From Laetmonice hystrix (Eukaryota), in contig OZ249436.1 in assembly GCA_965235115.1 (NCBI GenBank), positions 37,946,001-38,010,000 on the forward strand: 64,000 nucleotides of DNA, written 5' to 3'. The notes beneath the pieces were generated by a model. It made no database searches. It was not told the origin of the DNA and worked only from the letters and a program-made list of their open reading frames with translations. Position 1 is the stretch's first letter, and each line of letters begins with the position of its first letter. Below are positions 1 through 64,000 of the stretch, one piece after another. The position numbers and the translations under genes are program-made.

Positions 1-638
1 AGTCAGACTCCCGGGCTGTATACCAACTGCTTCACAAACTGTACGAGACACGCCTATACCACAGTCGGACTCCCGGGCTGTATACCAACAGCTTCACAAA
101 CTGTACGAGTCACACCTATACCACAGTCAGACTCCCGGGCTGTATACCAACAGCTTCACAAACTGTACGAGTCACACCTATACCACAGTCAGGCACCCGG
201 GCTGTATACCAACAGCTTCACAAACTCTACGAGTCACACCTATACCACAGTCAGACTCCCGGGCTGTATACCAACAGCTTCACAAACTGTACGAGTCACA
301 CCTATACCACAGTCAGACTCCCGGACTGTATACCAACAGCTTTACAAACTGTACGAGTCACACCTATACCACAGTCAGACTCCCGGGCTGTATACCAACA
401 GCTTCACAAACTGTACGAGTCACACCTATACCACAGTCAGACTCCCGGGCTGTATACCACCAACTTCACAAACTGTACGAGTCACACCTATACCACAGTC
501 AGACTCCCGGGCTGTATACCAACAGCTTCACAAACTGTACGAGTCACACCTATACCACAGTCAGGCTCCCGGGCTGTATACCAACAGCTTCACAAACTGT
601 ACGAGTCACACCTATACCACAGTCAGACTCCCGGGCTA
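1..638. repeat. Minisatellite, 62-bp unit, about 10 copies (truncated by window start)
   Basis: Unit AGTCAGACTCCCGGGCTGTATACCAACAGCTTCACAAACTGTACGAGTCACACCTATACCAC repeated near-perfectly. Confidence 0.97.
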
Positions 639-3600
639 TACATGCTCGTGAGCGACACTCATCGCGATGAATTAAATTGTCGCCTCATCAAAATCTTTAA
701 CCTATACGATCTAAAAAATCAAATCAAACTCTTGTTGATTTACTGTTTGAATATACCCTGCAGGGTAACATATACATGTAGTAGCAAAATGAAAACCCTT
801 TTGCAGCCTGATCTGCATGGTCAACCTTGCCATTTATATAGGGAGAGCATGTATTATATAATACACGATCGATGAAGTCGGAATGACGGACCGTCTGCGC
901 TGTGAAGTTCTATTTGGAGCATGTTGCAATACTTTTAACCAGTGATGGTATACCATTTCTCATAATATTATTGCCAATAAGATGACTACAATTAATATGT
1001 GTGCATGTACGACTCATTCCATTAGTCGTACTCAGAACTTGTGATTGCAGTCGTGTATAGGCGGCAGTATGTATAGATGTCTTTGAGGCTGGCAGTACAA
1101 GAGTGAAAGTTAATTGTTTTACAAATGGTCAAGATAAGGGGTCTGAACATTCATAATAGGGGGAAATAATATTTTGTGGTCAAATACCCGGTTTAATATT
1201 TCTCCAAATGGGCTAGAAGTTGTGTTCAAGATAGTCAATTGCCTCCCCCATAAAAATGACCGGTCGTTGATTTTCCTAGAAAGTAATCCACAACGTTTAG
1301 AGGGAGTATATTATGTTGCCATGTATAAAAGTGTGACGTAATCCTTAATGAGTTGCAAACAAAAACATGTTCATAGTACGGGGCAAAAATGTCTGTGCCA
1401 TCACTATGGACCTCATAGGACTACACCTTGCCATAGAGATATTTCTTAACGCCTATTCCGATATTTTCACACGCCAAAGTTCTTTGCCATGACAACGTCA
1501 TGAATCTTTAATAGAATGTCAAACAACTCTAGACTTAAGATTCTCGTGTCATAGAGAAAGAGGTGGCTGGACGGGGCTGGTTCGACTTCGTGCCAAATTA
1601 GGCGCCAGTTTTGGTTGTCACGTCATCGGGAGGCAGGTACATGTAGAGGTAGGTACATGGTCCAGTATCCGGGGCTCTGGGCTGGGGCCGGGGTATGCAA
1701 GGACCCTGGGCCGGGGGTCAGTTTGGCAGTGGGGTTCCAGGAGTGATCTCACTGGGTTTTAATGTGGACATGACGTAAGAACGCTGGGAGCAGGGGTGGG
1801 GTGGGGGGTGGGGTGGCCCGCAGTGCTCGCGTGTTTATTGTGGATATTGTGAGCAGTACCGCGTGTAAAATATCCATACAAGGTTGTCGTGTGTAAGGTG
1901 CTTTGTGACGTATACACTGCGTTTAATATCATAATAAGGTTTTCTATATTGTATATGGTATATGAAAAACTTTTGAACAATACTTTTATGAACTTATACT
2001 TATACTGAACCTGTACATGAATGAAAATCATAACATAAAACATTGTAATAGTTTTTATTATGTAATGCCAAACGATAGGTATTTGATTTCATAGAAAACA
2101 CAGCAAGAGTTTAGCAAGGTGATTAACATTAGAATGGTAATTAACAGACGTTACCTGTTGTAGACCACGCCCACTCCAGCCGTGTATAAAGCCCTCCCAC
2201 AGACCTCTACAGTCAATGGCAATGGTTTCTTTGATATCATTCATACATTTAACCCGTCCATTAGGCCAGCACTCGGGTCAGACAGACTTCATACTAACAC
2301 AGACGAGATTTTAACACGGGAGGTATGGACGGACACTGACAGGTCGAGGGTTAATTGTGGGGGCGCCAATCGTCCACTAATACGTTACCGATCGTCAGAG
2401 CCTCGTATTGACATCTCGTCCCCACGCGCCGCTCGGCTGTCTGTCCACAGATCCCACCTCAGTGTTTCATAGAGTGTGATTGAGAGGCAAATTGAGGCAA
2501 ATTGTGCCCAAACGTCGCTGCCTCTCCACACAACAAAGCCAGCTGTCTGCAGGAGTTCCACCAGTGGGACACACTCTCACAGGAAGCGTCGCAATTTCCA
2601 CCCCGAAGTGGGCTAAATGACTGTAATTTACCCCCGACTTAGGGGTGGAGACGCCATGTATATATACTTGCGCTGGGGTTGGGGGTAATGGAAGGAGGGA
2701 GAAAATCTCATCGATGCACTACAGGCTTCCGTAACTTTATTTGCACCCTTAATTTCCGTAACCATTTTGATATTTTATGTAAAATAAAATAAATTGTAAC
2801 TCTATAGGCCCCTATATCATGAAACTAATATAATGTATGTGAAATTGGATTTGAACTAGTACTTACCCTACTAAACGAGTGTTTAATGTGTTATGAAAAC
2901 AAAGTATCTAAGTGAAGGTAAGGTACAGGTGTTAATGACCTAAGTATATCAAATGTTTGAGAAAGTTGCCCCAATATATCACGACGTGTTCAGTGGGGAA
3001 ATCATTGGGGTTTAGTGAAACCTATATCATTTACAGGTAGGACTTACTACTACTAATATAGTATGGTAGTATGGGATGAAAAGGAGGGGACATTTTAAGC
3101 AGAATACAAGGAGAGGCCAGCAGCAGCAACAACAACAAACAACACAATTCTGAGGGAATAACATTTTCTGTTGGATGATGTAATCTGTGTCACTCTATAA
3201 TAAAGCTATATTTAGAGCGTGACCCAGCCGTCAGGGAACAAGTGACCACTGCTGGTTATAACCGGAAACTAACTCTAGAAATAGTCTCATCTTATAGATT
3301 GGATCATTAATATAAAACTCAATCGACGCGGAGGTCAGAAACGTATATATTTATTTTCAATCTCATTACAGAGAGTGTCCAATTTCCTCTCTCCCCTCCC
3401 CTCCCATACCTATACCCGTTGTATATACGCGAGCTCCACCCCACCCAGCCCCGCCGACCCATCCCCGTGGGTATTGTCTCTTGAGTGGTTCCATACCACC
3501 CGCGTGCCTGACACCGTCAGATAACCTCCTGTCCATGCGTGGGTTATCACACTTCTGCCACACCTTGATGACCCACACCCCCTACCCATCCAAACACACA

Positions 3601-4587
3601 CGACGTCCTAAACAACAGGGACGCTCTGCTAACGGGGCCCTAATGACCTCCTCTAGGACGACTTCCGGTCCTTGCTGACCACCACTGACCACTGCCATCG
3701 CACACTGACCACCACTTGACCACTCCCCTCCCTAGCGACTCGATCATCGACCAATAGATGCACGATTGCGATAATCTTGGTCCCCTTTAATCTTGCCACC
3801 TCGGCCGGTCAGATAAGATCAGAGATATTTAAAGGTTCACACACACGTTCCCCCCTACAGAGGAAAGCGTTTCTCGCGTCACTTAGCAGACTCACGCCAG
3901 GTCCAGGAAACCCATTCTTATTCTCTGTGAATGATATGGGGCAATCAAGAAACATTTTCTTATTATTTCATAGGATTTCTATCGATCTGCGAGAATTTAT
4001 ACCAAGTTTTTACATATTTATTCTCAGAGTTCCATTTCGGTCAAAGTGTTGGCTTGGACATCATTTAGGTGTATCTGATGTCATAGCAAGTAACAACTGG
4101 TGGCCAGGTAAGAATAATTCATTACACATCCAATCCACCTACCCGGCCGGGGCATTCTCTTAGCAGGGACTGAAACCGTTTTGTTGTGGTTGCTTTTTTT
4201 CTTTCCTTCTTTTTAAATGAAATCCATGGTATCCTTATCCCAAAGCATCCAACCTCCGTGCCAGAGATTCATGGTATTGGTATAGAATGACGTATGATTT
4301 CATGCTAACCTACTCAGGGGAATGAACTCGGTAAAAACTGGGTAAGTAGGCTACAGTGGACGAGGGGTGGTTTGGGGTGTGTTGGTCCCTCAGGGTAGGG
4401 GGTGAGGTGAACAGGTGAGCTTTGTGGGCATGAGGGTAGAGACGGGGGTGTGAGTACACGAACGTGGGGGTATGATATACATGGAGATGATGGGGTAATC
4501 AAATTGGGGGTAACTAATGGATTGGGGACATTTAATAAGTTGTACTCTCGCCATGAAGTCACATTCAGTTGAACTCGTCGTTTTCAA

Positions 4588-5284
4588 TTTTATGGCTGCC
4601 GCACTTTCCCTGTCCTGATTGGTCAGTTCCCTGTCACGTGATCACAAATAAAAACTAATATTGCACGGAAAAAGTAATATTGACCAGTCAATATTACTTT
4701 TGCATTGCCGTCAAGTGTTTTCACCCCTCGTGCAAATAGGCTCCTATAGGCATTCTTAACGTAAGTTTAATAGAACAGCCTGGGGGTGACAGCGTATGAT
4801 AGCAAAGCGGAAACTACGCGAGGCTAAGTTCAGAATCTTGTATAGCCTCTAGTCTAGGCTAGCTCTATGCCTAGCTAGATAAAGCAGTCGTGAACACGAT
4901 GGATCCCTGTAGCCTATCTAATTTCCCGACATGAGAAGTTTATGTGGTGACTGATTGTTAACATTGGTCATGGTTTTGATCATGGTTTACTGGTAGAATT
5001 GTGAGTACTGACGCACTGAGGCTCAGCATACCGGTAGGCCTAGGTCTAGATGATGAGTCTTATGGAGTAAAGTTAAACTGACTGTGCAGTCGTCGATGGG
5101 TCCTGGCATAGACAGGAAAAGTGCGGCAGTCATAAAATAAAACAAATATGGCACTTGGTATCGTGCAATATGAAAATTTATGGCACTCTGGAAACTGATA
5201 TTGCACTCCGCTTCGCGTCGTGCAATATCAGTTGCCATCGTGCCATAAATTTTCATATTGCACTCAACCAAGTGCCATATTTGT
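4588..5284. mobile_element. Putative non-autonomous DNA element with an inverted repeat pair and a long terminal hairpin (family unassigned, Crypton-like by inference)
   Basis: 27-bp inverted repeat 4588-4614 / 5111-5137 (2 mismatches) plus an imperfect palindrome of about 140 bp at 5142-5284 centred on CTCCGCTTCGCGTCG. True boundaries uncertain. Confidence 0.5.
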
Positions 5285-8200
5285 ATAATATCTAGAGGGC
5301 AAGAAAAGGAACATGGTCTCTCCATCAAATTAGGTTATTTTATGGCGCATGTTCACACGCACGTAATCTGGCAAGCCGGAGAGACACTTGGAGTTTCAAA
5401 CAAAACGTTGCTCTTTGACAGTAGATCTATTCATGAAGAGTCGTGCCTATATAGACCGAAATACTAACTTCATACAAATAGGAGCATCGACGCAGTGAAT
5501 GAAGTTCGCTCCTGTTGGAAGTGACTCAAGTTTTGCCGCGCTTTGATTCCGTCATGACCTCTGACCCTGAGCCGGTGTGTTTTCTCTGCCTGCACCACGC
5601 GTCGTAACCAGAAACCGGAAGTGGCCGTGAAAGTCAGCGGCACGAGTTGCCCGGATGAGTGGATCCTCTGACGTGAGGTCAGCGGGTACAATACTTTGGA
5701 CGGTTACGAAGGGGCAATGAGTGCTGCATCGTGCCCTCGGAGGGATCATGGCAGGATTTAGGAACTAGACGAAATGTGACAGCGAACTCTTCCTGTGTCC
5801 TCACAATAACGGTTTGCACCTCATGTTGTCGAGTCCTGTAACAGATATATCTATCATTGTCCTTTTTTTCCAACCGGAAACAATTGCGGTTGGTGATCTC
5901 GCCACTATATGTCAGCGATATATAATCTATGTCTGCCTGAACACGGGTAGGTGGCGCTGTTGACAGTCGAGGAAGCTATGTGGTCAATCACCCGAGATCT
6001 TATACCTATACATGAATTTGATTAATTAAATTCTCATTGTGTTTAGCTAATAATATTGGCGAGAATAATGCAATGAAAATAATAAGCTAGTAAAAAATGG
6101 AGGAGGAAGAAGAAGTAGAAGCAGTAGAAGAAGAATGAAGAAATAAAAGAAGTAGAAGTTAAAAGAAGTAGGGCCTATAGAAGAAAGAGGAAGAACAGTC
6201 GACGGCACAAGAGCAAAATGTTTTCGTTAACCCTACAGAGTTAAAGATGCTCTCTCTTCCCATACCCATTTTCACATCATACGCTCTGTTTCAGAACCCG
6301 GATGTCAAAAGTAGAGAGCAGAGTTAGGAACGCCGTTCTCCGACAAACGTTTCCATGACAATGGCGACCTGCCCTCGGGGTTATATAGGCATGCAGACGA
6401 ACACTTTGTTAGATCAGGATTGCGTACAGGTATGTAAGCAGCTATAGGATTGTTTGTCAAATCTGAACGAAAATACTACGGTAGTGTGTGAATCTCTACC
6501 CTCGTATAGGCCTATCACACGGGTGCTTGGGTGCAATTCTGCCTCATACTTTTCCTCGAAGCAATAAACGGGGACTTCCCTTGCCTGGTAGGCCTATACA
6601 TGGTGAACTATATAATATATCCTCCAATCACATTGATAATATAACTGGTTTGGCGCTCGCAGGGGTTGCACTCTGGATCATGTCCAGTTCGTGTTTAATA
6701 AGCATACATAGGCCCTACCCTTGTGTTCTATATATAATGTCCGTAGAAGTAAACAAGTGCATTAAGTGCATTATAAAAGCAATAGACTCTACCCGGGATT
6801 CGTTATAGTTTAAAGGCGCTCGCAGATGCATGCTGTTATGAAACAACCATACCGCACGGTAACCGTAGACTGCGGTCATCATACAGTCCGTACATGATGT
6901 TAAATGTGCTAACGCCCGTCGTTAACAAGTCTGGGAGGGGCAGGCCCCGAGGCATGAGGGCACCATTACGTGGGTTGGCGGGGCGCGGGGTATGCAGGAG
7001 TTTAGTTGCACCGTCACCGTCTGCTTGGGGTTTAGTCGGCCCAGACCTGGGGGTTCGGTCGGGGATGGGTACCGGCCTCATCAACTTTTTTCTATCGTTT
7101 TATCAGACTATATTGTTATCCGATTCCCCTTTCTTTCAATGCCATGACTGGCGCCCTTCTTCGGAATACCTGTCCGATATATTGATTGATTTATACAACA
7201 ACCCTCATCAATCTCACATATCACCAAAATAATGTTCTTAACCCCTTAAATATCTCATGCATATCGAACCGTTATATAACGTAATCTATAATATCATCAA
7301 TGAAGTGTTCCCCTTGAAAAAAAAAGAGAAGATAATTAACTACGATCTCGGGTTTCGCCCCCATCCGAGCTGGGTGGCCATACCTATAATGTGCCGCCAG
7401 GTGTCGCTGTCCCATTTTTTTGCCCTTTTTCTTTAATGGGAGTTGATTATAGGCACATGCTGTCAAAACCATACCCGTTATTTCCTACTTGATGAGGGTG
7501 TTTAGCAGCAGTGTGTCATGAATTACACGAGATGATTACTCAATTAGTATGTTCACTATGTGAACCGACAGTGAGATCAGCTATACGCTGGAACATCGGA
7601 CGTTTACAAGAACGAGATATATACACTGTTGTTTACGTGTGTTGATACCCATAAAACCTTCACAACTTTAATACCCTGACTAAAGTATTTCTCAAGAAAT
7701 TATCTAAAAACTCGAAATATAGATATAATGCTAAATTTATATACAACCCCCACATTTAAAGGCCTATGTCATAAAACCTTAATTCTCTTAAGAAAAAGTT
7801 GCATTTAAAAGAAAGAAAGAAAAACGTCCTCTCTCCCGATTGCATCCGAGCTCAGAGAGGCCAAGGGTGGGCCAGTATAAGTTTTGTATAAGCGCATCAT
7901 ATACAGGCCCTGCAGGATTATTATGTAAGACTACACTATGATAATGGACTTCATATAACCACACTGTTCACTCGTAGTTATAATGTCCAGGTGTTGATTC
8001 AGTACATTAAACCTGACGGCCAGGTGAGGATGGTAACACAGTGAGATATACCGACCTGTGTCTCACGTTAAACCACCACATTCTCTAGTCATTAATCACT
8101 GGCCTGTATGGTGGACTGAGCCAAAGATCACTTAGTATGGAGAGATATATCTACGCCGTCGGCATGTCAACTCATGCAGAAAGTAGACTGCACCGAGGAT

Positions 8201-8296
8201 TGCGCACTTAATGTCCCGGGTTGAGAAATATATCGGTACATGTTGATATATACAGGCTGAATCCATAATTATTTGGACGCTGCAGTGGTCCTTGGT

Positions 8297-8299
<3 letters not shown>

Positions 8300-8379
<80 letters not shown>

Positions 8380-8396
8380 TATCTCTCTCTATCTCT
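8300..8396. repeat. (CT)n microsatellite
   Basis: Direct reading. Confidence 0.97.
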
Positions 8397-9709
8397 GTAG
8401 GCCTACATGTATAAGTGCCTCTAAAATTATGCATAAAGCGGAAGATTGTTTTGGATATATCAATATAAACACGCATTTTTGAGCAAGCTATATGTCAGCT
8501 TATGTAATTGTTATAACGTTTTTATCTCAATGAAATGAGGTGGGAAGACTTTGGGGAATTTCTATAAGATTGTATTGAAATTGACTTCATTCAATTAGTG
8601 ACATATAGCAGAAAACGGATTTTGTTTACCGCATGATCGAGTCTCTATAAACACATCCCATGTCTCACATGCAGTGTTCAGCGTTTCTTTCGAAATATAT
8701 CGGTCAGCGCTTGTTCTCTGAGGTCACAAGTGCACATGTAGAACGCACCTTGCTGACCCCCTGGGAACATGGACGAAAAACATGTTCCTTCTCGGAAGCT
8801 GACGTGTTCATCCCGTGAAGGCTCGGCGGGTGTCGTCAGTGTTTTACAAAGGTGGCGCGCAAACAATAAACACACTCATTATTATAAGGCCACACCGTTA
8901 ATTCTGGCACCTCTCTCGGACCGGGAGGGGGGAAGGGGGGGGGGGTGATTAGAATAAACTCCCGGAAGGCAGGTATAGCGTACTTGCGGTTTTTTTTCTT
9001 AGCTGGGCAAATAATTCGGAAAGTATAGGCCTCCTTTATAGGAAGTCAAACATAAGCTATACATGGCACATTTCACATCCTTCAAGTGACGTTTGTTTGT
9101 ATGAGCTCATGTGATCATTTGTAAATTTAGCCGAGGCTTTCAAGAGAACAACCCGAACGAAAACGTAAGAGTTGGACTTCCAGTGCGTTCACTTGGTAAC
9201 ATCATTTCAGACAGGAACTACAGTATAAAGGGTCTATGTATATTGTCTTGATCTTGGAAAATCAATGTCTTTGAGCGGCAGCGCCTTCCAGTGCCGAGGT
9301 TATATTTTTCAATGGCGCCAAGCCATGTACACTTCCAGAGTGCAATAAAGTTATCAATGTGAATTGGCGATGGATGTTCAGATGGGAGTTTGTCCCAATG
9401 GTGACGCCCACACTAAAAACAGGAAACATGTATACATGTTGTTCATATACATCCTGTCTGTGATTTGGGGAGAGTGGGGGGGGGGGGGGGGGGAGGAGGA
9501 CGGGGGGGGGGGGGGCTAGGTCTGCCAACCTCAATCGTTTTAAGGGACCGTGACGTTAGAATCACAATTTGCCGGTGGCGGAGCCATGCAAGCAGCCTGC
9601 GATACGGGTGGGACGGCCACGGTTGACGCACGCTAACGACGGGGGCCGCTTAAAGAGGGTTCACTCATCCGTGACGGGTCGGGAGAAAAACTCGTCATGG
9701 CGCACTTCA

Positions 9710-9835
9710 ATTGGTGCGATCACGTAAATTGACAAGATAATTGGTGCGACCAACGACCCGGTGGGTGCGCTCCGGGTGGGAACATAGTTCACACAACATA
9801 TAAATAGAGGACGTTCGCCCTGTAGGCAAGCAGTT
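9710..9835 (+). promoter_or_regulatory. Proximal/core promoter of atonal-like gene A
   Basis: ATTGGT-N12-ATTGACAAGATAAT (9710-9741), GTGGGAA Su(H)/CSL-like site (9776-9782), TATAAATA (9799-9806) and an Inr-like GCAGTT about 31 bp later (9830-9835); about 210 bp upstream of the first ATG. Confidence 0.65.
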
Positions 9836-10043
9836 AGAAAACGCACGTGGACAGAAGCAGACAGCTTTTTTTGAAGCTTCTAAAAATTGGCAGGCATCGA
9901 CTGATATACGTTGTTCACTGAAGAACTCTTGCCAATATAGACGCCTGGCGGTGACAGCGGTGTGACAGAACACACGACTTGATACGAAAAGCAGAAACAT
10001 TAGGATTTATTTTTCCACGTTGATAAAATTGACCAAGGCCGTG

Positions 10044-10793
10044 ATGTCACTACCGATGTTAATGAGCTCCACACAGGCCACGTTGTCGGGGTTTGAACTG
10101 TACGTCAACAGTCTCAGCATGGACGCCGTGGTGATGGGGGTCGACTCCCCGGCCTGGGAGGACACGGAGGACGGCGACCCTACCTCGTCCTCCCCGTACG
10201 GCAGTTACTGTAGCCGGGGATCTCCCTGCTTCACCGACACCACCTCGGAGGGCGACGTGGAGAACCTAGACCTAGACGCTCTCACCTCGCCTGGAGGACA
10301 CGTCAACACCCCGCGCGGGGCCGTGGAGGAGTACGTTTCGAGTAGGATGAAACATTTCCTCCAGCAGTCCAAGCCCGCCGGCCCCGTCACCGCCGTCACC
10401 GCCGCCGCCAAGGGCTCCGACACCCCGGCCGGTCAGTACGGCAGGACCCGCCCCGCCGGCGGCTGTGGCGGCACCGCCGGCAGCACTGACGAGAACAACC
10501 GACCGTGTCCCTTGAGGAAGATCACCGGCTCAGGGAGCATCTTCAAGAAACAGTTACCTAGCAACAACAACCCCACCAAACCCCCGTCCAAGGATGTCCT
10601 CCGAAAACGACGCCTGGCCGCCAATGAACGAGAGCGGAAACGAATGCACAGTTTGAACGTGGCCTTCGACCGTCTCAGACAAGTTGTACCCGGACTGGGC
10701 GGAGACCAACAACTCTCTAAGTACGACACCCTCCAAATGGCGCAGAGTTACATCAAAGCTCTTCAGGATATCCTGGACAAACCTTTACCCTGA
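10044..10793 (+). CDS. ato: Atonal-family proneural bHLH transcription factor, paralog A (249 aa from first ATG, intronless CDS)
   Basis: C-terminal b[56 protein letters not shown] matches the atonal/Atoh1/Atoh7 signature (RRLAAN.RER.RM..LN.AFD.LR...LSK..TLQMAQ.YI). The track start at 10020 is TTG; the first ATG is at 10044. Confidence 0.95.
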
Positions 10794-11089
10794 AACAGAC
10801 CGGTGAGTTAGGTCGACTCGTACTTTACACTTCTATCACACTGACGCAATCGTCTCTATCATAGAGACTGCCATTAATGAATTCCATGGTGCTGGCAGGT
10901 GTCTCTATAGTTGGGTACCGTATAGAGACCTTCACGTTGACGAGACCGATCGGTGCCGTAGACCCCGGGCCTCCTCCGGCCTGAAGACCATCTCCACCGT
11001 ACAGGGCCCTGCCACCCGACCCCGTCCATGGTGTACACGGCCGGGCCCCCTGACATCACCACCATCCCCTGGGTTCACCGAGTTACCCT

Positions 11090-11247
11090 CCACCTCGCCA
11101 CCAGTGGTCACCCGGCACCTGGTCCAACTCGCTACCAGTGGTCACCCTGTACCTCGCTACACCTGGTCCAACTCGCTACCAGTGGTCACCCTGTACCTCG
11201 CTACCAGTGGTCACCCTGCACCTGGTCCAACTCGCTACCAGTGGTCG
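11090..11247. repeat. Mosaic short tandem repeat downstream of atonal A (probable 3' UTR)
   Basis: Interleaved modules TCGCTACCAGTGGTCACCCTGTACC and CACCTGGTCCAAC. Confidence 0.85.
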
Positions 11248-12199
11248 CAAGAGGCACACACAGAACATTGGGTAACTCAATGTGTGACGATACCTTTCAA
11301 TGACGAGGTAAACATACACAACTGACGGTAGAGAATCACTTTAGTATATAAGATATCATGGTCGTAGAGAGAGCGCTGTGATCGCCTCTATAACTGACGG
11401 TCAGTAATGAAAACACCGTTAGAAGTTATAAAAATGTGCAATACGTCCAAGGTAAGTGCATTGTAGAACATGCACCTAGACACATTGTCAACTGTATCAA
11501 TGCAATTTGTATCATATTCACGTGTAGCATCGAAACTGTCAGGGACACCACAATACATTAATTGTGTTTGAGATCTCAACTGTTTATTTCCTATACTGAT
11601 GTTAGAAATATTCACGAAGAATTGACTGTGTTATTATGTTGAGCTGTGGTATGTGGTCTCATGGTCACCATGAGCTCACAAAGATGTGGAGCCCGCGGCC
11701 AATATCATATCTGCGACACCTATAATCTATATACATCAGTATAGATATAGGCCAGCAGATTTCATCAAGTGCTACAGGTCTCCATCCATGTAAAATTCAG
11801 CATTATTTATATATGTACATATATGTTATTATCTAGGTTTGTAGTATAATGGTATTATTTGTATGGCTGGTCCATAACAAAAGTGACATTACTTATAAAA
11901 CGACCATCAACACCATGGAATAAACGACACAATATTCCAATATCTCCGTGCTGAACGATGTGTATAATGATGGGAAAATGCTGTTGTATATAAAAGCACC
12001 GCAAGATAAAAGTGTCACTTGAAAATATTGTTAGTTCACAGCTGCTTGACAAAGATCCGTTCAGGTTCCATCTGTAGATATATAATAAAGTAAATTGTAT
12101 CATACACGGAAGAAAGAACATTTGTGTTTGAGTGGTTTTCTTGTGGTCTCCAAGGTTATAATACCAACCACATAATGGTGGTCCGAAACATTAACCGTA

Positions 12200-12311
12200 T
12201 ATCTCTCTATATATCTCTGCCTCTCTCTCTCTGTCTCTCTCTCTCTGTCTCCGTCTCTCTGTATCTCTCTATCTCTCTCTCTGCCTCTCTCTCTCTCTTC
12301 CTCTCTCTCTC
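12200..12311. repeat. Degenerate (CT)n microsatellite
   Basis: Direct reading. Confidence 0.9.
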
Positions 12312-15020
12312 GGAATATAAGTGTGATACTGGGTATACGTTAAAACAGAACCATATAGGAATTAATTCAACCAGAATACGAAGGCCTAAGCAAAAAGGAA
12401 ATAAAAAGTGGCGAACAAACGAGGATTCTCACACTTTAGGTATGAAGAACATATATTGGGACAGAAAGATATTCTGAGTTGGTCGGGTGGGTAGACTTAA
12501 TTAAACCCCCCAACCCCCATTTGGATCTAAGCCGTAAAATATATTGTTAGGGGTGCTAAGATCAAATTTGAAGTCCACATTTTAAAAATTGGGGTATCTG
12601 TCCCACCGGGTTCCCGCGCCTATATATGAGAACGAAAGTACAATTATACATTACCATGCCCCGTTATTACATAAAACAAATGTCTCATAAAATAAAGTAG
12701 GCAATATAAATTGATTCCAAAGTCATGAACATGTATATAACAATGTGATTCTGATTATATTTTTAGCTGTGATACGCCTGTATATATAGTAAACCCTATA
12801 AATAAGGAGAGTTGGTCGTTTGACAGTTCAGAACAGAATCCAAATCGTCGAATGCTATTTTGGAATTCGTATTATTGCCGAAGTTCACTGTAAGTATATA
12901 CAATGTACTTCAAATCGCCCGTTTCGCCCTCAAGGCAATGACTTGTCGACAACGTAATGATGAGAATGATAAAATTGATGATATGTTATAGAGGAGGGGG
13001 CGTAAGGTGGGGCTCAAGAAATGTTAGAACTATTAAGATAATGGTATAATAGAGTAAGGCAAATCCGGCCTCGATATTTGCAAATGCTCTTGGCTGAAAT
13101 GGAGACAGATTTGAGAATGTCATCTAATTTTATGTTATTTCTTAACAATTTCAAGATGATGTCAAATAAATTTCTCAATGTCATAAAAGAAAACAGCCTA
13201 GCTTTTTTGACACCCTGTTTATGCACGATAAGTATACATTATAACTTTTAGGTAGCTCTTAGATTTACCGTGTATATCGACATCGCAATCACGGTTAAAA
13301 ATACAGTGATTAACGTGTAGACGATTCAGAAAGTCTTCAATATATAAAACCTCTCCTGATTTAACTTAAGAATTAATAGTTATACCCTTGAAGGGCAATG
13401 ATGAGATGGTGATAATATAATGATAAGAATGATAAAATGATAATTATAATAGTAATACTAAAAATGCACTTTTTCAATTGCCAGCTTTTAAAAGAAATTG
13501 GAAGCCAACAGGAATTTTCTCCTGGTCTTTCCTATTACACAAGTGGCAACGCCTTTTCTTTCCTTTATATAAATTTCTGGCCGGGAGCGTGACATATACG
13601 AATATGTTTTCATCGCAAACTAAACCGCATCGTCTTGTAGACCTCCCCGACCACCTCCCAACGCGCCATCTCTCAATCAAAGCATTCCGACAATCGTCTC
13701 TTACAACCCGGCCTGTAATTACCCCGGACCGTCCTACCGCCCGCCCACAGCGCCCCACAGCGGACACATTCAGCACCTACCACACCGCCAGCTTTCCCCG
13801 ACCGACCGGCCCACCGACCGACCAGCCGACCGACCGACCGCTGGCCCCTGGTCCGGGATGGCGGGAGACTCTATAACCCGCCGCAGCAGCCACTTTGCTA
13901 ATCAGTGCTGTCAAGTGTAATGAGGTACAAATGGCCGGTTGTTGGCTGCATACTTCTGCTGATCATAGATTCTACCCGTGAGCAACAATATTGCGCGGAC
14001 CGCCTCTTGTCAGATGGTCTTCAGGGTCAGGCTTGTCCACGTTTGGCGGACTGGGGAGGAACCAGAAAGAAGAATGCCGTATGCTCTTTGAAGAATGTAA
14101 CCACCTGTAGAAGAGGCAGAGAAGGAGGAACCCCCACCGACTGCTCCCCCTCCTGATAGACTTCACAAGTCACCAAACCATGCATGATTTTCTTCGGGTT
14201 TTTATTTCTTCAAAGGCGGCTCGCGTTTCTGCCCCTGTCATCCATTGTGCTCTCATCATTGCATCATTTGATACAATATCGTTGGCGGTGAAAATGATTA
14301 TCAACGCTCAAGACAGGCACACTGACGACAGGAGGGTGGGGGGGGGGGGGCCCAATGTCACGTCTCTTGAGTGTTGAGTGGGGTCCTAGCCGTTACCAAG
14401 GGTTGAAACACTTCAATATTTCAATGCAATTCAACACCATGCATGAGAAATGTCTCAGGATAATTTTATTAAAGCATTTTCTAAGGCGTACATTTAGGTC
14501 TTTTCCCCTCCTTTGACTTACAAAGGTGTGAGTCTCGTAATTATTATCATGAGCTAAAGTGTCGGCATGTGTTAAACCTGACCGCAGTATTCAAGAAGTA
14601 AATTTAAGATATATCTAGTTACATACATAATGATATCTTTCATTTCCGTATGTAAAACCGTCCGAGGGGTTTGGAAACCGTCGTGGTTTAGTCCGTCAGA
14701 GTGAAACCACATGGTGATTGCTCATGTTGTTTGGTGAGACGATACACTCACGGCCAGAGAAGGTTCCCGAATTCTCCTTCAATGGTCTATTTGTACTTTT
14801 TCTCCAAGATCATGCTTATCTGATAGAGGTTATCAAATTTCTTTCATAAGTTCTATTAAGGGAGGCACACACACTCCTGTTTTTGCAAAGAATGAAAACG
14901 TACTCCTGGTACTAGAGAACAAAGAGAGACATGCCGTCACAGAGGGAGAGCGAAAGAAGACGAAGAAAGAGAGAGAGAGAGAGAGTCAAACAGGAGAATG
15001 AAAACGGAAAATTGAGTTGA

Positions 15021-15070
15021 GAAGAAGAAGAAGAAGAAGAAGAAGAAGAAGAAGAAGAAGAAGAAGAAGA
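15021..15070. repeat. (GAA)n microsatellite
   Basis: Direct reading; a short (GA)n tract lies just upstream at about 14969-14985. Confidence 0.95.
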
Positions 15071-17998
15071 CACATTGTCTTCTTACAAGGCTCCAACATC
15101 AATGTGTAGTGAAGATAATATTTCCCTTATGTATCATTAATACATCTATTGGGAAACTTCAACAAATCAAAATATTAAATTTTTTATACGTCCATATCTC
15201 GTCAGAACCATGATGAAGATCGCTTATATATGTGTTCGGATGCCCTGTCTCCTTCTATCAAGTCCACGTATCAAGCGTTTACCTCTAACAGTGATGACGA
15301 CGAATTGACGTGTTGCTTTATGAGAACCCAGCAAGGATTCTCCCACGGTCGGCCGGGCAGCGTCTGGTCGGTGTGGTCGACACAAAGACCAGACAATCAC
15401 TGCAATTAGAACCTTTGTGGCCTGGATCCGAGTGTGTCATAGCGCCCGGCCAGGCCAGCACAGGGGGTTGTCAATAGAACTGGCTTCACGCCCAAACGAC
15501 AGGTTGCCTACAATTAAACCCTCCTTCACCGTGCGGCGGGAGGGGGTGGGATGGGGAGGGGGGATGAAGACATCACCTCCAATTTTTTTTTTAAAGCATC
15601 AAGAATCGTTTTGGAGGAGAACCTGGGAACTTTGCCATGCTGACATCTTCAAGTTGATTGAGCTCCGTACGGTGTACCGTTTTTATCGTGTTTTCTATTG
15701 TGCCATGCTGCATTAGTATACATTTATGTATGAGAGTTGTGTGACTGGGCCTCCCAAGGTATTGTCTCTGTGTAGGTCTGTCAGTGGGGACTGGTAGGAC
15801 AGGTGTGGACCGGGGCTGAGATTTGTTACATCCAGGGACCAACAAACCCCACCGAGTGACAAATTGATGGCAATAACGACGACTAAACACAACTTAAGCC
15901 GTGAAGTCTCACCTTGGCCGGCCCAAAATGTCACCTTATTCTCTTTGATTCGTGGCGACATCGTTCAAGTTGAGAACTCTATGAAATACGGGTGTTCAAG
16001 CCGAATCTGGCACTTCTCCTGTGAGGTGGGAGGGACTGCTGAGCCGGCGGGACGTCAGTTCAGAACGTGTAGCGCACAGTGCCCGCTCACCTGCACCCTC
16101 TATACCTGGCGGTGCCCTTTCATCTCCGACTCTGAGGTTTCGTAATAGCGTGCATTTGTGACCAGCCAAGGTATGGGGGGAGCGTGCAGGAGGTTGCCAA
16201 GGAGAAAGGGCATTGTGAGGGAGAAACAGGGAATACAAAAGGGACCGATTGCACCACTTTGTTCTTTACATTGTGGTGAATGGCAAAACCAGAAGTAAAG
16301 AGCCAATAGGCAATTGGCGGCGGGGAACTGCAGGACATCAATGGGCGTTATGGTCGTCAGGCGTATAGACACTGGACACGCGCCTTTAACTCTTACAAAC
16401 GCGACTCATCCGTAGGGGTTCACCCACCTTCTACTCCTCAAAGACGGGTACACCCCCCACCCCACCCGTTACGACTCATTTGAGGCGCCAACCACAATAA
16501 AGAGAAATTCGGGTAAGAAGTAAAGCAGACCACAGCGATCTGTTTTCTCACCTGAGCATGAATGGTCCTGATGTGGACGGGTCGCCAAGGTTTCGTCCTG
16601 AAGGCGACAATTACTTCTCTCGGGGCGTCGGGCAATGTTACACATATCACTGATTACATGCATGGCAACCCGCAAAAAGGACTCGCGAAATGGAGCATTT
16701 AAAAAGCAGAAAAAACTGAAGGAAAGCCCCCTGCTGAGACGGAGCCGGTTCGTCTAGAGTTGACGATGTTCTCGTACAATCCATCAATTGCCGATTTGAT
16801 CCCGCCTAAAGAGGTCCGTTTTGTGGTCAGACACACAGGAACCATGGTGGTAAATGTTGGTGTCGTTCGGGTCGGGAAGGCGACAAAAAGTCTGCCCGCA
16901 ATGTAATTGTATTCTAGTTGTTCATTTACACTATACTCTCGGCTTGAGAAAGAAACCAGTCGAGAATACTGCTGAATCTATCTGCTTAAAGTGTTGACCA
17001 AGTCGGCCTCCTTGAATGTGGCCATTGTGTGCGATATAGGAAACGGTGAGCAGTGTATATATCTGTAGGCCTATACTGAGAGCAACAGGAAACGTTCAGG
17101 TCTGTCATTATGCTATATATTTTTCCCCAAACGATCATGACTGGTCCAATATTGAACCAGACAACCAAAGTCAGGGAATGATGTGTTGCCCCCCCCCCCC
17201 GATACACTTCACTGGCCTTGATATTATGCAACCTTAGAAAATCAGATTGAAGGGCATTAGGTGATTGGGCAAGGACTGTGGCATGATTTGAAGGCTGCAT
17301 GATCAGTAGGGTGTGATTACTCTCCATTAAAAAAAACACCATCAGTCATTGGATCCACATTCCCATGGCACGATTATCAAGAGATGAACGTTTGCACGCC
17401 CTGGGCTCCTCGACCACGGAACAGTCAAGAGCCTCTTACTGCTTCAGGAGGAATGGCTGCATCCCTGAGGGCAGGATTCGTATAAACTCATCAACAACAG
17501 GAGACCATGACTGACGTCGTGCATGGCTGCACGTGGTCGACACACGCACACATACACACAGCCACAGACACATTATTAGACTGTTTCTAATTGTCTCTGA
17601 AGTATTTACTCTGATTATAATGTCAGTATAATAAAATTCTGGGTAAGAAAATGTTACCTGAACGTTTGACTGTCTGTATATATCGTAATACCTTGTTGTT
17701 AACTCGCTAAAAGACGGCCCCACTATACCAGTGTCCATGTGCACCCCCTAACAACCCCCTAACACATCGTCAACATGGGATGTATTTCTCTGTTGAATAT
17801 TTATTCAAAGTATTCCAGATATCCCTTCCTGATATAAGTGAGGTGCGCTTCCTGAACAATCGGGCTGATGTCTTAAATCAGAATTTCTGACCGCGAGGTT
17901 TGAGGTACGACCGCGACACTCCTCAAACCACCAGACATTATATTGGCATTTGTCATCGTTTTGTATGGACACGACTGTCAGGTCAATATTTACATGAA

Positions 17999-20060
17999 AC
18001 GGAAACAGTCCCCTGTCAGTGTGAGTGGTTGTAATGGAGACGGTCCTGATCGATACGGAAACTGTCCCCTGTCAGTGTGAGTGGTTGTAATGGAGACGGT
18101 CCTGATACGGAAACTGTCCCCTGTCAGTGTGAGTAGTTGTAATGGAGACGGTCCCGATCACTGATACGGAAACTGTCCCCTGTCAGTGTGAGTGGTTGTA
18201 ATGGAGACGGTCCTGATCACTGATACGGAAAGTGTCCCCTGTCAGTGTGAGTGGTTGTAATGGAGACGGTACTGATCACTGATACGGAAACTGTCCCCTG
18301 TCAGTGTGAGTGGTTGTAATGGAGACGGTCCTGATCACTGATACGGAAACTGTCCCCTGTCAGTGTGAGTAGTTGTAATGGAGACGGTCCCGATCACTGA
18401 TACGGAAACTGTCCCCTGTCAGTGTGAGTGGTTGTAATGGAGACGGTCCCGATCACTGATTACGGAAACTGTCCCCTGTCAGTGTGAGTGGTTGTAATGG
18501 AGACGGTCCCGATCACTGATACGGAAACTGTCCCCTATCAGTGTGAGTGGTTGTAATGGAGACGGTCCTGATCGATACGGAAACTGTCCCCTGTCAGTGT
18601 GAGTGGTTGTAATGGAGACGGTCCTGATCACTGATACGAAAACTGTCCCCTGTCAGTGTGAGTGGTTGTAATGGAGACGGTCCTGATCACTGATACGGAA
18701 ACTGTCCCCTGTCAGTGTGAGTGGTTGTAATGAAGACAGTCCTGATCACTGATACGGAAACTGTCCCCTGTCAGTGTGAGTGGTTGTAATGGAGACGGTC
18801 CTGATCACTGATACGGAAACTGTCCCCTGTCAGTGCGAGTGGTTGTAATGGAGACGGTACTGATACGGAAACTGTCCCCTATCAGTGTGAGTGGTTGTAA
18901 TGGAGACGGTCCTGATCACTGATACGGAAACTGTCCCCTATCAGTGTGAGTGGTTGTAATGGAGACGGTCCTGATCACTGATACGGAAACTGTCCCCTGT
19001 CAGTGTGAGTGGTTGTAATGGAGACAGTCCTGATCACTGATACGGAAACTGTCCCCTGTCAGTGTGAGTGGTTGTAATGGAGACAGCGGAAACTGTCCCC
19101 TATTAGTGTGAGTGGTTGTAATGGAGACGGTCCCGATCACTGATACGGAAACCGTCCCCTGTCAGTGTGAGTGGCTGTAATGGAGACGGTCCTGATACGG
19201 AAACTGTCCCCTGTCAGTGTGAGTGGTTGTAATGGAGACGGTCCTGATACGGAAACTGTCCCCTGTCAGTGTGAGTGGTTGTAATGGAGACGGTACTGAT
19301 CACTGATACGGAAACTGTCCCCTGTCAGTTTGAGTGGTTGTAATGGAGACGGTCCTGATCACTGATACGGAAAGTGTCCCCTGTCAGTGTGAGTGGTTGT
19401 AATGGAGACGGTCTTGATCACTGATACGGAAACTGTCCCCTGTCAGTGTGAGTGGTTGTAATGGAGACGGTACTGATCACTGATTACGGAAACTGTCCCC
19501 TGTCAGTGTGAGTGGTTGTAATGGAGACGGTCCTGATCACTGATACGGAAAGTGTCCCCTGTCAGTGTGAGTGGTTGTAATGGAGACGGTACTGATCACT
19601 GATACGGAAACTGTCCCCTGTCAGTGTGAGTGGTTGTAATGAAGACGGTCTTGATCACTGATACGGAAACTGTCCCCTGTCAGTGTGAGTGGTTGTAATG
19701 GAGACGGTCTTGATCACTGATACGGAAACTGTCCCCTGTCAGTGTGAGTGGTTGTAATGGAGACGGTACTGATCACTGATACGGAAACTGTCCCCTGTCA
19801 GTGTGAGTGGTTGTAATGGAGACGGTCCTGATCACTGATACGGAAAGTGTCCCCTGTCAGTGTGAGTGGTTGTAATGGAGACGGTACTGATCACTGATAC
19901 GGAAACTGTCCCCTGTCAGTGTGAGTGGTTGTAATGGAGACAGCGGAAACTGTCCCCTATCAGTGTGAGTGGTTGTAATGGAGACGGTACTGATCACTGA
20001 TACGGAAACTGTCCCCTGTCAGTGTGAGTGGTTGTAATGGAGACGGTCCTGATCACTGAT
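17999..20060. repeat. Minisatellite, 59-bp unit with shorter variants, about 35 copies
   Basis: Unit CGGAAACTGTCCCCTGTCAGTGTGAGTGGTTGTAATGGAGACGGTCCTGATCACTGATA; variants lack part of the CTGATCACTGAT segment. Confidence 0.97.
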
Positions 20061-20574
20061 TGCCAGGATAGTCTCTATTTGTTCTGTGTATATCTTTAGT
20101 CGTCCATGTTACGTATATTTAATGCTCTCAGTATTATTAACTCTTAATGTTCACTGCCCACATTAGAACCCATTTCAAGGGGTTTAAATTGTATAGAATG
20201 ACGGTGCCAGGGACGCCTCGGGCATGCGTTATTATCACGGTATATAACACTGGCGCGACCTTGCCACCAATATCGGTTCTTTGATTCTCTGAACAATAAT
20301 TATAGAAACGCTGTCGTTGATACGTCATAGAATCATGACGTATTTTTTTGTTTACAAAATGTTCCAACTGCCGGGGTAGCCTAAGCCAATTGATGCCAAC
20401 TAATGGATGATGCCTCTACAGGCCCGTAGCAAGGAATACTTTTTTTAGGGGAAGGGTGCATATTTTGGAGAACGGGGGACTTTTGCACTAGGGTTTCTTT
20501 TGCTGTTAACTCGAAATATGCTTTACGAACTCAGCCATAATCTTTTTAAAGTGAGGCCTTGGGTAGAGCTTTGA

Positions 20575-20957
20575 CTGACATGATGGCACCAAGGTTTGAT
20601 GGGGTAGGCCTGTCGCAAGCTGACATGATGGCACCAAGGTTTGATGGGGTAGGCCTGTCGCAAGCTGACATGATGGCACCAAGGTTTGATGGGGTAGGCC
20701 TGTCGCAAGCTGACATGATGGCACCAAGGTTTGATGGGGTAGGCCAGTCGCAAGCTGACATGATGGTACGAAGGTTTGATGGGGCAGGCCTGTCGCAAGC
20801 TGACATGATGGCACGGAGGTTTGTTGGGGCAGGCCTGTCGCAAGCTGACATGATGGCACCAAGGTTTGATGGGGTAGGCCAGTCGCAAGCTGACATGATG
20901 GCACCAAGGTTTGATGGGGTAGGCCTGTCGCAAGCAGATATGATGGCACCAAGGTTT
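20575..20957. repeat. Minisatellite, 45-bp unit, about 8.5 copies
   Basis: Unit TGACATGATGGCACCAAGGTTTGATGGGGTAGGCCTGTCGCAAGC. Confidence 0.96.
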
Positions 20958-21634
20958 GCTATTGGCTTTAGGTGGTCAGTCCTACTTCAGATGGCGCCAC
21001 ACTCTACGGTCACGCTCGAGATACAAGACGTCTGGACTTGAGGTACACTAGTACCCAGTTCTAAATACTACGCTTATTTAGAGACTGGTATCGCCCGATG
21101 AATGACCCTGACCGGCCTACAATTCATAAACCTACCAAACGACATGTCTTATTCAAAGAGATCATAACAGTAATTATTTATGGTTAGGCCTACCTGACAG
21201 CGAAAATCCTTCCGATGGAAACACGTCAATTGATACCGTCACTAAAGTAATCTCAAAGCTAAATAACAGGCGTCTCATTTTTAGCCAACTTTAAATTTCA
21301 ATATCATGTAAGATCGTTGTAAAACACTTCTACAAAAGTGACAACTCGATTTTTTTTAAATGTTCAATCTTTTAATTACATCACACTTGTCCAAAAAAGA
21401 AAAAAACGTGCAAAATTTCCAGGGGTACGATTGTGGCGACATCAGGCGATCTTGATCTGAAACATCCAACCGAAACCAGACCCAATATCAGATCGGGTCG
21501 GGGGCACCAGTCAAACTCCGAGGATGCTTCCAGTCTACTATGACCTATAAACAATAGATGGCGTTGTTGTCGTCAGGTTACCTTAGACGTCCTGTGGACG
21601 GCAGGACCTGACACACGTCAAGCTGCTTTCACCT

Positions 21635-22052
21635 GAATACGGAATGCGGAGCGCGGAATGCGGAGCGCGGAATGCGGTATAGCAGATGCGGTAAAATAAA
21701 TACCGCGTGTATTGCGGTATTAGAGCAATTCAACATGGAACCATCTACAATGTATTCCCTGAATGTTCAATGTCTTTACTACGCTGTCCCATCCTAATTT
21801 TCTGGGCATGCATGTGACTTTCATCAGATTCACTGGCATCGTAAATGAGAGGGCGTTCCCTGACTATTTCTACTAATTTCAACGTTTTACTACGTGGTAT
21901 CTTGACTGCATATCAGAATGTATAGCTATAGGCCTATCATAGTATGTGCCAGTCGTACTGAGCGGCATTTTTTGGAATACAAACAGCAGCGTGTTATGAC
22001 AATCCCTTTTGTTATTACGACACATAATATCGTAGCGGCATTTATTCCGTCC
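21635..22052. mobile_element. Dispersed repeat / non-autonomous element, copy A
   Basis: Starts with (CGGAATGCGGAGCG)n, has an internal inverted pair AATAAATACCGC / GCGGCATTTATT, and its body matches 31730-32050 in reverse complement. Confidence 0.7.
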
Positions 22053-23087
22053 CCTGCCTTGGTTTCCAAGATTGACTTGCTGTCTTTTCCAACTTTTGTA
22101 TCTTTCTTTCCTTGCCCGCCTCTCTGCCGATTTCGTAAAATATTTTTTGGGTGGCATTTAGATATTGATGAGATAGAGATATCCATCTCTCTAGGCTAGC
22201 CGAGAGATGGACGTAAGCCCACTGTAAATCCCATCGAATCGCCGTACCACTATTCGCTCCCTCCTACCGTGTAATCACGCGAAAAAAATCATGGTACAGT
22301 GAAGCGGTACCTAATCTATAGCGATTGCATAAGAAATGAAGATCTTTATGTCCCTATTGTTTATAGAAATTTGCTGAAATATGTTCGAAGCGGCACATGT
22401 CGTTCCATTCCGCCGCCATGGTCTATTACTGGGGGGCAAACGTCACTTCCGGTGTCAGGAAGCAGCTTTGTATAGGCAGAACTAACTTTGTATAGGCAGT
22501 CCGCGCCATTTGATCGAGCATGGAGTGCACAGGCGATATCGAAGTCTTGCTGGACCTTGGCCTAGGTAGAGTTAATTCCAAATGAATCAATACCCGGTAA
22601 CAACACTACACAACCGCGGTCTCGAGCGTTCCAGAAGGGCCAACATCGCAAAATGAATGCTCCCCCGATTTGAGCTGTCGTAACGCCCACGAGACAGGCA
22701 AAATGGCGCCGCTCGGTAAACATGCATGCGCGAGTCGCTGGATAAAAGTTTTGATTATTCATCAAGATTTACACCACCGCCTTAAAGGTTTACACCACCG
22801 CAAAGCTAAGCACAGTTCCGAACTTTGTGATACATTTTTTGTTTTGGGGACGGCAATATAACAAAGTCACTTGATTTTTGGGCCACCATAGCATCAGCTC
22901 TGTTTGAACACAGAGCTGACGAGTTGGCATTCTGATGCCGAACTATCGAGTGCAACTTCTGAATTGTTTACAGCGAAGCACGTGACTAAGCACATGCAGA
23001 GAGTGCACACGCAGGATGTGACGCAGTATGCAATTACACGGGCTGATGGGAGGTTGTCTACCAAATTATGGTGGGAGATGTGCTATC

Positions 23088-23531
23088 GGGAGAAATATTA
23101 ACAACTCATGTAGAGCTGCCTACCTACATCTCCATAACATTAACAAGATTAAGAATTACTTGGATAAACCACCTGTTAGTCTTCAAGGCAAAACATCGCC
23201 TCGCTCCTACATATCTTCAGGATCTAATCCAACTTTATACACCAGTCAGAAGTCTGAGGTCAGCGAATCAATAACTTCTGTGTGTTCCATCCACAAAATC
23301 TTCCTTGGTCGCTCACACAGCTTTCGGTGCGGCAGGTCCCACATTGTGAAATTCACTCCCACTAGAGCTGCGGCAAATTCATACTTCAGCCACATTAAAA
23401 CGAAGTAATGTGTAATGTATAATTATTTAGTATTTATTTTCATTGAACTCTTATTGATTTGTTACAGCGTTTTGGAGCACTTCTGTGGATTTTACGCTAT
23501 ATAAAATAAACTACTATTATCATTATTATTA
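23088..23531 (+). mobile_element. Degenerate LINE (L2/CR1 group) 3' fragment
   Basis: Frameshifted peptides NINNSCRAAYLHLHNINKIKNYLD and LLVFKAKHRLAPTYLQDLIQLYTPVRSLRS...AFGAAGPTL*NSLPLELR resemble the L2 ORF2 C-terminus; ends in a CGCTATATAAA...(TAT)n tail. Confidence 0.85.
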
Positions 23532-23866
23532 AATGTGATGGACTGAAATATTTTTCCAACTAGCCCCCTTCCTATAAATCATTTTTCTTGCTAATATCAC
23601 GTGGGTGTATAATAATGCTATTTCATAATATTGTGTTTAAAACAGAATGTAACCCGCCGAAAATAACCCAACTGCAGCTCCTCCAACCCAACGTCCATAG
23701 TTAATATCAAACCCAACTCTTTGGATTTATATTCTTAACCCAAATTTTCAACCCAACGGCTGTAACGCAACCGTTCCGAAAGGACCTAACAATAGGACAG
23801 CAATAGCTCCCTCATTCCAACATCGATAATTAAAAGCAAAATAATTTCTTAGGACTTATTCGTAGA

Positions 23867-24345
23867 TTTTTTTGTTTAATATTTTTATTGATCATTTTAT
23901 ACTGGGCCTAGTTCAAGCCCTACAGCTTGTTCTCCCACTAGGACCAGTTTTGGATTACATATGTGCATGAAATAAACAACACGTCTCTATCAAATACCAA
24001 GTGTATGGGTGAAATAATGAAATGAGATGATAGTTAACACATAGGTTACAAATCATTTGCACTCCTTACCTACACAGAGCTAGTGTGCACCTATAATACA
24101 GGACAAAGGCAATTTTAGAATTGAGCTCTGTTTTAAGAGCTTTTTAAATGTTGAATAATCGTCTTGAACCCTGATTGTAACTGGAAGATTATTCCATGCC
24201 CTCACGGCGGTAAAAATAGGTGATTTAAGATACCAAGTAGATTTGGGTGTCGCTAAGTTAATAAGAGGGCCTTGTTGCGCCCTTGTACCTACACTTGTAA
24301 CCGACAGATTTAATTCTGACAAATTGAGTAAACGGTAAACCAAGG
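23867..24345 (-). mobile_element. LINE (CR1-group) 3' fragment
   Basis: Minus-strand peptide ...TRAQQGPLINLATPKSTWYLKSPIFTAVRAWNNLPVTIRVQDDYSTFKKLLK (WNxLP...FKxxLK ORF2 end), followed by a 3' UTR, AATAAA and an A-rich tail. Confidence 0.75.
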
Positions 24346-24864
24346 TAAATTTTTAGCCCACATTTTTAACCCAACAGCTGTAACACAGTGGATGGTTTAC
24401 AAAAGTAACTCAACGAATTTTAGTGCGATTTTCTGGTGGATGTTGGGTGGATTCTGCTCCGATTAACCCATGTAATAGCCACCATAGGGCGTACCCGGCG
24501 TGGCTTCTTTTTTGCTTTTCAGCATGTTGTTGAAGACGTCACTGGTATATTATCAAGTGATTTTAAAGGTGTTATTACTGTGGCAACAAAGTAACGCCTG
24601 CCAAATACGAAAAGCATGACATCCTGCTGAGGCGTTTTCGTCAACATCCTTCGCGACTTCCTGTCCGTATGAACAGATAAACAGATCGTGTATCACATTT
24701 GAATATATCCCGGACCCATTCGGACAGTGCATTTCGGGAAATTTCGCGCTCCGACAAAAGCATTGAACTGCAGATATAGGCCTGAATGCTACGGCGACGT
24801 TGCGCAGGGGAATAGAGCAAAGACCTTGTCTCTGGTTCTAAAGCATCACCTGCTGCAGCTAGAG

Positions 24865-25018
24865 GTAAGTAGATTCCATTATACGATACCACTCACAGGA
24901 TCCCTCCTACTCAGCGTGGTATTTTTACGAATTTACCATAGATATCAGTAGGACAATTTAATCGTACGTAGGCCTACTGTAGAAAGTTATTTTTTCTACT
25001 TTACTTGTTCATTTACAG
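24865..25018 (+). other. Putative 5' UTR intron of the GPCR-like gene
   Basis: Consensus donor GAG|GTAAGT at 24865; pyrimidine tract plus TACAG|G acceptor ending 25018, one base before the ATG. The spliced product has an in-frame TAG upstream of ATG 25020. Confidence 0.6.
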
Positions 25019-25019
25019 G

Positions 25020-27689
25020 ATGGATCTCGACATAATGATAAACAAGACACCTAATACATCCGTCCACTTTGAAGAAAATGGGGACGCTGCAGTGAACGTG
25101 TCAGTAATACTCAGTGTCTGTCTCTTGATCAGTTGTACGGTTTTCGGAGGTGCAGTTAGCCTATCTTCGTTAATAACCGTGGCGCGGAAACCCATGATTT
25201 CTAAGTCTTTTCCTCTGGCTGTGAACATATTGATGATAAGCAGCATTTCGTGTCTCACGGCCGCTCCGGTGGAACTGATGAATCTGATGCTATCTTGGTT
25301 TGCCTCTTCACATACACCACTTTGTCTGCTCTCCGCCGTACTTCGGGCACTTAGGGAATGGCCGCTGTACGTCAGCCTCGTTGGTATCTCGATACAGAGG
25401 GCACGCTGGCTGAGGACAACTTTCGGACAAAAACCGGGAAGGAGGTTCGAGTTCATTGCCATCGTAATCTCTTGGATTTCTCCTCTTCCTCAATTAGTAC
25501 CATTCGTACTGTCAGCATCCGCGAGAACAACTAACCTGCCATTTTGTTCACACATTAAGCATCATGAGTCAATTCAGCGTAGCCAGGCCATACTGTCCCT
25601 CGCGGGAAGCGTTCTGACAAGCGCTAGCATGGCAGCGTCCTACTGGTGGGGCTTCAGATTGGTGAAACTGAGAAACCCCGCTCGTACCCGGACGGTCTCT
25701 TCTGCATATAGGATTCCACCAAGGGACTCTCTGATCCCACGATTTCTAACTGAAACTCAAATGCCTCCAAGTAATCAAAAAAGATCCACACAAACCGAGG
25801 ATGAAACCCCACGTAGGCGGACTAGCCTTGAAGTAAAAACAAGCGTTGACACCCTACCTCAAAAGCCTGCATTGAAAGTTGAGCGTCGTCATAGATCTAG
25901 ATCTATATCGGAACTTCGACGACGCAGCAGCTTAGACATCTCCACAATCTACTCTGTTCGTCGTGATCGTATCACTAGTGGGAAGATGTTCAGCATTCCT
26001 GGATGTGTGGTAACAGACGAAGATCTAAACACCAACACAACAGCATCGGACAGCGAGTCCATCAGAGAAGGCCAGCGTATGAGGGATATGTGTTGTCCAC
26101 CCCTCGCGGAAACAGTTCAATTCGAAGGTCCATGCTGTAACTCGAGCGGCAATGCTACAAGTAGCAGGACAAACAAAATACTCACTGAGAATTTCACGCA
26201 AGGGGCCTGTCAACACAGAATATCTAGCATGGAGTGTCATAATTCAAGTGTTGGGTTTAGTGTATCAGACAGTGTTAACTTATTAATGGCACCGCAACTG
26301 CTGACGATTGACAAGGACTTCACGGAATGTATGTCTCGTAACAAAACATCGCAGTGTGCTACAAGGGCCACATACTCCAGGAAGGGAAGTTTCTCGTCAG
26401 CGTCCTGCATTTCTGATGTTTCTATTTTTACCGGTAGAGACAGCGGGAAGTGTAGCCTTAGGTCTTTCTCCACATCATTCCTAGAAGATAGCATATGGAG
26501 ACAGACAAAGTTCCTGGCTGACGTCGCTGTCAACCTAGGCCAAGGTATACGTGGCCAGGAATCACTCAATGAAACAACCGAACGCAAAGGTAGCAAAAGT
26601 AATCCACATCGCAGAAAGAGTGAAATCGCCATAAAAAGCAAGTGTCGCTGGAAAAGGAACAAGAAACATGTCAAACAATGCCGTTCTGTCAAAGGTCCGT
26701 TGCATGAAACGTTGGTCGCAACCACTACTCTCCTGACCACCCAGAATCTGCCCCCTTTATGGCACAAACGTCGGAACGCAAGTGGACTTCACAATGGTGA
26801 ACTCTGCTTGGATACAGACTCCCTTCACCAATTCCCCATTGAAGAACGCGCAGAAACTTGTGGCATACAGACGACAATATTCCACATGGGCGAAACCCTT
26901 AAAGACGCTATAAAACATATAGATTCTCCTTCAAAACCAGCAGCTCGCTGTAGCTCTTGGTCAACCTCTGCCAATGAAATATCGGCTTCGGGGATTGATG
27001 TGTATTACAAACCTGAGAACGAGGCTGTGACGTCCCTGCCTAAAACTCGTGAGATTACGTTCCAAAGTCATCGAGAAAATGCAAGCAGGAAGTCGGCCAC
27101 ATCTGTGTTTTTCGATCTGGAGGAAGAACGAAAGCAGGATAAACCTACATATGGTATAAACGAAGAACGGCCGCCATCCACAAACGATGAACATAAAAAT
27201 ATGATGCTGTCTAAAGCATCGAACAGGCAGGTTCAGTATGAAGGAGAGGGAACTTATGATTTAGATCAAACTGGCAAACAGTTAAAATCTTGTAGGCAGA
27301 AAACGTCAATGGCAGCCGAAGAAGGAATAATAGTCGCCCAAGGGAAAAGTTCCAATACAGGAAGAGAATCCAAAGGAAAGCGCCTGGTTTCAAAGACAGG
27401 TCTGAACTTTGTTAGAAGACGAATCTCTGCTGCCAAACTCAAGGCCGTAGTATTAACTATGTACTTTGCACTGACGATGCTTCCAGAAGCAATCATCAGT
27501 GTATTTTTCAACAATTCAGCACCTGGCATTGTACTACGCTCACTAACGTTTGTCAGTTACGCACTAAATCCCATTGCATACATTTCAAGCCACTCTGGGA
27601 TCAAAAAGATGACAGTCAGCATAATGCCGGAGATGAGACGTCACGATGACAAAGTTATTACGTCAGTGGGTCATGGCGGTCGTTACTAA
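25020..27689 (+). CDS. Atypical orphan class A (rhodopsin-like) GPCR, 889 aa, single coding exon, very long ICL3
   Basis: 2.7-kb uninterrupted ORF; N-terminal NxS/T sequons; five hydrophobic helices, then a long polar region, then two helices. Landmarks: Cys at the top of TM3, ISIQRA at the DRY position, TM4 Trp/Pro, ECL2 Cys, TM5 Tyr, TM6 MLP, TM7 NPIAY (NPxxY). Confidence 0.82.
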   Translation: MDLDIMINKTPNTSVHFEENGDAAVNVSVILSVCLLISCTVFGGAVSLSSLITVARKPMISKSFPLAVNILMISSISCLTAAPVELMNLMLSWFASSHTPLCLLSAVLRALREWPLYVSLVGISIQRARWLRTTFGQKPGRRFEFIAIVISWISPLPQLVPFVLSASARTTNLPFCSHIKHHESIQRSQAILSLAGSVLTSASMAASYWWGFRLVKLRNPARTRTVSSAYRIPPRDSLIPRFLTETQMPPSNQKRSTQTEDETPRRRTSLEVKTSVDTLPQKPALKVERRHRSRSISELRRRSSLDISTIYSVRRDRITSGKMFSIPGCVVTDEDLNTNTTASDSESIREGQRMRDMCCPPLAETVQFEGPCCNSSGNATSSRTNKILTENFTQGACQHRISSMECHNSSVGFSVSDSVNLLMAPQLLTIDKDFTECMSRNKTSQCATRATYSRKGSFSSASCISDVSIFTGRDSGKCSLRSFSTSFLEDSIWRQTKFLADVAVNLGQGIRGQESLNETTERKGSKSNPHRRKSEIAIKSKCRWKRNKKHVKQCRSVKGPLHETLVATTTLLTTQNLPPLWHKRRNASGLHNGELCLDTDSLHQFPIEERAETCGIQTTIFHMGETLKDAIKHIDSPSKPAARCSSWSTSANEISASGIDVYYKPENEAVTSLPKTREITFQSHRENASRKSATSVFFDLEEERKQDKPTYGINEERPPSTNDEHKNMMLSKASNRQVQYEGEGTYDLDQTGKQLKSCRQKTSMAAEEGIIVAQGKSSNTGRESKGKRLVSKTGLNFVRRRISAAKLKAVVLTMYFALTMLPEAIISVFFNNSAPGIVLRSLTFVSYALNPIAYISSHSGIKKMTVSIMPEMRRHDDKVITSVGHGGRY

Positions 27690-29469
27690 GCAACGGGATT
27701 GGGCGCATTCGCTGCCTCGCACTGTCCCCCCACCCGGCGCCTGACCTCCCCCCATAATCCAAATAAGGGCATGATTTGATTCGCGTGCTCTCGTCTCTAG
27801 CCAAATAGGTAAACGCTTAATTAATTAATTAAAAATATTGTTGATATGGACGCGCCATGGTACCAGACTGCTAGAAACCCCTTAAAATAATTGTTTTTAC
27901 TCAAGTTTTGTTGAATTGACTGGGTTTATTTCAATTTTCGGGCTGATTTCCCTTAAGTATAGTAGGACGGAAAGTAACCTTGTGTAGTCTTGGAATTCAT
28001 GATATGTGGTGTCGCTATTTATGTTATGTTGTAACATTGAAAAAATGTTTCATTTGCATAGAGGAATGGGAACATGTTGTCATCATCTTTATTTAGTGAG
28101 AAAATTAATCAATATGTTGGAAATATATATTATATATATAAAAAGTCACTTTTTGTCGTAATAAAGTTAAGTGTATCAACCAGTGGACCAGTCTCCTTTA
28201 TTCTGCCGGCTGTCATACGCAGATTGGCGCAGATACCCCAAGAACAGAACACAAACGCACTGTGTTTTCACGACATTTTGTATTTTCAAAGTTGCTTACA
28301 ATTTTTTAAACCCCAGACCAGGATTTCCAGTAGATATTAACCGTAGGCCAATGTTCTATGAACTAGGAGTTACTGAAGTGGCCACACACGTATAATACAT
28401 TTTGTCAACATTTTAACTAGACTTCCTTGCCTTCCCTATCAATCGCAGCCCTTCGCAATATTTGTCCAGATACCGGTCATTACTACCAATATCTTTCACC
28501 CTGGCCCCTTAGACTAAGGTCTGAAAGCGTGCGATAGTGCCCTGGACAAAGACCAAAATATATAACAGACGGACGCAAATGTCCTGTGTCAGAGTTATTT
28601 TGAGTTTCGTTCATTACAGATTCATAATTAACACAAAATTCCAAATTACAATGTGCGGAATTCGAACTTAAAGCAACTACACGTATAGTAATAAATGTTT
28701 TATTCCGGCAGAAGATCATCTCCTAATTCCTCATCGGCAAATCCGTCTTCACTGGTGCAGGGGAAGCTGCTGCCGTCTTTGGACGCCCTGTTTGTGGCCC
28801 AATTGGATCCGCTTAATTTTTATCTATTTAAGTAAAATAATTGCTATACGAATATTGCTCCAAGGGGCCGTTCAAGCATAACGCGTTGCCAAATCATCCC
28901 TTGTTAGCCCCCCCCCCCCCCCCCATTAAATATTGTAAGACCGGAATACCATAACGTCCTACAAATTATCTCCTGCTACCAACCAACCCTTTCATAAATT
29001 TACACTGCATGCTATTTTAGAAATTAGCTTGTTTTAAATTGATCAAAACTCCCTGCACGCAAAAATACTTTAAAACAACTAGAATTTTCTGAATTTAGTT
29101 TGCATCGTTTTGCCTACATAAAGGTCCCCGACGTGTGGCGTCGAGTCCGTATTTTCCTCATATATTGGAAGGTCATAAATATTTATCATTGTTAGTAACT
29201 TGGGGTTGTAGCGTTGGATACACAAGTTTCTGAAAAGATGCACGATCTCGATTCACCTTTTAATCTCATGGAAGGTAGAACAAAATGGAGCCATATGAAA
29301 CTCTATTTTTGACTTCCTTTCCATCTTTAATAGTAACTTTTGGTTTATCTTTAACAGGTTTGGAGATATTAGACCATGAGCCAACAGGGTTGGTTGATAC
29401 CAACTGGGGGGAATAAACTTCGTATTGATTTTTAGTTAGGTATATCTGTAGAATCGGAAAATGGTTGAT

Positions 29470-31620
29470 AGCAGTCCAAACATGGTAGCTTCTCTGTGCT
29501 ATCAACCCGTTACCATGACAACCTCTCATTTTGGGGGGTTAGCATCAGTTTTTAATATTTCGTCAATATTTTTTGTTTCATTTTAAAGATAAAAACATGA
29601 GGTTTTTACCAAACTATACAGATGGCTTTGCTCAATTAAATATCCGAAGGTACACAATATTTACCTAATGTGCATATTAATTAGTGGTAATTATAGTTTT
29701 TATTAATTAATTTATACTAACATTAATTACATTCCCTATATTTGTAACAGAAATCCTACAAATGGTCTATTGAGAATGAAAATCACGTAAAAGCAAATCT
29801 CACGAACACAATGGTATCCAAAATTAATGGAAGTCCTAATTAATTGGTGTCACGTGACATTTTAATGAATATGCAAATCAGGCCATAATGCAGTAAACGG
29901 CACAAAGTGGGCATGCCAGCAGGCTACCAAACCCCTGCATTTCCAGTTTTACACAAGTTCGCTCTTATCCATAATTATAGTTAAATCATTAAATTCTTTA
30001 ACTTCATACTTTCCTTTCTCTTCAGTACATGTATTCTTTAATGAGGAAAAAAACACATAATCAAAGGTCAAAGGTTAAAGGTCGTAAGCGACTTTTTCTG
30101 AACCCCAGACACCAGATTATCAGATTCCTAGGTCTAACGTCTATAATTCTTGAGGTAGTAACTCCAAACAAGTTGAAGCTTTTTATAGCCAATCGTGCTC
30201 CATTTCCAAGGCATCCACGTCTTCATATGCAGTGTCATCTACGTCTGCATGGGCTTGGTTTTCACAGTCTGGAAATCGGCAATCCGCAATCCGCCAAGCT
30301 CGCCCGACAGGTGTAGGGACTTCTGGTTCCTGCTGAAGACATCGTCTCCATATTCCAGCCTGGTAGTTGGCTCTCTCTGAATGTTTTATCAAGACAGTCT
30401 CGACATGATGGAAGTTGGTGATTCTCTACTTCGCCCTGCTTGATACAGAAGAGATGGTACCGAAGATCATTTACCTTTCTGGAAGAGGCTTTAGGGGCAT
30501 AGAGGAGGCATGTGAATTCTTCTAGTTTGGCCATTAATTCATGAGAGAGATGCCATTCCTGACCCAACTCAAAGAATGTGGCCTAGCAAACTGTCGTGTT
30601 CTATGCCTCCCGGTGGGGGCGCTGCGAAAATGGGAAGTTCGTGCAAGTGACGTCAGAGTCGGCGGTCCCTCTAATTCAGGTCTATGTCTTGATAGAGTTT
30701 TCCTGGTAGGTGTCAAAAACAACATCTATCCTTTTACTCTGTCTTCCTTCCATCAGAGCCAGGGAGAGAACTGTTGTGGCAACAGCTGCAAAAGATACCT
30801 GGTCACCTTTGACTTTCTGTACCAAATTCATGCCATCAATAACTGCAGCAGAGTTTCCTGGGAATTGGTCCATATCCTTGACGTTTGTTTGCAAAGTTTT
30901 GGCCAGAATAGCCTTCTTGGTTTACCTCATCAATCTGTCTGCTGTAGACAGGGCCCAGGGTAATGGTCCAAGTGGATGAGAGACTATGCCATCCATTTTT
31001 ATACTGCGGGCTTGTGCCATCACTAAAATCCGAGCAAACAGTGATCTGTCTGCTTTCAAAATAATTTCCCGTCTACTGGACTTCACCTCTTTCTTTTCAC
31101 AAATTCTGCTGAATGTTTGAAGTTTGTTAGTTTTCCTTCGGTCGTGGAACTTCTTCGATGGTGGATTCTTTTCAAGCCTGTCTTCCTTAAATGTGGCATA
31201 GTTTTGCTCGACAATCTCATACGCCTTCAGCAGATCAGAAGCAATGTCCTTAGGTGCTGTCTTTGCGGTAGAGATGCTGATAAGCTCTGCAAATGGATTG
31301 ACCTAAGAATGAATAAGGGAAGCAACTGCTCATACTGCTTCCTCGTCTTTTGCGTTAAGGACACCAATGTTACAATTTGTTTCTTTGGAATGATTTCAGT
31401 CCTAATATACTCAAAAAGATTGTCATACGCTTCATTTTCAATCATAGTATATCCATGGGTATTTCATCGTCTTCCTGATTATTACATTGGTGCTCATTAT
31501 TGTGTGACTTCGTATCTCTTGTGTAGTTTTTATAGCAGGAAACAAGTTAGTGTGCCTCTGCAGCCACAATGTCTTTACTGGTGAGTGCAAGAAGGGACTC
31601 GTCTCTCTTGCGAAGTGCGC
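29470..31620 (-). mobile_element. Decayed DNA transposon, Academ-like transposase/XPG-type pseudo-ORF
   Basis: Frameshifted minus-strand peptides ADRSLFARILVMAQ, HPLGPLPWAL, AAVIDGMNLVQK...RIDVVFDTYQENSIK and LEEFTCLLY...VNDLRYHLF...LPSCRDCL..HSERANYQAGIWRRCL resemble Academ-type proteins; internal deletions present; boundaries approximate. Confidence 0.72.
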
Positions 31621-31664
31621 ATTCTCTTAGTGTTTGGTCAGCTCTCAATTGTAATAATAATATC

Positions 31665-32050
31665 TATGCACACGGTATGCGAAACGTGGAACGTAGAGTG
31701 CGGTATGGCTGATCGCTCCATGTAGCGATCCGGACGGAATAAATACCGCTACCAGTATAGCGGATCCAGGATTATAGGAAGGGGGGGGGGCACCTTTTGT
31801 TGAATAATCGGTGGCCGGGGGCGGGCCGAGTAACCCCCCCCCCCCCCGAATCCGACACTGCAGGCTACGGTATACCTGTGGCGTAACAACAAAAGGAATT
31901 TTGTCCAAGAACACGTTGCTGTTTGTATTCCAGAAAACCATCTCATATGTAGTCATCCGGGAAATCCCTTTCATTTATCATGCCAGTGATGAAAGTTAGA
32001 TGGATGCCCAGAAAATTAACAGTGTTTGGGAGAGCGTATAGCAAAGACAA
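31665..32050. mobile_element. Dispersed repeat / non-autonomous element, copy B (inverted relative to copy A, interrupted by a MITE)
   Basis: AACACGTTGCTGTTTGTATTCCAG, ATGCCCAGAAAATT and GGACGGAATAAATACCGCTAC match the reverse complement of 21770-22052. Confidence 0.7.
31753..31860. mobile_element. hAT-type MITE (108 bp)
   Basis: Ends CAGTATAGCGGATCC ... GAATCCGACACTG; 8 extra bases (ACCGCTAC / CAGGCTAC, degraded TSD) relative to the empty site in copy A. Confidence 0.7.
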
Positions 32051-35000
32051 TAGTACAAGGGCAGCTTTCTTTTTGGCGTCTTTTCTGTGTGGAAGCGAGA
32101 AATAAAATTAGTCTCCAAGTTTGACCACTGATAGTGATATTCAGGCAGCGACACGTACCCCACCTAGTGAGAACGGATGGAAGCAGCCGATGGCCAGAGC
32201 CGTTCGAGACTGGCGACGCTGGCGAGACTGGACGTCGTTATAATCGTCGCCACTCAGACGAGAAGACAGACCATCGAACCCCGTTATTCCAAGGAAAGAC
32301 AGAAATTGGCTGCATCCTACCTGTTTACAGAGATTTGGGGCAAGGGACAGTGGTTGAGTGGGCGGTGCCTGACACTGAGTGGACAACAATCGCCGGCGTC
32401 CGCGACAATAGGTGGCAGCAGAAAATCTCCACCCGTGATTGTCTGAGCCCATCTTTTACGACCCTCGCCCGTCCACACGCTATGGCTGGTATTGTGGCGG
32501 TCCTCTGGGGTCGAGGAAATCCACTGAAATTGAGCATCTAATTGAATAGAATCTGAATTGTTGTTAGTGGTGACACGGTAATTTTTTCTTGACATGGATT
32601 TCCTCTGTTGGAGATTTAAGACCATGATTCGAACCATTTAAACCTAAAAGGACTACCTACAGACATAGATGGAGGTATTTTAGGTGTTCTTTAATTATAT
32701 TCAGTGGATTAGATCGGTATTATATTTGTGTTTTATGACAGAAATCTACGCTATGGCAGATCGTTAAAACACTCATTGTTGCATTGAGATGAGGATCTAT
32801 TGGCCTATTTAGTCCTGTTTAGCCCGAGGTCTCCTACGATTTAGGCCTACTTATCGCAATTCGATAGATATGAGAAGCTCCACCCCCCCCCCCCCCCCGC
32901 AGCAGGGAATCACAACAGTCACGAGTTAGGAGAAAATTTGGACATAATGTTTTAAAAGCCAGAGAAAAATGAGAAATGAAAGAAGGGTTGATCTTTAACC
33001 CATTAACCGTCTCAGTTCAGGCTGGTAACAATAGCTGGCCACCGTTAGTAATGGGCCGAGTGCGTGTTGGGCCATCTCGACGTCTATAAACCGTGACCGG
33101 CGTCGTCGACAGGTAAATATAGCACTTGACCCCTAATAACCAACTATATATGTACTACGCAGAAAAGCACTGAAAGAAAATCTCTAAATATATGCTTTAT
33201 ATCAGACCTTTTTAGGAGCAAATCGTATTGTAACTAAACTTCGGCCTGCATTGCTACGTATATTATATTAGGCCCTTAGGCAAGATATATAGGCCCTTAG
33301 ATAATGTCTTACTATGTATAAGGTCTGGATTGCCGTGTAAAGGTAAATTCCATAAGCGACAGTAACATTTCGAAAATATAATAGTATAGATCTAGGCGCA
33401 CGACCTCTGTGGCTGTTTTGAAAGAAATAAGATAATCTTATATTTTTCACATCTAGAAACATGCTATTTCCTAGAATTCTAGCTGAAATTCCGAAGCGTA
33501 ACCGTTGTATCTTCATCCCCCGCGGAGACATTTAGACTCCCGTATGGCCAGACGACCGAAGCGCCCCCTATACACAGGACGCTCCGACCACGCCTACGGG
33601 CGAAACGACGCCTTCCGCGCCGCGACCAGCACGCCCTAAATTACGACCCCTCACCGCCTGCCAACCAACCCACATAGTCATTTTCCTTTCGAAAAGCACC
33701 AGTACTTTCTGGTGTCCTCCCACAGCCCCGGGCGACGTCCGAAAATGCGTGGTTCTCGCGAGAAAACAGGTGGATGATTCGGAGATAGCCGGGGGTGACG
33801 GGCAGCAGTGTCACACACGTGGTCACAACATCGGAATATTAATAAAACGGATTAAATTCCGTTTGAGATCGACCTTGGGATCACAGCTCGGGTCAAAGGA
33901 GTCATTAAATTCTGATTCATCATGAATTCATGGATAAAACGGAAGTAGGGTCCCTTTCATACAATAATGTGTATTGTAAACCTCTCTCATATATTCACGG
34001 ACTCAACTAGCGGGTATTTATAGACAAAAGGACATTGTCTATATGGTGGAGACTCCGATTCGAACTGTCGTCCACAAGGCTGGATCTGTTGGTGATACGG
34101 AGCCGAACATTAGACATTTTCCGTTTGATTTACGGTCAGATAAAGCGGAGACCATTATGTGTCATTGGAGAAATTTACTTTATTGTTTTGAGGAGATCTT
34201 TATGAGGAGACTTGGGAACAGTCGGGTCTTTGTTGTATACACGCAGGTATGCTCCCATATGTCCGACGACAGGTGTGCGTATTGTGGCTCTTACATAATG
34301 CGTTCCTTAAAGACACTACCCGTTAGAGGACCCTTCAAAGTAATCATGAAGTAATCAGAAGGACTGAAAGTTTTCTTTACCTCAAAGAATCGCTCCGAAA
34401 GTGTCCTTTGTGGAAAACTATAGCCTAAAATTAGACGGAATTATAATACGTGAAAAAGAATTGATCAGTGTTCTTTGTTAGTATCCTATGCGGAAAGAAA
34501 GGCATGAGACTCTCGTTGTTTGTACAAGGCTGAAAAACTTTCCCGTATACAAAACAGAACTATCTAATACTGCTGCGATTATGCATGAGTTACAAAAATA
34601 AACAATGAAAAACAATCTTTTAAAAAGAACCATGATACGAACTATTTCTTTCTATTGATTGCTGTACTTTTATAGTGTTAGAGAATATAGATTGTACGTA
34701 TCCGGTATAGAATGGCCCCCTCGTGTCCCGTATAGCCACGCCTCGACCCACCGATAAGCCTATACCGCCCTCCTCTGTTAACACTGCACCGGCCGGTTAT
34801 CTCACTCGGGTCTGTGAGCCGACCATGGCCGAACAAAACCGTCGGCTGCTGTCGGGTCCTCTTGATCAGCGCACATCAAGCCATGTGGGGTCCGATTAGA
34901 GACACGACGTAAAATCGATGGCCTATAGCGTCGGTAGGTGACCACCACAATCCTTGTTATCGCCATCACCATCGTACCTTGTCCCTGCATCCATCCCACA

Positions 35001-36995
35001 CGTCTGCCTCTCTCTGCCTTGCTCCTACTGTTCGGGGGACGCGCAGAAGCAGACGGTTGTTGTTGTGGTCACTGTGAGATCAAAGGCCCGCCCGGCACTG
35101 CCCTGTAATGACCACTGGGTTGGACGTACGTTATCAGACCGGGGGCGACTCGTGAACGCCTACCGGTATATATCAACCGCAAGTCTACATTATGTCGTTC
35201 TGGTGAGGCTATACTACAAACTGACCGTATACAGTAATTGCTGCTACATAAAGGAGGCAAGAGTTGGTACGCCTCGGTACCGACTCACCGGAAACCAGTT
35301 ATGAAAAGTTGCTTCCGATACACAAGTACTAACATTTCTTTCTTTCTTTCTCTGTTTCCTTCTTTCTTATTGATCGGCTAGTTTATTTCAGTTATTTTAA
35401 ATTTATTTATTGACATTATACTCTAAGAAAATGATCAGATTGAAGCATATACTCGTACCCCCGTTAATACTATAAATCTTCTATATCGACGACTTAACTC
35501 AAAAAGCTTTCATTAGATTAAAGGGTGTCCAGCATTATTCATGGAAGGTAAGGAGAGAGAGAGAGAAAGGATCCCACAGATATTGTTAGTGTGTTATGTA
35601 ATCAGTAGGCGGTCACCGTTTACAGGATCAAAGGACTTGGCAGACCATTGATGAACCCAGACCCTCCCTGAACGTGTGGGAGTGTGATGTTCCCACGATC
35701 CAGACAGCCCTCCTATCTTGTCTATAATAGACTGACCGGGACCGACAGGACAATAGCAAACCATGGTCGCAGCAATGACCACTGTCAGCAACCGCGGGGG
35801 GATGTTGAAAACTTGAGGTTCACCCGGAATGGTTTGGGGTTCGACAAAATCGGGCCTCTATAGAACTATACAAGCTACACAGGAGCGGCGCGGGAATCGA
35901 GTGTAACCCCGCTGAACTAACCCCCATGTAAGGCCCCTCTGACCTTGATTCGTCAATTACCAGGGTCCACCAGGGACCACTGTTTACGGCGCCTCCAACA
36001 TTGCAATAACCTGTTGTCAGGTGACCACAACTAGTCATTACGACAGGTCGTTCATAAATGGTGCAGCAGTCGGCGTCACCCCATGACACATGAGGTGTGC
36101 TACAAGTCGGAGGCCATCGGTGTGGCGGCAGGGCGCCTACCTATAGGCCTATCACCGGATAGGGCCTTATAGGCTACTTTCCCACATATAGTCTAGACAT
36201 CGATGAATTTTAAAGGAAAAACGGGGAACTATGGTTTCTTTGGCATCGACGTGGGCCTGCATCCTGTAGGTTCATCTTTTATACCCTACGTGCACATGTG
36301 ATACCCTATAAAGCCAGATAATTAATACAATAGATAATATTTCCTAGATCTAGGCATATCACGCCTGCTGAAAATGCCCTCATGCCCTGACTCAAGATAA
36401 ACAATGGAAAATTTATTTACGAGTCAATTGGCCTAACGTCATACAAGCACTCGTTTTTGCAGGTAGTAATGAGGTTTAGAAGAATTTAAGTCAAGAGTTG
36501 ACTTTCATGGCGATATCCGAATCTTCGAGATTCCCAGTTAGACCTATAAGGTCGTTGCCCTTGACAACGGGCGTTGTGGGCCACGTCATGACGTTGCGCC
36601 TCTAGTGGACATTTATCGTACGAGCTGACGTCTGCTGTCTGCACGCTACCTTTCGAGGTCCAGTGTGGCGGGATAATCATCACCCACGAAACTTTCCCGG
36701 TATATCCTGGCGCCAGAGGACCCCACCCTTCAGGCCACCTTGCTATTGTCTGGGGGGGGGGGAATGGAGGTGGTTTACGGGAGGCAATTGCAACAATTTC
36801 AACTGAAATTTACTAGGAAATAACGATGCTCGTAGACAAGGTCATGAGCCTATGTCACCACGACAGTAATTTTTCACAACTTATGTCAGAAATAATGATC
36901 AGGATTTACTAGTTAAGGAAATCTATTATCAACACAAGGTTATGTATAGCTATTAATAGTAGGCCTATATTGTCTTCAGATAGCTGATTAATAAC

Positions 36996-37105
36996 AAGCT
37001 TAGGCTTACTTTGACACAACATTGGAAGGACTTTCGCGAGGGGCACAAACCCAAGCTTATAGGCCTACTTTGACACAAAATTCGAAGGACTTTCGCGAGG
37101 GGCAG
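36996..37105. repeat. Two-copy direct duplication (about 58 bp)
   Basis: AAGCTTA..GGC(T/C)TACTTTGACACAA.ATT.GAAGGACTTTCGCGAGGGGCA occurs twice. Confidence 0.85.
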
Positions 37106-38163
37106 ATTGTAACCATCATTGTAGGCCTACCTATCTTCATTACCGAATGACATTTGATAGGCTTATACCTTATCTAAGTATGTTTAATTTCAATTTTAAG
37201 ATTCATATCAGAAGAAATGGTAGGCCAGCTTTGATCTGGACTTGTCGTCCTATATAGTGTATCATGTTCCCCGTGCTGTAGGCTACACCTCACAAACTGA
37301 GACCTTTATAGTTTTGACGGAGCTATGTATCTGTTAGATGCATGGTGTACTAGGTGGCCGCCCAGCAGCTGAGCTCGGCAAAAGACAGGCATTTATCTGC
37401 CAATTTGTTACTTGTCAATAGATACGAGATATAATTACATTAGGGAGCAGACAACTCATCAGGATTTTTTCACTATCTGTTTGAAGTCATCGTTTGATTC
37501 ACACTCATTTCGATTAATCCCGATAGCACTGGGCCAGCGTATTGAGGTATTGTTCGGCGTCACCACCAGGTGGCTCCGTGGTCAGTGGGCCCTTGGGCAC
37601 ACTCACTGACGCGCACAGCGTGACCCCCATCGGGTTTGTTTGTTTATGGTAATGAAACACAGCGAAGGGATTCAAACACTTTATAAATACTGTTTAATTT
37701 CAGAAACCCGCTGAAAGACTTCGCTAATCATTTAAGCTCTCATTCATGGTAATCGTCTTTGTTCTGGCTATCGGCCTCCGCTTTCATGTGAGGACTTTGA
37801 GGACCATGCAGGCAAACCAGCTGACTTGGGTCGTGCCATGCAGAAAATATTATCTCAGTATAAAGCTGCACGTCTAAAAAAACAGCTACAAATTAAATCT
37901 CCGAAAAAATGAAATTGATAACATAGGACCTAAGCCTTTTTGCATAAATACTAATATTGCGTATAGATAAGGTATTCGTTTTTACGTCTTTTTATTTCGC
38001 CCAGGTGCCCTCAATTAAAATAAATACGGAAATGTTTTGCAGACTGAAGACATTAAAAACTGTTCAATTCACGCTATTTCCATCATGCATGACTATTCCT
38101 TACAACTTCTACTATCTCGTCATCTATGAATGTATTTGTCAAAATTGGTGACTCAGAATGGGT

Positions 38164-38431
38164 GGGTGGGTGGGTGGGTATTTGGGGTTTTACGCCTTGC
38201 AACAGCCAGGGTCATATCACGGCGGTGAAGATGATGATGAAAGTCAGTTTTTCTTGGTGGAGGAAACCGGAGTACCCGGAGGAAACCACCGACCATCGGG
38301 AAGGAACTGACTGACAAACCTTTCACACATGCAGCCCAGGCCGGGGATCGAACCCGGATCGCAGCGGTGTGAGGCAATGGTCCTAGGCGTCATGAGCCAA
38401 CACCTTAGACCATTCGGCCACCCGAGGCCCC
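38164..38431 (-). mobile_element. Full-length tRNA-derived SINE with V-domain-like core
   Basis: Minus strand: A box GTGGCCGAATGG, B box GGTTCGATCC, core GGTTTCCTCCGGGTACTCCGGTTTCCTCCACCA, (ACCC)n tail; 12-bp TSD CTCAGAATGGGT at 38152-38163 and 38432-38443. Confidence 0.92.
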
Positions 38432-38743
38432 CTCAGAATGGGTACATTGGATAAAACACGCCATAAAAAAAGAGTTTAACTACATAAAGAAGAACGAGTT
38501 GGTATAGAAGAGAAGACATGTTTTAGAGGTATAGGCCTATGTACACCAGACGTGGTTCGTATACCTTCGTGTAGAGAGTGGAGAAGCTTGGAGTCAAATT
38601 TCAGAAACATAGAATCGTTAGACCATTTCAAATCTCTACAGAGAATGTGATTGAAATCAATAAGGACTGGTGTGGTTTAAATACCTTATATATGCCCTCC
38701 ACTAGTTTGATTGTTATCCTGTGTCCTGGGGTAGGGGGGGGGT

Positions 38744-38848
38744 ATGATGATGAAAGTCAGTTTTTCTTGGTGGAGGAAACCGGAGTAGCCTACCCGGAGG
38801 AAACCACCGACCTTCGGGAAGGAACTGACTGACAAACCTTCCACACAT
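38744..38848 (-). mobile_element. Partial second copy of the SINE core
   Basis: About 105 bp nearly identical to 38231-38330, with a 5-bp insertion at 38786-38792. Confidence 0.88.
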
Positions 38849-41412
38849 ATCCTGTGTTCTAAATGTCGGAGTATAATAAAAAATACTCCCTGATATGGCG
38901 CCCCAGTCACTGCACGGATTTACCCTAATCATACGACATATCAACTTTGTGTGCCGTCCATTTTGACTGCTTGGTCGTTCACCTGACCATGATCATAATG
39001 CAGTGAAAAACGGCTGTGATCCGTTTCTGTACTGATCCATGCAGGATAAATCAAAGATATTTTTTCAACCCTTAGGTTTACGGTGTTCGTCTATTAGAAT
39101 GTTAGTCATCACGATTATCACTTTCATATTGTGTTAGGCGAATCGGCACTTAGAAGATAAAAACCTACACCTGAAAGGTCAGAGGTTAAGGTTGTGGCGA
39201 ATGAAGTGAATCTTTTAACCCCTGTGATTGGCCAGTTAATTATTGTTGATTTAAGGGCGCCTTGTTCACTTACGCCCAGTGAACGCCTTCATATCCCCGC
39301 TGGTCCTCGACAGGACGTCAGGTTGACCTGATCCCTAGACTGTGGTCAGCTAGTAATGTAGTAATGTGTATCATTACCTCCCTATGTGGTCATACATTAC
39401 GCAACGTGTTCGGACAATATATTTTGTACTCGAGACAAACCAACGCCGGTGGCGCCCCTGGCGGAGAGCATCCGTGTCCCATGGCGGGACGCAGGGGGCA
39501 TACAGATAAAATGTCCGTTACGTCATGTGATAGGACAGTATGTCTAGAACGACATCTTCATTCTAATTGAAAATACTAAGACTGGAAACTACTATACATT
39601 CGGCTGTCCACCTTCAAATACCTATAGCCCTAGATGCATCCATAGGAAATCTGGTAAGAATGACAACACACGTAGGCCATATAGGCCTATTTTGGAGCAG
39701 GTTGTTTAAAGGAAGTTATATTTTTTTCTATGCTAAAGTAGAGAAAAGCAAGTCAACGTTTGTGTTTGGAAAAGATACCTTTCCGTGTTGCAAGGCATGA
39801 CGTGATGGACGCCAGGTGTTGTGACAAGGCGTGTTGTAGTGGGAGGTATAACTATGACGTCATATCTTTACATTATGACGTCACATGAGTGATAGTGATC
39901 ACGTCGTGTGATGTGAACAGAAGCCCGACGTCCTGATATATGAAATGGATGTAGATGCACCTGCACGTTGGTATTTGAGGGAAACGTTTCCGGATAGTTT
40001 GAAATAACAATTTTTGTCTGAAATGAAAACTGCGGTTGGCTACTCATACAAATCCGTTACCTTTATTGTACATAGTGATTATTTCATTAGAGTTTCCTAC
40101 CATGGTTCTTCCTAAATTTGTGTCGTCCTAAATGATTATTATCAATTTTGATAATGATCTTTCTGGGGGATTAAAAAAGTCATGGAATCTCATATTTATA
40201 TAGTTTTATTGCTGAATCGTCATATATGTGAAGAATAAGATATGTGAATACGAGCCCACAGAGCATATGGGCATCACCTTTTCACCATTAGCCTTTATAA
40301 ATCCATGATTATTTGGCTTTCCCCGAATTTGTCCTAATATCTCTACCATGCTGCACGTAACCAAATTGTATTAACCTTTCTATCGTTTGATTTGTCCACA
40401 ACTTTCAGTCCTCTTGTGATAGTGGTGACATCATTTAGTCCATAACTTTTCTATGTTTATTGTGTCAATAAGTGTGTGCCTGGACTCACACGCACACACA
40501 TTGCGCTCGAGCTGTGACCTGCAGGCCAAAGCCCTCTGCCGGTGAACCCGTCGACCCACTGACTGCTCGCAGTTGGCTCGCTGAACGTGCGAAGGGGTCT
40601 GCAGATGTAGGTAGGGACTTATTATTGGTCTGGTTCGGCGTGACGTTACAAACTTTCGTGGATGACGTCACGATCAATTAGAATACGGCAAAAGGGATTG
40701 GGACAGAGGAAGCAGAAAGCAATCAACTTTCTGTGGAGATTTTTTTCTTGAGAGCAACTGCAGGGTTTTATTGTGTTTAAGATATCTTTAAGATAGAATC
40801 GGCATTTTTTTTTCTCGTAGAATATCACTAATTAATTCCCCCCGACTACTTTATGACTCAGCGAGCCATGCACAATCAATCACTCGCGTGTAACCGACGA
40901 TAAAATATCTTAACTGCAATCACAAAATCTTAGTGCAATTTTCCTTTTGCCGTTCAACGACAGCGAAACAAGTGTATCAATTATTCTCCCGTGGTCACAC
41001 ATCCATGTTCAACCAAAAACGGTTATCACCTGAGTGCAATTTAAGAGTTTAACACACACCATGAGAATGCGGGTGGAGGCATTAGAACCGAACAAACAAT
41101 GAAACGATTGATACCAGGAAATTGTGTAGTGAGACCTTAGGGCAACTACTTAGAGCGGTTTCAGGAAAATAAGGAATATCAGTAGGTTTGGTGGCGGAAA
41201 GAAAGACACAACAATCACTTGCGACTATTACGTGTTGACATGTTGTACGCCGGGATGCAAGACATTGCCATGAGAGAGAGAGAGAGTATAAGAAATCAAG
41301 CAGTGAGTGCCATCTGTATTTTTGTTCATCAGAAATCAGTATCTGCGGATCATTCTCCTAGGTTACGTCGTGTAACTTTGCGACGTTAGCCAATGAATCG
41401 TGTTCTGTGAGA

Positions 41413-43694
41413 GTTTGGTGTTGTCACGGATACTGGTTTAGAGCATACGTCCATGTTTGATCCCACCTGATCAATGACTTGGTTTGGTGTTGTCACAGAT
41501 ATTGGTTTAGAGCATAGGTCCATGTTTGACCCCACCTGATCAATGACTTGGTTTGGTGTTGTCACAGATATTGGTTTAGAGCATAGGTCCATGTTTGACC
41601 CCACCTGATCAATGACTTGGTTTGATGTTGTCACAGATATTGGTTTAGAGCATAGGTCCATGTTTGACCCCACCTGATCAATGACTTGGTGTGGTGTTGT
41701 CAAAGATATTGGTTTAGAGCATAGGTCCATGTTTGACCCCACCTGATCAATGACTTGGTTTGATGTTGTCACAGATATTGGTTTAGAGCATAGGTCCATG
41801 TTTGACCCCACCTGATCAATGACTTGGTTTGATGTTGTCACAGATATTGGTTTAGAGCATAGGACCATGTTTGACCCCACCTGATCAATGACTTGGTTTG
41901 ATGTTGTCACAGATATTGGTTTAGAGCATAGGTCCATGTTTGACCCCACCTGATCAATGACTTGGTTTGATGTTGTCACAGATATTGGTTTAGAGCATAG
42001 GTCCATGTTTGACCCCACCTGATCAATGACTTGGTGTGGTGTTGTCAAAGATATTGGTTTAGAGCATAGGTCCATGTTTGAAACCCACCTGATCAATGAC
42101 TTGGTTTGATGTTGTCACAGATATTGGTTTAGAGCATAGGTCCATGTTTGACCCCACCTGATCAATGACTTGGTTTGATGTTGTCACAGATATTGGTTTA
42201 GAGCATAGGTCCATGTTTGACCCCACCTGATCAATGACTTGGTTTGATGTTGTCACAGATATTGGTTTAGAGCATAGGTCCATGTTTGACCCCACCTGAT
42301 CAATGGCTTGGTTTGATGTTGTCACAGATATTGGTTTAGAGCATAGGTCCATGTTTGAAACCCACCTGATCAATTACTTGGTTTGATGTTGTCACAGATA
42401 TTGGTTTAGAGCATAGGTCCATGTTTGACCCCACCTGATCAATGACTTGGTTTGATGTTGTCTCAGATATTGGTTTAGAGCATAGGTCCATGTTTGACCC
42501 CACCTGATCAATGACTTGGTTTGATGTTGTCTCAGATATTGGTTTAGAGCATAGGTCCATGTTTGACCCCGCCTGATCAATGACTTGGTTTGATGTTGTC
42601 ACAGATATTGGTTTAGAGCATAGGTCCATGTTTGACCCCACCTGATCAATGATTTGGTTTGATGTTGTCACAGATATTGGTTTAGAGCATAGGTCCATGT
42701 TTGACCCCACCTGATCAATGACTTGGTTTGATGTTGTCACAGATATTGGTTTAGAGCATAGGTCCATGTTTGACCCCACCTGATCAATGATTTGGTTTGA
42801 TGTTGTCACAGATATTGGTTTAGAGCATAGGTCCATGTTTGACCCCACCTGATCAATGACTTGGTTTGATGTTGTCACAGATATTGGTTTAGAGCATAGG
42901 TCCATGTTTGACCCCACCTGATCAATGACTTGGTTTGATGTTGTCAGGGATATTGGTTAGAGCATAGGTCCATGTTTGACCCCACCTGATCAATGACTTG
43001 GTTTGATGTTGTCACAGATGTTGGTTTAGAGCATAGGTCCATGTTTGACCCCACCTGATCAATGACTTGGTTTGATGTTGTCACAGATATTGGTTAGAGC
43101 ATAGGTCCATGTTTGAAACCCACCTGATCAATGATGTGGTTTTATGTTGTCACAGATATTGGTTTAGAGCATAGGTCCATGTTTGACCCCACCTGATCAA
43201 TGACTTGGTTTGATGTTGTCAAAGATATTGGTTTAGAGCATAGGTCCATGTTTGACCCCACCTGATCAATAACTTGGTTTGATGTTGTCACAGATATTGG
43301 TTTAGAGCATAGGTCCATGTTTGACCCCACCTGATCAATGACTTGGTTTGATGTTGTCACAGATATTGGTTTAGAGCATAGGTCCATGTTTGACCCCACC
43401 TGATCAATGACTTGGTTTGATGTTGTCACAGATATTGGTTTAGGGCATAGGTCCATGTTTGACCCCGCCTGATCAATGACTTGGTTTGGTGTTGTCACAG
43501 ATATTGGTTTAGGGCATAGGTCCATGTTTGACCCCGCCTGATCAATGACTTGGTTTGATGTTGTCACAGATATTGGTTTAGAGCATAGGTCCATGTTTGA
43601 TCCCACCTGATCAATGACTTGGTTTGATGTTGTCACAGATATTTGGTTGAGAGGAGAGGTCCATGTTTGACCCCACCTGATCAATAACTTGGTC
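41413..43694. repeat. Minisatellite, 69-bp unit, about 33 copies
   Basis: Unit GTCCATGTTTGACCCCACCTGATCAATGACTTGGTTTGATGTTGTCACAGATATTGGTTTAGAGCATAG. Confidence 0.97.
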
Positions 43695-43994
43695 TGCATG
43701 ATACAGGTATAGGCTGTCAGATGAAATGGGGTACAAACAATGACATATACCACCTATTAGGCTTTCTCAGCGTCACGCATCATGTTCTCATGCATTTGGT
43801 AGCTAATATCGTGTGTAATACTTTTGAAAACCTCTGTAAAATATACACTCAGTAATAATTTACAATCAATTCAATGGTATTGTTTGTGTTTCAAAGTGTA
43901 TAAAATGCAGGTGAAAGCATCTAGAGACACATTAGGCTAGATTTAAAAGTTCAACGTTCCAACTCTGCCATACACCCTTCGCCAGAATCATTAA

Positions 43995-44234
43995 AGCAAT
44001 CAGCGAGCATACACATTTCATAGACTCCAAAATGCAATGAACCGATGAATTTCATTGGCTGTTCAAGTCAATGCCAGGTCCAGCCATGAGACGTTCGCTT
44101 CATGGCGACAATCAGAATTGGCAATTTCTGTGGGTAAACATTTTGTTGATTTATGTAGTCTAAGGCCTTATCTAACCTACCAACCCATGCCTGCAGTTTG
44201 GAGTCATTGAAATGTGAGATACTCGCTGATTGCT
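43995..44234. mobile_element. MITE with about 45-bp TIRs, Kolobok-like
   Basis: TTAA|AGCAATCAGCGAGCATACACATTTCATAGACTCCAAAATGCA ... TGCAGTTTGGAGTCATTGAAATGTGAGATACTCGCTGATTGCT|TAAA; AG..CT termini with a degraded TTAA TSD. Confidence 0.78.
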
Positions 44235-47200
44235 TAAAGAAGTGATTATTTTGCTTTCACGTATGTACATTTAATAAGAACATTCTTGTTATAACGATAA
44301 TATTTTAAAATGGTCTTTGTTCTCACCACATCTACTTATATAGGCCTACTGGTCAGTATAATGGCAGTCCTCCATTGGTTACATCACCCGGTAACGTTCC
44401 CAATCACTTTCCCCAACTCGTGATTGCTACAAGTCAATATTAACAGTTCGAGTCTCTCAATCTGTCACCTTCCGTGGTGGCGGGCGGGCGTGCACTCCCC
44501 GCCGCCGGCGTGCTTCACCCGGCACGTGCACGTGTCAAGTGGTCGCTCACGGCCGCCTGTCGTCGTGTAGGCCCGGGGCCTGGCCCACCACCTCCCTCCC
44601 CAGGGGGTGGACTGCCGATTGTCCGGTCACAGCTCCCCTGCCGGCCCGGCGAGCCGGTCCACCGCCGAAACCAGTCCGCTACAATAGGGAACAGCCTGCC
44701 TCCCGCCGCGACAGTAGCGGACAGTGGGGTCGGAGGGACATTCACCGGAACACTTAGACCGACTTGACAACGGTACATTGAATCGTTGGTGGGCGCGAAA
44801 CGGATTCTATGGAACCGCCACCTATATTATAATAAAGGTATCACATTTATACCGGCGACGGTTTGCGGTGACACGTCAAGTAGTCACATTTAGGAGTGGA
44901 TAAATGCAATTGGCGTGCATGTCAGGGGAGGATTTTCACACATAAATATAATGTTTGCCCCTATAATGATGCTCCTATACCATAGAATTCAGGGGCAGAA
45001 AAGGAACCACTTCTCTCTTCTTTTTTTTTTTGGGGGGGGGGGGGTCTCCCTTTTGTCAGCATATGAAAAATGCGATATCCCTTCATTTTCTCTCATTATT
45101 ATTTCGTATTACAATGTATATATGAAAGTATATGAAATTTGCTTTTCTTTCTGTTATGTAAGCTGATGCATACATGTATATGGCCTACATTCAGTATCAG
45201 TATCAGTATCAGCCCACCATTAAATGTATAGCCCCACTGCATATCTCCAACCCGCCTGGCCCACTCATGTACTCAGTGTCCACCAGCAGGAATACGGTCA
45301 GTCACCACATGACATTGTCTATGGCTCCAGCCTCCCGTCACCTTCACTGTGCACAGCTTCCAAGTGTATAGATCTCGTGAAATATCCATGCTGAGACAGC
45401 CTGCAGGCGCGTCAGTCTGAGATCTATAATGTACGGTGTCGTCAGGCAGGGGTTGGGGTCGGGAAACAAAGGGCGTTTATAGATCATCAATATGGGACGA
45501 CAACTGCAGGGTAAGCAAGACTCTGCATGCATTGTTTGATTTCTAAAAGGTGATATGGTTCCCGTCAGCGTTAGATAGAAGTACATTCCCAGCCAAGTAT
45601 CCCATTGATTTCTGAGCACGGTTCATGTTGCGCTCAGACTGTTTAAAGGGGTTAAATCTTTGCTGTTCGTTTGATTGAATATTCTGTTCCAATAGGAAGC
45701 TGTCAAATACAGATAACACCGTACAAATTACTCCGATAAACCGACATAGTTTACCAAATGTTTCACTCAATGTGTCCTACTTTTGTTTAAATGTCTGTCT
45801 CCGGCCCACCAAGACGTTGTCAGTTGATGTATATGAAGTCTGAAAGATGACCTTTGTGATGGTAACTTTAACAGACCCGTCCGATATGTACTCTCGGTCG
45901 GTACGCGAACCGAATCGTTGACAATAGGAGCACTTGTTGTCTATTTGTGTTCTCTCCTTCCCAGTGTCGACGTTTTATTCTGACGGCTAGCAGCGATAAC
46001 GTCCGATTTTGGCAAGCTAATTTATTTGTCCGATTCAGGCCGTCCAGTTCAGCATCGTTTCTCAGAGCGGTTGGTTTGTGAGTAATTACTTGCCAGATTT
46101 GACATTGGTGTACATTTGTGTATATGTACACACATTGTACAGTCCTATACAGTTCACATTGTTATCGCTAGGGGTCAACCACATGGTCTTTTTTTCTTTG
46201 CCAATCGAAGATATGTAAATTGGCATCAATTAAAGTCATTTGAAGAACTGTTTTATTTACATTTTTGTCGCTCTTATGGTGGTTTATCAGAGATATACCC
46301 AAACAGAACAATTACTGAAAATCAACAAACTTTAAGAGGTTCGTCTCTAATCATCCCATGATCTGAAGTGTTTCTACAAAAAAAAATCAGTAGGTCTACT
46401 CTTCCTTATTCGTGCTGCTTTATCAGAAAATACACGTGCATGCAATGAATTGTAATAGGATTTGTCCATATAGCCCGATTTATAAGTAAGTACTCAGTAT
46501 CAGTATGTATATTATACAAACCAAACTCGTATTTTGTGCCCGAATGTGCCTAAGCAACTATAGGAAAAATATGATCAATGGAGGAATCAACATCATATTA
46601 AATATTTGTAAAAAGAAGAAAGTTTCCGGTTTTGAAAACAGTTTCACCGTGTATAGAACCCGTGCACGTGCACTGACCTCTGTGTGTACACGAACCGGAA
46701 ACACTTTATTCCTTCCCTTTTCAAGCGTCCCGTTTGATGGCCTGTAATTTGGACTGAACTTTGACACTTCGCACACAGAGCAGTGGTGAAGGCGGCCGCG
46801 AGACAAAGTCTTTCAATCTTTGCATGCCTAACCAATTTTAAGTATCGATATGCCCGTGTCGTACATTGTAGCATTGTGTGAAGTGGGCCACTACCAATGG
46901 GCATGTCGCCACAGAATATTACTCCTCTCACCCGTGCATTGATTCCAGGGCTGAGTCTACAGGTGTAGCGTCTGTCAACTATATCATTACCTGATGACTA
47001 AAATATACTTAGGGTTTCTACTATAACTGATCACACGACAGGGAACCAATTATAGGAATATAATTTACCTATATGCCATGAACTATATAGGGGACAAGTG
47101 CGCCAACATACTATTTCAGATCAGTTAACGGAAATATTGTCATGTATAATGCTGAGTTGTTTACAGTACAAATATTAGCCATACAGGAGGATTCCATGCG

Positions 47201-49003
47201 ATAGCTTGCACTCAATTTGCTGAGGTAAATACAGCAATGTGATGCCATTATGCATTGTTATTATACCATAGTCGGATCCAGGATTTCAAGAGGGTGTATG
47301 GGTGGGGGCGTAAATGTACAGGATTTTTGGAACTGGGAGAGTGGACGCAAGAGGAACTTTGTAAAAATATAATGTATGGGGTTTTTTTAATATTCGACTG
47401 GGCGCGGGGTGTCCGCAAGTATACAGACCGTCAGGGGTTATATATTCGCTAATGTCGCTAATAAAATCTTTCCGAAGTCGGTCGTCTTTTTTCCTTAAAT
47501 GTATAGGCTATGGTCTATATGCATTTATCGTAAATATAATCAAATAGTTTTAAAAGAGAGAAGGCTGTTGTCAATTCTAGGTATAATTTTATGCGGAGAG
47601 AAACCTGAAATATTTATATTTGAAGTTAGCAAAGCTAATAGAACGCTGCTGGTACATTGACATAATATATTTATTTCTTGTATTTACATTCGGAATGTAT
47701 GAGAAACTGTACAGACAAAATAAAATGATGAAACATCCTGTGCATAATTCACGTCGATAATGATGAAATGGAATAATGAGACTGATCATTTTATCTCATG
47801 ATAATAATGCGATGGTTGTGACCATTATGGTAATTATGCAATTACTCTGAGTGAATCACAGATCTAGGCTTCCCCCACCATAATATAAGACGAAACGATA
47901 TTTTTGGACCGCCGTATACAAATCAATAAATTAAACTTTTTATCGTCATGCCACTAATTCATATTGACTGATTGAAAATTTCCCATGGCTGCTATTTGAC
48001 AGGATGAAAATGTTGTAAAGTAACTCTTTGCGATAATGTTACACCTTAAAATATACTCAAATCCGTTTAACACATGCACCTGTGAATCGTTGACATTAAG
48101 GATATGGAAAATGTTATCTACGACAAGCAGCATGTTTTACTAAAACCATGAAATCTTTGAACATGAATAATTATTGTAGTCATTATTATGCAATATTAGC
48201 CCAGAGAAATGCGAGAAACCTGGTTACTGACAGGGTGAATAAAGTCTTGAATCTATTCTGAATCTTTTCATAATGACACATATATCTGACGTCCCTTTTT
48301 ATCATACGGATTATTTCGAAATAGTTTAATATGAATTAAAACTATGAGGTTTTATCGACTAGGACGTGGTGCCTCTTTTCAGGTCACGGATCGTACAAAA
48401 TATCACGCTTGTACAGGCCTGCCTTACGGTTCTCATGTTGACTCTCGTAAACTAAATTAGAACTTTACTAATCCCAACTTCCGTTTTACACAGTTTTCAA
48501 CTAGAATACTTTTACAAACCAAGTGATCCGAAAACTGTAGAATGCAGTCAGGAGAGTGTTCCTTTACATGACCAGGTGAGGGGAAGTCCCATCTTTGTTT
48601 GTGGATGAAGTGTCGTGTTGGTGGTTGACCACAGCCAGGTTTGGGTTGGTTTGGCCGCGCAGACCGCCACCCGGCCCGTGGGGCTCACTCATACAGCTAT
48701 CCGACAGTTGTCACCACCTGATGGGCACGGCTAGCAGGGAATAGTGTCTGAATGTTCGCCGACATCGTGTATCTATATATAGGGAGATCCATCAAGTCCT
48801 AAGACGGTAATTCCATTTGGTTGTATGGGACTCGATATCGAACCCAATACATATTATTATAAGAAGTCTTTATATGCCAACCTGAAGATTTATAAGGTGT
48901 CCTGTGTTGCTTCCCGTGCCCCGTGTCCCTTCCATTCTTCTTAGAAATGATGTGGCATTATATGTTCATTATTAGATTCTATATTATGAGTACAATCAGG
49001 GTT

Positions 49004-49672
49004 CTAAGAGACCGGATCCCTGTTTAAAAGTTCATTCAGGGCATTGATATAACTTTGTGCCATTTGAAGAGTTTCGTATTTAGATAACTTCCTGTCGTTA
49101 CTAAATGACGGCACCACCTCACGGAGCTGATCAAAGGCGACGTTCAAACTGTCCATCCGGCGTCTCTCTCGAGCGTTCGCTGCCAACCTCCGCTTCTTCA
49201 AAACTTCTTTTTGTGGTTGTTTTGGCGGGCCCCGCTTACGTCCGTGTCCCGTACTTCTCGACCGTTTCTTGTCCCCCGTATCCCCGGATTTTTTAATGGT
49301 GGAGGCCGCCGACTCCCGCTTCCGTTTCGCCCGGGCCGTACTGCCGCTGTGTCCGGAGGCCGTGGAGGAGATCTCCCCGAGGTCCTGGGGCAGCAAGCCG
49401 CCCAGGGCGCACGACTTGCGGGGTAGCGATACTCCTCGCATCGGATCGACATTCTCCGCTGACGACGGCGACCCGAGGCCGAGGCCGGGACCGAACCCGC
49501 CGGCGGCCATCGACTGCATTGTCTGCGGGAAGGGGATGGTTGCCCTCAGCGGGATGCCTACCGTCCCCGCGCCCGAGGCGTCGGCGGTCGCCGGCTCGTC
49601 CCTCGACGATGGCGGGTAGCTCGGGTACTGGCTGGCCAGACTCCGACAACTCATGTCAAACTCGGTGAACAT
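49004..49672 (-). CDS. ato: Atonal-family proneural bHLH transcription factor, paralog B (222 aa from first ATG, intronless CDS)
   Basis: Canonical atonal/Atoh1-type b[60 protein letters not shown]. The track start at 49729 is GTG; the first ATG is at 49672. Confidence 0.96.
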
Positions 49673-50139
49673 TCTGAACGGTTTGGTCGTACTCACATAC
49701 GGCTCCCTACAGGTGATAACGCTCGCCACAGATGCCTGTAGGAGGGGGATATATACGGGCCCTGTGCCCTCAAAAGGCCGTCGCCTCTGGTTTCCTCGAT
49801 GGCCTTACAGCATAACAACTATCGGGGAGCCACACACGTGTTGTTAAGATCCTCTCCGGGCCCGTCGTCACACAACACTGACCAAGTGTTGCCGTCCTCC
49901 CGCGGTCTCTCCCCGGCGATCGTCCACCACTCACCGAGCTATACGAAATCTGTATCCACAACCGTCGATACAAACAACTCGTTCAAATCACTCTCGTCAT
50001 CGCCGGCCCATACACACAGACACGGGTCCAAGTCAAAGTATAGTTTTATAAACTCGGAACAGAAAAAAACGTTCTCCAAGAGAATGCCGGTCGACTTGGC
50101 TCACTCGATGGAGTTGTAGCGTTGATGTACATACACATT

Positions 50140-50240
50140 GTCTCCCTATATACAGACACAGGACTTGAGTTTTTATAGCGTCTCTCCCCTTGAGATGGGG
50201 CGCGCCTCATTATCTTGTCAATCCGGTCGGCTCGACCAAT
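50140..50240 (-). promoter_or_regulatory. Proximal/core promoter of atonal-like gene B
   Basis: Minus strand ATTGGT-N12-ATTGACAAGATAAT (50240-50209) followed by TATAAAA (50177-50171); same composite motif as gene A. Confidence 0.65.
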
Positions 50241-50804
50241 CAACGGCCGCCTCTCATGGACTGGGTCGCTTCGGTTCGCTGAACAAGAAATCAATTTGAA
50301 AGTGAATTGCTTGTTTATTGTAACATCCACCCCAGATCGTAAAATGCACCCATACACCAAGATGAACTCTGAAAAAAAACTATGACTTCAGACTCTACGT
50401 GAACACTTAATATACCTGAAGCTAATTGCTATACTCAAATGCGCAGTGGCCTTTTAAATCATTCGGCGCCTTCCCTTTAGAAGTCTCATTAATTATATCA
50501 TGATTCATCATGTATAAGATGTAACAGGTTGGAGATAACCGAAATATTGTAAAGTCCGTTCCTTTCTTTGTACAGCAGGGGCATAGCCAAGGTTTTTTAA
50601 CCCCCCCCCCCCCCACACACACACACTTACCATAATTATACCGTAGAATACATGTACTTTGTTATATTTGTAACATTTGGACTCCCAGAAAGAGGGGGTA
50701 GAGAAAGTTTGATAATGTATTAGGTTTTTTTGTAAGGCAGTACACATTTATATTGAAGCCATTCGTGTTATAACAGTGTTATTTGATAACGGAAATATGT
50801 AATC

Positions 50805-51354
50805 CATGGTATTGCACACAGATGAGACACCGAGGTATTGCATGTTTATTGCACACAGATGAGACACCGAGGTATTGCATGTTTATTGCACACAGAGGAG
50901 ACATATAATTATGTATGGCATGGTTATTGCACACAGATGAGACAGATGTATTGCATGGTTTTTGCACACAGATGAGACACAGATGTATTGTATGGTATTG
51001 CACACAGATGACACAGAATGATGTATTGCATGGTATTGCACACAGATGAGACATGTATTGCATGGTTTTTGCACACAGATGAGACACAGATGTATTGCAT
51101 GGTATTGCACACAGATGACACAGATGTATTGCATGTTTATTGCACACAGGTGAGACACCGATGTATTGCATGTTTATTGCACACAGAGGAGACATAATAT
51201 GTATTGCATGGTTATTCCACACAGATGAGATACAGATGTATTACATGGTTATTGCACGCAGATATATGGCATGGTTATTGCACAGAGATGAGACACAGAT
51301 GTATTGCATGGTTATTGCACACAGATGAGACACAGAAGTATTGCACACAGATGT
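50805..51354. repeat. Degenerate minisatellite, about 37-bp unit, CAGATG-rich
   Basis: Unit approximates TATTGCACACAGATGAGACACAGATGTATTGCATGGT. Confidence 0.93.
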
Positions 51355-51427
51355 GGGGGTGGAGGGGGTAAATGACTGGGGTAGGGTGCACAGTGCCCCA
51401 GACGTTATCCCCGCTCGTCGTAAGTCC

Positions 51428-51717
51428 CGGCTGTTGCCCTTTCTCTCTGTGAGCCCCTCGTGAACGACGTTCAAGGTTGGCGGGCCGGTTGTTGCCCTTT
51501 CTCTCTGTGAGCCCCTCGTGAACGACGTTCAAGGTTGGCGGGCCGGTTGTTGCCCTTTCTGTGAGCCCCTTGTGAACGACGTTCAAGGTTGGCGGGCCGG
51601 TTGTTGCCCTTTCTCTCTGTGAGCCCCTCGTGAACGACGTTCAAGGTTGGCGGGCCGGTTGTTGCCCTTTCCGTGAGCCCCTCGTGAACGACGTTCAAGG
51701 TTGGCGGGCCGGTTGTT
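51428..51717. repeat. Minisatellite, 54-58-bp unit, about 5 copies
   Basis: Unit GTTGCCCTTTCTCTCTGTGAGCCCCTCGTGAACGACGTTCAAGGTTGGCGGGCCGGTT. Confidence 0.95.
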
Positions 51718-52439
51718 CAAACACCGAGCCGACCCACCAATTAGAGACCTCGTCAATAGATTTATGATGACACCTGGATCTCATTATAGCACTTCATCCA
51801 CAGATGTTTATGACTTCCAACTAGAAAATTCTATCTCTATAAAGCTGAAGTTGAAGTCTATATGAGTGAACACCTTACATCATATGTTCATAAGTTATAC
51901 AGGAACTATGAGCAGTGTTTATTATTGCTGCTCGTTTTTGTATAGACCTATGCGAGGGTCTTCACACAATGTGCCTTAAAGCTTCACAATAATAGAGGTG
52001 TGTTTGTTAAAAGCACACCTTTCAAATTAGTATGTTTCAATAGTTATTATACTACACGGAAGACAGTGTAAACACACCATACCGCGTATATACAACATAC
52101 CAATTGATAGTTTGCCATATCTGCGGAAGTTTTGCAGTCCACTTATAGATTACTTTTGCAGATCTAGAACTCAAAGACTTTTCAAATTTGTTCTAATTTG
52201 TTATAAGCATGCAGTGATGAATATAGGCGCGGGGGGGGGGGGTCTAATTGCCCGTAACCTAACCTCTTCCCTAGCAATAACATGACGACATGGAAATTTC
52301 ATCTATGTTTCAACTTTTGAAAACCTTTGAACATTTGTACACGCTATACTGAAGGGAACTAACATAACCCACCCAACCCAGACACTTCATGACTTGATTT
52401 ATACCTCTGTCTGAGCCAAGGGCCGATTCAGGATTCGGT

Positions 52440-52777
52440 CAATGGAGGTGCACTTCTGGACAAGAACCCCCCCCCCCCCCCAATAGAGGTGCCCTTCTGG
52501 ACAGGATCCCCCCATGGAGGTGCACTTCTGGACAATTATACCCCCCCAATGGAGGTGCATTTCTAGACAATACACCCCCCCCCCCCCAATGAAGGTGCAT
52601 TTCTGGACAAGACCCCCAATGGAGGTGCACTTCTGGACAAGACCCCCCCCCCCCCAATAGAGATGCAGTTCTGGACAAGACCCCCCAAAAGAGGTGCACT
52701 TCTGGACAAGACCCCTCTAAATGGAGGTGCTGTTCTGGACAAGAACACCCCCACCCCCACCTATTATGGTGCACCTT
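52440..52777. repeat. Minisatellite, 30-40-bp unit with variable poly-C, about 9 copies
   Basis: CAATGGAGGTGCACTTCTGGACAAGA(C)n repeated. Confidence 0.9.
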
Positions 52778-53684
52778 TGAGTCCCAGACAAGAAAACCCG
52801 TTAGGGCCTGCGGTCCACTGGATCCGTCAAGAAACATGCGGACTGACTGAGGTGGAGTGAGTTGGTCCGCGGGCCGGGGTCGGGCGGCCGGCCGGCCAGC
52901 CAGCCTGCCTACCCGGTGTCAGGATGGGCCGTGGTCCGGAGTTGGTCCCACTCGGTGACCGCTGGCCGACCGCTGGCCGACTGCTGGCCGACTGCTGCCC
53001 TCAGCCCTACATCAGCCGGGGGCGTACACTCGGCGTGACGGCTCCGACAATGGTGGCACGGCGGATCTGATCAAACATGAAAGGCGACCGTCATCAGCAC
53101 GATCTGACAGATGTTCTTGGTGACAGAGATAAACATGTGAACGATGATGATATCAAAAATCTATCAATCGCTAGTTAACGTCAACCGTGGCAAGAAAGGC
53201 TAGATATAGATAAACCCGCTACACCTTTAATTGACACACCTGTGTATCTATTAGCCGCCCAGATGCTGGTCAGCTTCACCCTATGTTTGCTAATACAGTA
53301 ACATGATCAAAGGAAGGCGGCCAGCACACTGCACCCTTGTGTTCCAGGCGCCTCACTTAGATGACGATACAGGTATAGGTGAGCAGTGGCGGACCGAAAA
53401 ATGTGCGGCACTCGTGGCTGGAGGGCCGAGCGGGGCCAGTATCGGCGGTGAAATTACTACGTGCCGGGTGCTAGGTGTCATCGCGCCGACCACGGCCGTG
53501 CGAGCAGCCCCTCCCAGACCGCTACCAACTGCTCATTTTCTATGTGGATGCGCCCGCTTAGAGCGACGCCGAATTAAAGGAGCTCTATGGCCATCGATCA
53601 CGGTGGTATATACGGGGGCAATATTACATCTGACACGGTGACCTGGCCAATCACTGACCGGAGTGGATCCCAGGGACGGCCGGG

Positions 53685-54800
53685 GGGGGGGGGCAGTGTG
53701 TACATAGGAGGAGGGTCCATGGGGACGGCCAGCAGACACCCTTATATACAGGTATAGATGATGGTATACCTTCCAACCAGACCCCCATCACCATCCTGTA
53801 CACATTTACTGTCACATTGACGGAGGGGGCGGGGGGTGGAGGCAGTGTGTAGGAGGGTCCATGGGGACGGCTAGCAGAGACCCTCATATACAGGTATAGA
53901 TGATGGTATACCTTCCAACCAGACCCCCACCACCATCCTGTATACAGCGTGTAGGAGGGTCCATGGGGACGGCCAGCAGACACCCTCATATACAGGTATA
54001 GATGATGGTATACCTTCCAACCAGACCCCCACCACCATCCTGTATACATCGACTGTCACATGGACGGAGGGGGCGGGGGTGGAGTCAGTGTGTAGGAGGG
54101 TCCATGGGGACGGCCAGCAGAGACCCTCATATACAGGTATAGATGATGGTATACCTTCCAACCAGACCCCCACCACCATCCTGTATACATTGACTGTCAC
54201 ATGGACGGAGGGGGCGGGGGTGGAGTCAGTGTGTAGGAGGGTCCATGGGGACGGCCAGCAGAGACCCTCATATACAGGTATAGATGATGGTATACCTTCC
54301 AACCAGACCCCCACCACCATCCTGTATACATCGACTGTCACATGGACGGAGGGGGCGGGGGTGGAGGCAGTGTGTAGGAGGGTCCATGGGGACGGCCAGC
54401 AGACACCCTCATATACAGGTATAGATGATGGTATACCTTCCAACCAGACCCCCACCACCATCCTGTATACATTGACTGTCACATGGACGGAGGGGGCGGG
54501 GGTGGAGGCAGTGTGTAGGAGGGTCCATGGGGACGGCCAGCAGAGACCCTCATATACAGGTATAGATGATAGTATACCTTCCAACCAGACCCCCACCACC
54601 ATCCTGTATACATTGACTGTCACATGGACGGAGGGGGCGGGGGTGGAGGCAGTGTGTAGGAGGGTCCATGGGGACGGCCAGCAGACACCCTCATATACAG
54701 GTATAGATGATGGTATACCTTCCAACCAGACCCCCACCACCATCCTGTATACATCGACTGTCACATGGACGGAGGGGGGAGGTGGAGGCAGTGTGTAGGA
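53685..54800. repeat. Tandem repeat, 141-bp unit, about 8 copies
   Basis: 47-aa periodicity in the ORF track; unit begins GGCAGTGTGTAGGAGGGTCCATGGGGACGGCCAGC. Confidence 0.96.
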
Positions 54801-55139
54801 CCTCACCTCGGTATACACGAGCCCCGGCCCGAACCTCCGACCTTACCTCGGTATGTACACGAGTCCCCAGTGGCCCGAACCTCCCACTTCACCTCGGTAT
54901 ACACGAGCCCCCAGTGGCCCGAACCTCCCACCTCACCTCGGTATACACGAGCCCCCAGTGGCCCGAACCTCCCACTTCACCTCGGTATACACGAGCCCCC
55001 AGCAGTGGCCCGAACCTCCCACCTCACCTCGGTATACACGAGCCCCCAGTGACCCGAACCTCCCACCTCACCTCGGTATACACGAGCCCCGGCCCGAACC
55101 TCCCACCTCACCTCGGTATACACGAGCCCCGGCCCGAAC
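54800..55139. repeat. Minisatellite, 39-47-bp unit, about 8 copies, abutting the 141-bp array
   Basis: Unit CACCTCGGTATACACGAGCCCCCAGTGGCCCGAACCTCCCACCT. Confidence 0.94.
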
Positions 55140-55984
55140 ACTGACATCCATTGAGAAGTTGACACGGCTCGGCTGATATCGCACATTTCACACACTCTAT
55201 CCGGCCGACTCTAACCTCTACAGACTGCTCCGTCAACTGATCTTACTGCCGACTAATTTAACAAGCCACTCTGATATTGTAACAGCACAATAAATTGTAT
55301 TGTACGCCATTGAAGATCAAAGGCCGTAATTGGTTGGGCGATTTTCTACTGTTCACCAGTTCTGTTTCAGGTTACCTGGACAGCGTCAAGTTAGTGTATA
55401 CTGTTCATCTACTGCGCATTTATTGACGCACACATGCCGTTTTAAAAGGACAACGACGTCGGAATGATTCTGATCCCGACATTTGTTCATCGGATCGCAC
55501 TACGTCAGTATCGATCTTTATCATGATTTTGAACGGAATTAATGTGCAATAAAAATATCAATAATCATTGTATCATCTTTCGTAGGCTACATGGTTGTCT
55601 CTTGTTTTCTTCTTTTTTGACTATAATTGAAAGACTCAGAAGTATGCATTCATATTATTCCTAAACGGTATTCTGTCGTCCAAATTAATGACTGTGTACA
55701 TTAAAATTGTACATTTAATTCATATTTTGGGCTATTGTGTCTTCAGTACATTGTAAATAGAGCAATTATATAAAACATCCTATTCTAGGGACATGGAAAG
55801 AAAAGATGAATACATTACATTCTTACATTCAAGTCGTCATGGTTGGCTGGATGCGCCTCTCCTATATTCTATAAGATACAGCGTAGCCAAAGGTATATAC
55901 AGTGTACAGACCTACGGCAGACAATCGTGTTTGTTTAGTGAATCTATTTGACCTGAAAGTCTGAGAGACAAGAGGTTTACCGTT

Positions 55985-57825
55985 ACCTCACTCGGTCCGG
56001 CTGGACTGACCGCACCATGCACACAATATAACATGGGCATGTCTCAGGATATAGACATGTATAAAACCTCACTCGGTCCGGCTGGACTGACTGCACCATG
56101 CACACAATATAACATGGGCATGTCTCAGGATACATGTATAAAACCTCACTCGGTCCGGCTGGACTGACCGCACCATGCACACAATATAACATGGGCATGT
56201 CTCAGGATAGACATTTATAAAACCTCACTCGATCCGGCTGGGCCGACCGCACCATGCACACAATATAACATGGGCATGTCTTAGGATAGACATACATGTA
56301 TATAAAACCTCACTCGGTCCGGCTGGACTGACCGCACCACGCACACAATATAACATGGGCATGTCTCAGGATATAGACATGTATAAAACCTCACTCGGTC
56401 CGGCTGGACTGACTGCACCATGCACACAATATAACATGGGCATGTCTCAGGATAGACATTTATAAAACCTCACTCGATCCGGCTGGACCGACCGCACCAT
56501 GCACACAATATAACATGGGCATGTCTTAGGATAGACATACATGTATATAAAACCTCACTCGGTCCGGCTGGACTGACTGCACCACGCACACAATATAACA
56601 TGGGCATGTCTCAGGACAGACATATGTAAAACCTCACTCGGTCAGACTGGACTGACCGCATCATGCACACAATATAACATGGGCATGTCTCAGGATAGAC
56701 ATTTATAAAACCTCACTCGATCCGGCTGGACCCACCGCACCATGCACACAATATAACATGGGCATGTCTTAGGATAGACATACATGTATATAAAATCTCA
56801 CTCGGTCCGGCTGGACTGACTGCACCACGCACACAATAACATGGGCATGTCACAGGATATACATAGTTATAAAAATCTCACTCGGTCCGGCTGGACTGAC
56901 CGCACCACGCACACAATATAACATGGCCATGTCTCAGGACAGACATATGTAAAACCTCACTCGATCAGGCTGGACTGACCGCACCATGCACACAATATAA
57001 CATGGGCATGTCTCAGGACAGACATATGTAAAACCTCACTCGGTCAGGCTGGACTGACCGCACCATGGACACAATATAACATGGGCATATCTCAGGATAT
57101 AGAGATGTATAAAACCTCACTCGGTCAGGCTGGACTGACCGCATCATGCACACAATATAACATGGGCATGTCTCAGGACAGACATATGTAAAACCTCACT
57201 CGGTCAGGCTGCACTGACCGCACCATGGACACAATATAAAATGGGCATATCTCAGGATATAGAGATGTATAAAACCTCACTCGGTCAGGCTGGACTGACC
57301 GCATCATGCACACAATATAACATGGGCATGTCTCAGGACAGACATATGTAAAACCTCACTCGGTCAGGCTGGACTGACCGCACCATGGACACAATATAAC
57401 ATGGGCATATCTCAGGATATAGAGATGTATAAAACCTCACTCGGTCAGGCTGGACTGACCGCACCATGCACACAATATAACATGGGCATGTCTCAGGACA
57501 GACATATGTAAAACCTCACTCGGTCAGGCTGGACTGACCGCACCATACACACAATATAACATGGGCATGTCTCAGGATATAGAGATGTATAAAACCTCAC
57601 TCGGTCCGGCTGGACCGCCTGCACCATACACACAATATAACATGGGCATGTCTCAGGATAGACATGTATAAAACCTCACTCGGTCTGGCTGGACTGACCG
57701 CACCATGCACACAATATAACACGGGCATGTCTCAGGATAGACATACACAAACCCGCATTCGGTCCGGCTGGACTGACTGGACCATGAATAGAATATAAGA
57801 TGCATGGGCATGTCTCAGGATAGAC
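55985..57825. repeat. Minisatellite, about 80-bp unit, about 23 copies, with higher-order structure
   Basis: Unit ACCTCACTCGGTCCGGCTGGACTGACCGCACCATGCACACAATATAACATGGGCATGTCTCAGGATATAGACATGTATAAA. Confidence 0.96.
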
Positions 57826-60369
57826 CAATAATAAAACCTGGATTGGACATTCGCTATATACCGGCCTCATTTATAGAGTCTATGTACAATTCTAATTACA
57901 ATACTCTTTAAAAAGTGTAAATTCGGGGGATCTAACCCCCGGACTGGGAGCTCCTATAGCTTTGATAAACATGAGAGGGATGTATACGGATATTTTGCCG
58001 GACATACAAATTTTCCCACGTCCTGCTTCCAAATGATGGATCTGTACAATGCCTGTATGAGGCACGGCACGGCTCCCCTCTCATCACAGAGACCAACTAA
58101 CTCACCGCTAATCTTGTATGCACAAACGGACCATGTCAACGATACGTGACGACAGAGGGCTTGACCAAACCTACAATCGTCACTGGTCAGTAGGGGGCAC
58201 TTCCGCCACGCAAAACGTTTTCAGGTGCATATATAGCTATATAGGTTTGACTTATTTTCTAGTCGTTATGTGCATGGGAAAACGCCATCGTAAGCATTTT
58301 CAAATTAAATATGATTTTTCCCCTATAATGATATGATGCTATCAAATCATTTATAAATTAAAACGACGTTTATACAAGTAAAAGTAAAAAGAAGATTTTT
58401 TCACCATTACACCTTTTGGTTAATTAAACCTGCTTCATGATCACAACATGCCCAATAACAGAAAGATTATTCTGAGTAAATGCATTACAGCTTCTTTCAT
58501 AATCTGGGTTATACGGAGCCTAGGCCTATTTCTTGTATAATACTTTGGTATAGCGGATCTATCGTCAGGCCAGCCTCCCCAGGGCAGCAGACAAACAACA
58601 ATCCCTCCGGTTACATATCCACTTCCTTGTGAAGGCCACAAAGGAGTCCTTATAGTCGGAAGAATGCATTCTGAATGACAAACGCCATCTGAAACATTAC
58701 ATTCCACGGCTGAAACAACCTTGGCAAAGATTGCCACCAACTCCGAGATAACAATGGCTGCAATGTTCTCGAGGGCGCTGCTGGATCCCTCAAGACCGAT
58801 GACTTTTTCGTGGCCTCCACAAACTTATCGTGACAGGCCGAGTTATTGGTGACCGTCGGTAAACGCACCATTTAGACAAGTTGCGACACCGTGCGTCTCG
58901 GGTGTTTGCTCCGTCACAGTTGCGCACGCACATTGTTGTTCGTCCTTTTGCAGCCCCGGGTCGAAGGTCACGCTCGGCTGCCATTCGTCGCTACAATCAT
59001 GTCCGTTTGCGCAGGTCATGTACGCAGAAACAAGCAGTGTCACTTGGCTGAAGTCTCACCGTGATAACAAATGCATGTTGTACATGAGCTTTAAGGTCAG
59101 ATAGTCACGAAAAGAAGTTAACTGATAACAATAGAAGCGCTAGCATGGGCATATGACACGCATGTATAGCCTGCATCAATTAACGTTAATTCAGAGTAAA
59201 TGTTTGATACGAAGGGTGTCCGTAAAGTATAAGGGCGTCTAAAGATAGACTATAGGCGCATTAAGCTATCTATATAACATTCAATGTTATGTTTGCAAAC
59301 GGGACATAACTGCATGTTTTTACAGTATCATTAGTATTGAATCAATTATAGTATACAGTATATCTCTCTGAACTGGGATCTTCATGGGTTTTTTTCTATT
59401 TCTCTACGATAATTATTAAAACGTTTATGAAACCTTATGATCGATGTATCTGCCATAGGTCCTATAGGCCTACATTCCAAACACACGAAGGTTTTATGCC
59501 CTGCTTTCACGCCCTATACAGATGGAGCGTCTTGCAGCAACTGAACCATTGGAATACACGGCAGCGCCAATTGACACAGGAAGTCGGTCGGTGTATCAGT
59601 TTTATATCCGGAATAAATAAGACAATTAATAGCGGGAATTGAGTTTGAAACTGACAGTAAGTCATATAGCACCGGCGCGCCTACATCAAAATCAACGTGT
59701 CCAGCACAATGACAAATACACTCACAAAAGAACCCCAGCTCGGGACACAATAAGCAAAAAGCGATTGGAAACAATTCACGTAAACTTCCGTCCTCGACAG
59801 TTCCTTGGAAGTATCGCCGACTGTATCGAAACGCTACCTTTCCCATTACGTTTCGACGGATAGCCGAGCTGGTTGTTAAACATAATTTTAGGATGCTTAT
59901 TTATGCTCAATAGACTCGGCTATTTACCATCAATTGGACAACCGTGTTTTTTTGTTCTTGATTTAATTCCCGTCAGTGGGCCCCGGGGCGTGGTTGTGGT
60001 CCGGACGACAATGCCGTGGCCCGGCGAGCAGACAATAGGACGTGGGCGATAATAAGGAATTGTTACTGCCGAGCATGACGGCCCCGGCGGGTTGTCAGCA
60101 CTCTCTCGGGGATAAATGACCAACAAATTTTCATCGGATTCCGAGGTAATTGTCGGAGTACAGCAACGCGCCACTTAAGAGGCGGTAGGGCCCCGTCCGG
60201 GACGCGCATCTCGGCCCGAGAACCGGTGGTTTGGAGTTCTCGTGGGTCACTGCAGAAACGGGACTAAGGTGGCGCGCCCTGGTGGTGGAGGTGAGGGGGG
60301 TGTAATATCGAGGAGACTGGATAGGTCGGCGGACCTCACTCTGCTATGACGCCCTAAAGATGTAGGCCT

Positions 60370-60517
60370 CAGGGGTGGATCCAACTTTTGCGACTGAAAA
60401 AAACCCTTCTAAATTATAATGTTTGAACCACCTTAAGTTAAAATGTGTGTATCCTCAAAATTTTAGGGGGGTTCGAACCCCCTGAACCCTCCCCCCCCCC
60501 GCCCGGATCCGCCAGTG
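60370..60517. mobile_element. hAT-type MITE (about 148 bp)
   Basis: Imperfect TIRs CAGGGGTGGATCC ... GGATCCGCCAGTG, same terminal style as 31753-31860; no clean TSD. Confidence 0.6.
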
Positions 60518-60570
60518 GGCCTACAGGGTAACAGAATTCAAGAAATCAAAATCCAATATCCACCACCACC

Positions 60571-60573
<3 letters not shown>

Positions 60574-60627
<54 letters not shown>
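60574..60627. repeat. (CT)n microsatellite
   Basis: Direct reading. Confidence 0.97.
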
Positions 60628-60629
<2 letters not shown>

Positions 60630-61119
60630 TTATCTCTCTATCTCCCCAAACAGGTCTAGGCCCTACTTATTTTTGAAGACCTAGTATGAAAAAAATTCAT
60701 GCCAATCACGTAAATAATAGCCAACTTGGAGATGCCGTAATGGTGGGTGCCAGATTAACACCCGGCGATTTACCTGCCCTTCAGCCGGTATCGATAGTGT
60801 GACAGACGGATTAGGTATATATTAGGCCTAGCGTCCCGTCCCTACCCGTCAAACTGGGGCTAATTACGGCCAGAGGTTGATGTCGGCCGAAATCAGCGTG
60901 GACAGTTTCCGTGTTGTGTGTCTAGGGGCGGCCAAGGTCGCGGAACGGGAGACAATGACTGTATACAGAGTGTCTGACGCGGGGGAGCTCACGGAAAGAT
61001 AGCATCGCCATTGAGAATGGCACTTCCGACGTACCTGTATATGGGGGGAACACTGCATTACCAGGCCCTGTGCCGTATATCGTTGGTTATGGTGTTTGGG
61101 CCAAATTTGAAGGGCTATG

Positions 61120-62275
61120 CAGACAGCGGACCGTGCTCGAGGTGAGTTGTGTGGTGGATGGCCCTAACATGAAGAACGGCCCTCACAGACAGTGGGTGAA
61201 TGGTGTGGTGGATGGCCCAAACGTGAACGACCCTCACAGACAGAGGACCTTGATCAGGGTGAATGGTGTGCTAGATGGCCCAAACGTGAACGGCCCTCAC
61301 AGACCGCGGCCACTGCTCGGGGTGAATGGTGTGTGGATGGCCCAAACGTGAACGACCCTCACAGACAGAGGACCTTGCTCGGGGTGAATGGTGTGGCGGA
61401 TGGCCCAAACGTGAACGGCCCTCACAGACAGAGGACCCTGCTCGGGGTGAATGGTGTGGCGGATGGCCCAAACGTGAACGACCCTCACAGACAGAGGACC
61501 CTGCTCGGGGTGAATGGTGTGGCGGATGGCCCAAACGTGAACGACCCTCACAGACAGAGGACCCTGCTCGGGGTGAATAGTGTGGTTGATGGCCCAAACG
61601 TGAACGGCCCTCACAGAGAGAGGACCTTGCTCGAGGTTAATGGTGTGGTGGATGGCCCAAACGTGAACGACCCTCACAGACAGTGGGTGAATGGTGTGGT
61701 GGATGGCCCAAAACGTGAACGGCCCTCACAGACAGTGGGTGAATGGTGTGGCGGATGGCCCAAACGTGAACGACCCTCACAGACAGAGGACCCTGCTCGG
61801 GGTGAATAGTGTGGTTGATGGCCCAAACGTGAACGGCCCTCACAGAGAGAGGACCTTGCTCGAGGTTAATGGTGTGGTGGATGGCCCAAACGTGAACGAC
61901 CCTCACAGACAGTGGGTGAATGGTGTGGTGGATGGCCCAAAACGTGAACGGCCCTCACAGACAGTGGGTGAATGGTGTGGCGGATGGCCCAAACGTGAAC
62001 GACCCTCACAGACAGAGGACCTTGCTCGGGGTAAATGGTGTGGTGGATGGCCCAAACGTGAACGGCCCTCACAGACAGAGGACCCTGCTCGCGGTGAATG
62101 GTGTGGTGGATGGCCCAAACTTGAACGACCCTCATAGACAGAGGACCTTGCTCGGGGTGGATGTTGTGGTGGATGGCCCAGAAACGTGAATCATCCTCAC
62201 AGACAGAGGACCCTGCTCGGGGTGAATGGTGTGGTGGATGGCCCAGAACGGTCCTCGCAGACAGAGGACTTTTCT
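61120..62275. repeat. Minisatellite, 63-bp and about 51-bp units, about 19 copies
   Basis: Unit GGGTGAATGGTGTGGCGGATGGCCCAAACGTGAACGACCCTCACAGACAGAGGACCCTGCTCG. Confidence 0.95.
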
Positions 62276-62857
62276 CGAGCGTTTGAGATTGAGAACAGTG
62301 ATCCAGCGCCACCTGCCGTGCCTTGCGTGTCAGAACACGTGCGTGCGTTTGTCCGTGTGGTCACACGTGGTTTGCACGACACCTAGAGTCAATAACACGT
62401 CTATCAAATAAATATTCATTAAAGAGTCTCTGAGAAGTCGTTAGAAGTTCTTTTGTCTTTGTAAATAGAAAAGGACTGAAAATTTTCAAACATTATAACA
62501 GTCTTCACAAAATATTCAGTTTTATTGATCCCTTTGATCTCTACTGCTCATATTTCATATTAATATCTTTTATATTGAAAATTGAATCCAGCTCAGTCAC
62601 TGCACAGTCGGGCTGTCGGCCGGCACAGGTTGACCGATGGACGCGGCGGCAGGGTCTCAGCCCGGGACCCCGGGTCCCCGGGTCCCATGCAGGCCGGGAG
62701 GCGGACAGTCGGCCAGGCCAGGTTGACCCATGGACACGACGGCAGGGCCCCAGCCCGGGATCCCGAATCTCCGGGGCCCCAGGCCGGGAGGCCGACTGTC
62801 GGTGGGGACAGGTTGACCCATGGACCCACGGTCTCGGGTCGGGAGGCGGTCACCCCC

Positions 62858-63027
62858 GGGCCCGGTTTCAGAAAGGTTAGCATGATATAACTTAAGCTCT
62901 GCTTAGCCTTTTAGGACCCCTGATTGGCTGGTCCTCTGCTGCTCAGCTTCAACCAGCCAATCAGAGGTCCTAAAAAGATAAGCAGAGCTTAAGTTAAGAT
63001 CATGCTAACCTTTCTGAAACCGGGCCC
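62858..63027. mobile_element. Palindromic MITE (170 bp), PIF/Harbinger-like termini
   Basis: Near-perfect arms of about 75 bp: GGGCCCGGTTTCAGAAAGGTTAGCATGAT... / ...ATCATGCTAACCTTTCTGAAACCGGGCCC. Confidence 0.85.
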
Positions 63028-63064
63028 AGGTCACCAGGCCGGGAGGCGGACAGCCGGCCGGGCC

Positions 63065-63399
63065 GCGTAATTTTTTTTCCCACATTAGTTCCGGACCCCA
63101 TTCTAGCTTCAGCCAATCAGTGAACGCCAGACTCTATCGCTCGCGATATGGGACCGAACAGTGTCAGTGAATGTTTCTTATTGACATTATCTACTGCTCA
63201 TCAATTAGTGCCTATTTAACAATAATTTTGGGCTATGAAAACTAACACTAACCCTAGGCCTAACCTTTACCCTAACCCAAACACACTGTCTCGCATCTCG
63301 CATGTCGTCGCCGGTATTCCATAGCCATATGTGTGCCTGTTTCTGATTGGCTGTATGATAATGGAGGGTCCAGAACTAATGTGGGAAAAAAAATTGCGC
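63065..63399. mobile_element. MITE with about 34-bp TIRs and perfect 9-bp TSD (Mutator-like)
   Basis: TIRs GCGTAATTTTTTTTCCCACATTAGTTCCGGACCC / GGGTCCAGAACTAATGTGGGAAAAAAAATTGCGC; TSD GGCCGGGCC at 63056-63064 and 63400-63408. Confidence 0.9.
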
Positions 63400-64000
63400 G
63401 GCCGGGCCAGGTTGACCCATGGACACGACGGCAGGGTCTCGGCCCGGGACTCGCGGGTCCCAGACCGGGAGGCGGGCAGCCTGCCGGGCCAGGTTGACCC
63501 ATGGACACGGCGGCAGGGTCTCAGTCTGGGATCCCGGGTCCCCAGGCCGGGAGGCGGACAGCCGGCCGGGCCAGGTTGACCCATGGACACGGCGGCAGGG
63601 TCTCAGTCTGGGATCCCGGGTCCCCAGGCCGGGAGGCGGACAGCCGGCCGGGCCAGGTTGACCCATGGACACGGCGGCAGGGTCTCAGTCTGGGATCCCG
63701 GGTCCCCAGGCCGGGAGGCGGACAGCCGGCCGGGCCAGGTTGGCCCATGGACACGGCGGCAGGGTCTCAGTCTGGGATTCCGGGTCCCCAGGCCGGGAGG
63801 CGGACAGCCGGCCGGGCCAGGTTGACCCATGGACACGGCGGCAGGGTCTCAGCCCGGGACCCCGGGTCCCCAGGCCGGGAGGCGGACAGCCGGCCGGGCC
63901 AGGTTGACCCATGGACACGGCGGCAGGGTCTCAGCCCGGGACCCCGGGTCCCCAGGCCGGGAGGCGGACAGCCGGCCGGGCCAGGTTGACCCATGGCCAC

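Follow-up and report, generated by a model that had tools for sequence, protein, structure and literature searches.

The promoters of two atonal-family genes in a 64-kb window (the whole stretch of DNA analyzed here) share a short element, and the match between them is real and beyond chance. The element consists of ATTGGT, a 12-base spacer, and a 14-base core. Exact copies of this spaced pattern, claimed in the earlier note from inspection of the letters, lie at 9710-9741 on the plus strand, upstream of gene A, and at 50240-50209 on the minus strand, upstream of gene B. Allowing up to three mismatches, the window holds no further copy; the chance expectation is a mean of 0.01, and 0 of 100 shuffles reached two copies. 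The core alone, with up to one mismatch, returned the identical two sites, against 0.07 expected by chance. In post-hoc controls, when 1-kb pieces of the window were paired at random, 0 of 135 pairs attained the two-block score of 20 seen for the two promoters and 1 of 135 had a 14-mer in common; 0 of 150 shuffles reached either. Contigs from three runs of one sample cover the gene A motif, and their agreement with the assembly confirms its sequence; none of the 19 variant sites listed in 8600-11400 falls inside 9710-9741, a count from one sample that has no power to show constraint. The element was likely inherited from an ancestral gene. Its reading as an inherited promoter element, at which a Meis/Pbx-type TALE factor is predicted to act beside an ANTP-class homeodomain protein, has in our judgment about an even chance of being right.

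Both ORFs are intronless (Table 1), with a Pfam HLH domain and atonal-type residues, and their named database matches are mostly atonal-, amos-, or lin-32-like; we assign both to the atonal bHLH family on these sequence features. They are arranged tail-to-tail, with about 38 kb between them. The earlier note had seen little similarity outside the shared module, and alignment agrees: the two proteins can be aligned over the bHLH region only (67% of 70 aa), and the 10-kb regions around the genes likewise align in the bHLH only. Gene B groups with L001-L003, three atonal loci on public metagenome contigs, with which it has 89% identity in the bHLH core and a GxPL.ATI motif in common. Gene A groups weakly with the atonal gene of the annelid Malacoceros (93/71, not firm). 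The tree does not unite it with L024, L032, and L038 (p-AU 0.41 when forced together), and a sister relationship between A and B is compatible with the tree test (p-AU 0.086). The spacer, described in the earlier note as divergent, is indeed so between A and B (1 of 12 bases identical) but is not free to vary, since the gene A spacer is identical to those of L024, L032, and L038 at 8, 7, and 7 of 12 positions. It is from this identity and the tail-to-tail layout, not from the tree, that we take gene A to be orthologous to the L024 group.

Several other features of the window may be recorded here. The presumed 5' leader of gene B (49672-50150, minus strand) is about 470 bases long, has several upstream ATGs, and contains a second TATAAAA at 50050, so that transcription may start elsewhere or the leader may hold an intron. 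Between the atonal genes, 25020-27689 (plus strand) holds an intronless ORF of 889 aa without a Pfam match, whose ESM Atlas look-alikes are rhodopsin-family GPCRs (0.91-0.94) and which seems to contain a very long intracellular loop; tblastn found no match to it among the best 80 of 152 atonal loci. At 62855-63030 and 63056-63408 lie two adjoining MITE-like foldback elements, both within a GC-rich tandem repeat region; their terminal inverted repeats are long (93-97%). A weak tRNA-like sequence at 38331-38429 on the minus strand (Rfam 29.7 bits; tRNA-His, anticodon atg, by ARAGORN) is probably a SINE head or pseudogene.

Table 1. Features of the two atonal genes and their promoters, in window coordinates.
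Feature	Position	Strand	Remark
Gene A (P0001), intronless atonal-family bHLH ORF	10044..10793	+	249 aa
Gene A ATTGG half	9710..9714	+	flanks poor for NF-Y, nearer homeodomain-type AATTGG
Gene A 12-base spacer	9716..9727	+	partly conserved with L024, L032, and L038; GATC and G.AA in register
Gene A 14-base core ATTGACAAGATAAT	9728..9741	+	TALE half-site plus GATAA/TAAT
Gene A MEIS1-DLX3 CAP-SELEX seed TGACANSNTAATTG	9730..9743	+	exact fit
Second ATTGGTGCGA, at gene A only	9740..9749	+	10-base repeat of 9710-9719; overlaps core end
Gene A TATA box	9799..9805	+	begins 57 bases past motif
Gene B (P0002), intronless atonal-family bHLH ORF	49004..49672	-	222 aa
Gene B TATA box	50171..50177	-	begins at 50177, 31 bases past motif; 45 from core start, as in L002
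Gene B MEIS1-DLX2 CAP-SELEX seed TGACANNNTAATKR	50207..50220	-	fit
Gene B 14-base core	50209..50222	-	from window scan
Gene B Pbx/Meis decamer-like site GGATTGACAA	50215..50224	-	8 of 10 to TGATTGACAG; matches GAnnGAC; decamer from the available part of PMC6023610
Gene B reverse CCAAT box TGATTGGT	50235..50242	-	complete RRCCAATSR match

Public metagenome contigs were scanned for atonal alignment, and the best 80 of 152 loci were used. Removal of 12 loci whose bHLH region was identical to another and of 26 with fewer than 1000 bases upstream left 42 testable loci. In a scan of related upstream regions, a check that the earlier note had proposed, the core with up to one mismatch lay upstream in sense orientation at 5 of the 42 (L002, L024, L032, L038, and L039), with no antisense and no downstream occurrence; 60 shuffles gave a mean of 0.05 and a maximum of 1. 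The complete spaced form is present in three (L024, L032, and L038), which we treat as one lineage because about 260 promoter bases can be aligned among them. Counted by lineage, the core is therefore found at gene A, gene B, the L024 group, L002, and L039. On one contig, L038 (A-like) and L003 (B-like) stand tail-to-tail, matching the layout of the window. When the gene A region is compared with L024, L032, and L038, the element is the sole non-coding match at E values up to 0.5. It is a stretch of non-coding DNA that homologous genes in distant species have in common, with position and orientation retained. This recurrence bears out the earlier note's proposal of an old element tied to atonal promoters.

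The promoter alignment within the L024 lineage (L024:3319-3576, L032:2577-2834, L038:3288-3551) takes in another conserved block immediately 5' of the element, and a second common non-coding block about 2 kb downstream (L024:5718-5823, L032:6437-6542, L038:6454-6560) is a candidate 3' enhancer. A 37-base match between window 9251-9285 and L003 (E 0.015-0.46) was set aside as chance, being at another position and absent from the remaining core-bearing loci.

Judged by the groupings of genes A and B, the animals concerned are probably annelids or at least spiralians. RATTGACA occurs upstream in 7 of 9 loci grouping with spiralian sequences versus 1 of 32 others, a comparison in which groups and pattern were picked post hoc, the loci are not independent, and the L001 match is not a positional counterpart. 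Among the 32 other loci, mostly arthropod-like, ATTGACAAG was not found; GATTGAC alone occurs in 8 of the 42 loci, which is not above shuffles (mean 4.2, maximum 10). Viral contigs and prokaryote genome contigs yielded no atonal loci. Two loci, L012 and L023, are placed with bivalve genes on firm support (100/98). Of the element they retain the decamer alone, in its full Pbx/Meis form at L023; at L012:2580-2626 and L023:3335-3380 a forward CCAAT comes 31-32 bases after it, so that TALE site and CCAAT box are laid out differently there. L039 has 17 bases identical to gene B at the element. Its top database matches are mostly arthropod (63-82%, bHLH only), and a search with its N-terminal region returned only L039 itself and two low-identity partial matches. 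In the tree it stands beside amphioxus at 91/87; the value falls to 56 in a smaller, quickly built tree, in which an arthropod grouping scores equally. Its bHLH core is nearest by identity to amphioxus ATOH1 (84%, among the named sequences compared).

Comparison across these promoters identifies the core as the stable unit, because the first half of the element and its spacing vary by lineage. The gap between ATTGG and the TALE site is 12 in five promoters (gene A, gene B, L024, L032, and L038) and 15 in L002; it is also 15 in L001 and L003, measured from a degenerate AGTGG, and L039 lacks the first half altogether. These values do not support the fixed spacing proposed in the earlier note. 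At L001:2800-2830 and L003:3554-3584, both B-type promoters, TGAGTGGAT replaces the CCAAT box and lies 15 bases before TGATTGAC. The placing of the module some 30-60 bp before a TATA box stands at both window genes (Table 1). Measured from the core, the TATA box lies at 45, 45, and 42 bases in the B-type promoters (gene B, L002, and L003), at 71, 65, 63, and 63 in the A-type promoters (gene A, L024, L032, and L038), and at 168 in L039. About 33 bases beyond the gene A TATA box is an initiator-like CAGT.

The identity of the two halves is likewise uneven. Gene B and L002 match the NF-Y consensus, given as RRCCAATSR in the available part of PMC11802806. The four A-type promoters (gene A, L024, L032, and L038) depart from it and have the word AATTGG; the earlier note's assignment of ATTGG to NF-Y is supported for gene B, not for gene A. 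GAnnGAC is present at gene B, L001, L002, L003, L012, L023, and L039 and missing from the A-type genes (gene A, L024, L032, and L038). In relatives, the corresponding position holds Pbx/Meis decamers that are perfect or nearly so, which supports TGACA as a TALE core; binding of a TALE factor at the core is in our view probable. The 3' part had been read as a GATA core, and as written this reading is not supported. Of 7 promoters with the core, 5 have WGATAR/AGATAA whole, the exceptions being L002 and L024; L002 breaks GATAA yet keeps TAAT, L024 breaks both, and L001 and L003 have lost the entire 3' half. The pattern TGACA-NNN-TAATKR fits gene A, gene B, L032, L038, and L039, fits L002 in part, and is broken in L024.

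This arrangement of TGACA, three bases, and TAATKR resembles a composite of MEIS and DLX sites. Published CAP-SELEX seeds include MEIS1_DLX3 TGACANSNTAATTG, MEIS1_DLX2 TGACANNNTAATKR, and DLX1_MEIS3 NTGACANNNTAATTRN (in the available part of the PMC12119339 supplement), and MEIS2 and DLX5 co-bind mouse forebrain enhancers at spacings of 2-4 bases (according to the available part of PMC11088997). The DLX3 seed is exact at gene A; among the 7 promoters that carry the core, TGACANNNTAATKR fits 5 (gene A, gene B, L032, L038, and L039) and TGACANNNTAAT fits 6. The half read as GATA therefore suits the MEIS1-DLX composite no less than it suits GATA. The composite was defined with human and mouse proteins and enhancers, and the present case is an invertebrate proximal promoter known from sequence; the atonal site also differs in overlapping a GATA word and in being broken in L024. 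Since many TALE composites exist, a post-hoc fit to one of them is easy, and the MEIS-DLX fit is a lead, not proof. A homeodomain partner instead of GATA is, on the substitutions and seeds above, slightly favored. This choice depends on one locus, L002. Against the TALE-homeodomain reading as a whole stand the lack of the Pbx half at A-type genes, the breaks in L024, L001, and L003, the tree results for gene A, and the GATTGAC count across the 42 loci. In the fly antenna, Dong and colleagues reportedly found in 2002 that Distal-less and homothorax are required for atonal expression.

Two known systems offer further comparison. The DECA-CCAAT composite, bound by PBX/PREP, NF-Y, and Sp2, reads GAnnGAC-11bp-CCAAT on one strand, with spacers of 10-12 tolerated in models (available parts of bioRxiv 10.64898/2026.02.16.706105 and PMC6023610). 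Like it, the atonal element pairs a CCAAT box with a TALE site of the GAnnGAC type at a distance of roughly one helical turn, clearly so at gene B and L002. Unlike it, the atonal TALE site is reversed, lying on the ATTGG strand at a gap of 12 or 15, and the A-type copies satisfy neither GAnnGAC nor RRCCAATSR. Membership was rejected because the TALE half is inverted, which also means that the 11-base spacer cannot be compared with 12 or 15 here; the two are alike, no more. Closer in kind are the Precambrian conserved segments of Frith and Ni (2023; PMC10735318, as available), which are short, non-coding, and retained in position and orientation at developmental transcription-factor genes, also contain CCAAT and MEIS/PKNOX sites, and sometimes occur at several paralogues. 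They differ in being vertebrate-anchored and longer than the atonal element, and the word "atonal" is absent from the available main text and supplement. In that supplement, a Six1 enhancer of lancelet and velvet worm has a MEIS site adjoining ATTATCT, the words of the atonal core in reverse order. Further comparison literature comprised available parts of PMC4889920, PMC7489019, and the PMC12119339 main text.

In the mechanism we propose, a single atonal gene carrying the element would have given rise to the tail-to-tail pair, with selection keeping the element in both copies. The 5' part of the core would serve Meis/Hth as a TALE-class site, whose 5' half would also take Pbx/Exd at B-type genes, and three bases after it the TAAT core would receive an ANTP-class, Dlx/Dll-like homeodomain partner, the gap equaling the spacing of cooperative MEIS and DLX binding in vitro. 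Factors bound 45-70 bases before the TATA box would allow regional homeobox factors to turn on a proneural gene, and we infer that the element's role is activating. ATTGG would act as an additional, less strict site, read by NF-Y at B-type genes and more probably by a homeodomain protein at A-type genes.

Other explanations must be weighed against this one. That the match is a chance one or a piece of a common repeat is very improbable: a 14-mer was common to one random window pair, but the pattern occupies two sites in 64 kb, both atonal promoters, and its recurrence at atonal promoters elsewhere largely refutes the idea. Somewhat less remote, yet improbable, is an A/B identity that is not ancestral, produced by gene conversion between the paralogues or by convergent gain of sites. 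Short sites can arise repeatedly, both window copies have ATTGGT and a spacer of 12 as opposed to 15 in the relatives of B, and the tree does not join gene A with its presumed orthologues. Conversion or convergence must nevertheless account for a spacer that differs almost wholly between A and B yet resembles that of other species at A, for a core that other animals carry at A-like as well as B-like genes, and for the lack of any second non-coding tract common to A and B. Among outgroup species, Capitella and Lingula each have one atonal gene (PMC5381572, Table 1, as available).

The remaining alternatives concern the factors. The model of the earlier note, a stereo-aligned NF-Y, TALE, and GATA module requiring 12-base spacing, is unlikely. 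In its favor, the spacing recurs across the L024 lineage and both window genes, AGATAA is whole in most core-bearing promoters, and NF-Y and TALE proteins are known partners (PMC6023610, as available). It conflicts with the opposite orientation of the published GAnnGAC-11bp-CCAAT, of which the window holds 0 canonical sites at spacers of 10-12, with the spacer of 15 in L002 and its absence in L039, with NF-Y flanks that fail in 4 of 4 A-type promoters, and with the broken GATA word of L002; a search by six names found no GATA-MEIS pair in the available supplement file 8 of PMC12119339. Slightly less likely again, a core of 14-17 bases may be read by another factor or composite, the textbook sub-motifs being incidental; candidates are a single long-site factor, homeodomain-TGIF TAATTGACA, Onecut-TALE, and Fox-TALE. 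The bases identical between gene B and L039 exceed the needs of degenerate seeds, the A-type AATTGACA is similar to TAATTGACA composites, and the conserved GATC of the A-type spacer is assigned to no factor; against this, substitutions in L001, L003, L012, and L023 shift toward the canonical decamer, as Pbx/Meis binding predicts.

Overall, the element is a real, conserved, and apparently undescribed feature of atonal promoters, made of known kinds of site, with a putative function. No description of such an atonal/Atoh element was found in the literature searched, which largely excludes subscription journals, and the exact 14-mer, in either direction, appeared there in one plant paper only. 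A bolder extension, which we consider a long shot, is that the core is an ancestral bilaterian atonal promoter switch: L039 would then belong to another phylum, the element would link Meis/Hth, Pbx/Exd, and Dlx/Dll directly to atonal in sensory territories, and vertebrate-anchored screens would have missed it because arthropods, and perhaps vertebrates, lost it.

Atonal genes initiate sensory-neuron programmes across animals. A 14-base site in both paralogues and in other species provides a concrete point at which to test the factors that activate atonal in spiralians, and the element itself names candidate regulators, Meis/Pbx together with a Dlx-like homeodomain protein. The pair also offers a case of paralogous promoters in which the core is retained and the site beside it has diverged, resembling an NF-Y box at gene B and a homeodomain site at gene A.
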